From the NCBI GenBank assembly GCA_030599585.1, contig JAUVNS010000011.1:32001-96000 (forward strand): DNA of 64,000 nucleotides. The letters run 5' to 3'. The DNA comes from Promethearchaeota archaeon (GTDB lineage: Archaea > Asgardarchaeota > Lokiarchaeia > Sigyniarchaeales > SOKP01). This document shows positions 1-64,000 of this stretch, in pieces. The notes under the pieces are model-generated. The model was not told the origin of the DNA. It made no database searches and was given only the letters and a program-made list of their open reading frames with translations. The translations under genes were made by a program, and so were the position numbers. Every line of letters starts with the position of its first letter. Positions within the stretch are counted from its first letter, which is position 1.

Positions 1-270
1 AGTCCCTTTTCTAAACGCACAATGAAAATGAAAACAAATGTAGTGTGTGTCGCCTTTTGTCCACAAAATAAAGTGATCGGGAGAAGAAGGGTTTTCAATT
101 ATTTTTTCGCACAACACACACTCTAACAGTTTTTTTTTAAAATAATCCTCGTCGGGGCGGTAATTTGACAAATCCCGAACCAAATTCCGAACATCCGAAT
201 TAAATAAGTCGTATATATCCGCATGGTCAACCTCTTGGATTTTCTCGCCTTTAATTAATAATTGATTCAT
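1..270 (-). CDS. Hypothetical Cys/His (zinc-binding-like) protein, partial; runs off the window start and is absent from the ORF track
   Basis: ATG at 268-270 and 90 stop-free codons to position 1: MNQLLIKGEKIQEVDHADIYDLFNSDVRNLVRDLSNYRPDEDYFKKKLLECVLCEKIIENPSSPDHFILWTKGDTHYICFHFHCAFRKGT; CxxC-x26-HxxC. Confidence 0.7.
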   Translation of the reverse strand, partial: MNQLLIKGEKIQEVDHADIYDLFNSDVRNLVRDLSNYRPDEDYFKKKLLECVLCEKIIENPSSPDHFILWTKGDTHYICFHFHCAFRKGT

Positions 271-970
271 AATTTTTGTCTACTATTATTTTTGTAGGTA
301 TCGTATTTAAGTCTATTGTAACCGAAATATGGGGTTTTAAATGTCCTAATTGAACCTTTATGATTTTTCATATCGTCTCGGTTAAATCGTGCCTGAAATA
401 CGGTCTAAAAAAAATTATAAAAAATCCACTATTTTTGTATTCGCAAAGTGAGATTACACGACGATTTATCGGTAAAAACTAAGCTCTGTCAAATCGTCAA
501 TTACTCCCTCTCTACTATCGTTTCGCGAGGAGAAAAAATCTTGATAATTTTAAGGTGTATTTTTGTACTAACGAAAAAGATTGCTATTTTTAGGGTTTAA
601 AGTGTAAACGAAATAAAAATCAATTCTTCAGGGTATTTTTCAAAAAATATTTCATTATTAATTTTCTTTAAAGTTTTTGAGATTGATTTCTGTAGAACAA
701 AAATAGTAAACAGTAGTATTCACTATTCAAGGGATAATACCATTTATAAACTTTACGCAAAGTTTAAATACTAAATGTTAAATGAACATTTTAAGTTATT
801 TATAAAGGCAAAATTCTCTACATGGAGAAAGCAAGAATATATAAATCTGAAATTTTATTTACCTAAATAGAGTTTCGAGGATAGTTTTTTGCTACATATT
901 TAAATAGATTATAATAAAAATAATTTTGAAATTAAAGAACTTTATATAATAAAAATGGAATTAGAATAAA

Positions 971-2980
971 ATGGGTAGCATGAAAGAAGAGATCAAAAAA
1001 GAAATTATAAGTAGATTTGAACAAGAAATTGAAAAGTTTAATCTTGGTGAGCCCCATAAATCTGTCTCACAGATACATGAAGAGTTTAAAGAGCATTTTA
1101 GTGATAAAACAATCCAAAACATTGGTAAAACCTACTTTCCTGAAGATTATAAAATAATATATAGTAAACCTAAAGTATCACAAGAAGTGTATAGGGATAT
1201 AAAAGTAAGAATTGCTATTGAAATTGATAGATTTTATTCAGGCTATTCAGCAACTCCTCTTGAACAGATTTATAAAGAATTTAAAAATGTTATAAATTCT
1301 GTAGATACAATTTATTACATTGGGAAGAAAGAATTTCTTGATGAATATAATGAAATTTGGGCAAGACAACCTCTTCCAGATGAAGTCATGAGAGAAATAA
1401 TAAATATTTTAAAAAAAGAGATTTTAAACTATAAGAATGGAATAAAACCGAAATCAATAAGTCGAATTCACAAGGACTTTCAAGAAAAAGTAAAATCTTC
1501 TTCTGTTATTGCAAAGATAGCTAGAGGGAACTTTCCAAAATACTACTATGAAATATGGACTAAAGTTAAGATAACACCTGAAATTAAAGATAAAGCAATA
1601 AAGAGAATAAAAAGAGAAATAGATTTTTATAAAAGTGGTCATGAACCCTTGTCAATACGAGATATATGGAAAGAGGACTTTCAGCCTTATATGTCAGAGG
1701 GTCAGCTTGGTGAGATTGGAAGAAAAGCCTACCCGGAAGATTATGAACTTATTTGGGGTGCTTATAGAATACCTGTCGAGGTTAAAGAATATTTGATTAA
1801 AACTATAAATAATGAGATTTCTAAATATGATTCAGGAAAAACACCAGATTCCATACGCCAAATTCAACAGAAATTTGGTAAATGGGTTAAATCAAAAGAT
1901 CATATAATTTCCATAGCAAAAAATGTGAACTCTGAAAAATATGACGAAATATGGAGTATCCCTCGTATTCCAGAACATATTAAAATTCAGGTAATAGAAG
2001 TAATAAGAAATGAAATTGCTAAATATAAAGACGGCTTAGAACCAAGAAATATTAAAGAAATTTGGGAAGATAATTTTATTCAAGTTATTAAAACTAGAGA
2101 TACGATTAGTGATATAGCAAAAAAAGCATTTCCAAATGAATATGATCTTATTTGGGGGAAAGAAATCCCTGATGATAAAAGAATAGGAATTATTCAAGAT
2201 ATCCTTGATTATGGTAATCCTAATGTTAGAACAATAGGACAAATTGCACATAAATATGGAGTAAGCAATACTACAGTTATTCGCATTTCAGTAAACGAAG
2301 TGAAGGGTTGCTACACCTCTTTTAGTCACGAAGAGCGATTTCCACAAGATTTTTTCGCAGCATTAGGAACTATTTTACATAATATAATTAAATATTTAAT
2401 CACAGCTCATTTTTGGAGGAAAAATTCAAAAGCTTACTCAGAGATAATTGTAGATTTCAACACCCGTGTTTTAATTGATAATTTTTTCCTTAATGTCAAA
2501 TCTCATAACTATTTATATAAAGTATTAGAATGTAATAGATATTTAGTAAAAGAAATGCATTTAGATATCGATGAAACAAGAAATATAAATGGTTTTATGT
2601 TTGATTACACTAATGATGTTTCAGAAAAAAATATAAGAAAAAAGGGTAAAAAATATCAAAAAAAAGACAAGTTACTATTCATTGTAGGGACGAGATGGCC
2701 TAGGAAATATAAAAAGAGAATTATTGAAACAAGCTTTAAAAACATAAGGATAATCAAGCATGACTTGTTTGCTGAATTTATTGGGATAGATGGTAAAATA
2801 TTAGATATATTTAATTATGCTATTGGACTAAATTATATATTTGATCTAAATGCTTTAAAAGAAACTTTAATGGGTATTGAGAATAATTTTCTAAAGAAAT
2901 TTGGTAGAGATTTATTTAAAAATGATGACCTTAAAAAAGATCTTGAAAAAAAAGGCATAAGATATGATGATTTTTTTTGA
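971..2980 (+). CDS. Tandem HTH-like repeat protein with putative C-terminal PD-(D/E)xK nuclease-like domain
   Basis: Six 65-66-aa repeats (aa 5-399), canonical HTH TIGQIAHKYGVSNTTVIRI, then ALGTILH / SE / RVLID / FDYT / KKY motifs. Confidence 0.6.
   Translation: MGSMKEEIKKEIISRFEQEIEKFNLGEPHKSVSQIHEEFKEHFSDKTIQNIGKTYFPEDYKIIYSKPKVSQEVYRDIKVRIAIEIDRFYSGYSATPLEQIYKEFKNVINSVDTIYYIGKKEFLDEYNEIWARQPLPDEVMREIINILKKEILNYKNGIKPKSISRIHKDFQEKVKSSSVIAKIARGNFPKYYYEIWTKVKITPEIKDKAIKRIKREIDFYKSGHEPLSIRDIWKEDFQPYMSEGQLGEIGRKAYPEDYELIWGAYRIPVEVKEYLIKTINNEISKYDSGKTPDSIRQIQQKFGKWVKSKDHIISIAKNVNSEKYDEIWSIPRIPEHIKIQVIEVIRNEIAKYKDGLEPRNIKEIWEDNFIQVIKTRDTISDIAKKAFPNEYDLIWGKEIPDDKRIGIIQDILDYGNPNVRTIGQIAHKYGVSNTTVIRISVNEVKGCYTSFSHEERFPQDFFAALGTILHNIIKYLITAHFWRKNSKAYSEIIVDFNTRVLIDNFFLNVKSHNYLYKVLECNRYLVKEMHLDIDETRNINGFMFDYTNDVSEKNIRKKGKKYQKKDKLLFIVGTRWPRKYKKRIIETSFKNIRIIKHDLFAEFIGIDGKILDIFNYAIGLNYIFDLNALKETLMGIENNFLKKFGRDLFKNDDLKKDLEKKGIRYDDFF
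983..2167 (+). repeat. Six diverged in-frame repeats of about 198 nt (66 aa)
   Basis: Consensus PxEIKxxII..I..EI.xY..G..P.SI..I...F......S..TI..I(A/G)K..FP..Y..IW recurs with 66-aa period. Confidence 0.9.
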
Positions 2981-3035
2981 TTCCTAAATGTTTGCAACTT
3001 TTCATATTAGTCAATAGTAACTAAAAAAAGGATTA

Positions 3036-3779
3036 TTATGGTAATGAAATTGCAGATTGTTCTTCTCCAATAATGAAAGTATAGCTATATAAAGTTTCAG
3101 TATGACTCCCATTATGTTGAATCGAAACTGTGCTAGCTTTAGGGCCAAACCGTTTAAGTATACTAATTATCTTCCCCATATGACCAATGTTTTTTCCAGA
3201 TACAATAATTGCTAGGTGACCTTCTTTAAATTTTAGATGCTTTATAATCTGTTGATCTGGAATACTGATGCTCAAGACATCCATGCACCGATACACATCT
3301 TCTTTAGGATTTTTCGGATCTTTAACACTGATAAAAATATTCCTTCCATCGTGCAAGTTTAATTGTATATTTCCCCCTTTTAAGGTAGTCTTTTGCGTTA
3401 TTCTGCATAGTTTGAATGTGCTTTCTGCTTCAGGAATTTCGTGTAAAATTAATCCATGATGTGAGTCAGGTAAAACGCGAAAATGTGTGTTTGTTTTTAC
3501 GATACTTAGTACATCCATTAATCCAACTGGAAATGTTTTATCCTTAACAACCTTTCCATCGACTTTAAAATTCCCTAAACCTATTAACTTTTTTGCTTCT
3601 CTGTGGTTATCAACAATCTCAAAAAGATCTCTCACGATATGTAATAAAGGCAAGCAAAATCTACTCGGATGAGGTCCCGGTGAAGGGGTTATAAAGAATT
3701 TACCATGCTTTCTTTTTATCTGTAAGAATTTAGGTGTGTTCAGTCTTTTTAGCGATCTTGAACCTCCATGCCTCGTCAT
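3036..3779 (-). CDS. rps4e: 30S ribosomal protein eS4 (S4e)
   Basis: LKRLNTP, PSPGPH, KVDGKVVKDKTFPVGLMDV, QLNLHDGRNI; position after uL24. Confidence 0.97.
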   Translation of the reverse strand: MTRHGGSRSLKRLNTPKFLQIKRKHGKFFITPSPGPHPSRFCLPLLHIVRDLFEIVDNHREAKKLIGLGNFKVDGKVVKDKTFPVGLMDVLSIVKTNTHFRVLPDSHHGLILHEIPEAESTFKLCRITQKTTLKGGNIQLNLHDGRNIFISVKDPKNPKEDVYRCMDVLSISIPDQQIIKHLKFKEGHLAIIVSGKNIGHMGKIISILKRFGPKASTVSIQHNGSHTETLYSYTFIIGEEQSAISLP

Positions 3780-4211
3780 TTAATCCTTTTCCTCCTCTTT
3801 TTGTTTTTTTGGACCTGTTAGGCCCTCTTCTCTGAATCCAAAGACCGCTTTTCTTTCAATCATACTCGCTCTCCATGGATCCATTTTTTTCTCTTTCTGG
3901 AATTTTGTTATAACCATTTTTGAGATGTGGATAGCGGGGTGAAATTGAGTCCCATCAGTTTTATCAAAAGTAGCTTCTTTGATTTTTGCTCGCTGATTTT
4001 TAGTGATTTCGATGACCTCTCCTTCAAAATCCTTGAATTCACCTCTTATTATTCTGACTCCATCTCCCACTCTTAGGGGAAGTGTTTTAATTCCGTACTC
4101 TTCTCGTACGAAATCAGCTACTCTTACAGTTAATAATTTTGACCTCTGATGGTTTTTATATCTATACAATGATTTTCTTTGCTTTCGAGGTTGTTTCGAT
4201 TTTACTTTCAT
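3780..4211 (-). CDS. rpl24: 50S ribosomal protein uL24
   Basis: SKQPRKQRK N-terminus, KOW motif GDGVRIIRGEFK; operon position. Confidence 0.95.
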   Translation of the reverse strand: MKVKSKQPRKQRKSLYRYKNHQRSKLLTVRVADFVREEYGIKTLPLRVGDGVRIIRGEFKDFEGEVIEITKNQRAKIKEATFDKTDGTQFHPAIHISKMVITKFQKEKKMDPWRASMIERKAVFGFREEGLTGPKKQKEEEKD

Positions 4212-4237
4212 TTCTCTTATCTCTTTATCCTGATTTT

Positions 4238-4663
4238 TTAAATGATTAACGATGAAATTGATGCTAAACGCGGAAATAATTCTGCTGCTTCTCTTGCAAT
4301 AGGCCCACGAATTTCGGTTGCTTTGGGGTCGCCTTCCTTAGTTATTATTACACCAGCATTATCCTCAAAACATAATCTCGTGCCATCTACTCTCCTATAA
4401 ATCATTTTTTGTCTTACGATTACAGCTTTAACAATATTTCCCCGTAAATCTGGTCGACCTTTTTTAACAGTTACTGTACAGACTGACCCTACTGATGCTT
4501 TTGGTAATCTTCTCAATCGTGTTTTGGAACCGTCGACATTAATAATTTGAGCGATTTTTGCTCCAGAATTATCAGTAATAAAAATTCTCGTACCGTTTTG
4601 GACACCATAACTAGTTCTAGGTTTTGATAAGGTTTTTCTTCCAAGTTTTCTTCTTGTCCCCAT
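4238..4663 (-). CDS. rpl14: 50S ribosomal protein uL14
   Basis: DNSGAK, VKKGRPDLR, FEDNAGVI, GPIAREAAE. Confidence 0.97.
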   Translation of the reverse strand: MGTRRKLGRKTLSKPRTSYGVQNGTRIFITDNSGAKIAQIINVDGSKTRLRRLPKASVGSVCTVTVKKGRPDLRGNIVKAVIVRQKMIYRRVDGTRLCFEDNAGVIITKEGDPKATEIRGPIAREAAELFPRLASISSLII

Positions 4664-5017
4664 TTAATTCTCAGCTCCTGCTTTTATTTTATCTAAGACG
4701 ATAAACGCTTTAGTTTTTGATAGTTTTCTACTTTCTCCTACTCGGACTAGATCCCCAACTTCAATATCATTCTTTAAACATTCAGGAAGATGACATGATA
4801 GACGCGAATTTCGTCTTTCATAACGTTGATATTTCTTAACAAATTGAACATAATCCTGTCTAATTACAACTGTGTTTTTGGATTTTTTATTAACGACGAC
4901 TCCTTGAGTAATTTTACCTCTAATTCGTGTATTCCCATGAAAAGGACAATCTTTATCATTACATTCACGATTTGATGGAGGATTAACTCCTGGAATGCCA
5001 ATATTTCTAACGCTCAT
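4664..5017 (-). CDS. rps17: 30S ribosomal protein uS17
   Basis: CNDKDCPFHG, KKYQRYERR, GESRKLSKTK. Confidence 0.97.
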   Translation of the reverse strand: MSVRNIGIPGVNPPSNRECNDKDCPFHGNTRIRGKITQGVVVNKKSKNTVVIRQDYVQFVKKYQRYERRNSRLSCHLPECLKNDIEVGDLVRVGESRKLSKTKAFIVLDKIKAGAEN

Positions 5018-5021
5018 TTTA

Positions 5022-5312
5022 TTATCTCGACCACTTCTTTTTCTTTAAACTTCTCAACCTATTTTCTGGAATGCCTACAATTTTCGATCCGTTAACCTCT
5101 AACATTCCATTATCAAGTGTAAATCTAAAAATATAATCTTTCTTGATGTATTTTTTTATTTCATTATTTTTTTCTGATATTAACATATTTTGAGTATCAT
5201 CAATTACAACGCCCACATCCATAAATTTAGAATGAGTTGGCTTCGATTTAAGTTTAGCTTGGGCTCTAAAACCTATTAAATCGTGGTAGATCAGATACTT
5301 TGGACTAATCAT
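5022..5312 (-). CDS. rnp1: Ribonuclease P protein component 1 (Rpp29/POP4)
   Basis: HDLIG, GVVIDDTQNML, GSKIVGIPENRL; usual position between uL29 and uS17. Confidence 0.9.
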   Translation of the reverse strand: MISPKYLIYHDLIGFRAQAKLKSKPTHSKFMDVGVVIDDTQNMLISEKNNEIKKYIKKDYIFRFTLDNGMLEVNGSKIVGIPENRLRSLKKKKWSR

Positions 5313-5521
5313 TATAATTTCAACAATTTCTCTTCATTTTTTACTGTAAGAATCCTTGCGATTTGTTTTCTCAGTATTTTCGCTTTCGCAGGATTATCTG
5401 CAATACCGCCACCAGTTTGTTGGCTGTATAACATCATCAATTCTTCTCTTAGGGTTATTAAACTTCTTTCTCTTTCTCTTTCATCCATTTCCCGGACTTT
5501 ATTTGCGGTTATTATATCCAT
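5312..5521 (-). CDS. rpl29: 50S ribosomal protein uL29
   Basis: VREM...LREEL...NPAKAKILRKQIARILT. Confidence 0.95.
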   Translation of the reverse strand: MDIITANKVREMDERERERSLITLREELMMLYSQQTGGGIADNPAKAKILRKQIARILTVKNEEKLLKL

Positions 5522-5558
5522 TTTTTAGTCGCTCTCCATATTTTTATTTCATATTATA

Positions 5559-6380
5559 TTATTCGTCACTTTTTTCATCTGTATCTACTTCTGGCTCCAG
5601 AGAAATTTCAGAAATTTCTTCCTCTTCAACTTCTTCGAACAGGTCTTTTTCTTCTTCGGTTGGTTCTCTTGTTTCTTCACTTATCTCGAGGTCTTTTTCC
5701 ACTTTTGTTTTACGTAACTCGGCTTCTATTTTTGCTTGAACTTTAGCTAATTCTTCGTGGTTTACTACGATTGTATCCCCCATTCTTATATCAGCGTGCA
5801 TGATTTTCACAATTATCCCTAAAGTTCCTGACTTCATAACACACTGAGCTACTCCTTTATCTACTCCTTCTTGAGCAGGTTGACCTGATTTTTTCATTGT
5901 ACCGGCCCTAAATACGGTCGTCCGGGCTCTCTGTGAAGTAACCTTACCCGAAACGATAATTTCTGTACCTCTAGCTCCAGAATCCATGATTTTACGTAAT
6001 ATATAATAACCTGCTCTTCTGTAATGTCTTCCTCGATCTAGCGAATACGCTAAACGTTCCGCCATAATCTGTGCGTTCAAATCCGGGTTTTCTACCTCCT
6101 CGACTTCGATTTGGGGCAATTAGCTTAAGGGAAAAATTTTCCCCTAATTTTCTAGCTCAAATCGTTCTTGAAGGATATCCGTGATCTCTTGAATACGCTT
6201 TCCGCCTTTTCCTATTACAAGGCCTGGGCGGGACGTACGAAGAGTGATTCTAACGCCAAGCGGGGTTTTCTGTATATCAACGCCAGCAAACCCAGCCCGA
6301 ACCAGTTCAGATCTCAGGTATTCGTTTATTTGCATTAATTTGATTCCTTGTTCAATAAAATGTTTTGCTAATGGGCTCAT
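5559..6380 (-). CDS. rps3: 30S ribosomal protein uS3, interrupted; predicted exons 6149-6380 and 5559-6118, 263 aa after splicing
   Basis: Upstream ORF has KH motif RPGLVIGKGGKRI; downstream ORF has NPDLNAQIMA and GARGTEIIVSGK; both are in one frame with a 30-nt insert carrying TAG and TAA. Confidence 0.93.
6119..6148 (-). other. Candidate BHB (endonuclease-spliced) mRNA intron, 30 nt, in rps3
   Basis: mRNA: CGAUUUGAGC UAGA AA^A UUAGGGGAAA AUU UUUCCCUUAA GCUA AU^U GCCCCAAAUCG; exon-exon helix, central helix with 3 of 4 pairs, two 3-nt bulges, 10-bp inner hairpin. Confidence 0.8.
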
Positions 6381-6424
6381 ATTTACTACTTTTTTTTATA
6401 ATTTTAATTTTCTTTAATTTAATT

Positions 6425-6904
6425 TTAACTTGGAAATTCGTACACTACAATTTCCACATGACTTAAATGCCCAAACTTCGGAGAAGATCGACCGTGAGCT
6501 CGTTGAATATAGCGCTTTATTATTCTTCCTCGATGTGTTGCTGCGTGAATAATTCTACACTGTTCAGTGTCTAATCCTTTAAACTCAGCATTTGATTCAA
6601 CGGAAGTGAGAATTTCATAGATTCTAGCAGCGGTTTTTTGGGGGAATCTACCTGCATACCAGTTATACTGTTTCAAGTCTTTTCTGTGAGCTTGTTTCTT
6701 TTTATGTCTTCTAAATGGTACGGATTGCTTGAGTTGAATAACTTTCTCTAGATACCTTTTGGCTTGCTCTAGCTTCATACCTTTAATTACAGCACAAACT
6801 TCTCTTGCAGGTTTTGGTTTTATTCGTAAATCTCTACCCGAAGCTTTAGCCAACCTGTCTGCGTCATATTTTTGCTCTACGAAAGAATAACCCCAGTTAG
6901 GCAT
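6425..6904 (-). CDS. rpl22: 50S ribosomal protein uL22
   Basis: WGYS, VPFRRH, GRFPQKTA, RAHGRSSP, HVEIV. Confidence 0.97.
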   Translation of the reverse strand: MPNWGYSFVEQKYDADRLAKASGRDLRIKPKPAREVCAVIKGMKLEQAKRYLEKVIQLKQSVPFRRHKKKQAHRKDLKQYNWYAGRFPQKTAARIYEILTSVESNAEFKGLDTEQCRIIHAATHRGRIIKRYIQRAHGRSSPKFGHLSHVEIVVYEFPS

Positions 6905-6931
6905 TTTATTTCATCTCTTATATTATTGTAA

Positions 6932-7465
6932 TTATTTTAATGGAACATACTTACTTGAACGTGTGGCTCCAATTCCTGGCGACCCATGCTGAACATGTCT
7001 TCTAGTTTGTGAGAATTCTCCTAGATAATGACCAATCATTTCAGGTTTTACTTCTACTATTTCGTAGGTTTTCCCGTTATAGACGCCTATTTGCAAACCA
7101 ACCATTTCTGGGAAGATTAACATATCTCTAACATGCGTCCGGGTAAGAATATCCTTTCCTCTTTTCTTAGCTCTATACGCCCTTCTTAACCTTTCAAGAA
7201 GTTTTTTTTGTCTGGGAGGAAGTCCTCTTCTTAACGATCTTCGCGCTCTCGCGGGTAGTAGTCGGACGAACTCGTCCATATTCATCTTCTTTAATTCCTC
7301 TAAGGTGTGGCCTCTATAATGAAATTTGAGGCGATCTCTTTCTTTTTTTAAGTCTAATTCTTTATCGTTTGTTTCTTCATCAGTTTCTTCTGAAGGTTTT
7401 TCAGTAGTTTCATCCGGTGTCATTTCTTTTTGTTCTTCATTGTCCCGTTCTTCATTTGGAGCCAT
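6932..7465 (-). CDS. rps19: 30S ribosomal protein uS19 with acidic N-terminal extension
   Basis: [48 protein letters not shown]; GGTGG upstream of the ATG. Confidence 0.97.
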
Positions 7466-7700
7466 AATTCCACCAATCTATTTGTTCCATTCAATATTTT
7501 ATGTTTATTTTTTACGCTATTTGTAACACGTGTAATGAAATTAGTTATCTATCAAATTTGAATTTTATTAAAACCAGAGAACCAAAAACCAAAAACTTAA
7601 AAGGTTGCTATGTGACCTTCGAGGAAAATTGTATTATCTCTAAATCTCAATTTTTATCGATGTAGTTAAGTGGAGAATTTCAAGTTTCGTTCACGATTGT

Positions 7701-8375
7701 TTAGGAATAATTATTTGGATTATATACTCTAACAATATCTTCTTCATTAAAATTTCCACTCCATCGTTCTTCAACAATCACAAATTGTTCAGGATCGTTA
7801 GTAGGATTCAGTATCGAATGGTACATCAATTTATCGTTTATAAATTTCGTTCCCGTCTCAACAAAATAATACACTTTGTTCGCATTTATGATTATTGGCT
7901 TACCTTTTAGAATTCGCCATATTTCGCTCCTGAATTTGTGTGTTTGAATTGATATACCTATCCCTGGTTTAATATATATTAAACTATAGTCTGAATAGGT
8001 GAATTTAATGCTATACCATTTATTTAATACATCAAGGAATCCATTTGGAACATTATACTTCTTCTTGAATAGTATTGGGTCAATTTTTGCTTTTTCAGAT
8101 AACTCAAATTTATAGGGATCATATATCGTTCTGTGATTAGAAACATCGTTATTATAGTTAAATTCTATTTCCTCATCACATTTATTTATCAACATGTAAC
8201 AATCGTTTGGTTTTACAATCAAATTAACTATTGTTAAATTTTGAGAGTAAAAATTAATGCCATTTATTAGAAAAATGTTATCCAGATGATTAGAATCTAG
8301 GATTATCTTAAGTTCTTTCTGGTCGTTTTTTCTAAGGATTGTTCCTCTACCCGGATGAATAATTTCTTCCTTCAC
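7701..8375 (-). CDS. Protein with C-terminal mannose-6-phosphate isomerase type II-like cupin domain
   Basis: IKPGIGISIQTHKFRSEIWRILKG...HSILNP...EEDIVRV resembles the ManC C-terminal cupin. Confidence 0.65.
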   Translation of the reverse strand: MKEEIIHPGRGTILRKNDQKELKIILDSNHLDNIFLINGINFYSQNLTIVNLIVKPNDCYMLINKCDEEIEFNYNNDVSNHRTIYDPYKFELSEKAKIDPILFKKKYNVPNGFLDVLNKWYSIKFTYSDYSLIYIKPGIGISIQTHKFRSEIWRILKGKPIIINANKVYYFVETGTKFINDKLMYHSILNPTNDPEQFVIVEERWSGNFNEEDIVRVYNPNNYS

Positions 8376-8393
8376 ATAACCAACCTTTGACTT

Positions 8394-9356
8394 TTATATT
8401 CTACTATATTCTTTAAAACGCTCCGTAATTTCGTTTAAATACGGTAATGATGCTTGCGCTCCTTTTCGAGTAACTGATATAGAAGCAGCAGCCGATGCAT
8501 ATTTTACAGATGTTATTAAATTCTCGCCTTGGTTTAACATACTTGCTAATACGCCATTAAAACAATCACCAGCACCAACGGTATCGACTGCTTGAACTTT
8601 TAAGGCAGGAATAGCTGTAATTCTATCTTTTTTTGCATCATAGATTAAAGATCCCTTGCTCCCCAGTGTTGTTATGATTACATCCACGCCATATTCTGAA
8701 ATATCTCTGGAAGCCTGAATTATTCGTTCTTTTTTCTCACCTTTTAGATTTTTAAGGTTCAATAATGAATGTAAACGCAATAGTTCTCCCTCGTTAGGGA
8801 TTAAGATATCTACATTACTTAATATTGAATGACTAATAGGTTTTAAAGGCGCAGGATTAAGAATTTTTATACAGTTACCTTGAGCTGCCATTTTAAAAAT
8901 TTCTTCAATTGTTGCTGATGGTATTTCCATCTGAACAACTAAAGATTTCGCATTTCTAATAATCTCATTGTTTGCTTTAACATCATCAGGTGTTAAATTG
9001 AAATTAGCTCCTGGTGCTACGCTAATCATATTTTCACCAGTTTTATCGATCAAAATAAAGGCAACACCACTTGATTCGTGGGAATCCCTAACAATGTATT
9101 TAAGATTAATTCCTTCAGATTTCAATTGCGAAATCATTTGGTCTCCAAATGCGTCTGTCCCAATTTTGCCAATAAAAGTTGTTTTGGAACCAGACCTAGC
9201 AGAAGCAACTGCCTGATTCGCACCCTTTCCTCCTAAGAATTGCTTAAAAATACCTCCAGTTACCGTTTCTCCGGGATTTGGGAACCTTTCTGAGTAAATA
9301 TTTAAATCCATGTTGCTGGAGCCGACGATAAGAACATAGCGATCGAGATTTGACAT
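8394..9356 (-). CDS. rbsK: Ribokinase (PfkB family)
   Basis: GSSNMD, GGKGANQAVA, NPAP, PNEGE, DTVGAGDCFNG. Confidence 0.93.
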   Translation of the reverse strand: MSNLDRYVLIVGSSNMDLNIYSERFPNPGETVTGGIFKQFLGGKGANQAVASARSGSKTTFIGKIGTDAFGDQMISQLKSEGINLKYIVRDSHESSGVAFILIDKTGENMISVAPGANFNLTPDDVKANNEIIRNAKSLVVQMEIPSATIEEIFKMAAQGNCIKILNPAPLKPISHSILSNVDILIPNEGELLRLHSLLNLKNLKGEKKERIIQASRDISEYGVDVIITTLGSKGSLIYDAKKDRITAIPALKVQAVDTVGAGDCFNGVLASMLNQGENLITSVKYASAAASISVTRKGAQASLPYLNEITERFKEYSRI

Positions 9357-9579
9357 GGTTTCGCTTCTATAAAAACGATTCTTTAAATCATAATTTCTTT
9401 TATAATATCAAATTATGGATCATCACAATTAAAACCAAATGATCCTTAACGAATGGTTTTAATTTAATATAAATTTAAAAACAATAATAAGCAAAAGTAA
9501 CCTTGCTTGAATAAGCAATATAACCTAGCTTAAAAATATTAAAAAAAAAATACATCTGAAATTCATAAAGGTGTTTAAT

Positions 9580-9900
9580 ATGGCAAAAGATAAGATAATT
9601 GGAGCAGTCGTTATGATTCTTGGCATCCTAATCGCTATTATCTATACCATGGGAAGTGTCGTGGATTTATGGTTTGAAACGCTGGGTAAAAACCCAGATT
9701 GGGACCTTCCCTTCAGGTTTATATTTGGTATCGATTGGCTCGACTACAGATTATTTACCGTTCTACCGCTCTGGATTATGGTCCTTCTAATAGCGATAAT
9801 TGCTATTTGGATTGGTTACAGCATGCTCACTACTCCAGCACCCGTTCCATTAGAGGAATTGGAAGAGGAATTAGCTGCTGAAGAAGAATCTGGAGAGTAG
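9580..9900 (+). CDS. Small two-TM membrane protein, possibly DPM2-like
   Basis: Two hydrophobic helices, WIGYSMLTTPAP, acidic tail; ATG at 9580 preferred to GTG at 9571. Confidence 0.6.
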   Translation: MAKDKIIGAVVMILGILIAIIYTMGSVVDLWFETLGKNPDWDLPFRFIFGIDWLDYRLFTVLPLWIMVLLIAIIAIWIGYSMLTTPAPVPLEELEEELAAEEESGE

Positions 9901-9955
9901 AAAGAGAATTATTTACAATTTTTATTTTTTTTATTTTATTATTAAGGATATGATT

Positions 9956-10696
9956 CTAAAAGTTTAATTTCGTAAAGTTCGTGTCCAAATTTGCTAAGTT
10001 TATTTGAATTAGAGAATAATTAGGAATTTCTTTGGCGTTTTTAGTAAGGGGGGTTGTACTTACGATGATTTCGTTGCTATTTCGACTTATAAACAAAGTA
10101 TGGTGCCGACCGTTAAAATTCGTATTATGATTAGTGATCACATTACACGTCTGGGAATTGAAGAGAAAAGCGTTAGCACCGGCACCTATTTCAATTTTCT
10201 TGAAAACAAATTCCAACGCACTCTCTAAATCTTTTTTTTCTTGTATTTGGTCAATTATGGAACATAAATACTTTCGAGTATCTAAGCCTGTTTCCTTATA
10301 AATTCTATTCAATTTAGGAGTATTTAGTTTTTTTTCAGGAAAATTTTTAATTATGCCGTTATGAGTAATTAGGTACTTCTCACCAATGTCTATAGGGTGT
10401 ACGTTTTCAAATTTCCTTTTCCAAGGTAGAGTTTTCCTTGCGTGAACTAAAAGAAATCGAGTTTTAATTTTGGTAAGGCTTTTCCAATCAGCGTGGTAAA
10501 TTGGGTTAATATCACGCTTAATTACGAGTTCATTATTATTTTCTGAGAGATAAGCAAACCCCCAACCTAGGCTATGATGTCCAAATATGTCATACCTCCT
10601 AAAATAGCGCCAGTGACATGTTGCAAGAAAGCGTTTTAGAATTGTGTAATCGATATTGAATGGCTCAAGAGAGCACTTAAAGAACATGCGACACAT
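9956..10696 (-). CDS. Class II glutamine amidotransferase-like (YafJ/EgtC-type Ntn hydrolase)
   Basis: N-terminal MCRM, GWGFAY, HARK, NVHP, THNGII. Confidence 0.85.
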   Translation of the reverse strand: MCRMFFKCSLEPFNIDYTILKRFLATCHWRYFRRYDIFGHHSLGWGFAYLSENNNELVIKRDINPIYHADWKSLTKIKTRFLLVHARKTLPWKRKFENVHPIDIGEKYLITHNGIIKNFPEKKLNTPKLNRIYKETGLDTRKYLCSIIDQIQEKKDLESALEFVFKKIEIGAGANAFLFNSQTCNVITNHNTNFNGRHHTLFISRNSNEIIVSTTPLTKNAKEIPNYSLIQINLANLDTNFTKLNF

Positions 10697-10734
10697 AATC
10701 TATCCTTTAGATGTAATATATTTGTATATCAAAA

Positions 10735-11856
10735 TTAATTCTCACCTAAAAAGTACGCGAATAAAGAACCGTCGTCGTGACAAGTTATTAGAGTTTTGGT
10801 ATCTAAATCGAATTTTGCGTCATTAACACAAGATTCCTTTTTAATTTCTGCTAGGATTTTACCAGTAGTATCTTCAATGAGTAGTGTTTTTCCCCTAGTT
10901 GTACCAATTATAAAAAATTTATGTCCTTTAAAGATAATGTGTGATACTGTTTCCACATTTACGTTAGTGATTTCCCAAATAATTACTAAATCTTGGTTGA
11001 AACACATCATTTTAGAATTTAACTCGAGATCATCGATGTTTATCAAACTATCAAAAAAATCAAAAGAGTATGTGCTAACAAGTAGATTATAATTATTCAT
11101 AGATTCAAATTGAGAACATTTCCACACGTACTCTTGGCATTGAACTGTTTTTATTTCATCGTGAGACCTTTTTTCAATGAAGTGAAGCATCTTATCGTCT
11201 CCTCCACACACAATAAATTCGTTTGTATTTGATATAAAGAGGGAAACGCATCGAATTTTATCAGTGAATCGCTTAAACCACGATAAGGCGCCGTTAATTC
11301 CTTTAAATATTCTAACTGTACCATCATTTCCCGTAGCAATTACTTCTTTCAGAGTGGGTTCTGAAGGATCTTGCCAAACTATAGCGTCCCCAATTCCATC
11401 CTCAAACAATTGTCCCCAAATTAAGGATCCATCTAAAGGATTTAAAACTCTCAAACTTTTGTCTATTGAGTACGCAATGATTTCATTCAGCTTATCATTA
11501 TTTATATCAAATAATAAAAATCCACTAATAGATGCTCCAAATTGATGTTTCCAAAATATTTCCAATTCGTAGGAGGTATTACATTTAAAAACCCTTAATA
11601 ATCCGTCCAATCCGGCTAAAATTGTTTCATTTTTATTGTCATTATCTATATCTTCCACTTCTACTTTCCAAATTGATGATTTTTCCGTTATTTTTTTATC
11701 TGCTAAAACTTTTCCGGTTAAAGAAAGAATCAAAAGTCTACCTGATTTTGAAGCTGCTATAATTTCATTTTGACCATTATTATTCACATCTCCAATTTCA
11801 ATTTGTAGAATAGGTTCTTCAATTTGAAAATGCCACTTTTCTTCTAAATCAATCAT
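10735..11856 (-). CDS. Beta-propeller protein with FG-GAP-like DxD/NxD loops
   Basis: GDVNNNGQNEII, DIDNDNKNETI, DINNDKLNEII, plus WD-like GxDGxxRxF blades. Confidence 0.8.
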   Translation of the reverse strand: MIDLEEKWHFQIEEPILQIEIGDVNNNGQNEIIAASKSGRLLILSLTGKVLADKKITEKSSIWKVEVEDIDNDNKNETILAGLDGLLRVFKCNTSYELEIFWKHQFGASISGFLLFDINNDKLNEIIAYSIDKSLRVLNPLDGSLIWGQLFEDGIGDAIVWQDPSEPTLKEVIATGNDGTVRIFKGINGALSWFKRFTDKIRCVSLFISNTNEFIVCGGDDKMLHFIEKRSHDEIKTVQCQEYVWKCSQFESMNNYNLLVSTYSFDFFDSLINIDDLELNSKMMCFNQDLVIIWEITNVNVETVSHIIFKGHKFFIIGTTRGKTLLIEDTTGKILAEIKKESCVNDAKFDLDTKTLITCHDDGSLFAYFLGEN

Positions 11857-11996
11857 TTGTATATTCTTTGATTTATTATTGCTTAATTATTCCAAAATAT
11901 CGATATAATCAATTATGATAAATAAGATATAATTATAAATAAAAATAAATTAATTTCTATTTAATTACTTAAATTTCGGTTTAAAAGTGATATAAT

Positions 11997-12419
11997 ATGT
12001 CAGAAGAAAGAAATATAGATCCTTTTTCGTTATTGATTTTAGTTCTTAGTATCATCGCAATTGTAACGGAACTAATAGGTCCCTTCGCAGGTTTCTACTT
12101 AGGTAGTGGAAACTATAGATATTCGTGTTTGGATTGTGAATATAGTACAGGTGTTGACATAATACTTCAATACATAATTCTAATACTACTAGTGATTCAA
12201 GTAATCATTGTTTTGAACGAATTGCTACCTAGTAAGTTCATTCCTTTGGATGTTAACAAGTACGGCATGTTTTTGGCAATTTTAACATGGATCTTTGCTG
12301 TTATTGGACTTGCCTCTTTTGGAATAACCTATGGTAATTATGAATGGTGGCCCGAATTAGGCTTTTATGGAATCGTAGTCGGTGGACTTCTTAAAATAAA
12401 TAATTCTTTTTTTTTTTAA
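11997..12419 (+). CDS. Hypothetical membrane protein (about 4 TM, CxxC in the first loop)
   Basis: Hydrophobic segments; YSCLDCEY. Confidence 0.65.
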   Translation: MSEERNIDPFSLLILVLSIIAIVTELIGPFAGFYLGSGNYRYSCLDCEYSTGVDIILQYIILILLVIQVIIVLNELLPSKFIPLDVNKYGMFLAILTWIFAVIGLASFGITYGNYEWWPELGFYGIVVGGLLKINNSFFF

Positions 12420-12525
12420 TCGGCAAATTAAAATCTTTTACACAATTCTCATAAACAAAGGTAATTATTTTATCAATTCGATAATTACTAAATTACGAAA
12501 AAAAATAGATAAGGAGTCGAAAACA

Positions 12526-12723
12526 ATGAGCTTTCAAATCAAGCTAAATTTAGATGGTTGCACTGGTTGTGGAACTTGCTACGAAGTCTGCCCAAGTGAA
12601 TGTTTCGGGGAACCAGAAGGCGGAAAGGTAAATATAATCGATGACAATAGAGATGATTGTGTCGGTTGCCGAGCATGTGAAACCCAGTGTCCCGAAGAAG
12701 TAATCGAGATTATTGAGGAATAA
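12526..12723 (+). CDS. 2x[4Fe-4S] ferredoxin
   Basis: CTGCGTCYEVCP and CVGCRACETQCP; AGGAG upstream. Confidence 0.95.
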   Translation: MSFQIKLNLDGCTGCGTCYEVCPSECFGEPEGGKVNIIDDNRDDCVGCRACETQCPEEVIEIIEE

Positions 12724-12754
12724 GTATTACAAAACCTCTTAGATATTTTAGCGC

Positions 12755-12767
12755 TTTTTTTTTTTTT
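12755..12767 (+). terminator. Oligo-T archaeal terminator candidate after the ferredoxin
   Basis: Run of 13 T about 30 nt after the stop codon. Confidence 0.5.
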
Positions 12768-12965
12768 AATTATTTTACATTACTTTTAACTTATTTATTT
12801 GATATTGTACTGCTTTTTTAAGGAATAAGATCGTGAAACCGGCCTTTCACGAAAATTTGTATATATTACAGAAATATGCTAAGATATATCGGTGTAATAC
12901 ATTCTAAATGAAAAATAATTTTTATAGAAGCATAGGAAGAATAAAAAAAGATGTAAGGTTATCGA

Positions 12966-14252
12966 TTATAAGTCAGCGCAGAGAAAAACAATGAGTTCCT
13001 TTATGTAAGTTTTGACTTCTTTAAATCTAATATTTTCGTTTACTGCGTGGTTACCAGAACCAGCATTTCCTACTCCATGAAAGATAATATCTTTAGTATT
13101 TAGAATTTCAGAGACATAACCCATATCACTACTTCCAGCCAATCCGATCGCCATTATTTTATTTTCTGATACTTTTTGGACTTCCATCATAACTTTCTTC
13201 ATCCGAGTTATATCGGGAGCGTTTATATCTGCAATCATAGGTGGGTAATCGTAAATAAAAGTAGTTTTAACATCTAGTAACTTGCTTTTTTCTTTTCCTC
13301 TTTCAATCGCTTCAGAAATTTCTTTCTTAACATCTTCGAGATTTTCGTCAGGGATTACTCTTCGGTTAATAGTTAAAGTACATAAACCCGGTACGATATT
13401 CGTTTTAGTTCCTGAATGTATAATGTCTAGGTTGAACATGGGTGTCATATTACGATTTTCGCCCGTTCCAAATCTAGGGAATCCTGGAATGTTTTTACTT
13501 TCGCGAGCTTCGACAATTTTTTTTAATTTCATTAATTCTACTAAGATTGTAACAGTTTCTTCTAACGCATTTATTCCTAAAAAGTTCATTCCAGAATGGC
13601 AACTTCTTCCAAAAGATTCAACTATAACATTTAAGGCCCCCGCTGTTCCGATAGGGATTATTGGATTAATTACACCTTCCATACAAAACACCGTTCCTTT
13701 AACGTATCCTTTTTCTGCAAGATATCGAATTCCGGGCCATACACCGATTTCTTCGTCAGTACAATTCATTACATTGATATTATATTTTGGCGTTAATTTT
13801 AGTTCTTCAATTATGTTAAGAGGTAAAATCAGACAGACCATAGCACCTTTCATGTCAGAAGTTCCCCGACCATATATCTTTCCACTATTAATCATAGTTG
13901 CTTCAAATGGTGGGAAACGCCATTTTTTTTCTCCATCATTCGGAGCTGGTACAACATCCATGTGTCCATAAAAGCTGATATCTTTATCTCGTCCGAAATC
14001 TTTTGTAGCAACAAGATTAATCCGAGGTCCTTCTAAAGGATATGGCATCAGTTTTACCAATTCTTCTGGTATAACAACTTCTTCTAACGAGTAATTTAAA
14101 TTTCTGAAAAAGGGGATTAAAGCATCCACATATTGGCGATATGCATTTCCAGGGGGGACTGAAGTATTAATATTGATAAAAGTTCTCATAACGCTCATTA
14201 CTTTTTCCCTATCTAAATTATCTACGGTGTTATAAATTTGCTCTAGGTTCAT
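12966..14252 (-). CDS. M20 family metallopeptidase (ArgE/DapE-like)
   Basis: GHMDVVP, YGRGTSDMKG, DEE, NHAVNE. Confidence 0.92.
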   Translation of the reverse strand: MNLEQIYNTVDNLDREKVMSVMRTFININTSVPPGNAYRQYVDALIPFFRNLNYSLEEVVIPEELVKLMPYPLEGPRINLVATKDFGRDKDISFYGHMDVVPAPNDGEKKWRFPPFEATMINSGKIYGRGTSDMKGAMVCLILPLNIIEELKLTPKYNINVMNCTDEEIGVWPGIRYLAEKGYVKGTVFCMEGVINPIIPIGTAGALNVIVESFGRSCHSGMNFLGINALEETVTILVELMKLKKIVEARESKNIPGFPRFGTGENRNMTPMFNLDIIHSGTKTNIVPGLCTLTINRRVIPDENLEDVKKEISEAIERGKEKSKLLDVKTTFIYDYPPMIADINAPDITRMKKVMMEVQKVSENKIMAIGLAGSSDMGYVSEILNTKDIIFHGVGNAGSGNHAVNENIRFKEVKTYIKELIVFLCADL

Positions 14253-14342
14253 AATCTTAAATTCCCTTAAATTAGAATATATATTGAAAAATAAGTAATG
14301 GAATAAAATATTTCTGAATGAAAATTTTACTTAACACACAAT

Positions 14343-15452
14343 TTACCAAAGTAAAATTTTTCCACAATTTTTGCACGTACCTTCGTTAATTTGTATGTTG
14401 AGACAATTTTCGTGATATGTAGTACCACACGATTGGCATTTATAAATTTTCCCTGTGTATTCGCCATAATCGTATCCACAATAACTACATTTATCTCCAA
14501 ATGAGAAGTCAGAGCCATTTACATCAACTTCAACTATTTGGGCCGTACCCGTTAAACCCATATTTGAACTAGAGGGATTTAAATATTGATCATTTTGTGC
14601 ATAAGAGGTTTGCTGTTGAGGTTGAGTGTAAGTTTGAGGTTGTTCCCAATCTGAAACATACCCTTTAGCAGGTTTTTTTGCAATTCCCATTTTGGTAGAT
14701 ACTTTTTCATCTAATATATTGGTTAAAATTAAGGCTGAAGCGTATTTACCTTTTGCTCCTCCTTTCTGTAAGTGCGTATGGGAAATTATATGAATAACAC
14801 GCCCTCCTGCGTTCCCATGATCAAAATAACACAATACAGGACCCTCGCCCCATTTCTTTTGTATCTGATAAGACTGGATTAGGACACGAACTGCAGGACT
14901 AAGAACCTGAATAGGAAAAGACCTATTTTCAAGCCACCACTTAAATTCAGCTTTCTTTGTATCTTTAGCTGTCTTTTTTTGCCATTTAGCTTGTGATATT
15001 TCGCTTAATACACCGTCTAAGAAAGGATGATCGGGTTCAACAATTTGACACGCCACGACAGCATCAGCAGTCTTTTGTCCGTTCCACCGAATATAACCGG
15101 GAAAAATATTTTCAACTATATGTTTTATTGCCCAATCAGTCGTTATTAACCAACCTCCTTTTAGAGACACAAACTCACTGATTTTTGGGAAAGCTGAATG
15201 CGGAATTTTGTCCCCCGGGCATCCGATCAAAACAACATCGTAATCGCTTAAATTATGTTTCATTATATCATTTGGTTTAATAGTTATATGTTTTGCGGCA
15301 TACATGTGATCTATCACCTTTCTAGGGCGTTCGTAGCGACCTTCAACCGCAAGGATTCTACCGTGCTTCTCAACCGCTTTTACAACATCTTTTTTACCAA
15401 GTGCTTCCATTTTGCGCCGTTTAACCTCGGAATAAAGATCCTTTTCACTCAA
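14343..15452 (-). CDS. GATase-like-fold protein with C-terminal C4HC3 (PHD/RING-variant) zinc finger
   Basis: YDVVLIGCPG...EFVSLKGGWLITTDW; Gln-rich linker; C-x2-C-x13-C-x2-C-x4-H-x2-C-x9-C-x2-C. Confidence 0.7.
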   Translation of the reverse strand: MSEKDLYSEVKRRKMEALGKKDVVKAVEKHGRILAVEGRYERPRKVIDHMYAAKHITIKPNDIMKHNLSDYDVVLIGCPGDKIPHSAFPKISEFVSLKGGWLITTDWAIKHIVENIFPGYIRWNGQKTADAVVACQIVEPDHPFLDGVLSEISQAKWQKKTAKDTKKAEFKWWLENRSFPIQVLSPAVRVLIQSYQIQKKWGEGPVLCYFDHGNAGGRVIHIISHTHLQKGGAKGKYASALILTNILDEKVSTKMGIAKKPAKGYVSDWEQPQTYTQPQQQTSYAQNDQYLNPSSSNMGLTGTAQIVEVDVNGSDFSFGDKCSYCGYDYGEYTGKIYKCQSCGTTYHENCLNIQINEGTCKNCGKILLW

Positions 15453-15550
15453 TTTTATCCACTATTACAATTGTTATAAGTAATTAAATATTATTTTGTA
15501 TAAGTAATAAAAAATAATTCATATTAATATTTGCATTGGAAGCGATAATT

Positions 15551-17050
15551 ATGGAAGATTTAAAAGATTTTGGCGAACCTTCGGAATTTTGGCAATATTT
15601 TTACGAAATAACTAAAATTCCTCGATGTTCGACCCATGAAGATAAGATTAGAGAATATATTAGAGAGGAAGCTGAGAAATTGGGCTATCAAACTGAAATT
15701 GATGCAATTAAAAATTTAGTTGTTCGAATTCCTTCAAGCAGAGACTCTGGAGGTAATAAAATAGGAGTTGTCCTACAAAGCCACATGGATATGGTGTGTG
15801 AAAAAAATGAAAATATACACCACGATTTTTCAATAGATCCTTTAAAATTAAAGACGATTGAAATTGATAACGAAAAATGGTTAACTGCTGAAGGTACGAC
15901 ATTGGGAGCGGATAATGGAGTTGGTATTGCATATCAGCTTGCGATTATGAAAAAAATACATGATGGAAGCCTAAATTTTGATGACCTTGATCTAGATTTA
16001 TTCTTCACTGTTGATGAGGAGAGAGGACTTTCTGGAGCAAGTCAAATGGATAAAAATTTGATAAGTGGAAAATATTTGTTAAATCTTGATTCAGAAGAAG
16101 ACGACAGATTTACTATTGGATGTGCTGGAGGAAGAGTCTTTAGAGCGGAAGTAAATTGCGAGAAAAAATTAATAAGCAACCCAAATTTAAGAGCGGTAAA
16201 AATCTCCATCTCGGGGCTATTTGGTGGGCATTCAGGGACAGATATAAACAAAAATAGAGGGAACGCTTTAAAAATATTAACTGAAATAATTTGGAAATTA
16301 AACTCGAACTTTAATATTTTACTTAATTCCCTAGAAGGAGGAAACTTAACTAATGCGATTCCTAGGGAGGCTCATGCTATTTTCTTTATAGAACAGAGCC
16401 AAAAGAATGAACTTGAAACATTTTTAGAAGATTTAATCCCTAAAATTAAGATTCTTTATGAAGGAACAGATTCGAACTTAAATATTTCAATATATCTACT
16501 GAAAGATTTCACTGATAAAACAACATTTTCAAAGGATTTCCAAAATAAATTAGTTGATCTCTTTTATTTAATGCCAAATGGACCTATTTCTTTACACCCT
16601 ACAAGTGTAGGCTTAGTGCATACATCACTGAATTTTGCAGTAGTGCACACTTTGGAAAACAAAATCGAATTCAAAGTTAGTACTCGAAGTTTAACGCAAT
16701 ATGATAAAGATACTTTATTTGAGAAGCTAAAGTTACTCTTAAAAACATCTGGGTTAGACATAAACATTGAGATAATTACTCTCTATCCAAGTTGGCCACC
16801 AATTTTTGATTCAAAGTTAACTGAAATATCTAAGCAAGTGTATAAAAATACTTTTAATGAAGATGTAATTATCCAGGCGATTCATGCCGGATTGGAATGT
16901 GCTTTTTTTAGCCATTATTATCCTGATATGGAGATGATTTCATTAGGCCCAGATGTACTTGGCGGTCATTCTCCCGACGAGAGGCTAAACATAAGAAGCG
17001 TATCGAAAATATGGAAATTTCTTTTGGCTTTGCTCAAAAATTTAGCTTAA
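15551..17050 (+). CDS. pepD: Aminoacyl-histidine dipeptidase (M20C)
   Basis: LQSHMDMVCEK, GTTLGADNGVG, TVDEE, NLDSEE, GGHSG, IHAGLEC, HSPDE; ATG at 15551 preferred. Confidence 0.93.
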   Translation: MEDLKDFGEPSEFWQYFYEITKIPRCSTHEDKIREYIREEAEKLGYQTEIDAIKNLVVRIPSSRDSGGNKIGVVLQSHMDMVCEKNENIHHDFSIDPLKLKTIEIDNEKWLTAEGTTLGADNGVGIAYQLAIMKKIHDGSLNFDDLDLDLFFTVDEERGLSGASQMDKNLISGKYLLNLDSEEDDRFTIGCAGGRVFRAEVNCEKKLISNPNLRAVKISISGLFGGHSGTDINKNRGNALKILTEIIWKLNSNFNILLNSLEGGNLTNAIPREAHAIFFIEQSQKNELETFLEDLIPKIKILYEGTDSNLNISIYLLKDFTDKTTFSKDFQNKLVDLFYLMPNGPISLHPTSVGLVHTSLNFAVVHTLENKIEFKVSTRSLTQYDKDTLFEKLKLLLKTSGLDINIEIITLYPSWPPIFDSKLTEISKQVYKNTFNEDVIIQAIHAGLECAFFSHYYPDMEMISLGPDVLGGHSPDERLNIRSVSKIWKFLLALLKNLA

Positions 17051-17134
17051 TTTAACGAATAATAAATTCTTTTATGACAAAATTTTAATTTAAAAAAAAT
17101 TTATAAATCAAAGTAAAGAAATTTCGAGATTGCT

Positions 17135-17665
17135 ATGCAAGAGGAAAGAAGAAATAAAACGAAAGCAGCTAAAGATGAAGTATTAGGCTCGGAGACTGTA
17201 TTTGAAAAAATTAGAGGTAGAACTCCATGGGTTTTTGGCAACGCATTCAGAAAACCAAAGATTTTGTCCCCAAAATTAAAAATAACCAGAAGGGGAATTC
17301 CTCTTCCAGGTAAATCTCTCGCAGTAATAGGAGTTTACATTATTCTTTTCCTTTTGCAGACTGGAATAGTTTATATAGTATTTAGAGAAGTTCCTGCTTT
17401 GGGTACTAATCCATCAGATGGTACTCCCATGTTTCTATATCCTGATATAAACGAGTCGTTCATAATCGAAGGTATAGTTGCTTCCATTTTTATTTTTTTG
17501 TGTTCTATTGGCTTTATTTTGTTATACCAAGCATCCAAATTCGTATACAATAAGAGTGTAGCAGTTAGATATTTAGCCGTAGGTATTCTTCTTATATTGG
17601 CTTCCTTTATTACATTACAGGCAATGATTACGATTAAACTAGGTCAAAAATTATTTAATGTGTAA
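17135..17665 (+). CDS. Oligosaccharyltransferase subunit, OSTC/DC2 (OST3/OST6 TM region)-like
   Basis: Three TMs; GIVYIV...PALG...INESFIIEGIVASIFIFLCSIGFILL resembles the OSTC/OST3 Q(Y/F)xxEG motif. Confidence 0.75.
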   Translation: MQEERRNKTKAAKDEVLGSETVFEKIRGRTPWVFGNAFRKPKILSPKLKITRRGIPLPGKSLAVIGVYIILFLLQTGIVYIVFREVPALGTNPSDGTPMFLYPDINESFIIEGIVASIFIFLCSIGFILLYQASKFVYNKSVAVRYLAVGILLILASFITLQAMITIKLGQKLFNV

Positions 17666-17850
17666 TAAAATTTGTGTATTGGAGGATCTTTCTATTTATC
17701 TAGTCACGAGAGTGTAAATTAGCAGTCAATAGATAGGTTGTTGATTATATAAATTCTAAACTTCTAAAAAATTTAAAATTCCTCGTAGATAGAAGTATAA
17801 ATAAAAAAAATAAAAATTAGTTAAATATCTTTTAAGCTTTAAAATTTAAT

Positions 17851-18252
17851 TTAACTGAGGGATGCAATAAAGGAATTATAAGCGGCTTCATCCAATAAAT
17901 TACCTTTCTCGGCATCCCAATTGGAAGCGTTAATCTTAAATAACCAAGCAGTAAGCGCATTTTCGTTTATTTTTTCAGGTTCGTCCATTAAATCGCTATT
18001 TACCGCACTAACTGTACCTGATACAGGACAATAAACATCTCCAACTGCTTTGCTTGATTCCACTGTAGCGTCGATAGGGTCTGAGGAAGGTTCGCCTCCA
18101 TCCATCGTTACTTGAGAAAGTTCAGCACCTTCAAGGGCATCTACATCCACAAACGAAATTTCACCTAATTGCTCAGCGGCATAAGGAGTAAGTCCTACTT
18201 CACCAGTTTCATCATTATACCATTGATGGGTTTTAGTATACCAAATTGCCAT
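17851..18252 (-). CDS. gcvH: Glycine cleavage system H protein
   Basis: YTKTHQW, GLTPYAAEQLGEI, VESSKAV (lipoyl Lys), PVSGTV, PEKIN. Confidence 0.9.
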   Translation of the reverse strand: MAIWYTKTHQWYNDETGEVGLTPYAAEQLGEISFVDVDALEGAELSQVTMDGGEPSSDPIDATVESSKAVGDVYCPVSGTVSAVNSDLMDEPEKINENALTAWLFKINASNWDAEKGNLLDEAAYNSFIASLS

Positions 18253-18386
18253 GCTTTATACAACTCTTAGCTCTAATTTTAATATTTTATATAATATCGA
18301 ATTTAATGATATTATAAAGTTAATTATATCATTGATTTAAAATTTATTTATTGAGAAATATTTTATAAAAGTAAACAACGATATAT

Positions 18387-19217
18387 ATGAAGAATTCACT
18401 TAAGACTCAAATCGAATCTCATATTGAATTTAGAGCGTGGTATCGTAAGATAGTAAATGATTTTAATTTTGATCTTCAAAAAGATCGAAAGGCAAGAGAT
18501 TTATTATCTCATATTTTAGAAAAGAAACCCTCCTCGTATAACCTTGAGGAGATTTTGCTTTCTTTTAAAGAAAATATCCAAAAAAAAGAATGTATTTGTG
18601 TTTATGGTTGTGGTCCTTCATTAGAAGAATCAGTTGATTTTATATTAAGTAATTTAGGAAAAAGCTTTTTTAGTAACTGTGTGAATTTAGCTGCTGATGG
18701 AGCTGCTAGATTGCTGAATGAGAAAACCATACCGATTGATGGTATTATAACTGATTTAGATGGTATCACTAAAAACGATTTCTCCAAGGCGAAATTTGTG
18801 ATCGTCCATGCACATGGAGACAATAATCATCTTTTAGAGCGTTTTAAAAACGCGATTATTAAATTCACAAAAATAATCGGGACAACTCAAGCAGAATCAA
18901 CTTATAATCTAGTTAATCCCGGTGGGTTTACTGATGGAGACCGGATTTTAACCTTTATAATATCTTTTTTATTACCTCATCAAGAACTATATTTAATTGG
19001 TATGGATTTCAAAGATATTGTGGGAATTTATAGTAAACTAAATCATGAAAAGAATTATTTAGCTGATCCAATTAAGTTTAAAAAGTTACAATATGCATTG
19101 CAGATAATCGAGTGGTTAATACCCAAAATTAAGATACCTTTGTATTTAATTAACACGACACCGATTTCAGATAAATTAAATTATTTGACACTTGAAGCTT
19201 TTAAAGAAAGATTTTAA
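18387..19217 (+). CDS. mptE: 6-hydroxymethyl-7,8-dihydropterin pyrophosphokinase (DUF115)
   Basis: GCGPSL, AADGA, TDLDG, HAHGDN, GTTQ, GGFTDGDR, GMDF. Confidence 0.9.
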   Translation: MKNSLKTQIESHIEFRAWYRKIVNDFNFDLQKDRKARDLLSHILEKKPSSYNLEEILLSFKENIQKKECICVYGCGPSLEESVDFILSNLGKSFFSNCVNLAADGAARLLNEKTIPIDGIITDLDGITKNDFSKAKFVIVHAHGDNNHLLERFKNAIIKFTKIIGTTQAESTYNLVNPGGFTDGDRILTFIISFLLPHQELYLIGMDFKDIVGIYSKLNHEKNYLADPIKFKKLQYALQIIEWLIPKIKIPLYLINTTPISDKLNYLTLEAFKERF

Positions 19218-19221
19218 GAAA

Positions 19222-19998
19222 TTACACTTTAAAATCTTCTATCCCTCGCTTAGTAATAGAATAAACAATTTTTTTCTCAGGAAGCATATGAGAATTTACC
19301 ATATGAATATAAATCATGTCCTTCTCCTTATAGCTTAAATACAATGCTTCTGAGAAAAAATGATTTAAATATTGAATTCCAACGGGAAACTCTTTAACAA
19401 CAGCGTCTTCAATAAAATTTGGAGCTACTTGAGCTGTTAAAATTGTAATTAATTGAAACCTTAGAGTTAAATTGTATATTTTTTCTAAAATTTTAAAGAA
19501 TGTAGTCTTTGCCTTTAAAAATGATATTTCTTTATCACTACGCTCAAATCTGAAAAAATTATTAATAGAGTCGATTATAAGTAGTTTTACATTATTGAAT
19601 TTGACTATAGAATCCAATTCGTTAAGTTTTAATAAAAGAGCATTGTTACTCATGATTTTTGACACATAAATATTCTTTAATGTCTTTTCACTGTTAAATT
19701 TGTTGTATTCTGCTAACTCTCGAACTCTTTCGGGACGGAAGGTGTTTTCTGTATCTAAATAAACAACTTTAATGGAATTTTCAAACGCTTGCACTGATAA
19801 TTGATGACAAATCTGAGTTTTCCCTGTTTTGTTAGCTCCAAAAACTACATACGCTTTACCTGAAAAGAATCCACCCCCAATTGCTTTATTGAAATTATTG
19901 GAACCAGTTGAAATCAAGGTTTTTTCATGTTTTATTCTTTCAATTTCACTAATGATTTTTTTCTTATCGATTATATTAGATTCAAATATTTCTCCCAT
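19222..19998 (-). CDS. RadA/Rad51-family paralog, ATPase core only
   Basis: Walker A GANKTGKTQICHQL, YLDTENTFRPER, Walker B LLIIDS. Confidence 0.88.
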   Translation of the reverse strand: MGEIFESNIIDKKKIISEIERIKHEKTLISTGSNNFNKAIGGGFFSGKAYVVFGANKTGKTQICHQLSVQAFENSIKVVYLDTENTFRPERVRELAEYNKFNSEKTLKNIYVSKIMSNNALLLKLNELDSIVKFNNVKLLIIDSINNFFRFERSDKEISFLKAKTTFFKILEKIYNLTLRFQLITILTAQVAPNFIEDAVVKEFPVGIQYLNHFFSEALYLSYKEKDMIYIHMVNSHMLPEKKIVYSITKRGIEDFKV

Positions 19999-20196
19999 AA
20001 TATTTCAGTCTCTTAACATTCCTACAAATAATTATTTTGAATCAATAAATAAACAATAAAAACTTAATTAGGGAATACTTATTTTTATTGATATTAAATC
20101 GTAAAATTAATTTTTGATTAAATATTGACTATTATTTATATTAATTTTAACATTTGTTTTTATATAATTAGATAATAATTTTTTCATCCTCTAAAA

Positions 20197-20799
20197 ATGG
20201 CAAAAAAAAAGAAAGAAGTATGTCCGTATTGCGGAAATAGTTTTGCGTATCTCAGCCGACATAAGTGCAAAGTAAAGGAGAGAGTTGAAGGCACGGAAGA
20301 AGAAGGAAAATCTGACACTGAACGAAGATTGGAAAGAATAGCAGAAAGAAAAAAAGAAGAGGGGCGTAGTTTAAGAAAGGATGAGCGAATAGTTCTCAAT
20401 ATTATCTCACGAGAAAAGGATATTTATTTTGATGAACTATTAGAGCTAACTAAGAAGGAACGAATCGATCTCGATAAAATTCTAAATACTCTATCACTTC
20501 AATCAAAAATACATGTAGATCGAGAGTTAATGGAGGCCTCGTGGACAAAACACATAATTCTAAGTGAATCGTACGATGTAAAAATTAAAGATTTGAATAT
20601 TGACAGAAATAAACCTGATTTCATTTTGGATGTTTTTTCACGCCAACCATGTTTAATCTGTCCTTTTGCGAGTAAATGTAATAATACTAACCTTGATCAA
20701 TATAATCCAAAACATTGCCCTTGGTTTTCAGATTGGATAAATATTTCTTTAGAAGGGAAGATTTATAATATAAATTTTGAGGTTACTAAAGATAAGTGA
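20197..20799 (+). CDS. TFE-beta / RNA polymerase III C34 (RPC39)-like protein with N-terminal zinc finger
   Basis: CPYC..F...SRHKC; central winged-helix-like region; C-terminal PCLICPFASKC-x12-CPWFSDW FeS motif. Confidence 0.7.
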   Translation: MAKKKKEVCPYCGNSFAYLSRHKCKVKERVEGTEEEGKSDTERRLERIAERKKEEGRSLRKDERIVLNIISREKDIYFDELLELTKKERIDLDKILNTLSLQSKIHVDRELMEASWTKHIILSESYDVKIKDLNIDRNKPDFILDVFSRQPCLICPFASKCNNTNLDQYNPKHCPWFSDWINISLEGKIYNINFEVTKDK

Positions 20800-20803
20800 T
20801 CTG

Positions 20804-21442
20804 CTAATACTTCTTCTTTAAACCAATTAAATAGATTTCGTTACTTTTTTTATTACTGCTTTTAGGCTTTAGACTTCTCACAACCATAAAATGTTGTTTC
20901 ATCTTTTTGTAGAAATTCTCGAAATCAGCTCCTTGAAATACTTTAACTAAGAAATTTCCTTTGATTTTGAGGTTTTCAGTAAGTTCAAGGATGTTGAGGC
21001 ATAGTTTAATTTGCCTAGCTTGATCACTAAATTTATTACCTGATTTGTTAATACTAGCATCAGAAAGAATGAGATCAAGTTTTTCTCCTTCGAAATAATT
21101 ATTAATTTCCACTTGAAACTCGGGAGATGTAAAATCCATTTTAACTATTTTTATATCTTCAATAGGGGATAATCTCTTGAGATCTACTCCCATAATTTTG
21201 TAATGGTGGCGGTGATAATATTTGTCGTTATGTTTTGTTAAATTTAATTCTGCATATTTTTTAGCTACTTGTAACCACGAACCCGGAGTACTACCTAAAT
21301 CTAATATATAAAACGCTCTTTTAAAAATACTGTACCTATTTTGAATGTCCAGTAACTTAAAAGCTGACCTGGCCCTATACCCTTCACGTTTAGCTTTCTT
21401 ATAAGTGGCATCTTTTCTATGTTCTTCTGCATCTTTTGGCAT
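20804..21442 (-). CDS. rlmE: 23S rRNA 2'-O-methyltransferase RlmE/FtsJ
   Basis: AKREGYRARSAFKL, LDLGSTPGSW, ILSDA, KVFQG, SNEIY. Confidence 0.93.
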   Translation of the reverse strand: MPKDAEEHRKDATYKKAKREGYRARSAFKLLDIQNRYSIFKRAFYILDLGSTPGSWLQVAKKYAELNLTKHNDKYYHRHHYKIMGVDLKRLSPIEDIKIVKMDFTSPEFQVEINNYFEGEKLDLILSDASINKSGNKFSDQARQIKLCLNILELTENLKIKGNFLVKVFQGADFENFYKKMKQHFMVVRSLKPKSSNKKSNEIYLIGLKKKY

Positions 21443-21452
21443 GGTCTTTATA

Positions 21453-22682
21453 CTAATTTAATTTTTCATTTTGTTTTAGAACTTTTTTTAATTCGTCAAT
21501 TTTCATGTCCGTTTTAATCGAAATAAAATCGAAGTGAGTCCTTGAGGCTTTATAACCTTTCTCCTCAATTATTTTAATTATATCTTCAAGTTTGGGGATA
21601 GATGAAAGTTTTAATTGCTGAGATATTTTATGAATGTTATAATATGAAATAGGCATATTTATTTCATTAAGTGCGAATTTAAGGACCTTTCTTATTCTAT
21701 TTTTATTCTTAAAATTGAATTTCTCATTTAAAATATCTAGCTCTTCTACATATGATTTTTGATGCAACTCACCGACCCATAAAGGCCCAGAATATGATAA
21801 ATGTTTTTCGCTTAAGCATATTGGGCATTTTTGAGGAACTTTTAAGAGATTCTCAATAATTATTGAACGATCTCCGCAATTATTACAATGAATAATATAT
21901 CCATAACTTTTTGGTAAATCCTTTAATATCTTTGACTTCCCTTTGAAACTCATTGCAAAAATTCTTATGAAATGGTTAGAATAGAATGTTAGAAGTGGTA
22001 TTATGCCTAAATTGTTTATATGAGCAATTCTTGAGATAAAAGATATTAATATTCGCGCCCCAATTTCCTTGCAATAATCTGTGTGAAGCGGTTTACTCAT
22101 ATATTTTCTAATACAAGCCTTTGGTTTAACTCCAAATAACACTGCTGTATCTGTTGCTGTTATACATAACAACCCGTTATCTTTTTTGATCGCTTTAAAG
22201 GCGGAATCAACAAAAAAATTTGGAGTGCCAAATGGATCGATTGAAATAACATCTGGCAAGACAGAATTTCGAGAAATTTCGGAAAATAATAGGTTAGCGT
22301 CTTTATTTAATACTTCCGCTTGTTCTGGATCAATTTTATTAAATTCTAAATTGTTTTTAATTAGCTCAACTGCTATGGGATTTAAGTCATTTAAATATAT
22401 TTTTTCAACATTACTTGTATTTTTTAACAATCTTATTGAACCAATGCCCGAAGCCGCCATTGAATCTACTACTACTAACGGTGTTTGGCTTATGGTTTTA
22501 TTATATGCTATAATAGCTAAGATTGAAATATCCCTGTTTATCTCCATTCTTTCATTATAAAAAACATTCATAGATTTAGAGGGGATAGCATTATTATCTG
22601 TCTCGTGTAAAAAGAATTTCACAGAACCTTCTTGTTTTGTAATGTACTTATTTTTACCAAAATCTTGGTTTTCAGTTTTCAT
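21453..22682 (-). CDS. trm1: tRNA (guanine26-N2)-dimethyltransferase
   Basis: VFYNERMEINRDIS, IDPFGTP, TATDTAVL, GPLWVGELH, SRTHF. Confidence 0.95.
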   Translation of the reverse strand: MKTENQDFGKNKYITKQEGSVKFFLHETDNNAIPSKSMNVFYNERMEINRDISILAIIAYNKTISQTPLVVVDSMAASGIGSIRLLKNTSNVEKIYLNDLNPIAVELIKNNLEFNKIDPEQAEVLNKDANLLFSEISRNSVLPDVISIDPFGTPNFFVDSAFKAIKKDNGLLCITATDTAVLFGVKPKACIRKYMSKPLHTDYCKEIGARILISFISRIAHINNLGIIPLLTFYSNHFIRIFAMSFKGKSKILKDLPKSYGYIIHCNNCGDRSIIIENLLKVPQKCPICLSEKHLSYSGPLWVGELHQKSYVEELDILNEKFNFKNKNRIRKVLKFALNEINMPISYYNIHKISQQLKLSSIPKLEDIIKIIEEKGYKASRTHFDFISIKTDMKIDELKKVLKQNEKLN

Positions 22683-22709
22683 TTTGTCTTCTACTTATTA
22701 ACTAGTTAA

Positions 22710-23705
22710 TTAGGTTGTTGAGAAAAAGAGGGCTACTGGCTTTTCGCTACCTAACAAGCCACCAGAAGTTCTCATATGAATCTCATTAACATTATCTACT
22801 GTCAAAGGTTCAATATGTTCCATTTTTTTAACCTCATCTGTGTTTTCGGGGCTGCCAATAATTAAAAAAATTCCTTTTAACGTTTCTATGATAAAAGCTA
22901 AAGGAAGCCATTCATAATATATGCGTATTTTAGCTTTTGGTGAAGGAAAATATGAATATATTCCACCATAAGTTAATATTGCATGAAGATCCCCAACAAA
23001 ACTTCCACTGTAGCGATTTTTGAAATTTCGATTAATTAACGCTTGTTCGTAAGCCTTACATCTATCAGACCACTTTGTTGAATCTCCTCCAAGGCACCTT
23101 ATACCTCCTTCTACAATATTAGGTAATTTTTTTAATTCTTGATAAATATAATGATAAAAAGTCATACTATATGGGGACGTATCCAGAATGAATTCTGCAA
23201 CTTTACCATTAAGAGCTAAAACAAGGTTAGTATAAATCCCATAAAGAATATAGAAACTACAAATAATAGTTCCCACTTCATTAAATATTCCCACTATCGT
23301 TCCTACGGTTCTATTAACTATAACATTAGATGAACCATCTACGGGATCTATTGTAATACCAAACTTCCCACTACCGAGAACAGGTTCAGCTTCTTCAGAA
23401 GCAACAAATAGAAAATTGACATCGCTTTCTTGGAGCGCTTTTAGGATAATGCTATGAGTTAATATATCCTCGTGAATTTGGTATTCCCCATAAAGATTGA
23501 TAGCTTGCTTTTCAACATTTTTAATTTTCATTCTTTGTTCGATTTCGCGTGAAGTTATTCCCCTTTCTAGCAAACCTCTTATGGGAATCGTTGCTTCAGC
23601 AATTGTTTCAATAATTTCAATTAATTCGTCTCTATCTGAAAACGAATGTGGAATATCATTATCTAACCATTTTGATAATTTTATATTTTCTTTTCTCTCA
23701 CTCAT
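22710..23705 (-). CDS. fbp: Fructose-1,6-bisphosphatase class I-like
   Basis: ASEE, DPVDGSSN, VGTIVGI, RYSGSFVGDLH..L..GG, KIRIYYE. Confidence 0.8.
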   Translation of the reverse strand: MSERKENIKLSKWLDNDIPHSFSDRDELIEIIETIAEATIPIRGLLERGITSREIEQRMKIKNVEKQAINLYGEYQIHEDILTHSIILKALQESDVNFLFVASEEAEPVLGSGKFGITIDPVDGSSNVIVNRTVGTIVGIFNEVGTIICSFYILYGIYTNLVLALNGKVAEFILDTSPYSMTFYHYIYQELKKLPNIVEGGIRCLGGDSTKWSDRCKAYEQALINRNFKNRYSGSFVGDLHAILTYGGIYSYFPSPKAKIRIYYEWLPLAFIIETLKGIFLIIGSPENTDEVKKMEHIEPLTVDNVNEIHMRTSGGLLGSEKPVALFFSTT

Positions 23706-23786
23706 TAAAACAACTCATTTAATATTTCTAAATTTTAATTCTAGAATTAAAATAATGAGCTATAATTGATAATCTTTTATAATTTT

Positions 23787-24479
23787 TTATTCAAAACCAC
23801 ATTTCGTTAACATAGAATTTAGTAGAAATGTATTATCATCATTTCCTCTATGTAAAATAAACCTTCGATTGTTTGCTACATCTGTTCGTTCGATTTTAAT
23901 AGAATTTGTCACCCAATATTGCATTACATTACCACCGCTTTCAACCGCGTAAGTTTGCCCCTCTTGAGTTCTTCTACTGACTTCATTTACAACTAAAATA
24001 CCGACCTCATATTTTTGTTTTAAATTAATCAAAGTAGCTAATAATTGATTTAGTCGATAATTCAGAATAACATTTTTTTCTTTTTTCTCATGATTTAATT
24101 CTAATCGATATAAATCCGTCATAGAATCAATAATTATTAAATGAAATGTCCCACTCTTAGTTTTTAAATCATTTAGAACGGCAAATTCCAAATTAAAAAC
24201 AAAATTGAATATCTCGTCAAAATTCGTGGTATGGATAAATAAAATATTTTCTAAAACATCCTCTAAATTGTTTTCGAATACAGTATTAATTTTTCTAGAT
24301 GGAAAATTTGGTTTTGTATAGATGTAAAGCACTTTTTTTTTATTTAACGCATATAAATTAGCTGTTTGAAGTGATAATGTAGTTTTCCCAACACCAAAGT
24401 CCCCCCATAATGAAGTTATTCCCTCTTTGGTGCCATTAGATTTAAAGAACTCATTTACTTTAGTTAGAGGAAATTGCAT
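23787..24479 (-). CDS. RadB-like RecA-family ATPase
   Basis: GDFGVGKTTLSLQ, LIIIDSMTDLYR, VVNEV, SGGNVMQYW. Confidence 0.82.
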   Translation of the reverse strand: MQFPLTKVNEFFKSNGTKEGITSLWGDFGVGKTTLSLQTANLYALNKKKVLYIYTKPNFPSRKINTVFENNLEDVLENILFIHTTNFDEIFNFVFNLEFAVLNDLKTKSGTFHLIIIDSMTDLYRLELNHEKKEKNVILNYRLNQLLATLINLKQKYEVGILVVNEVSRRTQEGQTYAVESGGNVMQYWVTNSIKIERTDVANNRRFILHRGNDDNTFLLNSMLTKCGFE

Positions 24480-24521
24480 AAATAAAAATTTTTAATTGTT
24501 TCTTTAATTTCTATAATTAAT

Positions 24522-25370
24522 TTGAGAAATCAACCTTTATATATCTTAACAGAGGATTTAAATTTCTTTTATATAATTAAGAGTGAGTTAGATAAGTATA
24601 AAATTTATTTTCAAATCCTAAATTTGGATTCTAAAATTCCCGATATTCCGTCAATCATCCTTACTACTTCCAATGATTTTGAAAAACTTGGAAATAAAAA
24701 TCGTGTTAATTTTCTTGTGTATTCAAAAAATAATGATTTTGGTAAGTATTTCTTACATGTTCTTGCTGCTGTGAGAATTGGATATAAGAAATATTATTCT
24801 ACATTAACTTTTTCTATCGATCCCGGTAAAAAACTAGGTTTAATGGTTTTTTTAGATGATTATTATCTAGATTCATATTGTTGTTTTGAAAATAGTGAAT
24901 TCTTTGCTATTATTCATAAGTATGTAGCCATATTTGATGAAGATAATGCAACTCTGATGAAATTAAACTTCAAATTGGGGCGAGGTGTTCTTGACATCAC
25001 TTATGATTTAGTAAAGCAAATTTACATCATGTTTCAGAATCGGAAGTATATCAGAGTATGTTTAATCGATGAGTTTAAATCGTCGCAATTTAAATTATCA
25101 AAAAATACAATTGGCAAAAAGTTTACAAAAGATGAAATTTCCGCTTTGATATTAGCGTTTAGACTTGGAATCGATGTTAGATTTGATAATTATGACGATA
25201 TTTTTAAACAGTTAAGGATGAAAAAAATATTTATCAGAAAAAATAACACAGAGAAATCTAAAAATCATGACGAACCCTTATTATCATTAGAGGAAATAGT
25301 AGTGAATATTTTGAATGGGAAGTTATCTCTCAGTAATGCTATAGAAATTATATCCGTCAATAATGGATAA
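24522..25370 (+). CDS. Protein with YqgF/RuvX-like RNase H-fold domain
   Basis: SIDPGKKLG, IDEFKSS, DEISALILA follow the order of YqgF motifs. Confidence 0.6.
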   Translation: MRNQPLYILTEDLNFFYIIKSELDKYKIYFQILNLDSKIPDIPSIILTTSNDFEKLGNKNRVNFLVYSKNNDFGKYFLHVLAAVRIGYKKYYSTLTFSIDPGKKLGLMVFLDDYYLDSYCCFENSEFFAIIHKYVAIFDEDNATLMKLNFKLGRGVLDITYDLVKQIYIMFQNRKYIRVCLIDEFKSSQFKLSKNTIGKKFTKDEISALILAFRLGIDVRFDNYDDIFKQLRMKKIFIRKNNTEKSKNHDEPLLSLEEIVVNILNGKLSLSNAIEIISVNNG

Positions 25371-25511
25371 TAAAAAAATATTTATCTTTTTTACAATTTA
25401 ATATTAATAAGACCGATAAAAGCATATTACTTTTTTCACAGAGATGCAAAAATATATTTTCTTGATGAGAATGCATTTTACATTCCTGTCGTTTAGGGGA
25501 TATTTAGAATT

Positions 25512-26609
25512 ATGAAAAGGTTTAGAAGTATTGATATCTTCAGAGGTATTTGCATATTCTATATGACTTTTGGGCACATGGTTAATTGGTGGATTTCTCA
25601 AGGAGATTTCTGGTTGTATGAGATTATTTGGAATTATGGTGCTCCAGTAGGAGGCGGTGGATTTTTATTGGTTTCAGGCATGAGTGCTTCATTATCCTAT
25701 AAGAGGGATCAGCTGAAAGCTCAAAGTTCTCAAGAATTTAATATGAAACGAGCTAGGAATGTTTATATGGTGAGGAGTTTGCTCATCTTCTTAATTTCGT
25801 TACTATGGAATTTCATCGGTACACTTTTCATGGGGCTTTCAGGAGTATGGCTATGGTTTGTAATACAAACAATTTCAATATCTTTGTTAATGGCTTGGCC
25901 GTTTTTAAAAACATCCAGAATTTTTAGATTGTCCATGTGTTTTGTATTTTGGATAGGTAACGAATTTGTTTTCTATTGGTTGGCTCCATACAGTAATTCG
26001 CAAAACATATTAGGATATCTTTTCTATTTTCTTTACAATTCTCCTGATCAAAATGTCATTTTGGGTTATTTTCCTTTTCTTCTTTTAGGAACAGTATTCG
26101 GTGATGTTTTCTCTGAATCCAGCGGCATTGACAATCTAATCGAAAGAAGATTGTTCCTAAAGAAAAAGCTTTTTAGAAATGGTCTATTATGTGGAGTTTT
26201 TCTGATAGCATTTGGATTGGTATACAATTTTCCAGATTTCTCGAATAAATCAACCTTTGCTTCTCATATGTTTATAGTTGGGATTGAACTTATATTGATG
26301 GCACTATTGGTTTATATTAAAGAGATTAGGGTAATTAGTTTCCAAAAAAGGTATAGATTCTTTGAAATTTATTCTTTTTATTCTTTTACTATGTTCCTTG
26401 CACATGAGGCTCTTTTCATCCTATTTCAACCTATTTTTAATTTTATTAACATTTGGTTTGTAATTGTCCCCATTTTAATTGCGTGGACTTCTCTATTTAG
26501 GTTTATCTACAAAAAATGGGATAGAAGCGCTTCACTAAAATTCCTACTTAATAAAATAGCTATCGAATTAGCTGATAGAATTGAAATTGTTAAATTAAGG
26601 AACCAATAA
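25512..26609 (+). CDS. Transmembrane acyltransferase (DUF1624/HGSNAT catalytic domain), paralog 1
   Basis: RFRSIDIFRG...M..GH, FLLVSGMS; many TMs. Confidence 0.85.
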   Translation: MKRFRSIDIFRGICIFYMTFGHMVNWWISQGDFWLYEIIWNYGAPVGGGGFLLVSGMSASLSYKRDQLKAQSSQEFNMKRARNVYMVRSLLIFLISLLWNFIGTLFMGLSGVWLWFVIQTISISLLMAWPFLKTSRIFRLSMCFVFWIGNEFVFYWLAPYSNSQNILGYLFYFLYNSPDQNVILGYFPFLLLGTVFGDVFSESSGIDNLIERRLFLKKKLFRNGLLCGVFLIAFGLVYNFPDFSNKSTFASHMFIVGIELILMALLVYIKEIRVISFQKRYRFFEIYSFYSFTMFLAHEALFILFQPIFNFINIWFVIVPILIAWTSLFRFIYKKWDRSASLKFLLNKIAIELADRIEIVKLRNQ

Positions 26610-26881
26610 CATTATAACTCCTTAATAACTATTACAGATAAATCAGAGTTTAAACAGCTTCCGTGGTTCTAACCTCCGTTTTATTAGAGAATTAGAAAAT
26701 AGTAATAGCTCGTAAAAGTGTAAATCAAACTTTTATATAAAATGTTGAATTTTAATCTTTAAATTTACATTCCTAGGTTTAATTATATATAATTTCAAAC
26801 CAAATTGTCTGAATCTGAAATCGTCGAATATCTTACATTCCTTAAAATCCTTAAATAATAGTTATTAGAATACTGATCATT

Positions 26882-27979
26882 ATGGAGAGACTAAAAAGTA
26901 TTGATATATTTCGCGGATTATGTATGAGCTGGATGTTTCTCGGTCATTTAATAGAATGGTGGATTAATCCAAATTATCTTTGGTTAAGAACAATTACTTT
27001 TTATATCTTTGATCCCATTGGAGCCGGCGGATTCTTATTCATTTCGGGTGTTAGTATTACCTTATCTTACCGTAAGCGATTATCTAAGGTTGAGGAATTT
27101 AAAAACATAAGCTATTCAAGAATAAAGATGTCTTATTTTTTACGAGCGTTTTTTTTGCTGATAATAGCAATGATCTATAATACTGCAATAGCTCTTACAA
27201 TGGGTTGGTTATCATGGATTTGGACATGGTTTGTTCTTATGACTGCTGCTTTTTCACTGTTTATAATGTGGCCATTGTTTAAACTTTCAAAAATAACAAG
27301 AGTTTTAATTGGCGTTATAATTTGGTTTATCAGTCAATATCTTTATGCACTACTCTCTCCATATCAAGATCAACTAAACCTTCAAGGCATATTTTATCAC
27401 ATTTTTTACAACGATTATGGTCAAGATCCTTTATTAATTTTTTTTTCATTCTTTCTTTTTGGAACTGTAATTGGCGATATGATGAATGATATAAATAACA
27501 ACAACAATCCTGAACTTAGGAGAAAACAATTAAAAAAGAAAATGTTGGTTCAAATATGTCTTGTTAGTCTAGGATTAATTACATTTGGTGTATTGTTTAA
27601 CTTTCCATCATTTTTAAGCAGGAACAGTCTTTCTTGGCTATTTTACGCAATAGGTTTCGATTTATTAGTGTTATTGATCTTAATAGTTCTTGAGGAATAT
27701 GGTATATTTAACACAAAGAAAAGTTACCGCGTATTTTTCTATTTCTCGTATTATTCATTTACAGTCTATTTAGGGCATAATTTCTTATATTTCATATTTT
27801 ATGAAATACTAGACTTGGTAACTATTTGGATTGCGGTAATATTAACATTTCTAGTTTTTAGTTTGATTCTTAGACAAGTATATAAAATGTGGGGTTGGAA
27901 AGCGTCGTTAAAGACAATATTAGGGAAATTAAGTTTCGAACTAGCATATAGAATTGAAGAAAAGAAAAGAAGGGATTAA
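26882..27979 (+). CDS. Transmembrane acyltransferase (DUF1624/HGSNAT catalytic domain), paralog 2
   Basis: RLKSIDIFRG...M..GH, FLFISGVS; same length (365 aa) as paralog 1. Confidence 0.85.
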   Translation: MERLKSIDIFRGLCMSWMFLGHLIEWWINPNYLWLRTITFYIFDPIGAGGFLFISGVSITLSYRKRLSKVEEFKNISYSRIKMSYFLRAFFLLIIAMIYNTAIALTMGWLSWIWTWFVLMTAAFSLFIMWPLFKLSKITRVLIGVIIWFISQYLYALLSPYQDQLNLQGIFYHIFYNDYGQDPLLIFFSFFLFGTVIGDMMNDINNNNNPELRRKQLKKKMLVQICLVSLGLITFGVLFNFPSFLSRNSLSWLFYAIGFDLLVLLILIVLEEYGIFNTKKSYRVFFYFSYYSFTVYLGHNFLYFIFYEILDLVTIWIAVILTFLVFSLILRQVYKMWGWKASLKTILGKLSFELAYRIEEKKRRD

Positions 27980-27998
27980 ATTTGGGATTTTATTTTAT

Positions 27999-28508
27999 TC
28001 ATATGTATGTAAGGCTACATCTTAACTCCAACGGTATGCTTCCAGTTTTTTTAACAGGATTTTTAAATGATATATAGTTCTTAAATAGATAGTTTACGGT
28101 TTTTATATATTTGCCTTCTTTTCCAACAGCAACGGCTCTATCTTTATTACTTAATAATAATATATCTATGACATTTCTTTTTTGATTTTCGTTCTTTCGT
28201 AAATTGTGAATATAGATATCGTCAAAAAAGCTGAAAATTAATTTAATTAATATAGTTTCAGCTCTAATGACTAAAATTTTTCTATTTTTGAGAATATGTC
28301 GTAATTTCTTTATATGAGATTTAGCTGTGAAGTAGTCTTCAGGTTTCACAAAAAAGAAAACAAATTTATCTGTGTGTATAACACTAACGGGAAAGATGTT
28401 TGTCTTCTCAAAGAATAGTTGCGTTAATTTTAATTCTGTATTGAAGAACTTCTTTCTAATATTTATAACTTGACTGAAAAAAAAGTTTTCAGCTAAGGAA
28501 GAATACAT
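27999..28508 (-). CDS. Diverged archaeal NusA-like KH-domain protein
   Basis: DRAVAVGKEGKYIK (KH GxxG); layout resembles archaeal NusA with a degenerate first KH. Confidence 0.6.
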   Translation of the reverse strand: MYSSLAENFFFSQVINIRKKFFNTELKLTQLFFEKTNIFPVSVIHTDKFVFFFVKPEDYFTAKSHIKKLRHILKNRKILVIRAETILIKLIFSFFDDIYIHNLRKNENQKRNVIDILLLSNKDRAVAVGKEGKYIKTVNYLFKNYISFKNPVKKTGSIPLELRCSLTYI

Positions 28509-28628
28509 GGATAATTAATTTCTTACTTTAAGAATTTAAATCTCATTATTTTTAAAGAATCAATATTACTAGATTTATAGGCAATCTCATTATTTAGATT
28601 AATGGTTTGATAAACTGAGATTAGAGAA

Positions 28629-29441
28629 ATGAAAGAACGCTTAGATGTCATATTAGTGGAAAGGAGATTAGTCGAAAGTAGGACAAAAGCACAGTGGTTA
28701 ATAAAGAGCGGTTTTGCTCTTGTAGATGATATAAAAATTCTAAAATCTAGCAAGAGGATTGATAATAACTCAAAAATTAAACTTACTAAAAAATATCCTT
28801 ATGTTGGAAGGGGTGGTCTAAAATTAGAAGCTGCTCTTAAAAGTTTTGTTGTTGATGTTAAGAGAAAAATTTGCGTCGATATAGGGGCATCAGTTGGAGG
28901 ATTTACAGATTGCTTGCTGCAACACGGCGCGTTAAAAGTTTATACAGTTGATACTGCAACGAATTTACTTCATCCTTCTTTGACATGTAAAGATGATAAG
29001 ATTGTAGAACTCTTTGGTGTTGATGCAAGGGAAATGACATCCTTACCAGAGGAAGTAGATATTGCTACTGTAGATGTAACCTTCTCTTCGCTTAGGTCAG
29101 TTCTTCCAAACATTAAAAATTATTTGAAGCAAGATGGACATATAATAGTTCTTGTTAAACCTCTTTTTGAAACCGATTTTCATCAAGAAAAAAAATTTAA
29201 AATAATTACCGATTTGGCAATGCTTAAGAGAATTTTAAGAGAATTCATAGAATGGAGCAAATTGAACTCACTATATCCGAACGGTTTAATCGCTTCTCCT
29301 TTGCTAGGGAAAGGAGGATCGATTGAATTTTTGGCACATATTCAGATTGATAAGGAAATTGTTTTTAAAGCCGATATTAATATTAATGAAGTCTTAAAGG
29401 ATGTTAAGGAATTAAATTCTAATCCTTTGGATAGGTTTTAA
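28629..29441 (+). CDS. tlyA: TlyA-family rRNA methyltransferase
   Basis: S4-like RLDVILVERRLVESR, YVGRGGLKL, DIGASVGGFTDCLLQHGA, LVKPLFE. Confidence 0.92.
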   Translation: MKERLDVILVERRLVESRTKAQWLIKSGFALVDDIKILKSSKRIDNNSKIKLTKKYPYVGRGGLKLEAALKSFVVDVKRKICVDIGASVGGFTDCLLQHGALKVYTVDTATNLLHPSLTCKDDKIVELFGVDAREMTSLPEEVDIATVDVTFSSLRSVLPNIKNYLKQDGHIIVLVKPLFETDFHQEKKFKIITDLAMLKRILREFIEWSKLNSLYPNGLIASPLLGKGGSIEFLAHIQIDKEIVFKADININEVLKDVKELNSNPLDRF

Positions 29442-30588
29442 AAAGGTTTCCCCACGATGTGTCAAAGAATTTTTTAATTCTTTTCTTTCCGATCGTTGGA
29501 TACCATAGCATATCATGAAATACTAAAGATCCTAAAATTGGTAATGTAAAAAAGATTTTATTATGTAGTAAAGGATTTAAAAATTTTAAGGATCCTTTTC
29601 TAACCATCTGATCTCCCCATATTATTATACTTCGCTTAACTTTGAAATTCCAATTTATTCCCGATACATCCTCTCCAATAATCTCAATATCCTCGAAATC
29701 ACCACATCCCAATCCTTCTTCGTGAGCTAATTTAATAGCGGGGAGCTTTAATGGCTCGAATCCTAACATTTTTGCTACTACAGTATCAACAGCAACTTGG
29801 TCATATCCGGCGAGGAGATAATTTTTAATCCGAGGAATCATTGTTCTTGGTCCAGCGCCATCTCCACAAACTGTTCCATCTACTATAGCCATTATGTTTG
29901 GGTGAATTTGTTTTTGAATGATTAATAAATCTACTAGAACTTCAGACATAAATTGATGGCTAAAATGCCTTCTTTTGGTCAACAAACCCCCAAAAGCATT
30001 TTTCATAGCGCATGTTATCCCTCCATTCTTTGATTCTTCCTTGGTCTGTTTTAAGGAACCTCCAATCGCTCCAGTATGACCGTGAGTTTTCATTGTGGGC
30101 AAATGAATTATTGACTTTCCTATGTAAAATTCTGGAATCTTAAATCCTCCTGGAAATATTTTCGAATCTAAAACGTGCAATTTCTTGTTTTTTAAGGCAA
30201 TAAAACGGTGTTTTTGGGACTCATACGGTACAAAAGGAATTCTAGTTAAAGGTACAAATCTTACTCCATATTTATTTATAATAGGACCCCACTTATTTCC
30301 TTTTAATCCTTTTTCTATATTGGTCACAACTGTCCGATTCTCAGCGGTAAAGAGGTTTTTTGGCTCGTAACCATCGTCCAACATGGTTTTAATGACACCT
30401 TCTACTTGCCAAGGAGGGCTAGAACATGATGGAAAAAATTTTGACCAGCTTAAATTTAATTTAAGTATGTTTTTAGATTTTTTATCGTAATACTTACTAT
30501 ATTCTGCTAAATGCATTAATTTCTTATAATCCTCAAGAATTGTTTTAGGAGAAGTTTTTACTACGAAAATCTGAGATGTATTAGACAT
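29419..30588 (-). CDS. DUF362 domain protein
   Basis: LKLN, HLPTMKTH, MKNAFG, IVDGTVCGDGAGP, DQVAVD. Confidence 0.85.
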   Translation of the reverse strand: MSNTSQIFVVKTSPKTILEDYKKLMHLAEYSKYYDKKSKNILKLNLSWSKFFPSCSSPPWQVEGVIKTMLDDGYEPKNLFTAENRTVVTNIEKGLKGNKWGPIINKYGVRFVPLTRIPFVPYESQKHRFIALKNKKLHVLDSKIFPGGFKIPEFYIGKSIIHLPTMKTHGHTGAIGGSLKQTKEESKNGGITCAMKNAFGGLLTKRRHFSHQFMSEVLVDLLIIQKQIHPNIMAIVDGTVCGDGAGPRTMIPRIKNYLLAGYDQVAVDTVVAKMLGFEPLKLPAIKLAHEEGLGCGDFEDIEIIGEDVSGINWNFKVKRSIIIWGDQMVRKGSLKFLNPLLHNKIFFTLPILGSLVFHDMLWYPTIGKKRIKKFFDTSWGNLFKTYPKD

Positions 30589-30728
30589 GATTAGTTACTA
30601 AAAGAATGGACATTTTATTTTTTTTACGCAATTTGTGAAGTTAGAAATGAAATAATCAAGTATCGGTAAAAATGAAAATAAACAAAATAAAAAATAATAC
30701 GGTGCTTTTTACTACTAAAAAAGTCTAA

Positions 30729-31838
30729 TTAGTCAGAAATATATTCCATTCCTTTAAACGACTTTGCTTTTTCACTTAAGGGAGCACACATCATGTAATG
30801 TTCACCCTCTAGATCGACCCTTACGGGTTTGTTTGCATCGCATCCTACATGATTTCCTTTCTCGTAACATCTTGGGTGAAAAGAACATCCACTTGGAGGA
30901 TTTACTGGGCTAGGAACATCGCCTTCTAAAATAACTCTTTTTGATATTGAGCCCGGATCGAAGGTTGGTCTTGCGGAGAGTAAAGCTTTAGTATATGGAT
31001 GAGTTGGGTTGTAAAATACTTCATCTATAGTTCCTCCTTCGACGAACTTACCTAAATACATTACTTGAATTCGATCAGCGATGTGTTGAATAACACTTAA
31101 ATCGTGGGTAATGAATAAGTATGACAAACTAAATCTTCTTTGAAGTTCTTTTAATAAATTTAAAATCTGTGCTTGAACTGATACATCTAACGCTGATGTA
31201 GGTTCATCCAGAATAATTAATTCAGGATTACAGGCTAAAGCTCTGGCAATCACTATCCTTTGTTTTTGTCCGCCTGAAAATTCATGAGCGTATCTATCTA
31301 AGTGTTCTGCTTTCATTGAAACGGTTTCTAACAGTTCAAGAACTCTCCTTCTAATTTCTCTCTTCTTTTTTACACCTAATAATATTTTAAGAGGTTCACC
31401 AATAATGTTAACAATCTTCCAACGAGGATTTAAAGAAGAATCGGGATCTTGAAATACCATTTGAATCTTTTTACGAATTTTACTATTGAATGGAACATCG
31501 TTCGCAGTCTCACTTGATTCTTTCCTCTGGAATTTAGCTATTAACCCTTTAGATTTTGTTAATCTTTGGTTTTTAAAAAATATTTCTCCTGACTCAGGTT
31601 CAACCAAATTCAAAAGCGTATTTCCAATTGTGGTTTTACCGCATCCACTCTCTCCTACTAATCCAATAGTTTCATTCTTATGAATATCAAAACTGACTCC
31701 ATCGACAGCTTTAACTACACCTATTTTTCTCTTAAACATTCCTCCTAATATTGGAAAGTAAGTTTTTAGGTTCCTTACTGAGAGAAGGATTTCTTCGTCT
31801 ACACGTCTTGCATCCATTTTTTCTTCAATTTCTGTCAT
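30729..31838 (-). CDS. Peptide ABC transporter ATP-binding subunit (DppF/OppF)
   Basis: GESGCGKTT, FSGGQKQR, LDEPTSALD, HPYTKAL, GCSFHPRC. Confidence 0.95.
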   Translation of the reverse strand: MTEIEEKMDARRVDEEILLSVRNLKTYFPILGGMFKRKIGVVKAVDGVSFDIHKNETIGLVGESGCGKTTIGNTLLNLVEPESGEIFFKNQRLTKSKGLIAKFQRKESSETANDVPFNSKIRKKIQMVFQDPDSSLNPRWKIVNIIGEPLKILLGVKKKREIRRRVLELLETVSMKAEHLDRYAHEFSGGQKQRIVIARALACNPELIILDEPTSALDVSVQAQILNLLKELQRRFSLSYLFITHDLSVIQHIADRIQVMYLGKFVEGGTIDEVFYNPTHPYTKALLSARPTFDPGSISKRVILEGDVPSPVNPPSGCSFHPRCYEKGNHVGCDANKPVRVDLEGEHYMMCAPLSEKAKSFKGMEYISD

Positions 31839-31875
31839 TTTTAATACCTTTATCTGATTTATATTATTCTGTTAA

Positions 31876-33138
31876 TTAAAGTTGAAACGAGGCATTACCC
31901 TCTTTCTCAGACTGTACATATTTGGGGGAATTTTTATATTCGTCATTGAATAAATGGCACGCGACAAAATACTTTTCTCCTATTTCATTGAGTTTTGGTT
32001 TGACTTTATCGCATATTTCCATTCTTTCATCACATCGTGGGTGAAATCTACAGCCAGACGGGGGGTAGATTAAATTAGGGACCATTCCTCTAATAACACG
32101 TAATTTTTGATCTCTCTTTTCAATACTTGGAATAGCTGCTATTAATCCTTTTGTGTAAGGATGCCGTGGATTATTGAAAAGATCCATTGCGGAAGCGTAT
32201 TCAACAATATTACCGCTATACATTACAGCTACTCTATCACACATTTCAGCGATGATGCCTAAATCGTGAGTAATTAAGAGGAGTGACGTTTTAAACCTGG
32301 TTTTTAAATCCTTCATTAAATCAAGAATTTGAGCTTGGATCGTTACATCTAAGGCAGTTGTGGGTTCATCAGCAATTAGAAGTGAAGGATTGCATGATAA
32401 AGCCATAGCGATCATTATTCTCTGCCTCATACCGCCACTTAATTCATGAGGATATCTTTTTAATATTTCTTGAGAATCTGCTATTCCCACTTCTGCTATT
32501 ATATTAGCAGAAACGTAATTTAATATATCCTTTAAGGTTGGAGGATTAGTATATTTTGATTTTAATTCTTTAATAGTTTTTTGTAAGTTTTCTTTTTCCT
32601 CTTCCGATAGACGGTCACTGCTTTCTTTCAATTTCTTTGCAAGAAGTTTCTTTTCTTTGAGTTTTTCTTTCCTTTCTAAATTTTTCTCGTCACGAAGTTT
32701 TTTAATTTCGTTATTTTGGTGTAGTGCGAATACTTCGCTTATTTGTTTACCAACTGAAATTACTGGATTAAGAGAATTTAAAGGATCTTGAAAGATCATG
32801 GTAATATTGTTTCCTCGATGTGCTCGTATTTCGTTTTTATTCAGCGTTAAAAGGTTGATCCCCTTAAATTTTATTTCTCCCCTCATAATCTTCCCTGGTG
32901 CTCTTACAAGCCGTAAAATTGAGAGAGCAGTAACGGACTTTCCACAACCTGTTTCACCAACGAGTCCAAGTACTTCGTCCTCATAAATATCGAAAGAAAC
33001 GCCATCAACGGCTTTAACAACGCCTTCTTCAGTAAAAAAATATGTTGTTAAATTTTTAACTTCAAGTAGTTTTTTAGAACTATTTTCTTCAACCGAAGAA
33101 TTTGTCCCAAAATTTTCACTATTATCAATAGTATTCAT
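31876..33138 (-). CDS. Peptide ABC transporter ATP-binding subunit (DppD/OppD) with charged insert
   Basis: GETGCGKS, LSGGMRQR, ADEPTTALD; about 60-aa Lys/Glu insert. Confidence 0.95.
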   Translation of the reverse strand: MNTIDNSENFGTNSSVEENSSKKLLEVKNLTTYFFTEEGVVKAVDGVSFDIYEDEVLGLVGETGCGKSVTALSILRLVRAPGKIMRGEIKFKGINLLTLNKNEIRAHRGNNITMIFQDPLNSLNPVISVGKQISEVFALHQNNEIKKLRDEKNLERKEKLKEKKLLAKKLKESSDRLSEEEKENLQKTIKELKSKYTNPPTLKDILNYVSANIIAEVGIADSQEILKRYPHELSGGMRQRIMIAMALSCNPSLLIADEPTTALDVTIQAQILDLMKDLKTRFKTSLLLITHDLGIIAEMCDRVAVMYSGNIVEYASAMDLFNNPRHPYTKGLIAAIPSIEKRDQKLRVIRGMVPNLIYPPSGCRFHPRCDERMEICDKVKPKLNEIGEKYFVACHLFNDEYKNSPKYVQSEKEGNASFQL

Positions 33139-33187
33139 ATTTATTCTATTTCTATTTTATATAATTAAAATTTAATTTAAAGTAATA

Positions 33188-34189
33188 CTATAAGTTCTTT
33201 AGTTTTGGGTCTAGAGCGTCTCTTAAACCGTCTCCAAGTAACATAAATCCTAATACCGTAATAAGGATAATAAAACCAGGCCATAAAGAAGCCCATGGAG
33301 CGTCATATAGGTGAAGTCGAGCTTCAGCAATATCATTTCCCCACTCTATCATCCTAGGATCGCTAAATCCTAAAAAGGCAAGACCAGCTAAGCTAAGAAT
33401 AATTCCTCCAATGTCAAACGTAAAAGAGATAATAATTGGTTGGATAACATTGGGTAATATGTGTTTAAACATAATTCTCAAATTTCCTGCTCCCGACACT
33501 TTTGCTGCTTCAATATATGGTAATTTTCGTGCTTGCAATACGTTTCCCCTAATTAGCCGGGAATAATACGGAATGCCCAAGATCCCCCATGCTAACATGA
33601 TAAATTGAATTTCCTGACCCCAAATAGCTATAAACACCATAGCAAGAATCAATCCGGGAAATGCAAGGAAAATATCCATGATTCTCATTATAATCGAATC
33701 GACCCATCCACCGTAATAAGCAGAAATGACTCCAATTATAACCCCAAATAAAACACTAAAGGTTATTGCAGGTAGAGCAATTGTTAGAGACGATCTTGCC
33801 CCCCATATAAGTCTTGTTAGTACATCGCGACCAAAACTCGTTTTACCTAAAGGATTGACGTCATTTGGAGGACCCCATTCATTATAATATATTCCGTTAG
33901 CTTCTATGAATGTGCCTGGAGATATCCAAGGCGCTAAAACCGCGAGTGATACGATTACAAAAATTAAAATAATTCCAATAATTGTTAAAAATGACTTAAA
34001 CCGGCGAATGAACTTTCTCTTGCTTTTTGATCGTTCGAATTCTAATTCCCGTAGTGTCAACTCTTCCAATCTTGATCCCGGTACGAGGAGAAATTTAATA
34101 TTGCTTCCGAACCATGAAAGAACCTCACGAACTATGCTCTTTTCCTTTTTTATTTTAAATTCCTCTTCATATATTTGTTCTTGTGTCAT
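33188..34189 (-). CDS. Peptide ABC transporter permease (DppC/OppC)
   Basis: GRDVLTRLIWGAR, YIEAAKVSGA, HILPN, GDGLRDALDPK. Confidence 0.95.
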   Translation of the reverse strand: MTQEQIYEEEFKIKKEKSIVREVLSWFGSNIKFLLVPGSRLEELTLRELEFERSKSKRKFIRRFKSFLTIIGIILIFVIVSLAVLAPWISPGTFIEANGIYYNEWGPPNDVNPLGKTSFGRDVLTRLIWGARSSLTIALPAITFSVLFGVIIGVISAYYGGWVDSIIMRIMDIFLAFPGLILAMVFIAIWGQEIQFIMLAWGILGIPYYSRLIRGNVLQARKLPYIEAAKVSGAGNLRIMFKHILPNVIQPIIISFTFDIGGIILSLAGLAFLGFSDPRMIEWGNDIAEARLHLYDAPWASLWPGFIILITVLGFMLLGDGLRDALDPKLKNL

Positions 34190-34228
34190 TATTTCTCAAA
34201 TTTTTTTTTTTAATTTTTAATTCTATTA

Positions 34229-35248
34229 TTAATAAACTATTCTTGGGTCCAACATTGCGTAAATAACATCGGTTACTAAATTTATTGAAACAAACAAAAT
34301 TGTAATTACAAATACAAGCGCGTTCATTACCCAATAATCAACATCTCTTATAGAAGCGATCAGAAGTTCTCCTACACCAACCAAACCAAAAGTTGTTTCG
34401 GTTAAAACGGCTCCAGATAATAAACCAGCAAAGCTTAGTCCTATTACCGTAATAGTGGGAATTAGCGAATTCTTTCGAGCGTGTGTATTTATAACATCCT
34501 TTTCTTTACAACCCTTCGCTCTTGCTGTTCTAACATAGTCTTGCTCTAATACTTCTAACATACTCGAACGACTTTGTCTAGTAATCCCCGCCAAAATGAT
34601 GAATGATAAACAAACAACCGGTAATACAAGGTGATATAAATAGTCTCCTATCATATAAAATTCACCTGACAGAAATGCGTCAATCATTCTGAAACCAGTA
34701 ACTAACTCCGGGTTAGGATAACTGTAAGTCTTAAATCCTGTAGTAGGAAAAATTGGAACCAGATATCCTACCGTAAATTGAAGTATCATCCCCATAAAAA
34801 ATACGGGAATTGCTACCCCAATAAGTGCTAAGCCCCTTAAAATCGTATCTTTGGGTTTGTTTCTATTAACAGCAGATACTACACCTGTTTTAATTCCAAG
34901 GAATCCAGCAATTAACATCGAAAAGATTGCGATATCTACAGTTCTTGGTAATCTTTGCATAATAAGAGACCAGACAGATTGACCTCTATTAATAGATACA
35001 GAAAATCCCCAATTACCTACAAATAAATCTCCCAAATACCTAAAATATTGGACTATTATTGGCTGATCAAATCCAAGTTCGTGTCTCATTTGGTTATACA
35101 ATGCGACATCAACTTTTCCTTCGGGAAGATAAGCTAAAATAGGGTCACCTGGCATCAACCTAGATAATACAAAAACTAAGGTTAACGTTCCAAATAACAC
35201 GGGTATCATCGCAATCATTCGTCTAATAATAAACTTTATCATACTCAT
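34229..35248 (-). CDS. Peptide ABC transporter permease (DppB/OppB)
   Basis: PGDP, QDYVRTARAKG, LTETTF, YAMLDPRI. Confidence 0.95.
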   Translation of the reverse strand: MSMIKFIIRRMIAMIPVLFGTLTLVFVLSRLMPGDPILAYLPEGKVDVALYNQMRHELGFDQPIIVQYFRYLGDLFVGNWGFSVSINRGQSVWSLIMQRLPRTVDIAIFSMLIAGFLGIKTGVVSAVNRNKPKDTILRGLALIGVAIPVFFMGMILQFTVGYLVPIFPTTGFKTYSYPNPELVTGFRMIDAFLSGEFYMIGDYLYHLVLPVVCLSFIILAGITRQSRSSMLEVLEQDYVRTARAKGCKEKDVINTHARKNSLIPTITVIGLSFAGLLSGAVLTETTFGLVGVGELLIASIRDVDYWVMNALVFVITILFVSINLVTDVIYAMLDPRIVY

Positions 35249-35301
35249 TTTTTTTTATCCTCCGTAAAGGTATTTTATTTATTTTTTATATATATAAGTT
35301 G

Positions 35302-35760
35302 TTAAGTTTCAATTTCTTTTGTTCTTTTGGTAAAGCGAGCATATGATTCTTTTGTGATCGCAGCAAGAAGCGCTGATAAAATATTGATACCTAATAATAC
35401 CAAGATGTTAATGTATGTTTCAAATCTTGTGAAATAAAAACCAATCATAAAAATATCAAATCCATTAATAAACCAATACCAAATCCAAGACATTACAATA
35501 ATAAAGGGAATAAGCCATATGCTATTGCGAATACCGTATTCAAAAAAGTTTTCTCTTAATACCATTAAAAATACAATCCCAAAAAGTAAAATGCCTGAAA
35601 GAATTGCAATTGGATCAAACATAGCTTGATATAGAAATAATACTTTTTCTCCAACGGTCCTTTCGTAAATATTGCAAATATATCCAAAAAATACGAAATG
35701 TAAAAGTAATAAGGCTACAATGAAGTTGCCTTGTCTCCCGAATTCAATTTTAAATTTCAT
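35302..35760 (-). CDS. Hypothetical membrane protein (about 4 TM) inside the ABC cluster
   Basis: Hydrophobic helices; 4-nt overlap with the upstream ORF. Confidence 0.7.
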   Translation of the reverse strand: MKFKIEFGRQGNFIVALLLLHFVFFGYICNIYERTVGEKVLFLYQAMFDPIAILSGILLFGIVFLMVLRENFFEYGIRNSIWLIPFIIVMSWIWYWFINGFDIFMIGFYFTRFETYINILVLLGINILSALLAAITKESYARFTKRTKEIET

Positions 35761-36614
35761 AACAATCTCATTAAATCATCGTTCAATTTTAAATCTTTCA
35801 GATGAAAACTCTTACCAGACTTAACATTATTCGACTTTTTGATAATAATTTTATTAAAATCACGTAAATTTATATAGTTTATTTTTTTTTTCTCTTCGGT
35901 TAATATTTTTTTATCAAAGAAAAAACAATCGAGAAGATCGTCATAAATCAAATAAGGAACAAATTCCATTTTCTTCATTCGATTAGTTTTAGCATCAAGA
36001 ATGTCAATTGAAGTAATTTGAGGATGATACTTTTTTTTTTTTTCTAAATATAACTTAACATTTTCTAGTTCTCCTTTTACTTGAATTTTAAAGCTATTTT
36101 GTTCAATTTTTTCACGAAAATATGTAATCATATTATCACAATATTGAACGAGTTCTAAGCGATAATTTTCGCTATTGAAAGATAATTTTTTTTTTTCTAT
36201 CTTTGAATACAAAATTAGAAATTCAGAAAGTAAATATGTAAATGAGTCACTAAAATCGGGGATATTGGCTATAACATTTATTGATTTACCGAACCATTTA
36301 CTAAGAATTTCGTTTTTTAACATTCTATAGTTGGTTTCGTTATATTTTACTTTTGCAAAATTTATTAAATTTTCAATTCCAACTTTGAAAAAAGATACGA
36401 AATCAATAGAGAAATCTAATTTTTCACCCAAATCGCGCAACTTTTTGAAATCAGGTAATATAAACAGTGTTGGATCTCCGTTTAATACCTTGTCAATTCT
36501 CATTGGAATCGGCATTATTGGTACTTTAAAATAGTCGTTAGGTAACACGTCAAAATAAAAACAAATTGGGGAAATATCTCTTTTATTTGATTTCAATTTT
36601 GCGAGGGAGCACAT
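35757..36614 (-). CDS. Hypothetical soluble protein
   Basis: 285-codon ORF co-oriented with the cluster; no recognised motif. Confidence 0.7.
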   Translation of the reverse strand: MCSLAKLKSNKRDISPICFYFDVLPNDYFKVPIMPIPMRIDKVLNGDPTLFILPDFKKLRDLGEKLDFSIDFVSFFKVGIENLINFAKVKYNETNYRMLKNEILSKWFGKSINVIANIPDFSDSFTYLLSEFLILYSKIEKKKLSFNSENYRLELVQYCDNMITYFREKIEQNSFKIQVKGELENVKLYLEKKKKYHPQITSIDILDAKTNRMKKMEFVPYLIYDDLLDCFFFDKKILTEEKKKINYINLRDFNKIIIKKSNNVKSGKSFHLKDLKLNDDLMRLL

Positions 36615-36703
36615 TCAAGTATTTGAAAAAATTAAGAACTTAAATAATAATTAAAAAAAAAAGTTTGTTAAAATTTATTTTTGTATTTTTAGGAACTTTA
36701 TTC

Positions 36704-38410
36704 CTAATATTCCGAGGGTACACGATACATTGTATAGATGTAGAAACCGCCCATAGCATTGTATGAGACGCCTTTTATATCCGCCGAGTGAACAGAGTGC
36801 TGATAAGGATGGTATCCAAACGCATGAGGCATATCTACTTCAACTATTTGATGTAAAATTTTGGAGTAGAGAATATCTCTTGCACCTGCATCAGTTTCAG
36901 TTAAGACTTCAGCCAGCCAATCTTCAACGTCTTGATTGCCATATTGACATGAGTCAGAGGCAGATTTGTTGGAGAATAATGGCGCAATCATATTGAACGG
37001 AGATAGATAATCAGGTCCCCATCCAATCCAGTAAAGCATTAACGTATCGTATCCACCAGGTTCCATATAACCGTATGCTCGATAGATGAAATCAGCCCAG
37101 GACATTCCCTGGTCAACAACATCAATTCCAATTAGGTCAAGGTTGTCATCTAATAAAACTCCTAAGTCTTCTCTGAATGCATTTCCTATGTTATAGGAAT
37201 AGTTCCATTGAACAAGATCTAAAGCTCTCCAAGCTATAGCGTTCGCTCCCGTTGTAAGGTTATCAGCAGTTAATCCAGTAGCAAACATGCTATTGACAAG
37301 TCCTCTTGCTTTTGCTAAATCCCAAACTTCCGCTTTAATACTAGCGTTATAACCAGGGAAATCAGGTGCTAATGGACCATTTGATCGATAGACTGTACCT
37401 TGCTGTAATTCATCGATAATGTATGTATAGTTAATGGCGGCAGATATAGCTCGTCTCCATGTTACGTTGATCCTTTTATTGTTCATACCAAGATAATAGT
37501 AGCTCATGGCACGTCCACCAGCACGGTGGGTAATTGTAACATCTGCGTCATAGGTAGGGAATAATGCAGCCTCAGAGCCAGACAAATAGTCAATAGTATG
37601 GCCTAACATTGCGTTGTTCCTTGTAGTAGAGTCTTCTATAATTGCGAAAGTTACTTCTTCGAAGTATGCGCCAGTTCTCCAGTATCTATCCCATCTTGTG
37701 AATTTAACTTCTGTGTCAGCAATGTAATGGTCGTACATGAAAGGACCAGTTCCAACTAGATCTCCTGTTGCTGTTTCGATATATGCGGTTCCATTGGTTG
37801 CTGTAGGTGATAACATGTAAGCGGTAACATAGCAGATTAAAGGTTCAAACACTGCATATGGCGCTCTCAAGTTAAGCGTCACACTGTATTCACTATTAAC
37901 TGTAACTGGGGTAGTAGGATGTAGAATTGTCGTTCCGTTTGGGAATTCGTATAATGAGTGAATCTGGGATATTCCTACTGATCCGGGTAAAGTTAATGAT
38001 GCGTTTATAAAGTAGTTAATTCTCTCAAAAGTAAATTTTACTGCGTCAGCATTAAACGGTGTTCCGTCGTGGAAAAAGACATTTCTTCGCAATGGAATAG
38101 TTAAATGGGTTCCAGTAATATCCCAAGATCCTAATTCTGTTGCAAGCACGGGAATAATTCCAAGATTTGGATCAGACAAGTTATATTGATATAATCCCTC
38201 AGCTACCTGTTCAATTACGTCGTTTGACGCACTATCCCAGGAGCGAACTGGATCTAAGTCTGATGGACCTGAACTCGTACCGAATACAAAAGTTATGTTG
38301 TCGGGAGGAGCAATTGTGATGTCTGGTCCAATTGCAAGAAAAATATTTCCAACACCAGAAGCGACTAAAGCTACGGCTAAAATAAGTATCGCGATATTTT
38401 TTTTTTCCAT
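36704..38410 (-). CDS. Peptide ABC transporter substrate-binding protein (family 5)
   Basis: N-terminal anchor, LDP, FHDGTPFNADAVKFTFER, GTGPF, GWGPDY. Confidence 0.93.
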   Translation of the reverse strand: MEKKNIAILILAVALVASGVGNIFLAIGPDITIAPPDNITFVFGTSSGPSDLDPVRSWDSASNDVIEQVAEGLYQYNLSDPNLGIIPVLATELGSWDITGTHLTIPLRRNVFFHDGTPFNADAVKFTFERINYFINASLTLPGSVGISQIHSLYEFPNGTTILHPTTPVTVNSEYSVTLNLRAPYAVFEPLICYVTAYMLSPTATNGTAYIETATGDLVGTGPFMYDHYIADTEVKFTRWDRYWRTGAYFEEVTFAIIEDSTTRNNAMLGHTIDYLSGSEAALFPTYDADVTITHRAGGRAMSYYYLGMNNKRINVTWRRAISAAINYTYIIDELQQGTVYRSNGPLAPDFPGYNASIKAEVWDLAKARGLVNSMFATGLTADNLTTGANAIAWRALDLVQWNYSYNIGNAFREDLGVLLDDNLDLIGIDVVDQGMSWADFIYRAYGYMEPGGYDTLMLYWIGWGPDYLSPFNMIAPLFSNKSASDSCQYGNQDVEDWLAEVLTETDAGARDILYSKILHQIVEVDMPHAFGYHPYQHSVHSADIKGVSYNAMGGFYIYTMYRVPSEY

Positions 38411-38673
38411 TTCATAATCACTTAAAATTTAATTTTAAATTTTATAAATATTTTTTATTAGATTTGTAGTTAAATATCTACCTAAGCTCCGAAACTTATA
38501 AGGTTTTTCTTTTTTTTTGGTATTTGTTGATGTTCATTTTTTTGACGGAAAGTTGCCAAGTAGAAATTATTTGCATAATTTACATGGAAGATAATTTTTA
38601 TTCAGAGGAGCTTTAAAATAGGAAAGTAATGAACTTCAATGAATTGTAAAAAAAAAATCTGAAAAATAGCTAC

Positions 38674-39603
38674 TTACCCACCCAAAATTGATATTATTAT
38701 ATCAAAGTAAAATGAGAAAAAGAGGATGAAAAAGAGAAGAAGTCCTGAAATAATAATGCCTTTGTCAAAAAAAGCTTTTTCGGTCCTTCTTGCTAATTCT
38801 GGCTTAGCTGTGGTTAAATACATAAATCTCATGATTAAATAAAGCGATATTGGGATAGTGAATATTACAATATATTCTTGCAAATTTATAGTGGGCTCGA
38901 AAAGGGAAAATTTTAAAATGAGATAAAGAGAATACGTCATAAATAAGGATCCAGCAATCAACACGTGAAATTGCTCTAGTAGTTTTAGAGAATATTGATC
39001 GTAAACTTTTTTATGCTCGATCGCTTTATCCTTGCCAAGATACAACAAATCTCCTTTTCTTTTTGCTATGCTTAGGAACATCGCAATTTCAAATATCGCT
39101 AAAAATAGCCAAGCAGAGATGTAATCATTAATAATCACTACTCCAGATAGAGCTCGCCACAAATAGCCCGTAGATAACACTAGAATGTCGATAAAAGCAT
39201 ATTTTTTAAAGAAGTGATTGTATAGTTGTCCTGTTAAAATTATAAAAATAATCATTACCATTAAACTAATATTGGGAATAAGGAAGACCAAGGAGAATAC
39301 CATGAACCCTACAATTGCTATAAGTAATAACACCGCGACATACATAGGGAGTTCTCCTGATGCGAGGGGTTTCTTTTTTAATTTTTCTAGATGTTTTTTG
39401 TCATTCTCTACATCTATTATGTCGTTTATGATATAATTAAAAGAGGAAGCACAACAAAGTAAAATAAAACCTAAAATGAGAGGAAAATAAAGGTTATGAT
39501 AAAATATTTTTCTGCTGAAAAAGACCGCTACAAAAATTAAAAAATTCTTGTAATACTGTCTTATCCGTAAGAGTTGAAGAACACTTCTAATTTTGCTCGT
39601 CAT
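38674..39603 (-). CDS. UbiA-superfamily protein, decaprenyl-phosphate phosphoribosyltransferase-like
   Basis: LRIRQYYKN, YIINDIIDVENDKKH..K..PLASG, KRKGDL. Confidence 0.85.
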   Translation of the reverse strand: MTSKIRSVLQLLRIRQYYKNFLIFVAVFFSRKIFYHNLYFPLILGFILLCCASSFNYIINDIIDVENDKKHLEKLKKKPLASGELPMYVAVLLLIAIVGFMVFSLVFLIPNISLMVMIIFIILTGQLYNHFFKKYAFIDILVLSTGYLWRALSGVVIINDYISAWLFLAIFEIAMFLSIAKRKGDLLYLGKDKAIEHKKVYDQYSLKLLEQFHVLIAGSLFMTYSLYLILKFSLFEPTINLQEYIVIFTIPISLYLIMRFMYLTTAKPELARRTEKAFFDKGIIISGLLLFFILFFSFYFDIIISILGG

Positions 39604-39631
39604 TATAAGATTTTAAACTGATGCATATCAA

Positions 39632-42175
39632 TTAAACTTTGTTGAGGTAAAAAATCTTATCTGGTTTAAACTTTTTCAAAAAAATGTAACCGAGTTTACT
39701 AAACAAACTCGTTTCCGCCTTTCTTTGAATATAAGCGGTCTCGTTTTCGAAAGATAACCCTTCTAATGATTTGTACGGAATTTTAACATCCTTACCAAAT
39801 ATGTTTGTTACATTCACATAGCTAAACAAGTTAGTTTGTTGTTCGTCTTGAGAGTTTTTTGTGCTCTGGGGATAAAATTTAAAATCTTTTAAATACCCAA
39901 TTTCGAAGTTATTCACAGGTTTTTTAAGATAAAAATAAGTTCTAGTTTGGTTTTCCACTAGCCAATTTAAAATTCTTCGTTCTGATTCTCGATATATATC
40001 TGATTTTTTTATCGTTATAGATATAACCTTAGGTTTAATTATCAAATCTTTAAGTGCGTAGCTTATTTTGATTTTTTCTCCATTTTGAGGTATTTCGTCA
40101 AAAATTAATTCTGATTCTTTGAAAACATCTGAAATTTTTACATTTGAACATTTAATTATTAAGGTTTCTCCTTTATTATTAAAGAAAATATCTTTACCGC
40201 TGAATGATTCAATTAAGCTTATAGGATTAGGTAATTTTGTTTCCTTTAGTGGTTTGAGAATTTCATGCCCACCATTATCTACGAAATTAAAATCGAGTTT
40301 TTTTTTATTGGGATTTATTTGAACATTTAAGAGTTTTAAGATGCCTTCCTTTTTTATATAATAGTGGTCCTTCAGAGAAATTTCAGATTTAGTATATTTT
40401 GAGGAATTTAGATTTTGAATTATATTATTTTCTAAATTTTTTACAACATATTCGTCAGTATCGCAAACATCATCTTTAAATTGAATATTTTCCAGTTTAC
40501 CTAAAAAGCGTTCATTTGTGAGCTTATTTTTAAAAATGAAGGTTTTTTCTATTTCTAATTTGTAGAGTTCTCTTCTGTTTAAATCGTGCATTAGGGTTGC
40601 AATATTTTTAATTTCGAAGTGCTCTCTAAACTTATCACTCGCAATTTCTTTAAATTTTCTTCTAGCAAGCTCAAAAAGTTTACCATAATATCTCTGTTTA
40701 GACCTTTTTAAACATATGAAAGGAAGTAACATTTCTTTTGTCGGTGTTAATTTATTATCAAGAATAGCAACAACTCTATGGTATGTGGGAGGATGAGAGT
40801 TAATTATATTACTTATGAGTGAAATCCTTTTTGGTTTAACTATTGATTTATTGATATAATCGGCCGTATTTAAGAAATTTAACATTTCGTTGTCTTTATT
40901 TATCTTTTCATCACATAATAGCATAGTGTTCAAACCAATTTCGCGCCCAGTCGCATAGAAGCTTTCTAAATTATAAAGTGCTTTCACTAGCTCATTAGCA
41001 TACCCTGCGTTTTTTGCTTTAGCATCAGCTTTTCCCTCTAGTATTCTAACAAACATAAACAGAATTACATAAATAAGAAGGTTGATTAATATAAATAAAA
41101 CGAAAGGAAGTTTGGGATTTCCAAAAGTATAATCGTAGTATGTAGCAGGAAAACCAAGAAGCAATCTAAATAATAGATCCCCAGTCGTGATAAAAGTTAA
41201 GATCAATGTATGTCTTCCCTTTGTATGAGCTAACTCGTGAGCAACAATACCCTTTAATTCGTCGATGGGAATCTCGTTAAAATCTTCAACTATAAGCGCT
41301 ATTCTTTTATCCAAAATGGAGCCATAGGCCATAGCATTTAATATGGGATATTTACCAATTCCTACTTTCACTTTAGTTTTTATTCCAATATCCAATTTTA
41401 TTTCTTCAATTAACTCTAAAATTTTTTCATCGTGAACTGGTTTAATTCCAAGTAAAAAATCTAAAACACGTCCTGAAATAAAGTAAATTACCCAATTTAT
41501 CATGATTAGAATAGTATAAACGTTAAAAATGAGCTCCCAGGGGGAAAAAGTATTAAATAGCAAGGATTTGTTAGAAACGAAGTTAAGAGGGGTATATTGG
41601 TTAATAAAAACAATAGCTAACCATGCGAGTATATAAAGAAATAGTGTTAAATATTGTGGAGACATGAACCTCCAAATAACAATATATTTTCGACCAAATA
41701 AAATAAATCCTAATACTAAAATTATCCAAAATGAAAAGGAAAAAGCTGTGTTTACTACAATTGGGTTATTAATGATACTCGATATAATACCCGAGACAAA
41801 AATCACATTATAAGTTACCAAAGATATTATTAAAATCTTATTCAAAACCGGATAATCCTTCAATTCTGCTATACCAAACCATAGGTATATTGAAAATGCT
41901 CCCATAATTGAAGTGAAGACATCTTTAGATATAAAAAAAATAAGAAAAAAAAAGAAAAGAAGAGCAACAAAATCACTCAATTCGCTTCTTTTACCACTTT
42001 TAGCCCATCTATAGAATTCTTCAATTATTAACAAATAAAAAATGAAAAGGACATAAAAAATCCAATCACCTAATATTGCAATCCAATTATCTAGAAGAGA
42101 AAATGAAATTAGCGAAAAAGATACGGTAGTTAATAGAAAGAAAATAAACAAACCAAAACGAGCGATTTTTTTCAT
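39632..42175 (-). CDS. M48 (HtpX/Ste24-like) membrane metalloprotease with long N- and C-terminal extensions
   Basis: NAMAYG, ELKGIVAHELAH, EGKAD, SHPP. Confidence 0.85.
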   Translation of the reverse strand: MKKIARFGLFIFFLLTTVSFSLISFSLLDNWIAILGDWIFYVLFIFYLLIIEEFYRWAKSGKRSELSDFVALLFFFFLIFFISKDVFTSIMGAFSIYLWFGIAELKDYPVLNKILIISLVTYNVIFVSGIISSIINNPIVVNTAFSFSFWIILVLGFILFGRKYIVIWRFMSPQYLTLFLYILAWLAIVFINQYTPLNFVSNKSLLFNTFSPWELIFNVYTILIMINWVIYFISGRVLDFLLGIKPVHDEKILELIEEIKLDIGIKTKVKVGIGKYPILNAMAYGSILDKRIALIVEDFNEIPIDELKGIVAHELAHTKGRHTLILTFITTGDLLFRLLLGFPATYYDYTFGNPKLPFVLFILINLLIYVILFMFVRILEGKADAKAKNAGYANELVKALYNLESFYATGREIGLNTMLLCDEKINKDNEMLNFLNTADYINKSIVKPKRISLISNIINSHPPTYHRVVAILDNKLTPTKEMLLPFICLKRSKQRYYGKLFELARRKFKEIASDKFREHFEIKNIATLMHDLNRRELYKLEIEKTFIFKNKLTNERFLGKLENIQFKDDVCDTDEYVVKNLENNIIQNLNSSKYTKSEISLKDHYYIKKEGILKLLNVQINPNKKKLDFNFVDNGGHEILKPLKETKLPNPISLIESFSGKDIFFNNKGETLIIKCSNVKISDVFKESELIFDEIPQNGEKIKISYALKDLIIKPKVISITIKKSDIYRESERRILNWLVENQTRTYFYLKKPVNNFEIGYLKDFKFYPQSTKNSQDEQQTNLFSYVNVTNIFGKDVKIPYKSLEGLSFENETAYIQRKAETSLFSKLGYIFLKKFKPDKIFYLNKV

Positions 42176-42194
42176 CTTAAACCCTTTATTTCAG

Positions 42195-43547
42195 TCAAAG
42201 TTCTTTCTTCATTTTATTAATTTCAGACCAAAAATATTTAATCGTGATATAATACCATAGTAAAAGTCCAGGTATTACTATAATTAAAGATATTAGAATA
42301 TTAGTAGGTATTATTAAACCAAAAATATCAAGATCTATAAAATCTATGGGGATAATAAATAAATCAATAGCGACAAGATATATATACCCTATTACGATTA
42401 AAATTACCATGAGAATTACGATCCCTCTTATTCTAGGATACCGATACAATAAAAATACGGTAATTAACCCAAAGAAACTCGAAATTAATGTTATTGTAAT
42501 AAAATCTATTGGTGAATTCATCAATAGTGTTGTTAAAATAGCAAAAAAGCCACATATTATCGAAATTATGTAAAAATTTTTAACTAAATCTGGTTCTTTC
42601 ATTGGTCCTTTAGCTAATATTAACCGAGGTAATGTCAAAGCAGCGCTTTTTAGATCTGAAGCCTTCATAAAATCATTTTCTATTAATAAAACATCGCTTC
42701 TATTATCTAATATTTCACTACTCTCGACGAGCCCCTTTACAGAATAAATGACATAAAAGCTATTAAATATATGAATAAGCAATGCACAAAAAACTGCTGC
42801 TTCAAGCGAACCAATTAGTGCGATCGAAGCAAAAATTGCTCCAATGCTTAATGTTCCAACATCCCCTGGAAAAATTTTAGCTGGAAACTTGTTATATAAG
42901 AAAAAGGGTACGAGTATTGCTAAGGATACAACTGAAAATAACAAACCTTCTGCGGAGTCCCATATAATAGAGCAAATAATCAAGGAAAATAAAGCGATAA
43001 TAGATGTCCCTGAACCTTCACCATTGTATCCTTCTAACATATTTACTGTATTAGCAAAAACAGCAACGATCAAAGGAGCGAGAATAGGATATATAAGATT
43101 TAGCCTTAATTTTCCCAAAAAGGGGATTGTAGGAGATTCGATTTGTATAAAACCAAAAACATTTGCCAAAAATATCACTATTCCTGTAAATAATGTTAGC
43201 AACAGCTTGTATCTTGATCTTAATTTGATTCTGTCATCTAAATAGCCAATTAAACCAGAAATTACTACTGTTAAAACAAAAATCAAAATTTCATTAAAGA
43301 AATCTGGAAAAAATACAGTTAGTAATATAGCAGTAAATGATATACCAATGATAATAGAAATCCCACCAGATTCCGGGACTTCAGTTTTTAAGTTCTTATG
43401 TATGTCTATCCCCGTGTATCCCTTCCGTTTCATGATTCTAATAATATAAGGGATAATTACTAATGTTGTGACAAATCCTACAATGAAAGATATAATTAAG
43501 TAAATTGTTTCTAAAATGCCCCAATTCATAGTAGATAGCCGAATCAT
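42195..43547 (-). CDS. UDP-GlcNAc:dolichyl-phosphate GlcNAc-1-phosphate transferase (AglH/ALG7-like)
   Basis: GIDIHK, VPESGG, GYLDD, NTVNMLEGYNG, IFPGDVGT. Confidence 0.88.
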   Translation of the reverse strand: MIRLSTMNWGILETIYLIISFIVGFVTTLVIIPYIIRIMKRKGYTGIDIHKNLKTEVPESGGISIIIGISFTAILLTVFFPDFFNEILIFVLTVVISGLIGYLDDRIKLRSRYKLLLTLFTGIVIFLANVFGFIQIESPTIPFLGKLRLNLIYPILAPLIVAVFANTVNMLEGYNGEGSGTSIIALFSLIICSIIWDSAEGLLFSVVSLAILVPFFLYNKFPAKIFPGDVGTLSIGAIFASIALIGSLEAAVFCALLIHIFNSFYVIYSVKGLVESSEILDNRSDVLLIENDFMKASDLKSAALTLPRLILAKGPMKEPDLVKNFYIISIICGFFAILTTLLMNSPIDFITITLISSFFGLITVFLLYRYPRIRGIVILMVILIVIGYIYLVAIDLFIIPIDFIDLDIFGLIIPTNILISLIIVIPGLLLWYYITIKYFWSEINKMKKEL

Positions 43548-43599
43548 GATAAATCATCCAGTTTTGGATTATAAAATCTTTTAAAATAAAAGACATAAG

Positions 43600-43701
43600 T
43601 AGCCCGGCACGGAATTTCGATTATCGAAATAACTCGATAATATTCGAACCGTGGTCACGGGGTTCAAGGCCCCAGATGCTTGGCCACTACACCACCGGGC
43701 T
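43600..43701 (-). tRNA. tRNA-Gln(UUG) with 29-nt intron at 59/60; CCA not encoded
   Basis: Acceptor AGCCCGG/CCGGGCT+A (A1-U72), anticodon arm TGGGG CCTTGAA CCCCG, T arm CACGG TTCGAA^T CCGTG; 73 nt mature. Confidence 0.95.
43614..43642 (-). other. tRNA intron (canonical BHB) in the T loop
   Basis: CACGG UUCG AA^U AUUAUCGA GUUAUU UCGAUAAU CGAA AU^U CCGUG: 4-bp central helix, two 3-nt bulges, 8-bp inner stem. Confidence 0.95.
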
Positions 43702-43714
43702 TTAATAATTATTT

Positions 43715-44338
43715 TTATAGATTAAATGGTTTTAAATTTTGTTTAAAAAATGTGTTATCTAATAAATCTTTATTGGTTTTCAGAAAGATAATATCTGCTC
43801 CTTCATCTCTATATTCATCAGGTAACATCTGCGGAATAGTTTCGATGATTGGAAACCATCTCTTACATTTAGAACAGAACAGCAACCCCGTTTCAATTTC
43901 AATATCAGTTTTGAATTTGTTTAATAGATATAATTCTGGTAAAATTGTATCAATATGTTCATTCATCAAATTGTTTGAAAAAGCGATTAATTTTGGTTTT
44001 ATATCATTTTGAATAACGCGAATACATCGCTTACTTAGCGCAAATGAGGATTTATCGCTTATATTATCTACTTCTTTAACACTAGAAATTATTGCATTTA
44101 CATAATAGCCAAGTTTACTTTTTTTGATCACAATTTCGTCTTTCAGAAGTAAATTTTCATTTTCTTGCTCAATTTCAATAATATTTTCCTTTTTAATACT
44201 AACTAAGTCTCTCTTATCATACACTTCTAATATTTCTTTAAAAACATTTTCCTTCGTTTCAAAAGAAAAGATTACCAACTCTAGCGGATAATATTTATCA
44301 ATCGGGCAAGCTAAAATATCGCACAACCACGGTCTCAT
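43715..44338 (-). CDS. trm112: Trm112-family methyltransferase activator, long form
   Basis: LCDILACPIDK...PLEL and IETGLLFCSKCKRWFPIIETIPQMLP around a long helical insert. Confidence 0.85.
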   Translation of the reverse strand: MRPWLCDILACPIDKYYPLELVIFSFETKENVFKEILEVYDKRDLVSIKKENIIEIEQENENLLLKDEIVIKKSKLGYYVNAIISSVKEVDNISDKSSFALSKRCIRVIQNDIKPKLIAFSNNLMNEHIDTILPELYLLNKFKTDIEIETGLLFCSKCKRWFPIIETIPQMLPDEYRDEGADIIFLKTNKDLLDNTFFKQNLKPFNL

Positions 44339-44359
44339 TAATTCACCGAAATTTATTAT

Positions 44360-46222
44360 TTACAATAAATAACTTCTTAGCTGTTGAATATATTTATCGA
44401 TCGTTCTATCTAATTTTTTTTGTCTATTGAAGAAATCATCTGATAATTTTTGGTATGCTGCTTTAGAAGGTAATTTACCTCTTTTATATCTCGCCTCCAA
44501 GAGATTTAAGCTATCCGAAATACTTATTCTTTCGGCATCTAACACATCAAGTCTTTTTACAATATTACTAAATGTTTCGTTAGTTTCCATCAATATTTTC
44601 TTGAAAGGGAGGATTTCGTCTTTAATCTGGTCAATTTTTATCGTGTTTTTGCTTAATAAATTTTTATAAGTCTTTTTTGCTAACTTCTTGCGCTTTGTTT
44701 CACTTTCTGCTTTTCTAATTTCCAACACTAATGCATTTCTTTCTTCGTATAATGAGCAAAATTCTCTAATTTCGCTAACAGGGATGAAATCCTTTTTGAA
44801 GATCGATACTTGTTCCTCTCTTTTTAATGTTTTAATTGCAAGAACGAAAAGCGACGACAGTAAAGCAATGATCATAATGAACACAACAGGCCTAATTAAT
44901 ATTTCAAATAAATCAATAGTGTAGGTTAATAGTACATATTTCTTTTCTAGTGGACTAACATTTTCTAGGCTAAATACTAAAACTTTAGTATTTCCCGAGT
45001 TATGCAAAGCTTCTGGTAATGAAGACATATAATCTATTCTACCACAACCTTCGATAATCACATTTGTATTTTGTTCGTATATTAGATATTCATATTTAGT
45101 CGTAAGTAGATTTATTGAAATAGATTGTTGAAGCCAATTAAAGGATGTGTATCCTTCAGGAGGAAGATAATATTCAAGATAAAACTTAAATTTTGATGTT
45201 GGTGTCAGCGAAACTCTATTCTGGTATAATTGAATAGAAACACTTTTTGTTGAAACTTCATCAATAGATTCTATGAGAGATACTCCTAGGATCTCTCCCA
45301 GATCATCATAAACTTTTACATTAATTGCATCGATTGGAATTTTCATTGATAATAAACCGACTTCAATAATTCCAACATTTTCAATTGTAATTTCTTCAAC
45401 ATTTTTAATAGTGCCCCAGGGAGATATGTAAATATCCTTGTCTATCTTTTCAATTTCTAATTTTGATGTAAATCTATCTTTTACAGAAATATATGTTTCG
45501 TTATGTTCACCTAAATTTACTAAAAAAGGCTCCAGATGATTAATTTCAAGATTTGCCCCTAAATCGTAAACAATGTTACTTCCCCCAACCAAAATCCCCA
45601 TACCCCCAATTTGTTTATGAAAGTCTAACGTTGATCCTACTGGTAACAGATAATTTCCTCTGATGACCCCTTTGCTCGTATAAGGTAAAAGAGGAAACAG
45701 CGGTCCTTGAAAAACTAAAAGTTGGGTTACCTCATTATCAATAAATGCTAGCTCGTAAGATATTAAATTTGTATATGAATGGAGAACAGTTAAAGTAACT
45801 TCTTGTGATGGTAAAAGGGGCACATCAAGATAAATCGTTATCATTTCGAAAACATCCATTATTTCATTGGATCTTTCGATTGATAGTGTGTTCCCTGTTT
45901 CGCCAAAAGCGTTAAAATAAATTAAATTATTTGAATCTTCAATTTTTATTCCAAATAAAATTGAACTAATCGGGTTGTTATTATTATTTAAGATTGTTAG
46001 CCTATCTTTTATACTTACTAACCCATAAGTACTTAAATTAGTGGTTCTTATTATTTCTACCACTAAAATGTTATCTGCACCTTCTAAATTCCCCGATAGT
46101 TGAGGGTCTTCAACTGAAAACTGATGTTGATAATTTGGTGAAAAATTATCTTGAATAGCTGAAAAAACGATCATAGCAGATAAAAGACCAATAAATATAA
46201 TGAAAAAACTTTTTCTTCTCAT
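44360..46222 (-). CDS. Ribophorin I (OST1/RPN1)-like protein
   Basis: Signal anchor, beta-rich ectodomain with ISPWGTIKNVEEITIEN (cf. VSHWGNIAVEE), VYDDLG, one TM starting RP, helical cytosolic tail. Confidence 0.75.
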   Translation of the reverse strand: MRRKSFFIIFIGLLSAMIVFSAIQDNFSPNYQHQFSVEDPQLSGNLEGADNILVVEIIRTTNLSTYGLVSIKDRLTILNNNNNPISSILFGIKIEDSNNLIYFNAFGETGNTLSIERSNEIMDVFEMITIYLDVPLLPSQEVTLTVLHSYTNLISYELAFIDNEVTQLLVFQGPLFPLLPYTSKGVIRGNYLLPVGSTLDFHKQIGGMGILVGGSNIVYDLGANLEINHLEPFLVNLGEHNETYISVKDRFTSKLEIEKIDKDIYISPWGTIKNVEEITIENVGIIEVGLLSMKIPIDAINVKVYDDLGEILGVSLIESIDEVSTKSVSIQLYQNRVSLTPTSKFKFYLEYYLPPEGYTSFNWLQQSISINLLTTKYEYLIYEQNTNVIIEGCGRIDYMSSLPEALHNSGNTKVLVFSLENVSPLEKKYVLLTYTIDLFEILIRPVVFIMIIALLSSLFVLAIKTLKREEQVSIFKKDFIPVSEIREFCSLYEERNALVLEIRKAESETKRKKLAKKTYKNLLSKNTIKIDQIKDEILPFKKILMETNETFSNIVKRLDVLDAERISISDSLNLLEARYKRGKLPSKAAYQKLSDDFFNRQKKLDRTIDKYIQQLRSYLL

Positions 46223-46378
46223 AATTTAATTCCTTTTCAAACTCGAATTAACTAACAATAATTAATACCATTAATAAAAATTTATTATATTTTTTTATAT
46301 GATTCAAGATAAAACTTATTATTTTTGTTGTTTTAAATTTATTTAATTTATAAAAATAATTGCATTATAAAAATAAAA

Positions 46379-46594
46379 ATGTCGTCTCAACGTAGCCAAT
46401 CAAGACGTAAAAAAAGGAGAAGCGGAAGCGCACCAATGCCATTAGGAGGCGCTGGTTTGATGAGGTTTTTCGAGGATAGTTCAATTGGAATCAAAGTTAG
46501 CCCGATAACAACTGTTATTTTTGCTAGTGCTTTAATATTAATAGTAATTTTTGCTTGGCTAGGTATTTTTAATTGGTTGTTTACACCCTCGTAA
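46379..46594 (+). CDS. Preprotein translocase subunit Sec61-beta
   Basis: Basic N-terminus, GAGLMRFFED...IKVSP, single C-terminal TM. Confidence 0.92.
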   Translation: MSSQRSQSRRKKRRSGSAPMPLGGAGLMRFFEDSSIGIKVSPITTVIFASALILIVIFAWLGIFNWLFTPS

Positions 46595-46636
46595 CTTTAT
46601 TTTTAACATTTTTTATGAAGGTGATTACATTTAAAC

Positions 46637-46930
46637 ATGCGTATGTCGGAATTTCAGGCGTTACTCAAAAAGCTCTACCTTCACAAGGACCTAAATCGAG
46701 GGATTAATAGCACGTACATCTGGCTTATTGAAGAAATTGGTGAGCTTGCTACTTTATTAAACGCCCAAGAATTAGATAAAAAAAAGATTTCTGAAGAGTT
46801 AGCAGATATAATAGCCTGGACAATTTCTATTGCAAATATCTTAAATATTGATATAGAAAAAGCTATAGTTAGTAAATATCCTAATAAGTGTAAAAAGTGT
46901 AATTCCTCTCCTTGTAATTGTGTAAAATGA
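46637..46930 (+). CDS. MazG-like nucleotide pyrophosphohydrolase
   Basis: LIEEIGELA, EELADI, C-terminal KYP-CxxC-x3-PCxC. Confidence 0.88.
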   Translation: MRMSEFQALLKKLYLHKDLNRGINSTYIWLIEEIGELATLLNAQELDKKKISEELADIIAWTISIANILNIDIEKAIVSKYPNKCKKCNSSPCNCVK

Positions 46931-46992
46931 TTAAATTAATATTTTTGGCAATATATTTTAACTAAAAATTAAAAGAAAGTGAATCCATAGAA

Positions 46993-47751
46993 GTGAATCT
47001 GGAAGATATAAATAATTCTTTTATTCATAAGAATGCTATCGTGGATAAAAATGCATACATTGATACATTTTCAATAATTGGAAAGGGCGTTAAAATAGAA
47101 AGTGGAGTTTATATCTCTAATGGTGTCAAAATTTACGGGAATGCTTTAATTCAATCAGGAACATATATAGGGGAAAATAGTATCATTGGACACCCTCAAC
47201 GAGCGGAATTATTAACAATTGTAAAGAGTAAGAAGAATGTAACGGATTATGAGAGTCCATTAATTTCTATAGGAACAAATTGTACTATAAGAGCCGGTAG
47301 TATAATTTACTCTGAAGTTTCAATCGGGAAAAATTGTCAAACAGGACACAATGTTATGATAAGAGAAAAAACATCAATAGGGCATAATACAATTATAGGT
47401 ACTAATACTGTTATTGATGGTAATGTAATAATAGGCAATGAAGTCAGTATTCAAACGGGCGTATATATTCCGTTAAATTGCAGAATTGGAAATAATGTAT
47501 TTATGGGTCCTTTCAGTAAATTAACGAATGATAAATACATGATGCGGAAGGTACCTGATTTAATTGGTCCAACAATTGAAGACGAAGTATCCTTAGGTGC
47601 AAACTCAGTTATTTTACCGGGAATCACTTTAAAAAGGGGAACAATGGTTGGAGCAGGTGCCGTTGTTACAAAAAATACTGCGGAAGGGGATATAGTTGTA
47701 GGAAATCCTGCTAAGTTTTTAAAAAAAAAACCTGCAGATTGGATTTTTTAG
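46993..47751 (+). CDS. Hexapeptide-repeat (left-handed beta-helix) sugar acyltransferase
   Basis: Repeated [IV]GxxxxI units; TND; GANSVILPG; GAGAVVTK; VVGNPAK. Confidence 0.9.
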   Translation: MNLEDINNSFIHKNAIVDKNAYIDTFSIIGKGVKIESGVYISNGVKIYGNALIQSGTYIGENSIIGHPQRAELLTIVKSKKNVTDYESPLISIGTNCTIRAGSIIYSEVSIGKNCQTGHNVMIREKTSIGHNTIIGTNTVIDGNVIIGNEVSIQTGVYIPLNCRIGNNVFMGPFSKLTNDKYMMRKVPDLIGPTIEDEVSLGANSVILPGITLKRGTMVGAGAVVTKNTAEGDIVVGNPAKFLKKKPADWIF

Positions 47752-47807
47752 CAAAATATACTTATTTATTTAATTTTTAAATAATAACTGAAAGAACTGG
47801 TATAATT

Positions 47808-48917
47808 ATGAGTCTGTCAGGGAAGAAAATTTGGATTGATATAGAAGAACCAAAAACAGGGATAATGTTTAAATCTCTTCTAGAAAAATTTAGAAATGAT
47901 GGAGCTGATATCCTTGTTACAGCAAGAGATTACGACTCAACCTTTCAAATTCTAGATGATTTAGAAGTAAATTATGAGAAAGTAGGGACACATGGGGGTG
48001 CCACCTTAGAAAAAAAATTAGAGTCATATATCAATCGTTTAGTGGAATTATATCCTAAGGTTGTAAATTTTAAGCCAAATTATTTTATTACATTTTCATC
48101 TGTTGAAGGTGCAAGAATCTCATATGGGCTAAATATCCCTTCAATAGGTTATAACGACGAACCTCGTAATGTTCCAGTATGTAAACTGATATTTCCCTAT
48201 TTAGATAATATTATTACTCCAATTTGTGTTCCCGAACAGCTGTATATAGACCTTCACGCAAATCCAAATAAAATATTAAGATATAATGGTATAGACGAGA
48301 TTGCTTGGTTATCGGAATATCAACCAAATCCTTCCATTCTTGATGAATTCAACTTAAAGAAAGGAGAATACGTACTTATACGAAGTGAACCCTCATTTGC
48401 AAGCTACTTTATTGATATTCTTAAGCCAGAAGAATCATTAATTAGTAAATTTTTTCCTCCAATATTTAAAGAATTTCCAAATCATAAATTTTTGATAATT
48501 GTAAGAACTAAAAAGCAAGAGTTATTTCTCAACGAGAAATTGGAGAATTACTTAGGAAATTCCAACATAAAAATAACAAGATACATGCCGAATATTGTTG
48601 ACCTATGTTTTTACAGCAGTTTAGTGATCAGCGGTGGTGGAACAATTGTACGTGAATCAAGTCTATTAAATGTACCAAGTATAGAATTTTTTCCAGGAGA
48701 GACCGCACCCCAAGAGCTTTTTTTAATAAATAATGGCTTTCCGTTACAACATATCAAAGAGATTGATGAAATTGTAAAAAAATCTTTGGAAATTCTTTCA
48801 ACAAAACCGAAATCTGATAGGTTTAACAATAGTTTTCAAGAAAAACTATTGAATTTTGAGAATCCAAATGATATCTGTTATAAATTTGTTAAAAAAAAAC
48901 TCTTGGAGCGTTCTTAG
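47808..48917 (+). CDS. DUF354 family GT-B-fold protein
   Basis: KIWID, VTARDY, VGTHGG, RSEPSFASY, ISGGGTIVRE. Confidence 0.85.
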   Translation: MSLSGKKIWIDIEEPKTGIMFKSLLEKFRNDGADILVTARDYDSTFQILDDLEVNYEKVGTHGGATLEKKLESYINRLVELYPKVVNFKPNYFITFSSVEGARISYGLNIPSIGYNDEPRNVPVCKLIFPYLDNIITPICVPEQLYIDLHANPNKILRYNGIDEIAWLSEYQPNPSILDEFNLKKGEYVLIRSEPSFASYFIDILKPEESLISKFFPPIFKEFPNHKFLIIVRTKKQELFLNEKLENYLGNSNIKITRYMPNIVDLCFYSSLVISGGGTIVRESSLLNVPSIEFFPGETAPQELFLINNGFPLQHIKEIDEIVKKSLEILSTKPKSDRFNNSFQEKLLNFENPNDICYKFVKKKLLERS

Positions 48918-50023
48918 AGAATCAAAAATTTCTCATATTCGTTTTCTAATCTTTTACCTACAGCGTTCCAACTGTATTTTTGGATATACTGTCGAGCCCC
49001 ATTAACTAATTGATTTCTTAAATCGTCATCGCTCAATAGAAGACTAATTTTCGCAGCCAATTTACCTGGATTTTTAGGTGGAACAAAAAGTGCGTGATCT
49101 TCTAAAATTTCTTTATATACTGAAATTGCTGAACATATAACAGGAGTTCCACAAGAAATAGCTTCCAAAGAGGTTAATCCAAATCCTTCAGATGAAGATG
49201 AATAAGTGATGAAGATATCTCCCATAGAAAAATAGAATGGAATTTCAGTTTCGGGGATAAAACCTAAAAAACGAACATCTTCATAATCAGCAACCCAGTT
49301 ATTGTATTCCTTTTCCATTAAAAAATCAGGTTTTCCACCAATAACTAAATTGAGATTAGGGTTTTCGCTTTTAACTATCCTATAAGCTTCAATAATACTT
49401 TTCACACCCTTATATTGTGTTATTCTTCCAACGTACAATAAAACGGGTCCATGAATACTTAGTTTTTCCTTTAACTTTTGAGCTTCATTAGGATATGGTT
49501 TGTATTTTTCATCAATACCATTGTAAATCGTTTGAATTTTATTCTTGTCAATATTTGGAATAAAATGTTGAAATTCTTGTTTAACAAAATTAGATACTGT
49601 CACTATTGAAGATGCTCTTCTTGAAACAAATTTAATTAAGAGCTTTTCTAATGGAATTTTTGTGAGTTGTGTTTCAAAAGGAGTAAAATCGTGAATTGTA
49701 CATATGAATTTTTTCTGACGAGATAAAATCACTGGTAAGGCAGCCTTTGCGCTATTTGCATGCACAATATCGAATCTATTTCTTCTTAAGTATCTGATGA
49801 CTTTAAAATAAAAATGAAGCACCCACAGAAACCTTTTTTTAATTAGATCAAACTGAATAATGTCTGGAGTATCTAAGTCTTTATTCCATTTACCGGTGAC
49901 TAATTTAACGCTATGCCCTTGTTTTTTTAAATATTCAAAAAGTGCTCTTATGACTTTTGCCTCTCCATCCACGCTATCTGGTGAAACAGTTAAAGAAATA
50001 AGGCATATTTTTAGTTTTTTCAT
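48914..50023 (-). CDS. Glycosyltransferase family 4
   Basis: TIHD, IYNGID, YVGRITQYKG, EGFGLTSLEAISCGTPVI. Confidence 0.93.
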   Translation of the reverse strand: MKKLKICLISLTVSPDSVDGEAKVIRALFEYLKKQGHSVKLVTGKWNKDLDTPDIIQFDLIKKRFLWVLHFYFKVIRYLRRNRFDIVHANSAKAALPVILSRQKKFICTIHDFTPFETQLTKIPLEKLLIKFVSRRASSIVTVSNFVKQEFQHFIPNIDKNKIQTIYNGIDEKYKPYPNEAQKLKEKLSIHGPVLLYVGRITQYKGVKSIIEAYRIVKSENPNLNLVIGGKPDFLMEKEYNNWVADYEDVRFLGFIPETEIPFYFSMGDIFITYSSSSEGFGLTSLEAISCGTPVICSAISVYKEILEDHALFVPPKNPGKLAAKISLLLSDDDLRNQLVNGARQYIQKYSWNAVGKRLENEYEKFLIL

Positions 50024-50060
50024 AAGCTCTCTGAGATTACCTGGGTTAATATCGCCAATT

Positions 50061-51041
50061 TCAAGTTAGCTGTTTAAATCCGTCTTCAGTTATCAGTATC
50101 GTTTCTTCGCTCTGAGCTACAAACTCCCCCTTTTTTTCTGCTAGAACATAATGAACTTGAATTTTTCCTTGTTGAATTAATTCTTGGAGTCCAAAAGCAA
50201 CACCCATTCTAAAATCTTTAGCTAACCATCTTTCTGCAAAAGGAAGCGTTTTATAATTTTTATTGATATGTCCTAGAATTTGCTTAGATGTCTTTCTCCT
50301 TAGTGGGACTCTTCCTGCGTAAGGGTTTAATTCATAGATATAAGAAGCATTTGTATTATGGACGCTTCCTTCTCCTGTTGAAGCAAAAATTTCTATGGCA
50401 AAAACTTCCCCTTCTTCCATAACATCCCCACCTTGGTTACCCAATTCAGGCAATTGTTTTTTACCGTGCACAATCCATCTTTCAATTTGATGTCCGCCTA
50501 ATTCTTTTATTGGGTTAAATTTAAATCCTTTAACGATGCTTTCAATTTTTTTTCCTAATTCCCTAGTATTGATTTTGGGTTTAGCTAACATTTTTGCTGC
50601 TTCAAGCGCTACTTCAGTTGCTTGAATTATATTTTCAAGGGATGTTTCATCATTAAAACTTACTGTAAAGGCGGTGTCAACAATGTAACCTTCGATATGA
50701 ACTCCTAAATCAATTTTCACAATATCTCCTTCATTAATGGTAAGTTCATCGTCTTTAATAGGAGAAGTATAATGAGCTGCTATATTATTTATACTTACAT
50801 TGATAGGGAACGCCCTTCCTCCACCTAACTCGATGATTTTTGCTTCTGCGCTTTTAATAAGATTAAATACATTTGTTCCAACCTTTAGTTGTGGTTTAAT
50901 GAATTTTTTTATATCTTGAGCGATTTTACCAGCTTTATTAAGAGAATCCAACTTGATTTTTTTTTCTTTGGCTTCAGTTTCTGCATCTTCCTTACTACTT
51001 CCTTGATCAGATTGATTTTTCATTTTGTTTATTTCATTCAT
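50061..51041 (-). CDS. map: Methionine aminopeptidase type II
   Basis: AFPINVSINNIAAHY, KIDLGVHIEGYIVDTA, GHQI, AIEIFA, AQSEETI. Confidence 0.95.
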   Translation of the reverse strand: MNEINKMKNQSDQGSSKEDAETEAKEKKIKLDSLNKAGKIAQDIKKFIKPQLKVGTNVFNLIKSAEAKIIELGGGRAFPINVSINNIAAHYTSPIKDDELTINEGDIVKIDLGVHIEGYIVDTAFTVSFNDETSLENIIQATEVALEAAKMLAKPKINTRELGKKIESIVKGFKFNPIKELGGHQIERWIVHGKKQLPELGNQGGDVMEEGEVFAIEIFASTGEGSVHNTNASYIYELNPYAGRVPLRRKTSKQILGHINKNYKTLPFAERWLAKDFRMGVAFGLQELIQQGKIQVHYVLAEKKGEFVAQSEETILITEDGFKQLT

Positions 51042-51261
51042 TAATATATGTTAATGTTAAAATTGATAAAAATATTTTTTAATTTAGTACATCATACATT
51101 ATAAAATAGAAAAAATAAGGTAAACATTAATAATTAAATAAAGTTAATTTTAATAGATCATCTAAGTAATTAATTAATCACTCATTACGATGATTTACAT
51201 TTGAGTGAAAATTTTTGCATGATACTAAAACTCTCGTTAAAAAGTTAGGAGGGATATATGG

Positions 51262-51633
51262 TTGTCTGAGAATATTAGCGAGCTCACGGATCTACTAAGA
51301 AAATTATCAGCAGTAAATAGTGATATAGAGGGTTCCGCTATAGTCAGTGTTCAAGGACTTCCAATTTGTTCCGTTTTAAGTCGTAATGTGAATGATGGCA
51401 TAGTTTCTGCTATGTCAGCAGCTATACAGAGCGTTTCAGAGCGAGCGGTTGAGGAACTTGATAGAGGCGAGTTAAAAAGAATCCTTATTGAAGGTCTGAA
51501 TGGAATTATTGTTCTCTCTAAAGCTGGTGAAAACGCAATTTTATGCACTCTTTGTAGCGCTAATTCTAGTTTAGGCATGGTTTTTCTAAACATCCAGAGC
51601 GTTTCCAATAGGATTGCTACACTTTTAGATTAG
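51262..51633 (+). CDS. Roadblock/LC7 domain protein
   Basis: SAIVSVQGLPICS, VSAMSAA, ELDRGELKRILIEG, LGMVF; TTG start with GGAGG upstream. Confidence 0.92.
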   Translation: MSENISELTDLLRKLSAVNSDIEGSAIVSVQGLPICSVLSRNVNDGIVSAMSAAIQSVSERAVEELDRGELKRILIEGLNGIIVLSKAGENAILCTLCSANSSLGMVFLNIQSVSNRIATLLD

Positions 51634-51715
51634 GAAACACAATTATTTTTATTTTCAGTATTAGAAAATTAAAAATTTAAGAAAAGAAAGAAAATACATT
51701 AAGTATTGTTTAATC

Positions 51716-52162
51716 TTATTTAGTCTTTAAATCCCTTGAAGGATGTTTATCGAGATATATTTTTATTACAGACATCAAACCGTTACCAATTCCTCCACCA
51801 ATAGCCCCAAATATAGCTGCTGAAAGTAAAACGAGTATTAAAAATATCCATCCAGAATCTCCTCCAAAGATTAACTCTCCAAATTGATCAAGTAAAAAAT
51901 AGACATTTCGTGTAATCAACCCAACTATAACATATATTCCCCATGAGAGAGAGACTCCACAAAAACCACTTAAGATCCCGCGTTTTAACGATTTATTAAG
52001 CATTCCTGCAATAATCCCAGGTATTATCACTAACTGCCAAACTGGAATTACAGTTAGTAACATTGTTAGGCATGAAACCGCTATTATACTTATGTAAAAC
52101 TTTCTATTTTCAATTTCCATGCCATTAACCTCCAACTGGAAAGAAATATAATTTAGATTCAA
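51716..52162 (-). CDS. Hypothetical Gly-rich membrane protein; start may be the later ATG near 52120
   Basis: About 4 TMs, GAIGGGIG; directly follows the acylase gene. Confidence 0.7.
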   Translation of the reverse strand: MNLNYISFQLEVNGMEIENRKFYISIIAVSCLTMLLTVIPVWQLVIIPGIIAGMLNKSLKRGILSGFCGVSLSWGIYVIVGLITRNVYFLLDQFGELIFGGDSGWIFLILVLLSAAIFGAIGGGIGNGLMSVIKIYLDKHPSRDLKTK

Positions 52163-54707
52163 TTGAACTAGTAGGAAAGTTGTATAATGTGTTTGAGAAA
52201 TATTGATAATGATATTTACCCTGTAAGAAAAGTTGTTCTAGTTGATCTGAATAGTGTTTTGAGTTTGAAAGTCCTCGTTGTCCTGATGGAATGACGCTTA
52301 AAGAATTATTTAAGTCGCTAAAATCTATAATTAGTCGCTCAGACGCACCGCCTCTTGCGTATCCAACTCCATTTTTTATATTGACCCCCGATGGATTGAT
52401 CGTATACCCCTCTCCATCGGCTTCATAAGGACCTTTACTTAAGAAATCTAACTGAGTAAGAGAGGTGAAGTAAACTTGATGGAGATCTCCCCACCTCCAA
52501 GTTGTTGGATCATCTGAATTATAAAAATCTTCTAACCAATCAATAGTAGCATTTAATGCTTGCATCATTACATCGTCTCTTGTTTCATTTTCAGGCGTGG
52601 AGATATCATTGAACCAGTGGGATGATTCATTTTCTTTCATTAAATACTCTAATACAACAATTCTAGAGCGTATATTAATCTCATATAATGTGGATTCATC
52701 GTCAAACGTAAAATCTTGGAAGAAATCTCTCCATTTACGATATATTGTTGGTGCGCTTTCTTCCTTGTCCATTATAAAACCCCAGCTTTCTAATTCAACG
52801 AGAACATTATTGATTTTCGTGGGAATTGTAGGACTGTAATAATCGTGAGTAACTTCAATTAACTCGGGAATGAACGCCCTCGCTGCAGTTGAGTTCACAT
52901 CGTTTTGAATATTTTTCATAGTCTCTACACTTACAGACCCATCAACAGCATTCATAAGCAGTTCATTTATTCTTCTTGCTCTATACCCATTTGCATATTC
53001 GTTTTGTAAGAAATATTTCTTGTATTCTGGACCTGCGATAATTTGGTTTGCGGAAGCTAGATATTTTTGTGAGGGATTAAGAGAGTTAGGTAATTCTTCA
53101 AAGGGGATATATCCAACCCATTCACCTTCACCGTTTGAACCGTTATAGGGGAGTGATCCGTTCCCTAAATGCCCTGGAGGTATTTTAGAATCGTCTCTAA
53201 TTGGCACTTTTCCTGTTGGTCTAATAGCAATATTTCCATCTACATCCGCGTATACGATATTTTGAGCAAGAAGAGTCCAGTATTTTGACCCCTCGTCAAA
53301 TTCTGCTCTATTATTAGCCCGATCAAATCCATTTCCAGCAAGAATATTAAAAAAATAACCGTTAGCAGTCCACTTTGGTGCCAAAACAATGTCTCCTAGA
53401 GAGGATGTCAGACCCGAATTAATTAAATCATTGAAGACAGGCCCGTGAACTGTATAGTTAACTACGAACTGTATTGTCTCTTGATCTTTAACTTTTATGT
53501 TATAAGTTTTTTGTGTATAAGCTGTCGACACCCCGTCGTAAATATAATTATTTGGTCCATCCTTATTATAATAATACCAATCTATAACATCATATCCCGT
53601 ATTTGTGAACCCCCAACCTACCCTTTCATTATGCCCTACAGCAACACCGGGCATCCCAGGTATTATAAAACCATAAACATGAAATCCTGTATCTTCAGCT
53701 TTTAAATGTTGCTCATACCATACACCCGGCATCAACCAAGCAAGATGCATATCGTTACAGAGGATTGGAGCCCCAGTATTACTCAAAGTACCGTTAACAA
53801 CCCAATTATTTGATCCGATTATTTGCTCTTTATTGTTCTCCATTAAGGTTTTCTCTGAATCAATTTCTTGAATATTTTCTAGAAAGGTTATTATTTCTGA
53901 TTTTAAAGCAGCATTTGGTTTCAAATCAATTCCTGCCTTCATAGGGCTTTCAGGGAAATCCCCGTAATCGGGAACTATTGGAATTTGATAAGGTAAAGGT
54001 TCTCCAAAAAGCTCGTTATAATATGTATAATTTAAGGATTGCAAAGTAACATATCTTTCTAAATCATGATTATTCCAAGACATTTGTCTTGCCATTTCCT
54101 GTACTAAACACAATGTGTCAACAGTCGTCCATTTAGTAGGTTTGAAATCCATTAAATGGTATTCTAATGGTATAAAATCGTTATGGGATTCAATGTAGAA
54201 ATTTATTCCATCAACATACCTTTCAAATGAACTAAAAAACTCAAGCGTTCCATTATCGTGCATTTTCCGTAATAATTCGTCAGTCTTAATAGCGGAATCC
54301 ACCATACCCCTCGCAAGCATGATTTTATCACTGGATAACATACTCTCTCCTACAATCTCTGACATTCTTCCTTGCACTTGACGACGCCACATATCCATTT
54401 GAAACAACCTATCTTGAGCGTGACAATAACCTTGAGCAAAAAAAAGGTCTTCTTCGTATTCGGCAAAAATATGAGGTATCCCCCAATCATCCCTAATAAC
54501 AGTAACCTCCCCTCTTAACCCTGCTACATTTAACCTTTCTGCTGTTGGAAGCTCTCCCGGAACTTTCCATACTCCGTTTCCCGGAAATAAGAGGCTTCCT
54601 AATGGGGGGATGCCCATTAAGGGCAGTGAAAAAATAGTCATAACGATTATTGCGAGTGGTACAAAAATAGTTAATTTTATTACAGCTTTCTTTACAAGAT
54701 TTCTCAT
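52125..54707 (-). CDS. Penicillin acylase family protein (S45, Ntn hydrolase), membrane-anchored or secreted
   Basis: RDDWGIPHI, AQDRLFQMD, GSNNWVV, NDMHL, YADVDGNI, SANQ, PSGQ. Confidence 0.93.
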   Translation of the reverse strand: MRNLVKKAVIKLTIFVPLAIIVMTIFSLPLMGIPPLGSLLFPGNGVWKVPGELPTAERLNVAGLRGEVTVIRDDWGIPHIFAEYEEDLFFAQGYCHAQDRLFQMDMWRRQVQGRMSEIVGESMLSSDKIMLARGMVDSAIKTDELLRKMHDNGTLEFFSSFERYVDGINFYIESHNDFIPLEYHLMDFKPTKWTTVDTLCLVQEMARQMSWNNHDLERYVTLQSLNYTYYNELFGEPLPYQIPIVPDYGDFPESPMKAGIDLKPNAALKSEIITFLENIQEIDSEKTLMENNKEQIIGSNNWVVNGTLSNTGAPILCNDMHLAWLMPGVWYEQHLKAEDTGFHVYGFIIPGMPGVAVGHNERVGWGFTNTGYDVIDWYYYNKDGPNNYIYDGVSTAYTQKTYNIKVKDQETIQFVVNYTVHGPVFNDLINSGLTSSLGDIVLAPKWTANGYFFNILAGNGFDRANNRAEFDEGSKYWTLLAQNIVYADVDGNIAIRPTGKVPIRDDSKIPPGHLGNGSLPYNGSNGEGEWVGYIPFEELPNSLNPSQKYLASANQIIAGPEYKKYFLQNEYANGYRARRINELLMNAVDGSVSVETMKNIQNDVNSTAARAFIPELIEVTHDYYSPTIPTKINNVLVELESWGFIMDKEESAPTIYRKWRDFFQDFTFDDESTLYEINIRSRIVVLEYLMKENESSHWFNDISTPENETRDDVMMQALNATIDWLEDFYNSDDPTTWRWGDLHQVYFTSLTQLDFLSKGPYEADGEGYTINPSGVNIKNGVGYARGGASERLIIDFSDLNNSLSVIPSGQRGLSNSKHYSDQLEQLFLQGKYHYQYFSNTLYNFPTSSIESKLYFFPVGG

Positions 54708-54955
54708 TATAAAACCTTTATAATTATAATAATATTAATCGAATTTTTTATAATAAATTCTAATATAATTCTATGTCAATTTGCTTTATAAAATATCTTT
54801 TTTTTGAAAATTAAGGGTGTTTTAAATAAAAATAATATCCAACTCTCTATTAAGACAAGAGAGAAATTTTAATCAAGAAGTAATTATAAATACAAAAACC
54901 ACAATATAATATATTAAATTTAAATAAAACTTAAAAAAAAAAATGGTTTTAAAAA

Positions 54956-55669
54956 ATGGCACTTCCTACTTCTTGGACATTTTGGTTAGAGGGATTAACA
55001 GCATCAAGCGTTATATCAGTTGGAATAATACTTGGTTTAATCTCTATTATTAAAGGTAGAAAATTAAAAGCAAAGCTTCTTACAGTTTTAGGATTAGCTA
55101 TCTTCTTTATAGGATTTTTGTACCTGGGACCAACTACAGACTTCTTAACTGTAATAATAACAGGCTCTAATATAACTAGTGAGTTTTGGGGTCTTGGTAT
55201 ATATGGGATCTTAAGCTATTTATGGATTGCTCCAGCTTTAATTATGGCAATGTATATTGGTGGAGAATTGATAATACCTAAAAGAAAATGGATACTTGTT
55301 ATTATTTACATGGTTTTAGGTATAATATTCGAATATTTTCTATGGTTTCAGACTGATAATACATTTGTTATAGATTTAATACCAGGAGAGATAATTGATT
55401 CTAGTTTTGTAACATTATATCCCACTTTTCTATTAATGGCACTTTTTATCCTTTCAATCCTAATATTTCATGGAATTGGTTTTTTAATAAAGGCTATAAA
55501 ATCAACAGGGGTACTAAGAAAAAAGTTCTTACTATTAGGAATTGGATTTATAATATTCTCAATTGCCGGTGCGGGTGATTCCTTAGTTAATCCTGGAATT
55601 GGTTTAGTTATTGTAAGATTAGCAATGATAAGTAGTATAGTATTGATGTATTTAGGATTAAAAGCTTAA
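54956..55669 (+). CDS. Stand-alone seven-TM membrane protein
   Basis: Seven hydrophobic helices, no soluble output domain. Confidence 0.75.
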   Translation: MALPTSWTFWLEGLTASSVISVGIILGLISIIKGRKLKAKLLTVLGLAIFFIGFLYLGPTTDFLTVIITGSNITSEFWGLGIYGILSYLWIAPALIMAMYIGGELIIPKRKWILVIIYMVLGIIFEYFLWFQTDNTFVIDLIPGEIIDSSFVTLYPTFLLMALFILSILIFHGIGFLIKAIKSTGVLRKKFLLLGIGFIIFSIAGAGDSLVNPGIGLVIVRLAMISSIVLMYLGLKA

Positions 55670-55682
55670 TTTATTTTTTTTT

Positions 55683-57158
55683 TTATTTTCTTATCTCTTG
55701 AACATAATCAAAAATTGTATCAATCCTATCTTTTATACTCCCGAACAACCCTTCTTCTTCAGATATTACAGAATTAATAGCTGTTTTTAGGCCGTAATGA
55801 CCCTCAGAAATTAATACTCTAATTGGAAGCGTTAAAATATCGCTTAACAACATCAAGATTTCTTGAAAAATCTTAATGATTTTTGGGATGTTTTCTTCAG
55901 TTTTTTCCATCATAGATTGATCCGAAGAAATTAAACCGTTTTCTCTTTCCTTTCTTAATTCTTCCCAAACATTGTCTTTTAACTCTGAAAAGTCAATTCC
56001 TAAATTTTCAAGTGCCATTTGGGCTCCTTCAAAGAGAAAATTAAGATCATCTTTACCTGAGAATTGTCTTACATTCTCGACCATTTCTGCTGGAGCTAAG
56101 CCATCGAGAAAACTTATTAATAATTGATGATAATCGTTTATAACATCAATAGGGATGAATAATAACACAAATTCTCTTAGCTGTTTAAAAAGATACCCCG
56201 CTGTTTTAGCAAAGGTACTATTTTTCAATGTTTTTTCGATTAACCCCCCATATTCATTAAGTAGGTGAACTGCGAGATAACCAATGATTCTTAATAAGTC
56301 GTCCTCATAATTTCTGAAATAATCGAAAAAGTGTTCTGGTTCCATGTGTAATTTATCTTCAATGATCTCAGCAACTTTACTTTGAACACCTTCTAAGGGT
56401 TCATCAAGTAGTTCCTCAATTTTATCAAGAGATAAAACTTCTTGAAGTTTATCAATAATGTCTAACTTAGTTTCTTGAACAACATCTTCTTCTATAGATT
56501 CTTCAAATTTAACTCCAGATTTAATTTTATCTTGAATTCGAACGGAGCTTAGTTCTTTCCATTCCAGAGAATCATAAATTTTACACATAAACTGAAGATG
56601 TTCATCACCTTTCGCTAAGCACTTCTGTTCTACTATGTTAATTCTATAATCGCTTCTTTTTATTTTAAGTATGAAATTAGCAACACTTTCTAACATTCCC
56701 GTTAAACCGCACGCAAGACCTTCAGTATTTTTATTGTTTATTTCTTGAAAATTGAAAGTATCTTCAGCATCTACCCCATACCCAGCACAAAGCGGACAAC
56801 TTTTTATCGTTACAAGATAATCGTTATATTTAGAGCCTTCTTTAGGAAGTTCCTCGTAAGTTAAGTCTCCCTCTTCTAATTCTTTTCCAAAAACAACAAC
56901 CCATAAAAGTTCAAAATATTCAATTATTTTTCTTGGGCTCCCAGGCATCCATTTAAAAACAGCTGTGTGACGCTCACATGATTCTGTGGCAGCCTTCTTC
57001 CCGATCTCTCTAAGTATAATAATACTGTCCTCTTCATTTTTCGTAATTTTATTTATCTCTTTTAATGTTTCACGATAAAGAAGAACGTAAAATAATGAAG
57101 TAGTGTTTCTACCAAATACTTTAGTGATTTTTTTTAATAACCACTGAACTGCTCCCAT
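55683..57158 (-). CDS. V4R/Bet3-like domain protein with long helical C-terminus
   Basis: LREIGKKAA, SCPLC, ACGLTGMLE, EQKCLAKGD. Confidence 0.7.
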   Translation of the reverse strand: MGAVQWLLKKITKVFGRNTTSLFYVLLYRETLKEINKITKNEEDSIIILREIGKKAATESCERHTAVFKWMPGSPRKIIEYFELLWVVVFGKELEEGDLTYEELPKEGSKYNDYLVTIKSCPLCAGYGVDAEDTFNFQEINNKNTEGLACGLTGMLESVANFILKIKRSDYRINIVEQKCLAKGDEHLQFMCKIYDSLEWKELSSVRIQDKIKSGVKFEESIEEDVVQETKLDIIDKLQEVLSLDKIEELLDEPLEGVQSKVAEIIEDKLHMEPEHFFDYFRNYEDDLLRIIGYLAVHLLNEYGGLIEKTLKNSTFAKTAGYLFKQLREFVLLFIPIDVINDYHQLLISFLDGLAPAEMVENVRQFSGKDDLNFLFEGAQMALENLGIDFSELKDNVWEELRKERENGLISSDQSMMEKTEENIPKIIKIFQEILMLLSDILTLPIRVLISEGHYGLKTAINSVISEEEGLFGSIKDRIDTIFDYVQEIRK

Positions 57159-57160
57159 TA

Positions 57161-57661
57161 TTAAACACCTCCCCCCTCAAATTTAAAGCTTTGAATACAA
57201 GATTTATGTCCAAATGTTCGAGATTCAAGAATGTTAAGTGGTTCTAGTATTAATGAAGATTTTTCTTTATTTATGTAAGTTATAAATTCTGATATCATCG
57301 CTGCAATAATTTCACAACCCGCAACATCGATATCATTTATATGATATTTGCACAATGAACAATCGTTGTCTTGAACGGTAATCGTTTTGTTAGGTTTATC
57401 GATTTCAATTGAAACTGAACTATTTAAGATATGTTTATAGATTGTAGTTATGACATCTCTCACATTTGATAAATTGATGTGATCTATCGGTTTCCAATAT
57501 TTTACATAAGTTCGGGCAATATTTCGTCCCATTCTCCTTAAATTTTCTCTTGTTTCTGACACACCGTTAATTTTCATAAACCGTTGTAGGTGATAAACCA
57601 TATTACGCATTTGATTCATTGTAGCATCTGACTGTATCAAATCTTCTCTGGTTAAGTTCAT
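57161..57661 (-). CDS. V4R/TRAPP Bet3-like small protein
   Basis: LRRMGRNIA, DCSLC, GCEIIAAMISE, ESRTFGHKSC. Confidence 0.7.
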   Translation of the reverse strand: MNLTREDLIQSDATMNQMRNMVYHLQRFMKINGVSETRENLRRMGRNIARTYVKYWKPIDHINLSNVRDVITTIYKHILNSSVSIEIDKPNKTITVQDNDCSLCKYHINDIDVAGCEIIAAMISEFITYINKEKSSLILEPLNILESRTFGHKSCIQSFKFEGGGV

Positions 57662-57836
57662 TCTTCACACACCATAGGGAAATGTAGTTGAATAATAAAT
57701 GAAAAATAAACATCATTATTAATATTTTCAATTCGAATCACATATGATTAGTATGTTTTTCAAGGTAAGATTATAATCTCGAAAATCATTTATAGATATG
57801 ACAATTTAAATTTCAAAAAAAATCGAGGTAAGAAAT

Positions 57837-58484
57837 TTGGATGCTCAAATGGAAATTTTTTGGTTAGGCCATGCCTGTTTTAAAATAAAAATGTTTAGCG
57901 GTAGGATTATCTATTTAGATCCTTATAACATTAAAGATGGAGAAGAAAAAGCTGATATTATAGTCTCGTCTCACACACATGGAGATCATTTTTCGAGATC
58001 GGATATTAAGAAGATTTGGGGAGATGATACGATTTTATTAGGTCCTGCTAGTATTGAAAGTAGTTTGAAAAAATTTAATGGACAAGCTTTAGAAATCGGT
58101 GAAGTGTTCGCTTATAAAGATTTTGCCATAGAGCTTTTTCCAGCATATACAATTGAGAAAAGTACCCATCCTAAAAGCAATAATTGGACGGGAACCATAA
58201 TAGAATCAGCAGGTAAAAGTATTTATCATGCCGGTGATACTGAAAGAATCCCAGAAATGAAAGATCTAAAAAAAAGAAACATAACTGTCGCACTACTTCC
58301 ATGCGGAGGAACTTATACTATGGATTTCGAAGAAGCTTCTGATGCTGCTGTAGATATCCAACCTGAAATAGTTGTACCAATGCACAATTGGGAAAAAGAT
58401 TTAAATTCATTTAAAGACATTATGGCGAAGAAAGATTCTAAGATAAAGGTAGAAATTTTAACGGAAAAATTCTTGAAAATTTAA
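57837..58484 (+). CDS. MBL-fold metallo-hydrolase
   Basis: WLGHA, LDPY, SHTHGDH, YHAGDT, VPMH. Confidence 0.92.
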   Translation: MDAQMEIFWLGHACFKIKMFSGRIIYLDPYNIKDGEEKADIIVSSHTHGDHFSRSDIKKIWGDDTILLGPASIESSLKKFNGQALEIGEVFAYKDFAIELFPAYTIEKSTHPKSNNWTGTIIESAGKSIYHAGDTERIPEMKDLKKRNITVALLPCGGTYTMDFEEASDAAVDIQPEIVVPMHNWEKDLNSFKDIMAKKDSKIKVEILTEKFLKI

Positions 58485-58554
58485 AGTTTTATTTTTTTAT
58501 TTTTCCTTAAAGCTAAAAGATATTTTGATTATTAGTTTATAAAAATAATTTAAA

Positions 58555-59166
58555 ATGAGATTGCATATGAAATTGTATAGTGTCGGTGTAAGGGGAGGGT
58601 TAAAAAAGATAAATAAAGCCGATTTTAAAGAAAATGAAGTTTTTTTAATTGATGATTCTAAAACAATGTATTTATGGTTTGGATCAAATATACCTAAAAA
58701 GAGAAGGGAAATATCATTAAATAAAGCGAAACTATTGAACAGCAAAAAGGAAAACAATGTTAATATTCAAAAAGTTGTTCAAAATAAAGAATTTGGAGCA
58801 TTTATAGCTATTAAAGATCTCTTACGGAAAGGCATAAACCCTAGGAAAAATTTAGATAGAAGACCAGAATTAGAAATAAAATATGACGAGACTGTAGAGC
58901 TTGTTGATGCAGGATTAGATCCCGATTTAGAAGCAGAAATCACTCTTGCAACACATAAGCTCTCTCAAGAAAAAAAATCTTATAAACAATTATGTAGATT
59001 GTTAGCCCAATTGCAGCTTGATTTAATAAAAGGCTCAAAAAGTACTTTAAAGAAGGATCTAGAGAAAAAAACGCTAGAAATCTTTAAATCTTCTTCCACA
59101 TATGAAGAAGTATGTTGGCTAATAGCTCAATTAAAAGTAATTAAAAATAAACATTCTTTCTCGTAA
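58555..59166 (+). CDS. Single gelsolin-domain protein with C-terminal helical domain
   Basis: EVFLIDDSKTMYLWFGSN...R...A and VVQNKE...F, gelsolin-repeat signature. Confidence 0.8.
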   Translation: MRLHMKLYSVGVRGGLKKINKADFKENEVFLIDDSKTMYLWFGSNIPKKRREISLNKAKLLNSKKENNVNIQKVVQNKEFGAFIAIKDLLRKGINPRKNLDRRPELEIKYDETVELVDAGLDPDLEAEITLATHKLSQEKKSYKQLCRLLAQLQLDLIKGSKSTLKKDLEKKTLEIFKSSSTYEEVCWLIAQLKVIKNKHSFS

Positions 59167-59388
59167 TATTTACTAAAAATTCCGCGAATATTATTATTCA
59201 GCGTAGTAGAATTGATTTTTTCTCAATTATTTTAGCTGTGAAAAAAAAAACACGACTTTTCTCAGATGTAAATTAATGTTTTATAATTGATATTAATAAA
59301 AGCAATTAAATATTTATTTTGACTAATATTAAACATACACACTTACAATCTACTTTTAAAAATATTGAAATTGTCAAATTGATTAATC

Positions 59389-59748
59389 ATGACGAGAATC
59401 GAAGAACTGGCAGATTTTGGGATCGAAATTGCTGACAGTATGAAGGAAGGATATGTGATCATAGATGTTTTTACAGAATGGTGCGGTCCATGCAAATTTC
59501 TGAGTCCAATTTTGGAGAAACTTAAGGATGAAGGCCTATTTAGGCTTATTAAAATTGATCTTGACAAAAATAGACCCTTGGGTAATAGATTTGGTATAAC
59601 TGCTATTCCAACTCTTCTTTTCTTCAAAAATGGAGATTTATTTGATGGAATTATTGAAATTCAAGGCCAACCGCTTGTTAAGAACGGTATAATGATTGGA
59701 GCGGGAAATGAAAGTACTATTAGAGAAATAGTTGGAAAAATGAATTAA
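59389..59748 (+). CDS. trxA: Thioredoxin
   Basis: WCGPC, AIPTLLFFKNG. Confidence 0.93.
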   Translation: MTRIEELADFGIEIADSMKEGYVIIDVFTEWCGPCKFLSPILEKLKDEGLFRLIKIDLDKNRPLGNRFGITAIPTLLFFKNGDLFDGIIEIQGQPLVKNGIMIGAGNESTIREIVGKMN

Positions 59749-59926
59749 GATAGTATTGTCTTATTTACAATTACAGCATCCAAAAAACTCCAATAACATA
59801 TTTAGAATTTTTTTTATTTATTGATCTTAAAATGGATAAAAACAATTCTTTTTAGATAGTATCTACTTGCCTAATATTTTTTGAGTGTGTACTAAAAAGA
59901 TATGATTAAAATTTAAAGATAGATTT

Positions 59927-60466
59927 ATGATAGTAAGTAACAATAAAACTAAATCAACGATTATGGCAACAATAGATTTTGAATTTCGAAATCAAATTAT
60001 CCAATCCGATATTGGTAATACGCTAGCTTATTGCTATCAATGTGCTACTTGTAGTGGAGCGTGTCCTGTAGCACAGATAACAAATGGACGATATAATCCT
60101 AGAAGACTAATTTTAGATGCACTTCTTGGCTTAAAAGAGAAAATTTTTGGTAAAGAAAATGCTTTTAATATATGGGGATGCACAGTATGTGATACCTGCG
60201 ATGAAGTTTGTCCACAAAAAGTGGAACTTACAGAAATTTTTACCATTTTAAAAAATCTTAGCGTTGAAAAAGGTGAAGCACCAGACTACTATACAACGCA
60301 AGCTTCCGCTATTTTAGAAAGTGGTAAAGCCATCCCAATGCAACCTGCGATAGAAAGAAGAAGAGATCAACTCGGATTGCCAAAAGTTATGCCTCCAGAT
60401 GTAGATGAAGTAAAAAAACTTCTAAAAGCTACCAAATTAGCAGAAAAAATTAGAAAAGAAGAATAA
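59927..60466 (+). CDS. hdrC: Heterodisulfide reductase subunit C-like FeS protein
   Basis: CYQCATCSGACP, YNPRR, WGCTVCDTCDEVCPQKV. Confidence 0.85.
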   Translation: MIVSNNKTKSTIMATIDFEFRNQIIQSDIGNTLAYCYQCATCSGACPVAQITNGRYNPRRLILDALLGLKEKIFGKENAFNIWGCTVCDTCDEVCPQKVELTEIFTILKNLSVEKGEAPDYYTTQASAILESGKAIPMQPAIERRRDQLGLPKVMPPDVDEVKKLLKATKLAEKIRKEE

Positions 60467-60595
60467 ACTTCTTCATTACTCTTTTTTATAAAAATTTTCG
60501 GGGAATTAACATCCCCTAATAATAATGAAGCTTAAATTGAAATAGTAAATGAGCTTTATCTAGAGTATATAAAAATATTGATAGGTGAATTTTGA

Positions 60596-61366
60596 ATGAG
60601 AAGACCAATAATCGGTGGGAATTGGAAGATGAATAAAGGTTTACCTTCTGAAGCCACAGATATGCTAAAAAAGTTGATTCCTCTTGTGAAAAACATAGAT
60701 AACATTGATATAGTAATTGCTCCACCTTATACAACCTTAATACCGGTGATTAACCTCACTAAAAATACGAATATAATGATAGCAGCACAAAATATGTATT
60801 TCGAGGAAAAGGGTGCTTTTACTGGTGAAATCTCCCCTATATTCTTGAAAGAATTAGGATGTAGCTATGTTATTTTGGGTCATAGTGAAAGAAGAGATAT
60901 TCTCAAAGAAACCGATGAAATCATAAATAAAAAAGTAAAAAAGGCTTTGAATTTTAACCTGAATCCTATTGTATGTATTGGAGAGCATTTAATTGAGAGA
61001 GAAGCAAATAAAGCAAAGGAGTTTATAGAAAAACAATTTAGAATTTCATTCAAAGACTTGAGTGATGAAGAATTGCAAAAAACTGTTATAGCTTATGAGC
61101 CAATTTGGGCGATAGGGACGGGAAGAACTGCTACTCCAGAACAAGCTGAAGAAATTCATATATTTATACGTGATTTGATTGCAAGTAGTTATAATAGTAA
61201 AACTGCAAAAGTTGTAAGAATCCAATATGGGGGCTCTATAAAACCTAGTAATGCTAAATATATTTTCAAAAAGGAAAACATCGATGGCGGTTTAGTTGGG
61301 GGCGCTTCGCTTCAAGCGGAATCATTTAGTGAAATTGTTAAAGCTGCAAATGATTCTCCTTTTTAA
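60596..61366 (+). CDS. tpiA: Triosephosphate isomerase, bacterial/eukaryal type
   Basis: GNWKMN, GAFTGEIS, GHSERR, AYEPIWAIGTG, YGGS, DGGLVGGASL. Confidence 0.97.
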   Translation: MRRPIIGGNWKMNKGLPSEATDMLKKLIPLVKNIDNIDIVIAPPYTTLIPVINLTKNTNIMIAAQNMYFEEKGAFTGEISPIFLKELGCSYVILGHSERRDILKETDEIINKKVKKALNFNLNPIVCIGEHLIEREANKAKEFIEKQFRISFKDLSDEELQKTVIAYEPIWAIGTGRTATPEQAEEIHIFIRDLIASSYNSKTAKVVRIQYGGSIKPSNAKYIFKKENIDGGLVGGASLQAESFSEIVKAANDSPF

Positions 61367-61389
61367 TATCTAATACACTTTTGTTTAAT

Positions 61390-62256
61390 TTATCCTAAAA
61401 TTTGATCAAACCTAGATGCCAGTTTTCCTGGAAACTCACCTAAATATGATTGTGGATCTGCAAAAAGTAAATAAAAATAAGGCTCAAACAGGCCATTAAT
61501 AGTTGGGCCAACTCCTGATTTTATTATATACACCCATAACTGTTCATTTGAAAAATGTGATTGTCGATAAATCCATTCAAGCGTTGGCATATTCGGAAAT
61601 ACGCTAATGTTTCTTAGAATTGAATCTATATCTGCCATTGAAAATGAAGTCCCGAAACTCATGATTGGTGAAAGATCAAACGATGTTATACAGATACCTT
61701 TAAGCCCATAACTACTCATTTCTTTTAAAAAATCGTCTGCTAACCTATTAATTTCTTTTTTCTGTGCGTCTACGCGATTTCTAGCTTCTTTGTCAGTTAG
61801 GATTTCGATAATTTTATCCTCTTCGTTTTGTAGCAATTCAAGGGCTGCATCAAGAGGAATTTTATCTGCGATAACTAAGTTATAAATAATTTTAATTTTT
61901 GCTTTAACAGACTTTTGAAGGAGATATGACTCAGATTGTATCGTGATTAATACATCACCTTCATATTGATTAGTATCTTCCTTACTAGGATTTTTTTTAC
62001 TAGATTTAAATTCTATTATTTCAATTTTTTTATCAATATTTCTAGCAAACTCAAATAGTGCAGAAACTAATCCTGCGTTGAGTTCGAACGAGCTAACTGG
62101 ATCTAATTTCGTCAATGGTTCTAAATTCTGTCGCGTGAAGTCAAAAAATCTTAAATTTAAATTAACACCTTTAGGAGGAGTATTTAGAATTAAATTATAA
62201 TATGGAAAGCCTGTATTGGTAATAACAGAAAACTCATAAAATGTCATATTAAACAT
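61390..62256 (-). CDS. Hypothetical protein with longin-like N-terminal domain
   Basis: FSVITNTGFPYY...LNAGLVSALFEFARNI...IEIIEF; second beta-hairpin GICITSFDLSPI. Confidence 0.5.
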   Translation of the reverse strand: MFNMTFYEFSVITNTGFPYYNLILNTPPKGVNLNLRFFDFTRQNLEPLTKLDPVSSFELNAGLVSALFEFARNIDKKIEIIEFKSSKKNPSKEDTNQYEGDVLITIQSESYLLQKSVKAKIKIIYNLVIADKIPLDAALELLQNEEDKIIEILTDKEARNRVDAQKKEINRLADDFLKEMSSYGLKGICITSFDLSPIMSFGTSFSMADIDSILRNISVFPNMPTLEWIYRQSHFSNEQLWVYIIKSGVGPTINGLFEPYFYLLFADPQSYLGEFPGKLASRFDQILG

Positions 62257-62397
62257 TTAAAGATTGAAATATAATTTAATCTATAATTATAGATTTGGCA
62301 ATATATATTTAAATTAATTGAGTTAATTACATAGTTTACTTAAAAAAGCTAATCAAATTTCCAAGAATACAAAAGGGTAAAAACGGAGTTAACATTC

Positions 62398-63999
62398 TTA
62401 TTTTATTATTATCGCAGGTTTTCCAGGTAAGCCTTGCGCCGCTTTCTTTTCTTGCGATTCATTTTCGGGGATAACAGTTACTTTACATTTATATTTCTTT
62501 TCGTAAATATTTTTGATTTCAAAAAAGAAATTAAATTCACCCTTGGCATTGATAGGGGATTTAACAAATTTTCCAAGATTCTTCAATACTTTAATGACTG
62601 TTTGAGAAATAAATTTCCCTTTTGTTTTAAAATCTTTATTTTCCATTAATTTTCCAATAATTTCTCCTTGATCCTTTGATTCTTCTACTAAGGAGAGAAG
62701 TTTAAGCATTAAATCGAATTTCCACTCAGCTGCTATAATAATAATAATCTCATTTAGTTTTTCTTTCTTAATAATTTGAATTATATGATTAATTGAATCA
62801 ACAGTGTTATTCATTAAATTCCATTTGTAATCATTTTCAACGGAAAGAGTATTCTTATCGTAGCTAGGCCAAATAGCTAAACTTAAAAAGTCATTTTTTC
62901 CCATTTGCTCCCATACTTCCTCAGTCATATGAGGTACAAAGGGATGAAGTAAAAGAGTTAAATTCTTTTTACATTTGTCAAAAACTTCTTTATAAACACC
63001 CTCAGACTTATATCTATTTAATTCAGTAGTAAATTGGATGATTTCGTTTATGGCATCTCTAATTGAAATCTTTTCTAAGGCCTCACTTACTTTTTTTATA
63101 GTTTTATTAAGATAATACTCAACCAGCGTATCTCTAATTATTTTTTTCTCTCGGATTATATCAGGGGATTCAATTAATAATTTAAACGTGTTTTTTACAA
63201 ATTTATAAGCAAAATCTACGCCTTCATCAGACCATTCTAATCCCGATTTAGGGCTTGCTCCAAATAAGATAAATAATCTGGCTGCATCTGCTCCATATTT
63301 ATTCATAATTCCAATAGGATCTACAGTATTGCCATAACTTTTACTCATCTTAACACTTTTCAAAAAAAAATCCGTTCCACATCGTTTACACGTTTTATTG
63401 TGCATTTCTGCTTTCAATGCGAATGTTTCGCATTCAGAACAGAAAGGATGCGCTTTATTGACCATTCCCTGAGTTAAAAGCCGCTGGAAAGGCTCACTAA
63501 ATGAGTGAAGACCAAGATCTCGAGCTACTTTGGTAAAAAATCGAGCGTATAATAAATGCATAATAGCATGTTCTATTCCACCAATGTATTGATCAACATT
63601 CATCCAGTAATCTGCGATTTCTTTTCTGTATGGTAAATCTTTCTCATCGGGATCACAATACCTAAAAAAATACCAAGAGCTATCCACAAATGTATCCATA
63701 GTGTCTGTTTCCCTTTTTGCTTGTTTCCCACATTTTGGACATGGAACTTTGACATAAATTTCACTTGTTTTTAGCGGATTTCCTCTTCCCGTGAATTTTA
63801 CATCTTTTGGTAACTCTACAGGTAATTCATCGTATGGGATGGGTACAATTCCACAAGTATCACAGTAAATAATTGGTATTGGACACCCCCAATAACGTTG
63901 CCGGGAAATTAACCAATCTCTTAATTTGTAATTTACAGTTTTTTTTCCCATTTCTATTGATTCTAGCTTTTTTGAAATTGAATCTATTGCAGACCGGTT
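62398..63999 (-). CDS. leuS: Leucine--tRNA ligase, bacterial-type core, partial (frame open to the window end)
   Basis: [54 protein letters not shown]; no stop between 63951 and 63999. Confidence 0.96.
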
Positions 64000-64000
64000 T

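What the first reader, a model, noticed from the sequence alone, without database searches (positions are those of the whole stretch)
6107..6164. Candidate bulge-helix-bulge mRNA intron in the ribosomal protein uS3 gene
Seen: rps3 is broken by a 30-nt in-frame insert with TAG and TAA. On the mRNA, exon sequence CGAUUUG (6164-6158) pairs perfectly with CAAAUCG (6113-6107), plus a GC/GC pair of bases. Next come a central helix UAGA/GCUA (3 Watson-Crick pairs, one A.G), bulges AAA and AUU, and a 10-bp inner hairpin UUAGGGGAAA-AUU-UUUCCCUUAA. Cutting after the second base of each bulge removes exactly 30 nt (6119-6148), deletes both stops and gives ERFELE-M-PQIEVEEV, a 263-aa uS3. Established: archaeal EndA cuts BHB motifs and RtcB ligates; the well-known archaeal mRNA case is cbf5 in crenarchaea. 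Inference: this Asgard archaeon splices a ribosomal-protein mRNA, tying uS3 supply to tRNA-splicing capacity, loosely parallel to spliceosome-independent HAC1/XBP1 splicing. I do not know a report for rps3 but cannot check the literature.
Basis: partly seen in the sequence, partly recalled or inferred. Interest (0 to 1): 0.95.

Follow-up and report, generated by a model that had tools for sequence, protein, structure and literature searches.

The report
tRNA-type intron splits Asgard rps3 gene
The only gene for the essential ribosomal protein uS3 in this Asgard archaeon is broken by a 30-base insert shaped like an archaeal tRNA intron, so its messenger RNA very probably has to be cut and rejoined by the tRNA-splicing enzymes, which the papers I could search document for only one archaeal protein gene (cbf5).

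Summary
Observation confirmed at every coordinate. The single rps3 has a 30-nt insert (6119-6148, minus strand) with TAG and TAA; the DNA is also in an independent study's contigs. The bulge-helix-bulge (BHB) cut restores E-M-P, the commonest reading in intronless congeners, giving 263 aa. Nine genomes in two genera carry divergent 30-nt inserts at this codon; 8 of 9 intron-stem pairs covary. Relatives have BHB inserts at two further rps3 sites. This genome also has BHB inserts in uL11 and elf1, ~30-nt non-canonical tRNA introns, a two-subunit EndA with the broad-specificity loop, and RtcB. Best reading (0.9): a relaxed-BHB mRNA intron removed by EndA/RtcB. Splicing itself is not shown: the one joined RNA contig came from an 86%-identical relative. 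The intron is patchy (9 of 130 family genomes; one clade rejected), which argues against a conserved regulatory switch and for repeated gain or loss. I found no paper on such introns beyond crenarchaeal cbf5. This scan noted the same intron class before on other Lokiarchaeia DNA, including a two-intron rps3.

The parts
6149..6380 (-). rps3 (uS3) exon 1: 77 codons plus the A of Met78; most of the KH domain
   Evidence: Pfam KH_2 positions 2-62 of 78
6119..6148 (-). 30-nt BHB-type intron, phase 1 in codon 78, with in-frame TAG and TAA
   Evidence: present in DNA contigs of runs X2 and X3
5559..6118 (-). rps3 exon 2: end of KH domain, S3 C-terminal domain, acidic tail, stop
   Evidence: Pfam Ribosomal_S3_C 1-83 of 83
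6158..6164 (-). outer exon-exon helix, 5' arm
   Evidence: 97% of cells paired in the exon helix of 11 sequences
6155..6156 (-). exon helix h, 5' GC (pairs with 6116-6117)
   Evidence: invariant in all 11 intron-bearing sequences
6151..6154 (-). central helix H, exon strand UAGA
   Evidence: second pair switches AU to GC together with the intron strand
6148..6150 (-). 5' bulge AAA; predicted cut between 6149 and 6148
   Evidence: invariant AAA; cut position inferred from the EndA rule (PMC2738675)
6125..6147 (-). intron hairpin h' (10 bp, 3-nt loop)
   Evidence: 8 of 9 pairs show two-sided changes across relatives
6121..6124 (-). central helix H, intron strand GCUA
6118..6120 (-). 3' bulge AUU; predicted cut between 6119 and 6118
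6116..6117 (-). exon helix h, 3' GC
   Evidence: invariant
6107..6113 (-). outer exon-exon helix, 3' arm

Best explanation
A short BHB intron in the rps3 mRNA. The transcript folds exon-exon helix, central 4-bp helix with two 3-nt bulges, and intron hairpin. The host's two-subunit splicing endonuclease EndA cuts after the second base of each bulge, and RtcB joins the exons, giving A|UG (Met78) and a 263-aa uS3. Unspliced mRNA stops at codon 79. Shown here: the DNA insert, the conserved and covarying fold, the restored ancestral codon, one gene copy with mostly synonymous change, and the enzyme genes. Inferred from established EndA/RtcB chemistry: cleavage, ligation and any circular intron. It is one of several such mini-introns in this genome and family, gained or lost repeatedly.
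For: One rps3 in the genome. Intronless congeners mostly read GAA ATG CCN CAR, i.e. E-M-P-Q. Nine genomes of two genera have a 30-nt insert at this codon; metagenome contigs add three further sequence types. 95% of cells paired, 33 two-sided changes, 0/500 shuffles as high, slid registers 30-57% (also 66). Second site at Lys58 in six genomes, five frame-breaking (31 nt), central helix 4/4 in five; third site after Phe8 with 4/4 helix in G014. uL11 (28 nt, 4/4 helix) and elf1 (30 nt, 3/4 helix) inserts in this genome restore congeners' sequences. EndA catalytic subunit whose loop Lys aligns with residue 44 of PDB chain 3p1z_B, plus a second subunit and RtcB; K44 and the loop confer relaxed-motif cleavage (PMC6379350, PMC5829648). 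29-30-nt non-canonical tRNA introns in this genome. Against G004: 31 synonymous vs 2 non-synonymous codon differences in exon 1, 25 vs 1 in the first 127 codons of exon 2. Insert present in DNA contigs of two studies.
Against: No spliced transcript from an intron-bearing strain was observed. The central helix is imperfect: A.G at the fourth pair in 10 of 11 sequences and U.U at the first pair in 6 of 11, only 64% of cells paired. The BHB conformer is 2.8 kcal/mol above the predicted minimum. The covariation shuffle test ignores relatedness. No in vitro cleavage test.
Confidence: 0.9

Rival explanations
1. The RNA is spliced, but by another cut register or another nuclease acting on the hairpin.
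For: Cuts shifted by -3 to +2 are also stop-free and give ELP, EKP or ENP. The central helix is weak. The uppS insert in this genome fits a BHB poorly.
Against: Exact 4+3 spacing at three rps3 sites and in uL11 and elf1; exon and intron strands of the central helix covary; the closest relatives have Met.
Confidence: 0.04
2. Ribosomal bypassing: the ribosome hops over the hairpin without RNA splicing.
For: A stop codon followed by a stable hairpin resembles T4 gene 60 bypassing (own knowledge); the insert is 10 codons long.
Against: No matching take-off and landing codon in the needed frame (codon list). Bypassing does not explain the conserved exon-exon helix, the exon/intron covariation, the 28-, 29- and 31-nt inserts elsewhere, or the same design in tRNA genes.
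Confidence: 0.03
3. Split gene: two separately translated uS3 fragments (78 aa and 186 aa from TTG/ATG) assemble in the ribosome.
For: The last intron base plus TG always gives an in-frame TTG or ATG; the break lies near the domain boundary.
Against: No Shine-Dalgarno-like motif directly upstream. In six genomes a second insert in the KH GxxG loop leaves a middle segment with a stop two codons upstream and no start codon. The break removes the end of the KH domain (profile stops at 62 of 78).
Confidence: 0.02
4. Assembly artefact, or a dead gene carrying a small inserted element.
For: The genome is a metagenome bin with 8.9% contamination; most relatives lack the insert.
Against: Contigs with 0 and 2 differences span the insert in two studies; same-site inserts in eight other genomes; no second copy found; mostly synonymous change in both exons.
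Confidence: 0.01

Closest known systems
cbf5 pre-mRNA intron of Desulfurococcales and Sulfolobales (Watanabe 2002; Yoshinari 2006; Yokobori 2009, PMC2738675)
   Same: [quoted passage not shown]
   Different: Different gene (uS3) and phylum (Asgard); up to three introns in one gene; several genes per genome; very patchy among close species, whereas the cbf5 intron is ancestral to two orders. cbf5 itself is uninterrupted here. Splicing is shown for cbf5, only inferred here.
Non-canonical tRNA introns of TACK and Asgard archaea (PMC5829648; bioRxiv 10.64898/2026.10.13.758758)
   Same: Same motif, same 29-31-nt size class as tRNA introns in this genome; repeated gains at sites that allow a BHB.
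   Different: Host is an mRNA. The parts of the preprint I read treat tRNA genes of Freyr-, Jordi- and Atabeyarchaeaceae; the word mRNA does not occur in its main text.
HAC1/XBP1 unconventional splicing in eukaryotes
   Same: Spliceosome-independent removal of a short stem-loop-defined intron; RtcB-type ligation in metazoa (own knowledge; PMC11747266 abstract).
   Different: Cut by IRE1, which is not an EndA homologue (own knowledge); stress-regulated. No regulation is shown here.

Membership tests
Archaeal BHB intron (EndA substrate) | Two 3-nt bulges on opposite strands | tested here: met
   AAA and AUU; 3-nt spacing kept in 11 sequences
Archaeal BHB intron (EndA substrate) | Strict 4-bp central helix | tested here: not met
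   3 pairs plus A.G here; 2-3 pairs in relatives. It is a relaxed motif. The Lys58 and Phe8 sites and uL11 mostly have 4/4
Archaeal BHB intron, relaxed type (as in cbf5) | Central helix mostly paired, flanked by exon helix h and intron helix h' | tested here: met
   h 97% and h' 97% paired; middle two central pairs 11/11, one covarying
Archaeal BHB intron, relaxed type (as in cbf5) | Cut after the second bulge base restores the homologous uninterrupted sequence | tested here: met
   E-M-P-Q as in closest intronless congeners, in all nine genomes
Archaeal BHB intron, relaxed type (as in cbf5) | Host encodes a hetero-oligomeric EndA with the specificity loop, and a ligase | tested here: met
   Two EndA subunits, loop Lys aligned to K44, Tyr/His/Lys of the active site present in one subunit, RtcB intact; subunit assembly itself not tested
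Archaeal BHB intron, relaxed type (as in cbf5) | Spliced RNA observed in vivo | tested here: inconclusive
   RNA run X17 has a joined contig, but from an 86%-identical relative; like forms exist in DNA runs
Archaeal BHB intron, relaxed type (as in cbf5) | Cleavage by EndA in vitro | not testable with these tools
   needs an enzyme assay
Group I, group II or spliceosomal intron | Catalytic core of over 100 nt, or GU-AG ends | tested here: not met
   30 nt, ends AU...AU
Translational bypass element (T4 gene 60 type) | Matched take-off and landing codons in the resuming frame | tested here: not met
   codon list

The most novel reading that the evidence does not exclude
One family of Lokiarchaeia (Promethearchaeia) has a mobile population of ~30-nt BHB mini-introns shared between tRNA genes and many essential protein genes, repeatedly gained at exon sites that can form the motif. 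EndA/RtcB would then act as a general mRNA-splicing system in an Asgard lineage, and many 'split' or frameshifted genes in these genomes would be intact.
Probability: 0.6. Interest if true: 0.92.

Novelty: new variant of a known kind. Interest (0 to 1): 0.82.

Why it matters
Archaeal mRNA splicing is documented, in what I could search, for cbf5 alone. Here it would be required to make a universal ribosomal protein in an Asgard archaeon, with up to three introns in one gene and several interrupted genes per genome. That gives a natural system for studying intron gain and loss in coding sequence without a spliceosome, among the closest prokaryotic relatives of eukaryotes. It also matters practically: uS3 and uL11 are standard marker genes, and gene callers will truncate or split them in these genomes. 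The test is cheap: a 58-nt RNA plus recombinant EndA, or junction reads.

Tried and rejected
(1) RNA evidence: four runs laid on 5500-6950. X17 (metatranscriptome) has a contig joined at 6149/6118, but it differs at 15 of 107 bases, resembles intronless G004, and joined forms also occur in DNA runs X2 and X3; not counted. X17 holds a near-identical uL22 piece but nothing of this strain across the junction. X18 does not cover it. (2) The metagenome pattern scan that allowed both forms gave 8 insert-bearing and 1 insert-free contig (82% exon identity); no spliced form of this strain. (3) De novo BHB-plus-ORF scans of the genome rank rps3 at or near the top but return as many candidates as slid controls, and the early versions missed uL11, elf1 and uppS; they give no count of introns. 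(4) radA paralogs on C12 and C49 break at model position 265, but my spliced alignment did not resolve a BHB. (5) The uppS 30-nt insert is real but fits a BHB poorly in the registers tried. (6) G120, G133 and G092 have assembly gaps over the site and cannot be scored. (7) Nine literature searches found no report of mRNA introns in Asgard archaea or in rps3; the library lacks most subscription papers. (8) No homing endonuclease or donor sequence was identified; not searched exhaustively.

Full report
Observation. On the minus strand rps3 lies in the ribosomal protein cluster between uL22 and uL29 and is called as two ORFs, 78 aa (6380-6144) and 186 aa (6119-5559). The first matches the KH domain up to profile position 62 of 78, the second the whole S3 C-terminal domain. 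The 58-nt region folds better than 199 of 200 shuffles (z = -3.3). Removing 6119-6148 gives 792 nt, 263 aa. ViennaRNA leaves the central helix open; the BHB conformer is 2.8 kcal/mol above the minimum.

The DNA is real and the gene is alive. It is the only rps3 found in the genome. DNA contigs span the insert without gaps in run X2 (5998-6342, no differences; possibly the source study) and in run X3 from another study (6060-6282, two differences). Against the closest congener G004, exon 1 shows 31 synonymous and 2 non-synonymous codon differences, and the first 127 codons of exon 2 show 25 and 1.

Relatives fix the register. Most intronless congeners read E-M-P-Q with GAA ATG CCN CAR; some have Leu, distant genera Asn. 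Of the stop-free 30-nt cuts, only the BHB register gives Met. In 130 family genomes with an rps3 match, nine in two genera carry a 30-nt insert at this codon. None of the 25 matched genomes of other families in the class showed a break in the rows listed. Record titles name the relatives as Promethearchaeota/Promethearchaeia, i.e. Lokiarchaeia. Metagenome contigs add three more sequence types.

The structure is conserved while the sequence is not. In nine sequences 95% of cells pair, with 33 two-sided changes; no shuffle of 500 reaches this and slid registers pair at 30-57%. Eight of nine intron-stem pairs covary, and the second central pair switches AU to GC between exon and intron. The shuffle ignores relatedness, so it is not a probability. 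The central helix is relaxed: A.G at the fourth pair in 10 of 11 sequences (A-U in one), U.U at the first pair in 6 of 11. Four mostly synonymous exon positions of the fold are fixed in 9 of 9 carriers but occur together in only 2 of 41 intronless genes.

It is part of a system. Six of the nine genomes have a second insert in Lys58 of the KH GxxG loop; five are 31 nt and break the frame, five have a 4/4 central helix, and the segment between the two inserts has no start codon. G014 has a third, in-frame insert after Phe8 with a 4/4 helix. G146 has a 29-nt insert in uL14. In this genome uL11 carries a 28-nt frame-breaking insert with a 4/4 helix whose removal gives GPTGINIKDVV as in 11 intact congeners. 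elf1 carries a 30-nt BHB insert, and uppS a 30-nt insert that fits a BHB poorly. cbf5, uS10, uS8, gyrB and cdhA are uninterrupted. tRNA-Glu, tRNA-Lys and tRNA-Gln have 29-30-nt non-canonical introns with 4/4 helices.

The machinery is present. Two EndA subunits and one intact RtcB are encoded. One subunit keeps the active-site Tyr, His and Lys and has the loop GSPLGISKP, whose Lys aligns with residue 44 of chain 3p1z_B (that this is Aeropyrum pernix EndA is my own knowledge). The other lacks the His. K44 in this loop confers cleavage of relaxed motifs (PMC6379350), and Asgard archaea were reported to have this enzyme type and loop (PMC5829648).

Mechanism. Most likely (0.9) EndA cuts after the second base of each bulge and RtcB joins the exons. 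Cleavage and ligation are inferred, not observed. The RNA test was inconclusive: the only joined RNA contig is 86% identical and probably comes from an intronless relative. Bypassing lacks matched codons; a split protein fails on the start-less middle segment; artefact and pseudogene are contradicted above.

History. On an exon-only rps3 tree of 53 rows the intron needs 7 changes, at least 4 forced by well-supported branches, and one clade of carriers is rejected (AU p = 2e-73). I sampled all carriers but only part of the intronless genomes, and one gene gives limited resolution. Repeated gain at a permissive site, ancestral presence with many exact losses, and recombination between species all remain open. 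The patchiness argues against a conserved regulatory role for this intron.

Comparison and novelty. The closest known case is the crenarchaeal cbf5 intron; a 2009 paper states that splicing was confirmed for no other archaeal protein gene, though others had been predicted (PMC2738675). A 2026 preprint on Asgard tRNA introns does not mention mRNA. Nine searches found no report for rps3 or for Asgard mRNAs; the library is incomplete. This scan has noted the same class in other Lokiarchaeia genomes and elsewhere in this one; those notes were used as leads only. Verdict: a real feature, a new variant of a known kind, interest 0.82.

Noticed in passing
window 43614-43642 (minus): tRNA-Gln with a 29-nt T-loop intron, 4/4 central helix, same size class as the rps3 intron
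   Followed up: yes
L097 (G000:C28:32730-32757, minus): uL11 broken by a 28-nt BHB insert; many congeners are broken near the same model position (25-27) and others match only from position 17
   Followed up: partly
G000:C32:69609-69854 (minus): elf1 has a 30-nt BHB insert with TAA in the first CxxC; four other sampled congeners show the same break
   Followed up: partly
G000:C41:13440-14150 (minus): uppS has a 30-nt stop-containing hairpin insert in the DGNRR motif, shared by six other sampled congeners; flanked by ACGG direct repeats and a poor BHB fit
   Followed up: partly
G000:C12:52397-53170 and C49:49433-50206: two radA paralogs break at model position 265, as in several congeners; insert structure not resolved
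   Followed up: partly
G000:C32 near 105878 (minus): 33-nt insert with 4/4 central helix and strong hairpin in an HPHP-motif gene; no homology check made
   Followed up: partly
L066 (G014 rps3): three inserts in one rps3; the first is in frame and stop-free, so unspliced RNA would add 10 residues rather than stop there
   Followed up: yes
L058 (G146 rpl14): 29-nt frame-breaking insert in uL14 with a 4/4 central helix by inspection
   Followed up: partly
window 971-2980 (plus): the ribosomal protein cluster ends after eS4 (3036) and is followed by a convergent 669-aa repetitive ORF with no Pfam match; in relatives the cluster continues, and uS8 lies on another contig here
   Followed up: no
window 5559-5740 and 7326-7465 (minus): long acidic extensions on the uS3 C-terminus and the uS19 N-terminus
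   Followed up: no
G000:C50 near 76930 (minus): 30-nt AT-rich hairpin ending like the rps3 introns, near an ATG; probably intergenic, unexplained
   Followed up: partly

Follow-up and report, generated by a model that had tools for sequence, protein, structure and literature searches.

A Bulge-Helix-Bulge Intron in the T-Loop of the Sole tRNA-Gln(UUG) Gene of a Lokiarchaeia-Type Asgard Archaeon

In the genome of a Lokiarchaeia-type Asgard archaeon, the only gene for tRNA-Gln(UUG) was found to be interrupted between tRNA positions 59 and 60 by an insert of 29 nt. The gene occupies 43701–43600 on the minus strand of the window (the whole 64-kb stretch of DNA that was analyzed, to which all coordinates given without a contig name refer), and the insert lies at 43614–43642. 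We put the probability that this insert is a genuine archaeal bulge-helix-bulge (BHB) intron in the T-loop at approximately 95%. A first-pass annotation, made from the sequence, had proposed a perfect BHB intron at position 59/60 with a length of 29 nt and the bulges AA^U and AU^U (^ marking the cut), and its coordinates, strand, length, and bulges were all reproduced exactly. The host genome is a metagenome-assembled genome of 4.85 Mb with a GC content of 32.6% and an estimated contamination of 8.9%; every element used in this analysis recurs across the genus.

Structure of the Interrupted Gene and Its Predicted Product

The complete gene (43600–43701, minus strand) is composed of 102 nt, which correspond to a mature tRNA of 73 nt plus the intron. 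It lacks an encoded CCA, and a T-rich tract is present 3' of its end. We recognized the acceptor stem (AGCCCGG/CCGGGCT), the D arm, the anticodon loop (CCTTGAA), a variable loop of 4 nt, and the T stem (CACGG/CCGTG), whose two strands are 36 nt apart and not 7 (TTCGAA, the 29 nt of the insert, and T). The 5' exon (43643–43701, minus strand) contains tRNA positions 1–59, beginning with A1 at 43701 and ending with T54, T55, C56, G57, A58, and A59. The 3' exon (43600–43613, minus strand) contains U60, the 3' strand of the T stem (CCGTG), the 3' strand of the acceptor stem (CCGGGCT), and the discriminator A73 (43600).

The intron (43614–43642, minus strand) consists of one bulge nucleotide, a hairpin of 22 nt, the tetranucleotide CGAA, and two further bulge nucleotides, and together with its flanks it forms the typical hBHBh' arrangement. 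The outer helix h is the 5-bp T stem. The central helix, situated between the bulges AA^U and AU^U, has 4 bp and is formed by TTCG (tRNA nucleotides 54–57; 43645–43648, minus strand) and the intronic CGAA (43616–43619). The 5' bulge contains A58, A59, and the first intron nucleotide (U), and the 3' bulge contains the last two intron nucleotides (A and U) and U60. The inner hairpin h' (43620–43641, minus strand) has 8 bp, with ATTATCGA and TCGATAAT on either side of the loop GTTATT. With each bulge cut behind its second base, A59 would be joined to U60, giving the T-loop TTCGAAT.

Neither ARAGORN nor an Rfam search at the gathering cut-off detected any tRNA in the whole 64-kb window. The unspliced locus reached 14.6 bits in a permissive Rfam search, and its unspliced 104 nt gave no ARAGORN call. 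After removal of exactly 43614–43642, ARAGORN recognizes a tRNA-Gln(ttg) of 74 nt. The predicted spliced product is matched in every base by the intronless gene of a sister species (G046), for which the RF00005 score is 53.2 bits. Among 91,846 BHB-like candidates in the GC islands of the genome, 23 yield a tRNA upon excision; with this proportion and a covarying conservation in 27 species (see below), the match at tRNA-Gln is far beyond chance. These results also carry a practical warning, as standard tRNA finders miss the sole decoder of the commonest glutamine codon and report zero tRNA in the window.

Folding of the precursor with RNAfold gave a cloverleaf with the intron hairpin (-41.9 kcal/mol, z = -3.7). 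The minimum free energy structure of this particular sequence adds a pair between A58 and U, which results in a central register of 5 bp with bulges 5 bp apart, that is, not a canonical BHB. The canonical 4-bp register appears to be an isoenergetic alternative, and it is the 4-bp register that gives the correct product.

The genome contains two tRNA genes for glutamine, one with the anticodon UUG and one with CUG. CAA accounts for 80% of the glutamine codons in 1,959 long open reading frames (ORFs); with a single UUG gene to decode them, the intron must be removed. CAA cannot be decoded with a CUG anticodon, which makes the interrupted UUG gene indispensable.

The tRNA gene is surrounded by a region of glycosylation type (42195–48917), which encodes a GT4 family protein, a ribophorin I homolog, a hexapeptide transferase, and a DUF354 protein. 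The ribophorin I homolog is one of the Asgard "eukaryotic signature" proteins. Directly upstream of the tRNA gene is an ORF of 207 aa with a split match to a Trm112-like zinc ribbon.

Conservation and History of the Intron in the Genus

Of the 42 genomes of the genus, 27 have tRNA-Gln(UUG) interrupted at this very position by 29 nt, 13 have an uninterrupted gene, and 2 gave no match. The uninterrupted genes read CACGGTTCGAATCCGTG, and the exons of the interrupted gene are 100% identical to these intact orthologs.

Covariation was analyzed in a gapless alignment of the 27 intron-bearing T arms (46 columns). Under the BHB structure, 94.6% of the cells in the 27 T arms are paired, compared with 27–48% when the partners are slid by 1–3 columns; for the TTCG:CGAA pairing of the central helix, the proportion is 97.8%. 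Six of the eight pairs of the inner helix are altered on both sides across the genus, and in 500 shuffles neither the covariation score nor the count of double changes was ever as high as in the alignment. Variation is absent or nearly absent from the CGAA and the exon part. The first intron nucleotide is A in 25 of the 27 orthologs and U in this genome, and the 3' bulge differs among the orthologs in its two intron-derived bases, which read AU, AC, UA, UG, or AA.

These data bear on the reading that nothing is spliced, either because the gene is defunct or because the mature RNA keeps the insert. We consider it exceedingly improbable, as the gene is the sole UUG isoacceptor in a genome that uses mainly CAA for glutamine, its exons are identical to those of intact orthologs, and the constant length of 29 nt and the compensatory changes across 27 species bear the signature of selection on the BHB fold. 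Moreover, a T-loop of 36 nt is incompatible with the D/T-loop elbow of tRNA, which a retained insert could therefore not form. A pseudogene, an assembly artifact, and a group I or group II intron were ruled out as well, considering the retention of the insert in 27 species, the status of the gene as the only one for UUG, and the length of 29 nt, which is far below ribozyme size.

The history of the genuine BHB intron was analyzed on a tree of a single locus, a 3.4-kb ribosomal-protein operon from 37 genomes (FastTree, midpoint-rooted). On this operon tree, the intronless species form three well-supported groups nested among intron-bearing species. Fitch parsimony gave three changes with the intron present at the root, and three losses are about equally parsimonious with three to four gains. 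Introns from different clades resemble each other in length, at their ends, and to some extent in the stem sequence, and because of this homology we favor a single gain near the base of the genus, probably followed by precise loss in approximately three lineages. In two other families of the order, four tRNA-Gln(UUG) genes were found, all of which are intronless at 59/60.

A related intron of 29–30 nt is present at position 59/60 of the paralogous tRNA-Gln(CUG) gene in at least nine congeners; the paralog in this genome (C8:105193–105265) is intronless. The T arm and acceptor stem of the Gln(CUG) gene are identical to those of the Gln(UUG) gene, so that gene conversion between them might both propagate and remove the intron. 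As an alternative to losses, the intron could have been erased or copied through such conversion.

In another family of the order, one genome (G029) has a tRNA-Gln(CUG) with a T-loop intron of 26 nt ending in ...CGAAAT. A tRNA-like 5' fragment (GGCCCGATGGTGTAGCGGCC...) is located just upstream of this intron-bearing gene.

Splicing Enzymes and Other tRNA Introns

Two ORFs of 200 and 201 aa, each with N- and C-terminal domains, encode paralogs of the splicing endonuclease EndA. The best-aligning structure for EndA alpha was 3P1Z_B, the catalytic alpha subunit from A. pernix (E = 1e-33). EndA alpha retains the catalytic Tyr/His/Lys (VVY, EHS, and VRKK when compared with 3P1Z_B) and contains the L1/CSL insertion with the conserved lysine (..SKPR..), FFGSPLGISKPR being aligned to YYGQPLDVEKPR of 3P1Z_B. 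The role of the CSL lysine (Lys44 in A. pernix) has been described previously (PMC3241643; PMC5829648). In EndA beta, comparison with M. jannaschii EndA (1A79) revealed that Asp replaces the catalytic His (KEHS to EKDS). Both paralog classes were detected in 37 of the 42 genomes of the genus, indicating that neither is a contaminant. RtcB is also encoded in the genome. Classification of the subunit architecture, which had been suggested beforehand as a check on the intron calls, thus gave a two-subunit type, and the genome is predicted to encode an (alpha-beta)2 EndA with an L1/CSL loop. An (alpha-beta)2 EndA with L1 has been reported for Asgard archaea, and the L1 loop has been tied to cleavage of non-canonical introns and broad specificity (Kaneta et al. 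2018, PMC5829648).

We infer the following course of splicing. The tRNA-Gln(UUG) gene would be transcribed together with the insert, and in the precursor the T stem would act as outer helix. T-loop nucleotides 54–57 would pair with the intronic CGAA to form the 4-bp central helix, by which A58-A59 and the first intron nucleotide would become the 5' bulge and the last two intron nucleotides and U60 the 3' bulge, with the remainder of the intron folding as a 22-nt hairpin. The (alpha-beta)2 endonuclease of two-subunit type, with its L1/CSL loop, would cleave after the second base of each bulge, and the exons would be joined by RtcB, restoring the 7-nt T-loop TTCGAAU.

When tRNA genes were searched genome-wide without intron handling, approximately 16 of the approximately 46 expected were found. 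The intron calls of ARAGORN with the -i option on the whole genome were implausible, such as i(39,1245), and were not used for intron positions. Introns were placed instead by a BHB-excision scan restricted to contiguous helices and to at most two or three introns per gene, so that its counts are lower bounds. T-loop introns were detected in at least eight tRNA genes. Besides the 29-nt intron of Gln(UUG), seven introns of 30–31 nt were found, in Val(UAC), Arg(GCG) (in the 58/59 register), Lys(UUU), Thr(GGU), Arg(UCU), Arg(CCU), and a multi-intron gene on contig C3 (C3:23880–24125); that of Arg(UCU) has 31 nt, and the other six have 30 nt. These seven are located at C4:25417–25446, C9:251004–251033, C32:42634–42663, C8:34748–34777, C11:158287–158317, C21:156685–156714, and C3:24067–24096. 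Three of the seven genes contain a second intron, located at 37/38 (18–20 nt) or in the D arm (29 nt), and those 37/38 introns that could be placed by the scan are 18–20 nt. The endonuclease must act outside the anticodon loop, as had been deduced from the Gln intron, given these T-loop introns in at least eight genes and further introns in the D arm or at 31/32.

The T-loop intron of tRNA-Gln resembles the canonical 37/38 intron in that a 5-bp stem serves as h and the first four loop bases are the 5' strand of the central helix. It differs in the loop involved and in length (29–31 nt for T-loop introns vs. 18–20 nt for the 37/38 introns of this genome). In its geometry, 59/60 would correspond exactly to 37/38, the cut falling in both after the sixth base of a 7-nt loop closed by a 5-bp stem, and this likeness may be the reason for the preference for T-loops.

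Another reading holds that the tRNA-Gln intron is spliced but kept for a function of its own, which might be to mask the target of an integrase in the T arm or to time the modification of T54, Psi55, and m1A58. Masking of integrase targets by introns is reportedly a hypothesis of Randau and Soll. The recurrence of T-loop introns in at least eight tRNA genes and the persistence of this one across most of the genus would agree with such a function, but 13 congeners do well without the intron and its conservation is limited to the BHB-forming parts, and we regard this reading as distinctly unlikely.

Non-canonical BHB introns in tRNAs of Thermoproteales and other Crenarchaeota are said to have been described by Marck and Grosjean in 2003 and by Sugahara in 2008. 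They are similar to the tRNA-Gln intron with regard to the hBHBh' structure, the 59/60 position, the predicted cleavage inside two 3-nt bulges, and the reliance on an (alpha-beta)2 EndA with a CSL/L1 loop; the host in our case differs in being a mesophilic Lokiarchaeia-type Asgard archaeon with 33% GC. Furthermore, the introns of Thermoproteales form inter-tRNA sequence families (28% vs. 7% for shuffled sequences; bioRxiv 10.64898/2026.10.13.758758), whereas the introns here do not. The T-arm introns of Asgard archaea analyzed in the same preprint share with ours the superphylum, the arm, canonical BHB boundaries, and an alpha/beta EndA background. That study is focused on Jordiarchaeia and Atabeyarchaeia, without mention of the tRNA-Gln locus. 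The history here looks like one gain and several precise losses and not like repeated gains. Considering that 59/60 is a listed non-canonical intron position in archaea (PMC4090602), that T-arm introns are common in Asgard tRNAs (bioRxiv 10.64898/2026.10.13.758758), and that an alpha-beta EndA with L1 has already been described in this group, the tRNA-Gln intron is an ordinary one.

The rps3 Insert and the Relationship among Short Introns

The first-pass annotation had linked the tRNA-Gln intron to an insert in rps3 (uS3), for which it gave a length of 30 nt, a 5' bulge of the form AA^N, and a 3' bulge AU^U. This geometry was confirmed. On the minus strand, uS3 begins at 6380 and reads ...ERFELE before it enters the insert (6119–6148, minus strand), which is in frame, has 30 nt, and carries TAG and TAA. 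Approximately 38 congeners have the uninterrupted CTAGAAATGCCCC (LEMPQIEV), and among approximately 40 congeners the insert was found only in this genome (G000) and in one other, G014. Excision would join CTAGAAA to TGCCCC and give ...LEMPQIEV..., identical to the approximately 38 congeners; a single excision register reproduces the sequence of these relatives, and it is the register of the BHB rule, with the bulges AA^A and AU^U. The structure is a relaxed and not a perfect BHB: three of the four pairs of the central helix are formed (with an A·G mismatch), the outer helix has 2 bp followed by an internal loop and then 7 bp of exon–exon pairing, and the inner helix has 10 bp. As had been argued previously, the tRNA findings make the rps3 call more credible, and the excision under the BHB rule independently restores the sequence of the approximately 38 relatives.

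The two rps3 inserts are located at the same site and are homologous (0 of 5,000 shuffles reached their alignment score), although the 3' bulge is AA^U in G014 vs. AU^U in this genome. Since G000 and G014 are not sister species in the operon tree, the shared insert suggests numerous losses, recombination, or renewed insertion at this specific site. The branch of G014 in this tree is very long. G014 also has a second short match (95%) to the start of rps3 approximately 2.6 kb away (G014:C122:16577–16613).

The rps3 insert resembles the BHB intron in the cbf5 pre-mRNA of Desulfurococcales and Sulfolobales (PMC2738675): both are small insertions with a BHB-like fold in a protein-coding gene, excision (predicted in the case of rps3) restores the conserved protein, and the distribution among relatives is patchy. 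The rps3 insert differs in the gene affected (uS3), the phylum, and the relaxed central helix (three of four pairs).

Two further protein-coding genes of this genome contain short inserts, both of which were missed by the strict enumerator. The uL11 gene is split by a frame-shifting insert of 28 nt (C28:32730–32757, minus strand); inspection by eye showed GCAT:ATGC, both bulges as AA^A, and a first inner pair that is mismatched (U·U). The elf1 gene (C32:69609–69854, minus strand) has an in-frame TAA within an extra segment of approximately 30 nt. In a genome-wide analysis, 779 BHB excisions restored a long ORF, compared with 682–890 in controls with the 3' cut shifted by 1–2 nt, a count in which gene boundaries swamp the signal. 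The lengths of loose BHB motifs in the genome show no peak near 30 nt (approximately 60 per length over 24–60 nt), as background dominates.

It had also been suggested that the two introns come from one pool of short introns which spread between tRNA and mRNA. We compared eleven introns of approximately 30 nt (the eight T-loop introns, two from other tRNA sites, and the rps3 insert). No pairwise similarity beyond that of shuffled sequences was observed among them, the top global score being 4 vs. a 95th-percentile maximum of 6 for the shuffled sets, and blastn-short found no second copy of any of the eleven in this genome. The mean pairwise score is slightly raised (-3.6 vs. -5.1), which is what the YGAA tail shared by the T-loop introns would give. 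The match of the bulges carries no weight because A58, N59, and U60 are tRNA exon bases and the intronic bulge bases vary among orthologs. With introns that are dissimilar in sequence and single-copy, and with bulges that are uninformative, the suggestion is not upheld. The features common to these introns are size (28–31 nt) and shape only: one bulge base, a hairpin of 22–23 nt, four pairing bases, and two bulge bases. Such features may reflect the tolerance of the enzyme or the mode of intron origin.

Transposition or reverse splicing of introns is said to have been proposed by Fujishima in 2010 for Thermoproteales. Near-identical introns in different host genes of one genome, which characterize transposing families of the Thermoproteales type, were not found here. 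That the tRNA-Gln intron and the rps3 insert belong to one mini-intron family of approximately 30 nt, moving between tRNA genes and mRNAs by reverse splicing or transposition, is therefore unlikely in our view. Several observations could be explained in this way: the shared size and shape class (29–31 nt for T-loop introns, 30 nt for rps3, and 28 nt for uL11 vs. 18–20 nt for 37/38 introns), the homologous rps3 inserts at one site in two non-sister species, and the related intron in the Gln(CUG) paralog of at least nine congeners. However, the eleven introns lack similarity to each other and each is single-copy, the bulge identity is uninformative, and the ages differ, with 27 of 42 species having the Gln intron and 2 of approximately 40 the rps3 insert. 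For the spread between the two Gln genes, ordinary gene conversion is a sufficient explanation, given their identical flanks. A census of Asgard tRNAs likewise gave no sign of copying between tRNA genes (bioRxiv 10.64898/2026.10.13.758758, section 2.5).

A broader possibility, which we raise only tentatively and think rather unlikely, is that this lineage has one genome-wide class of hairpin mini-introns of approximately 30 nt with a common mechanism of origin, settling wherever a BHB can form, favoring T-loops, and having colonized rps3, uL11, and elf1. If this is true, the tRNA-Gln intron would be an old member of the class and the rps3 insert a young one, and mRNA processing by EndA and RtcB would be routine in the closest prokaryotic relatives of eukaryotes.

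The value of the tRNA-Gln(UUG) intron lies in calibration. With its intronless alleles as natural controls, it shows that exon junctions in this organism are predicted exactly by the rule of BHB cutting, and its fold and conservation suggest that the splicing system of the organism handles hairpin introns of approximately 30 nt outside the anticodon loop. It thereby gives real but indirect support to the much less usual claim that rps3 and other protein genes need tRNA-type splicing.
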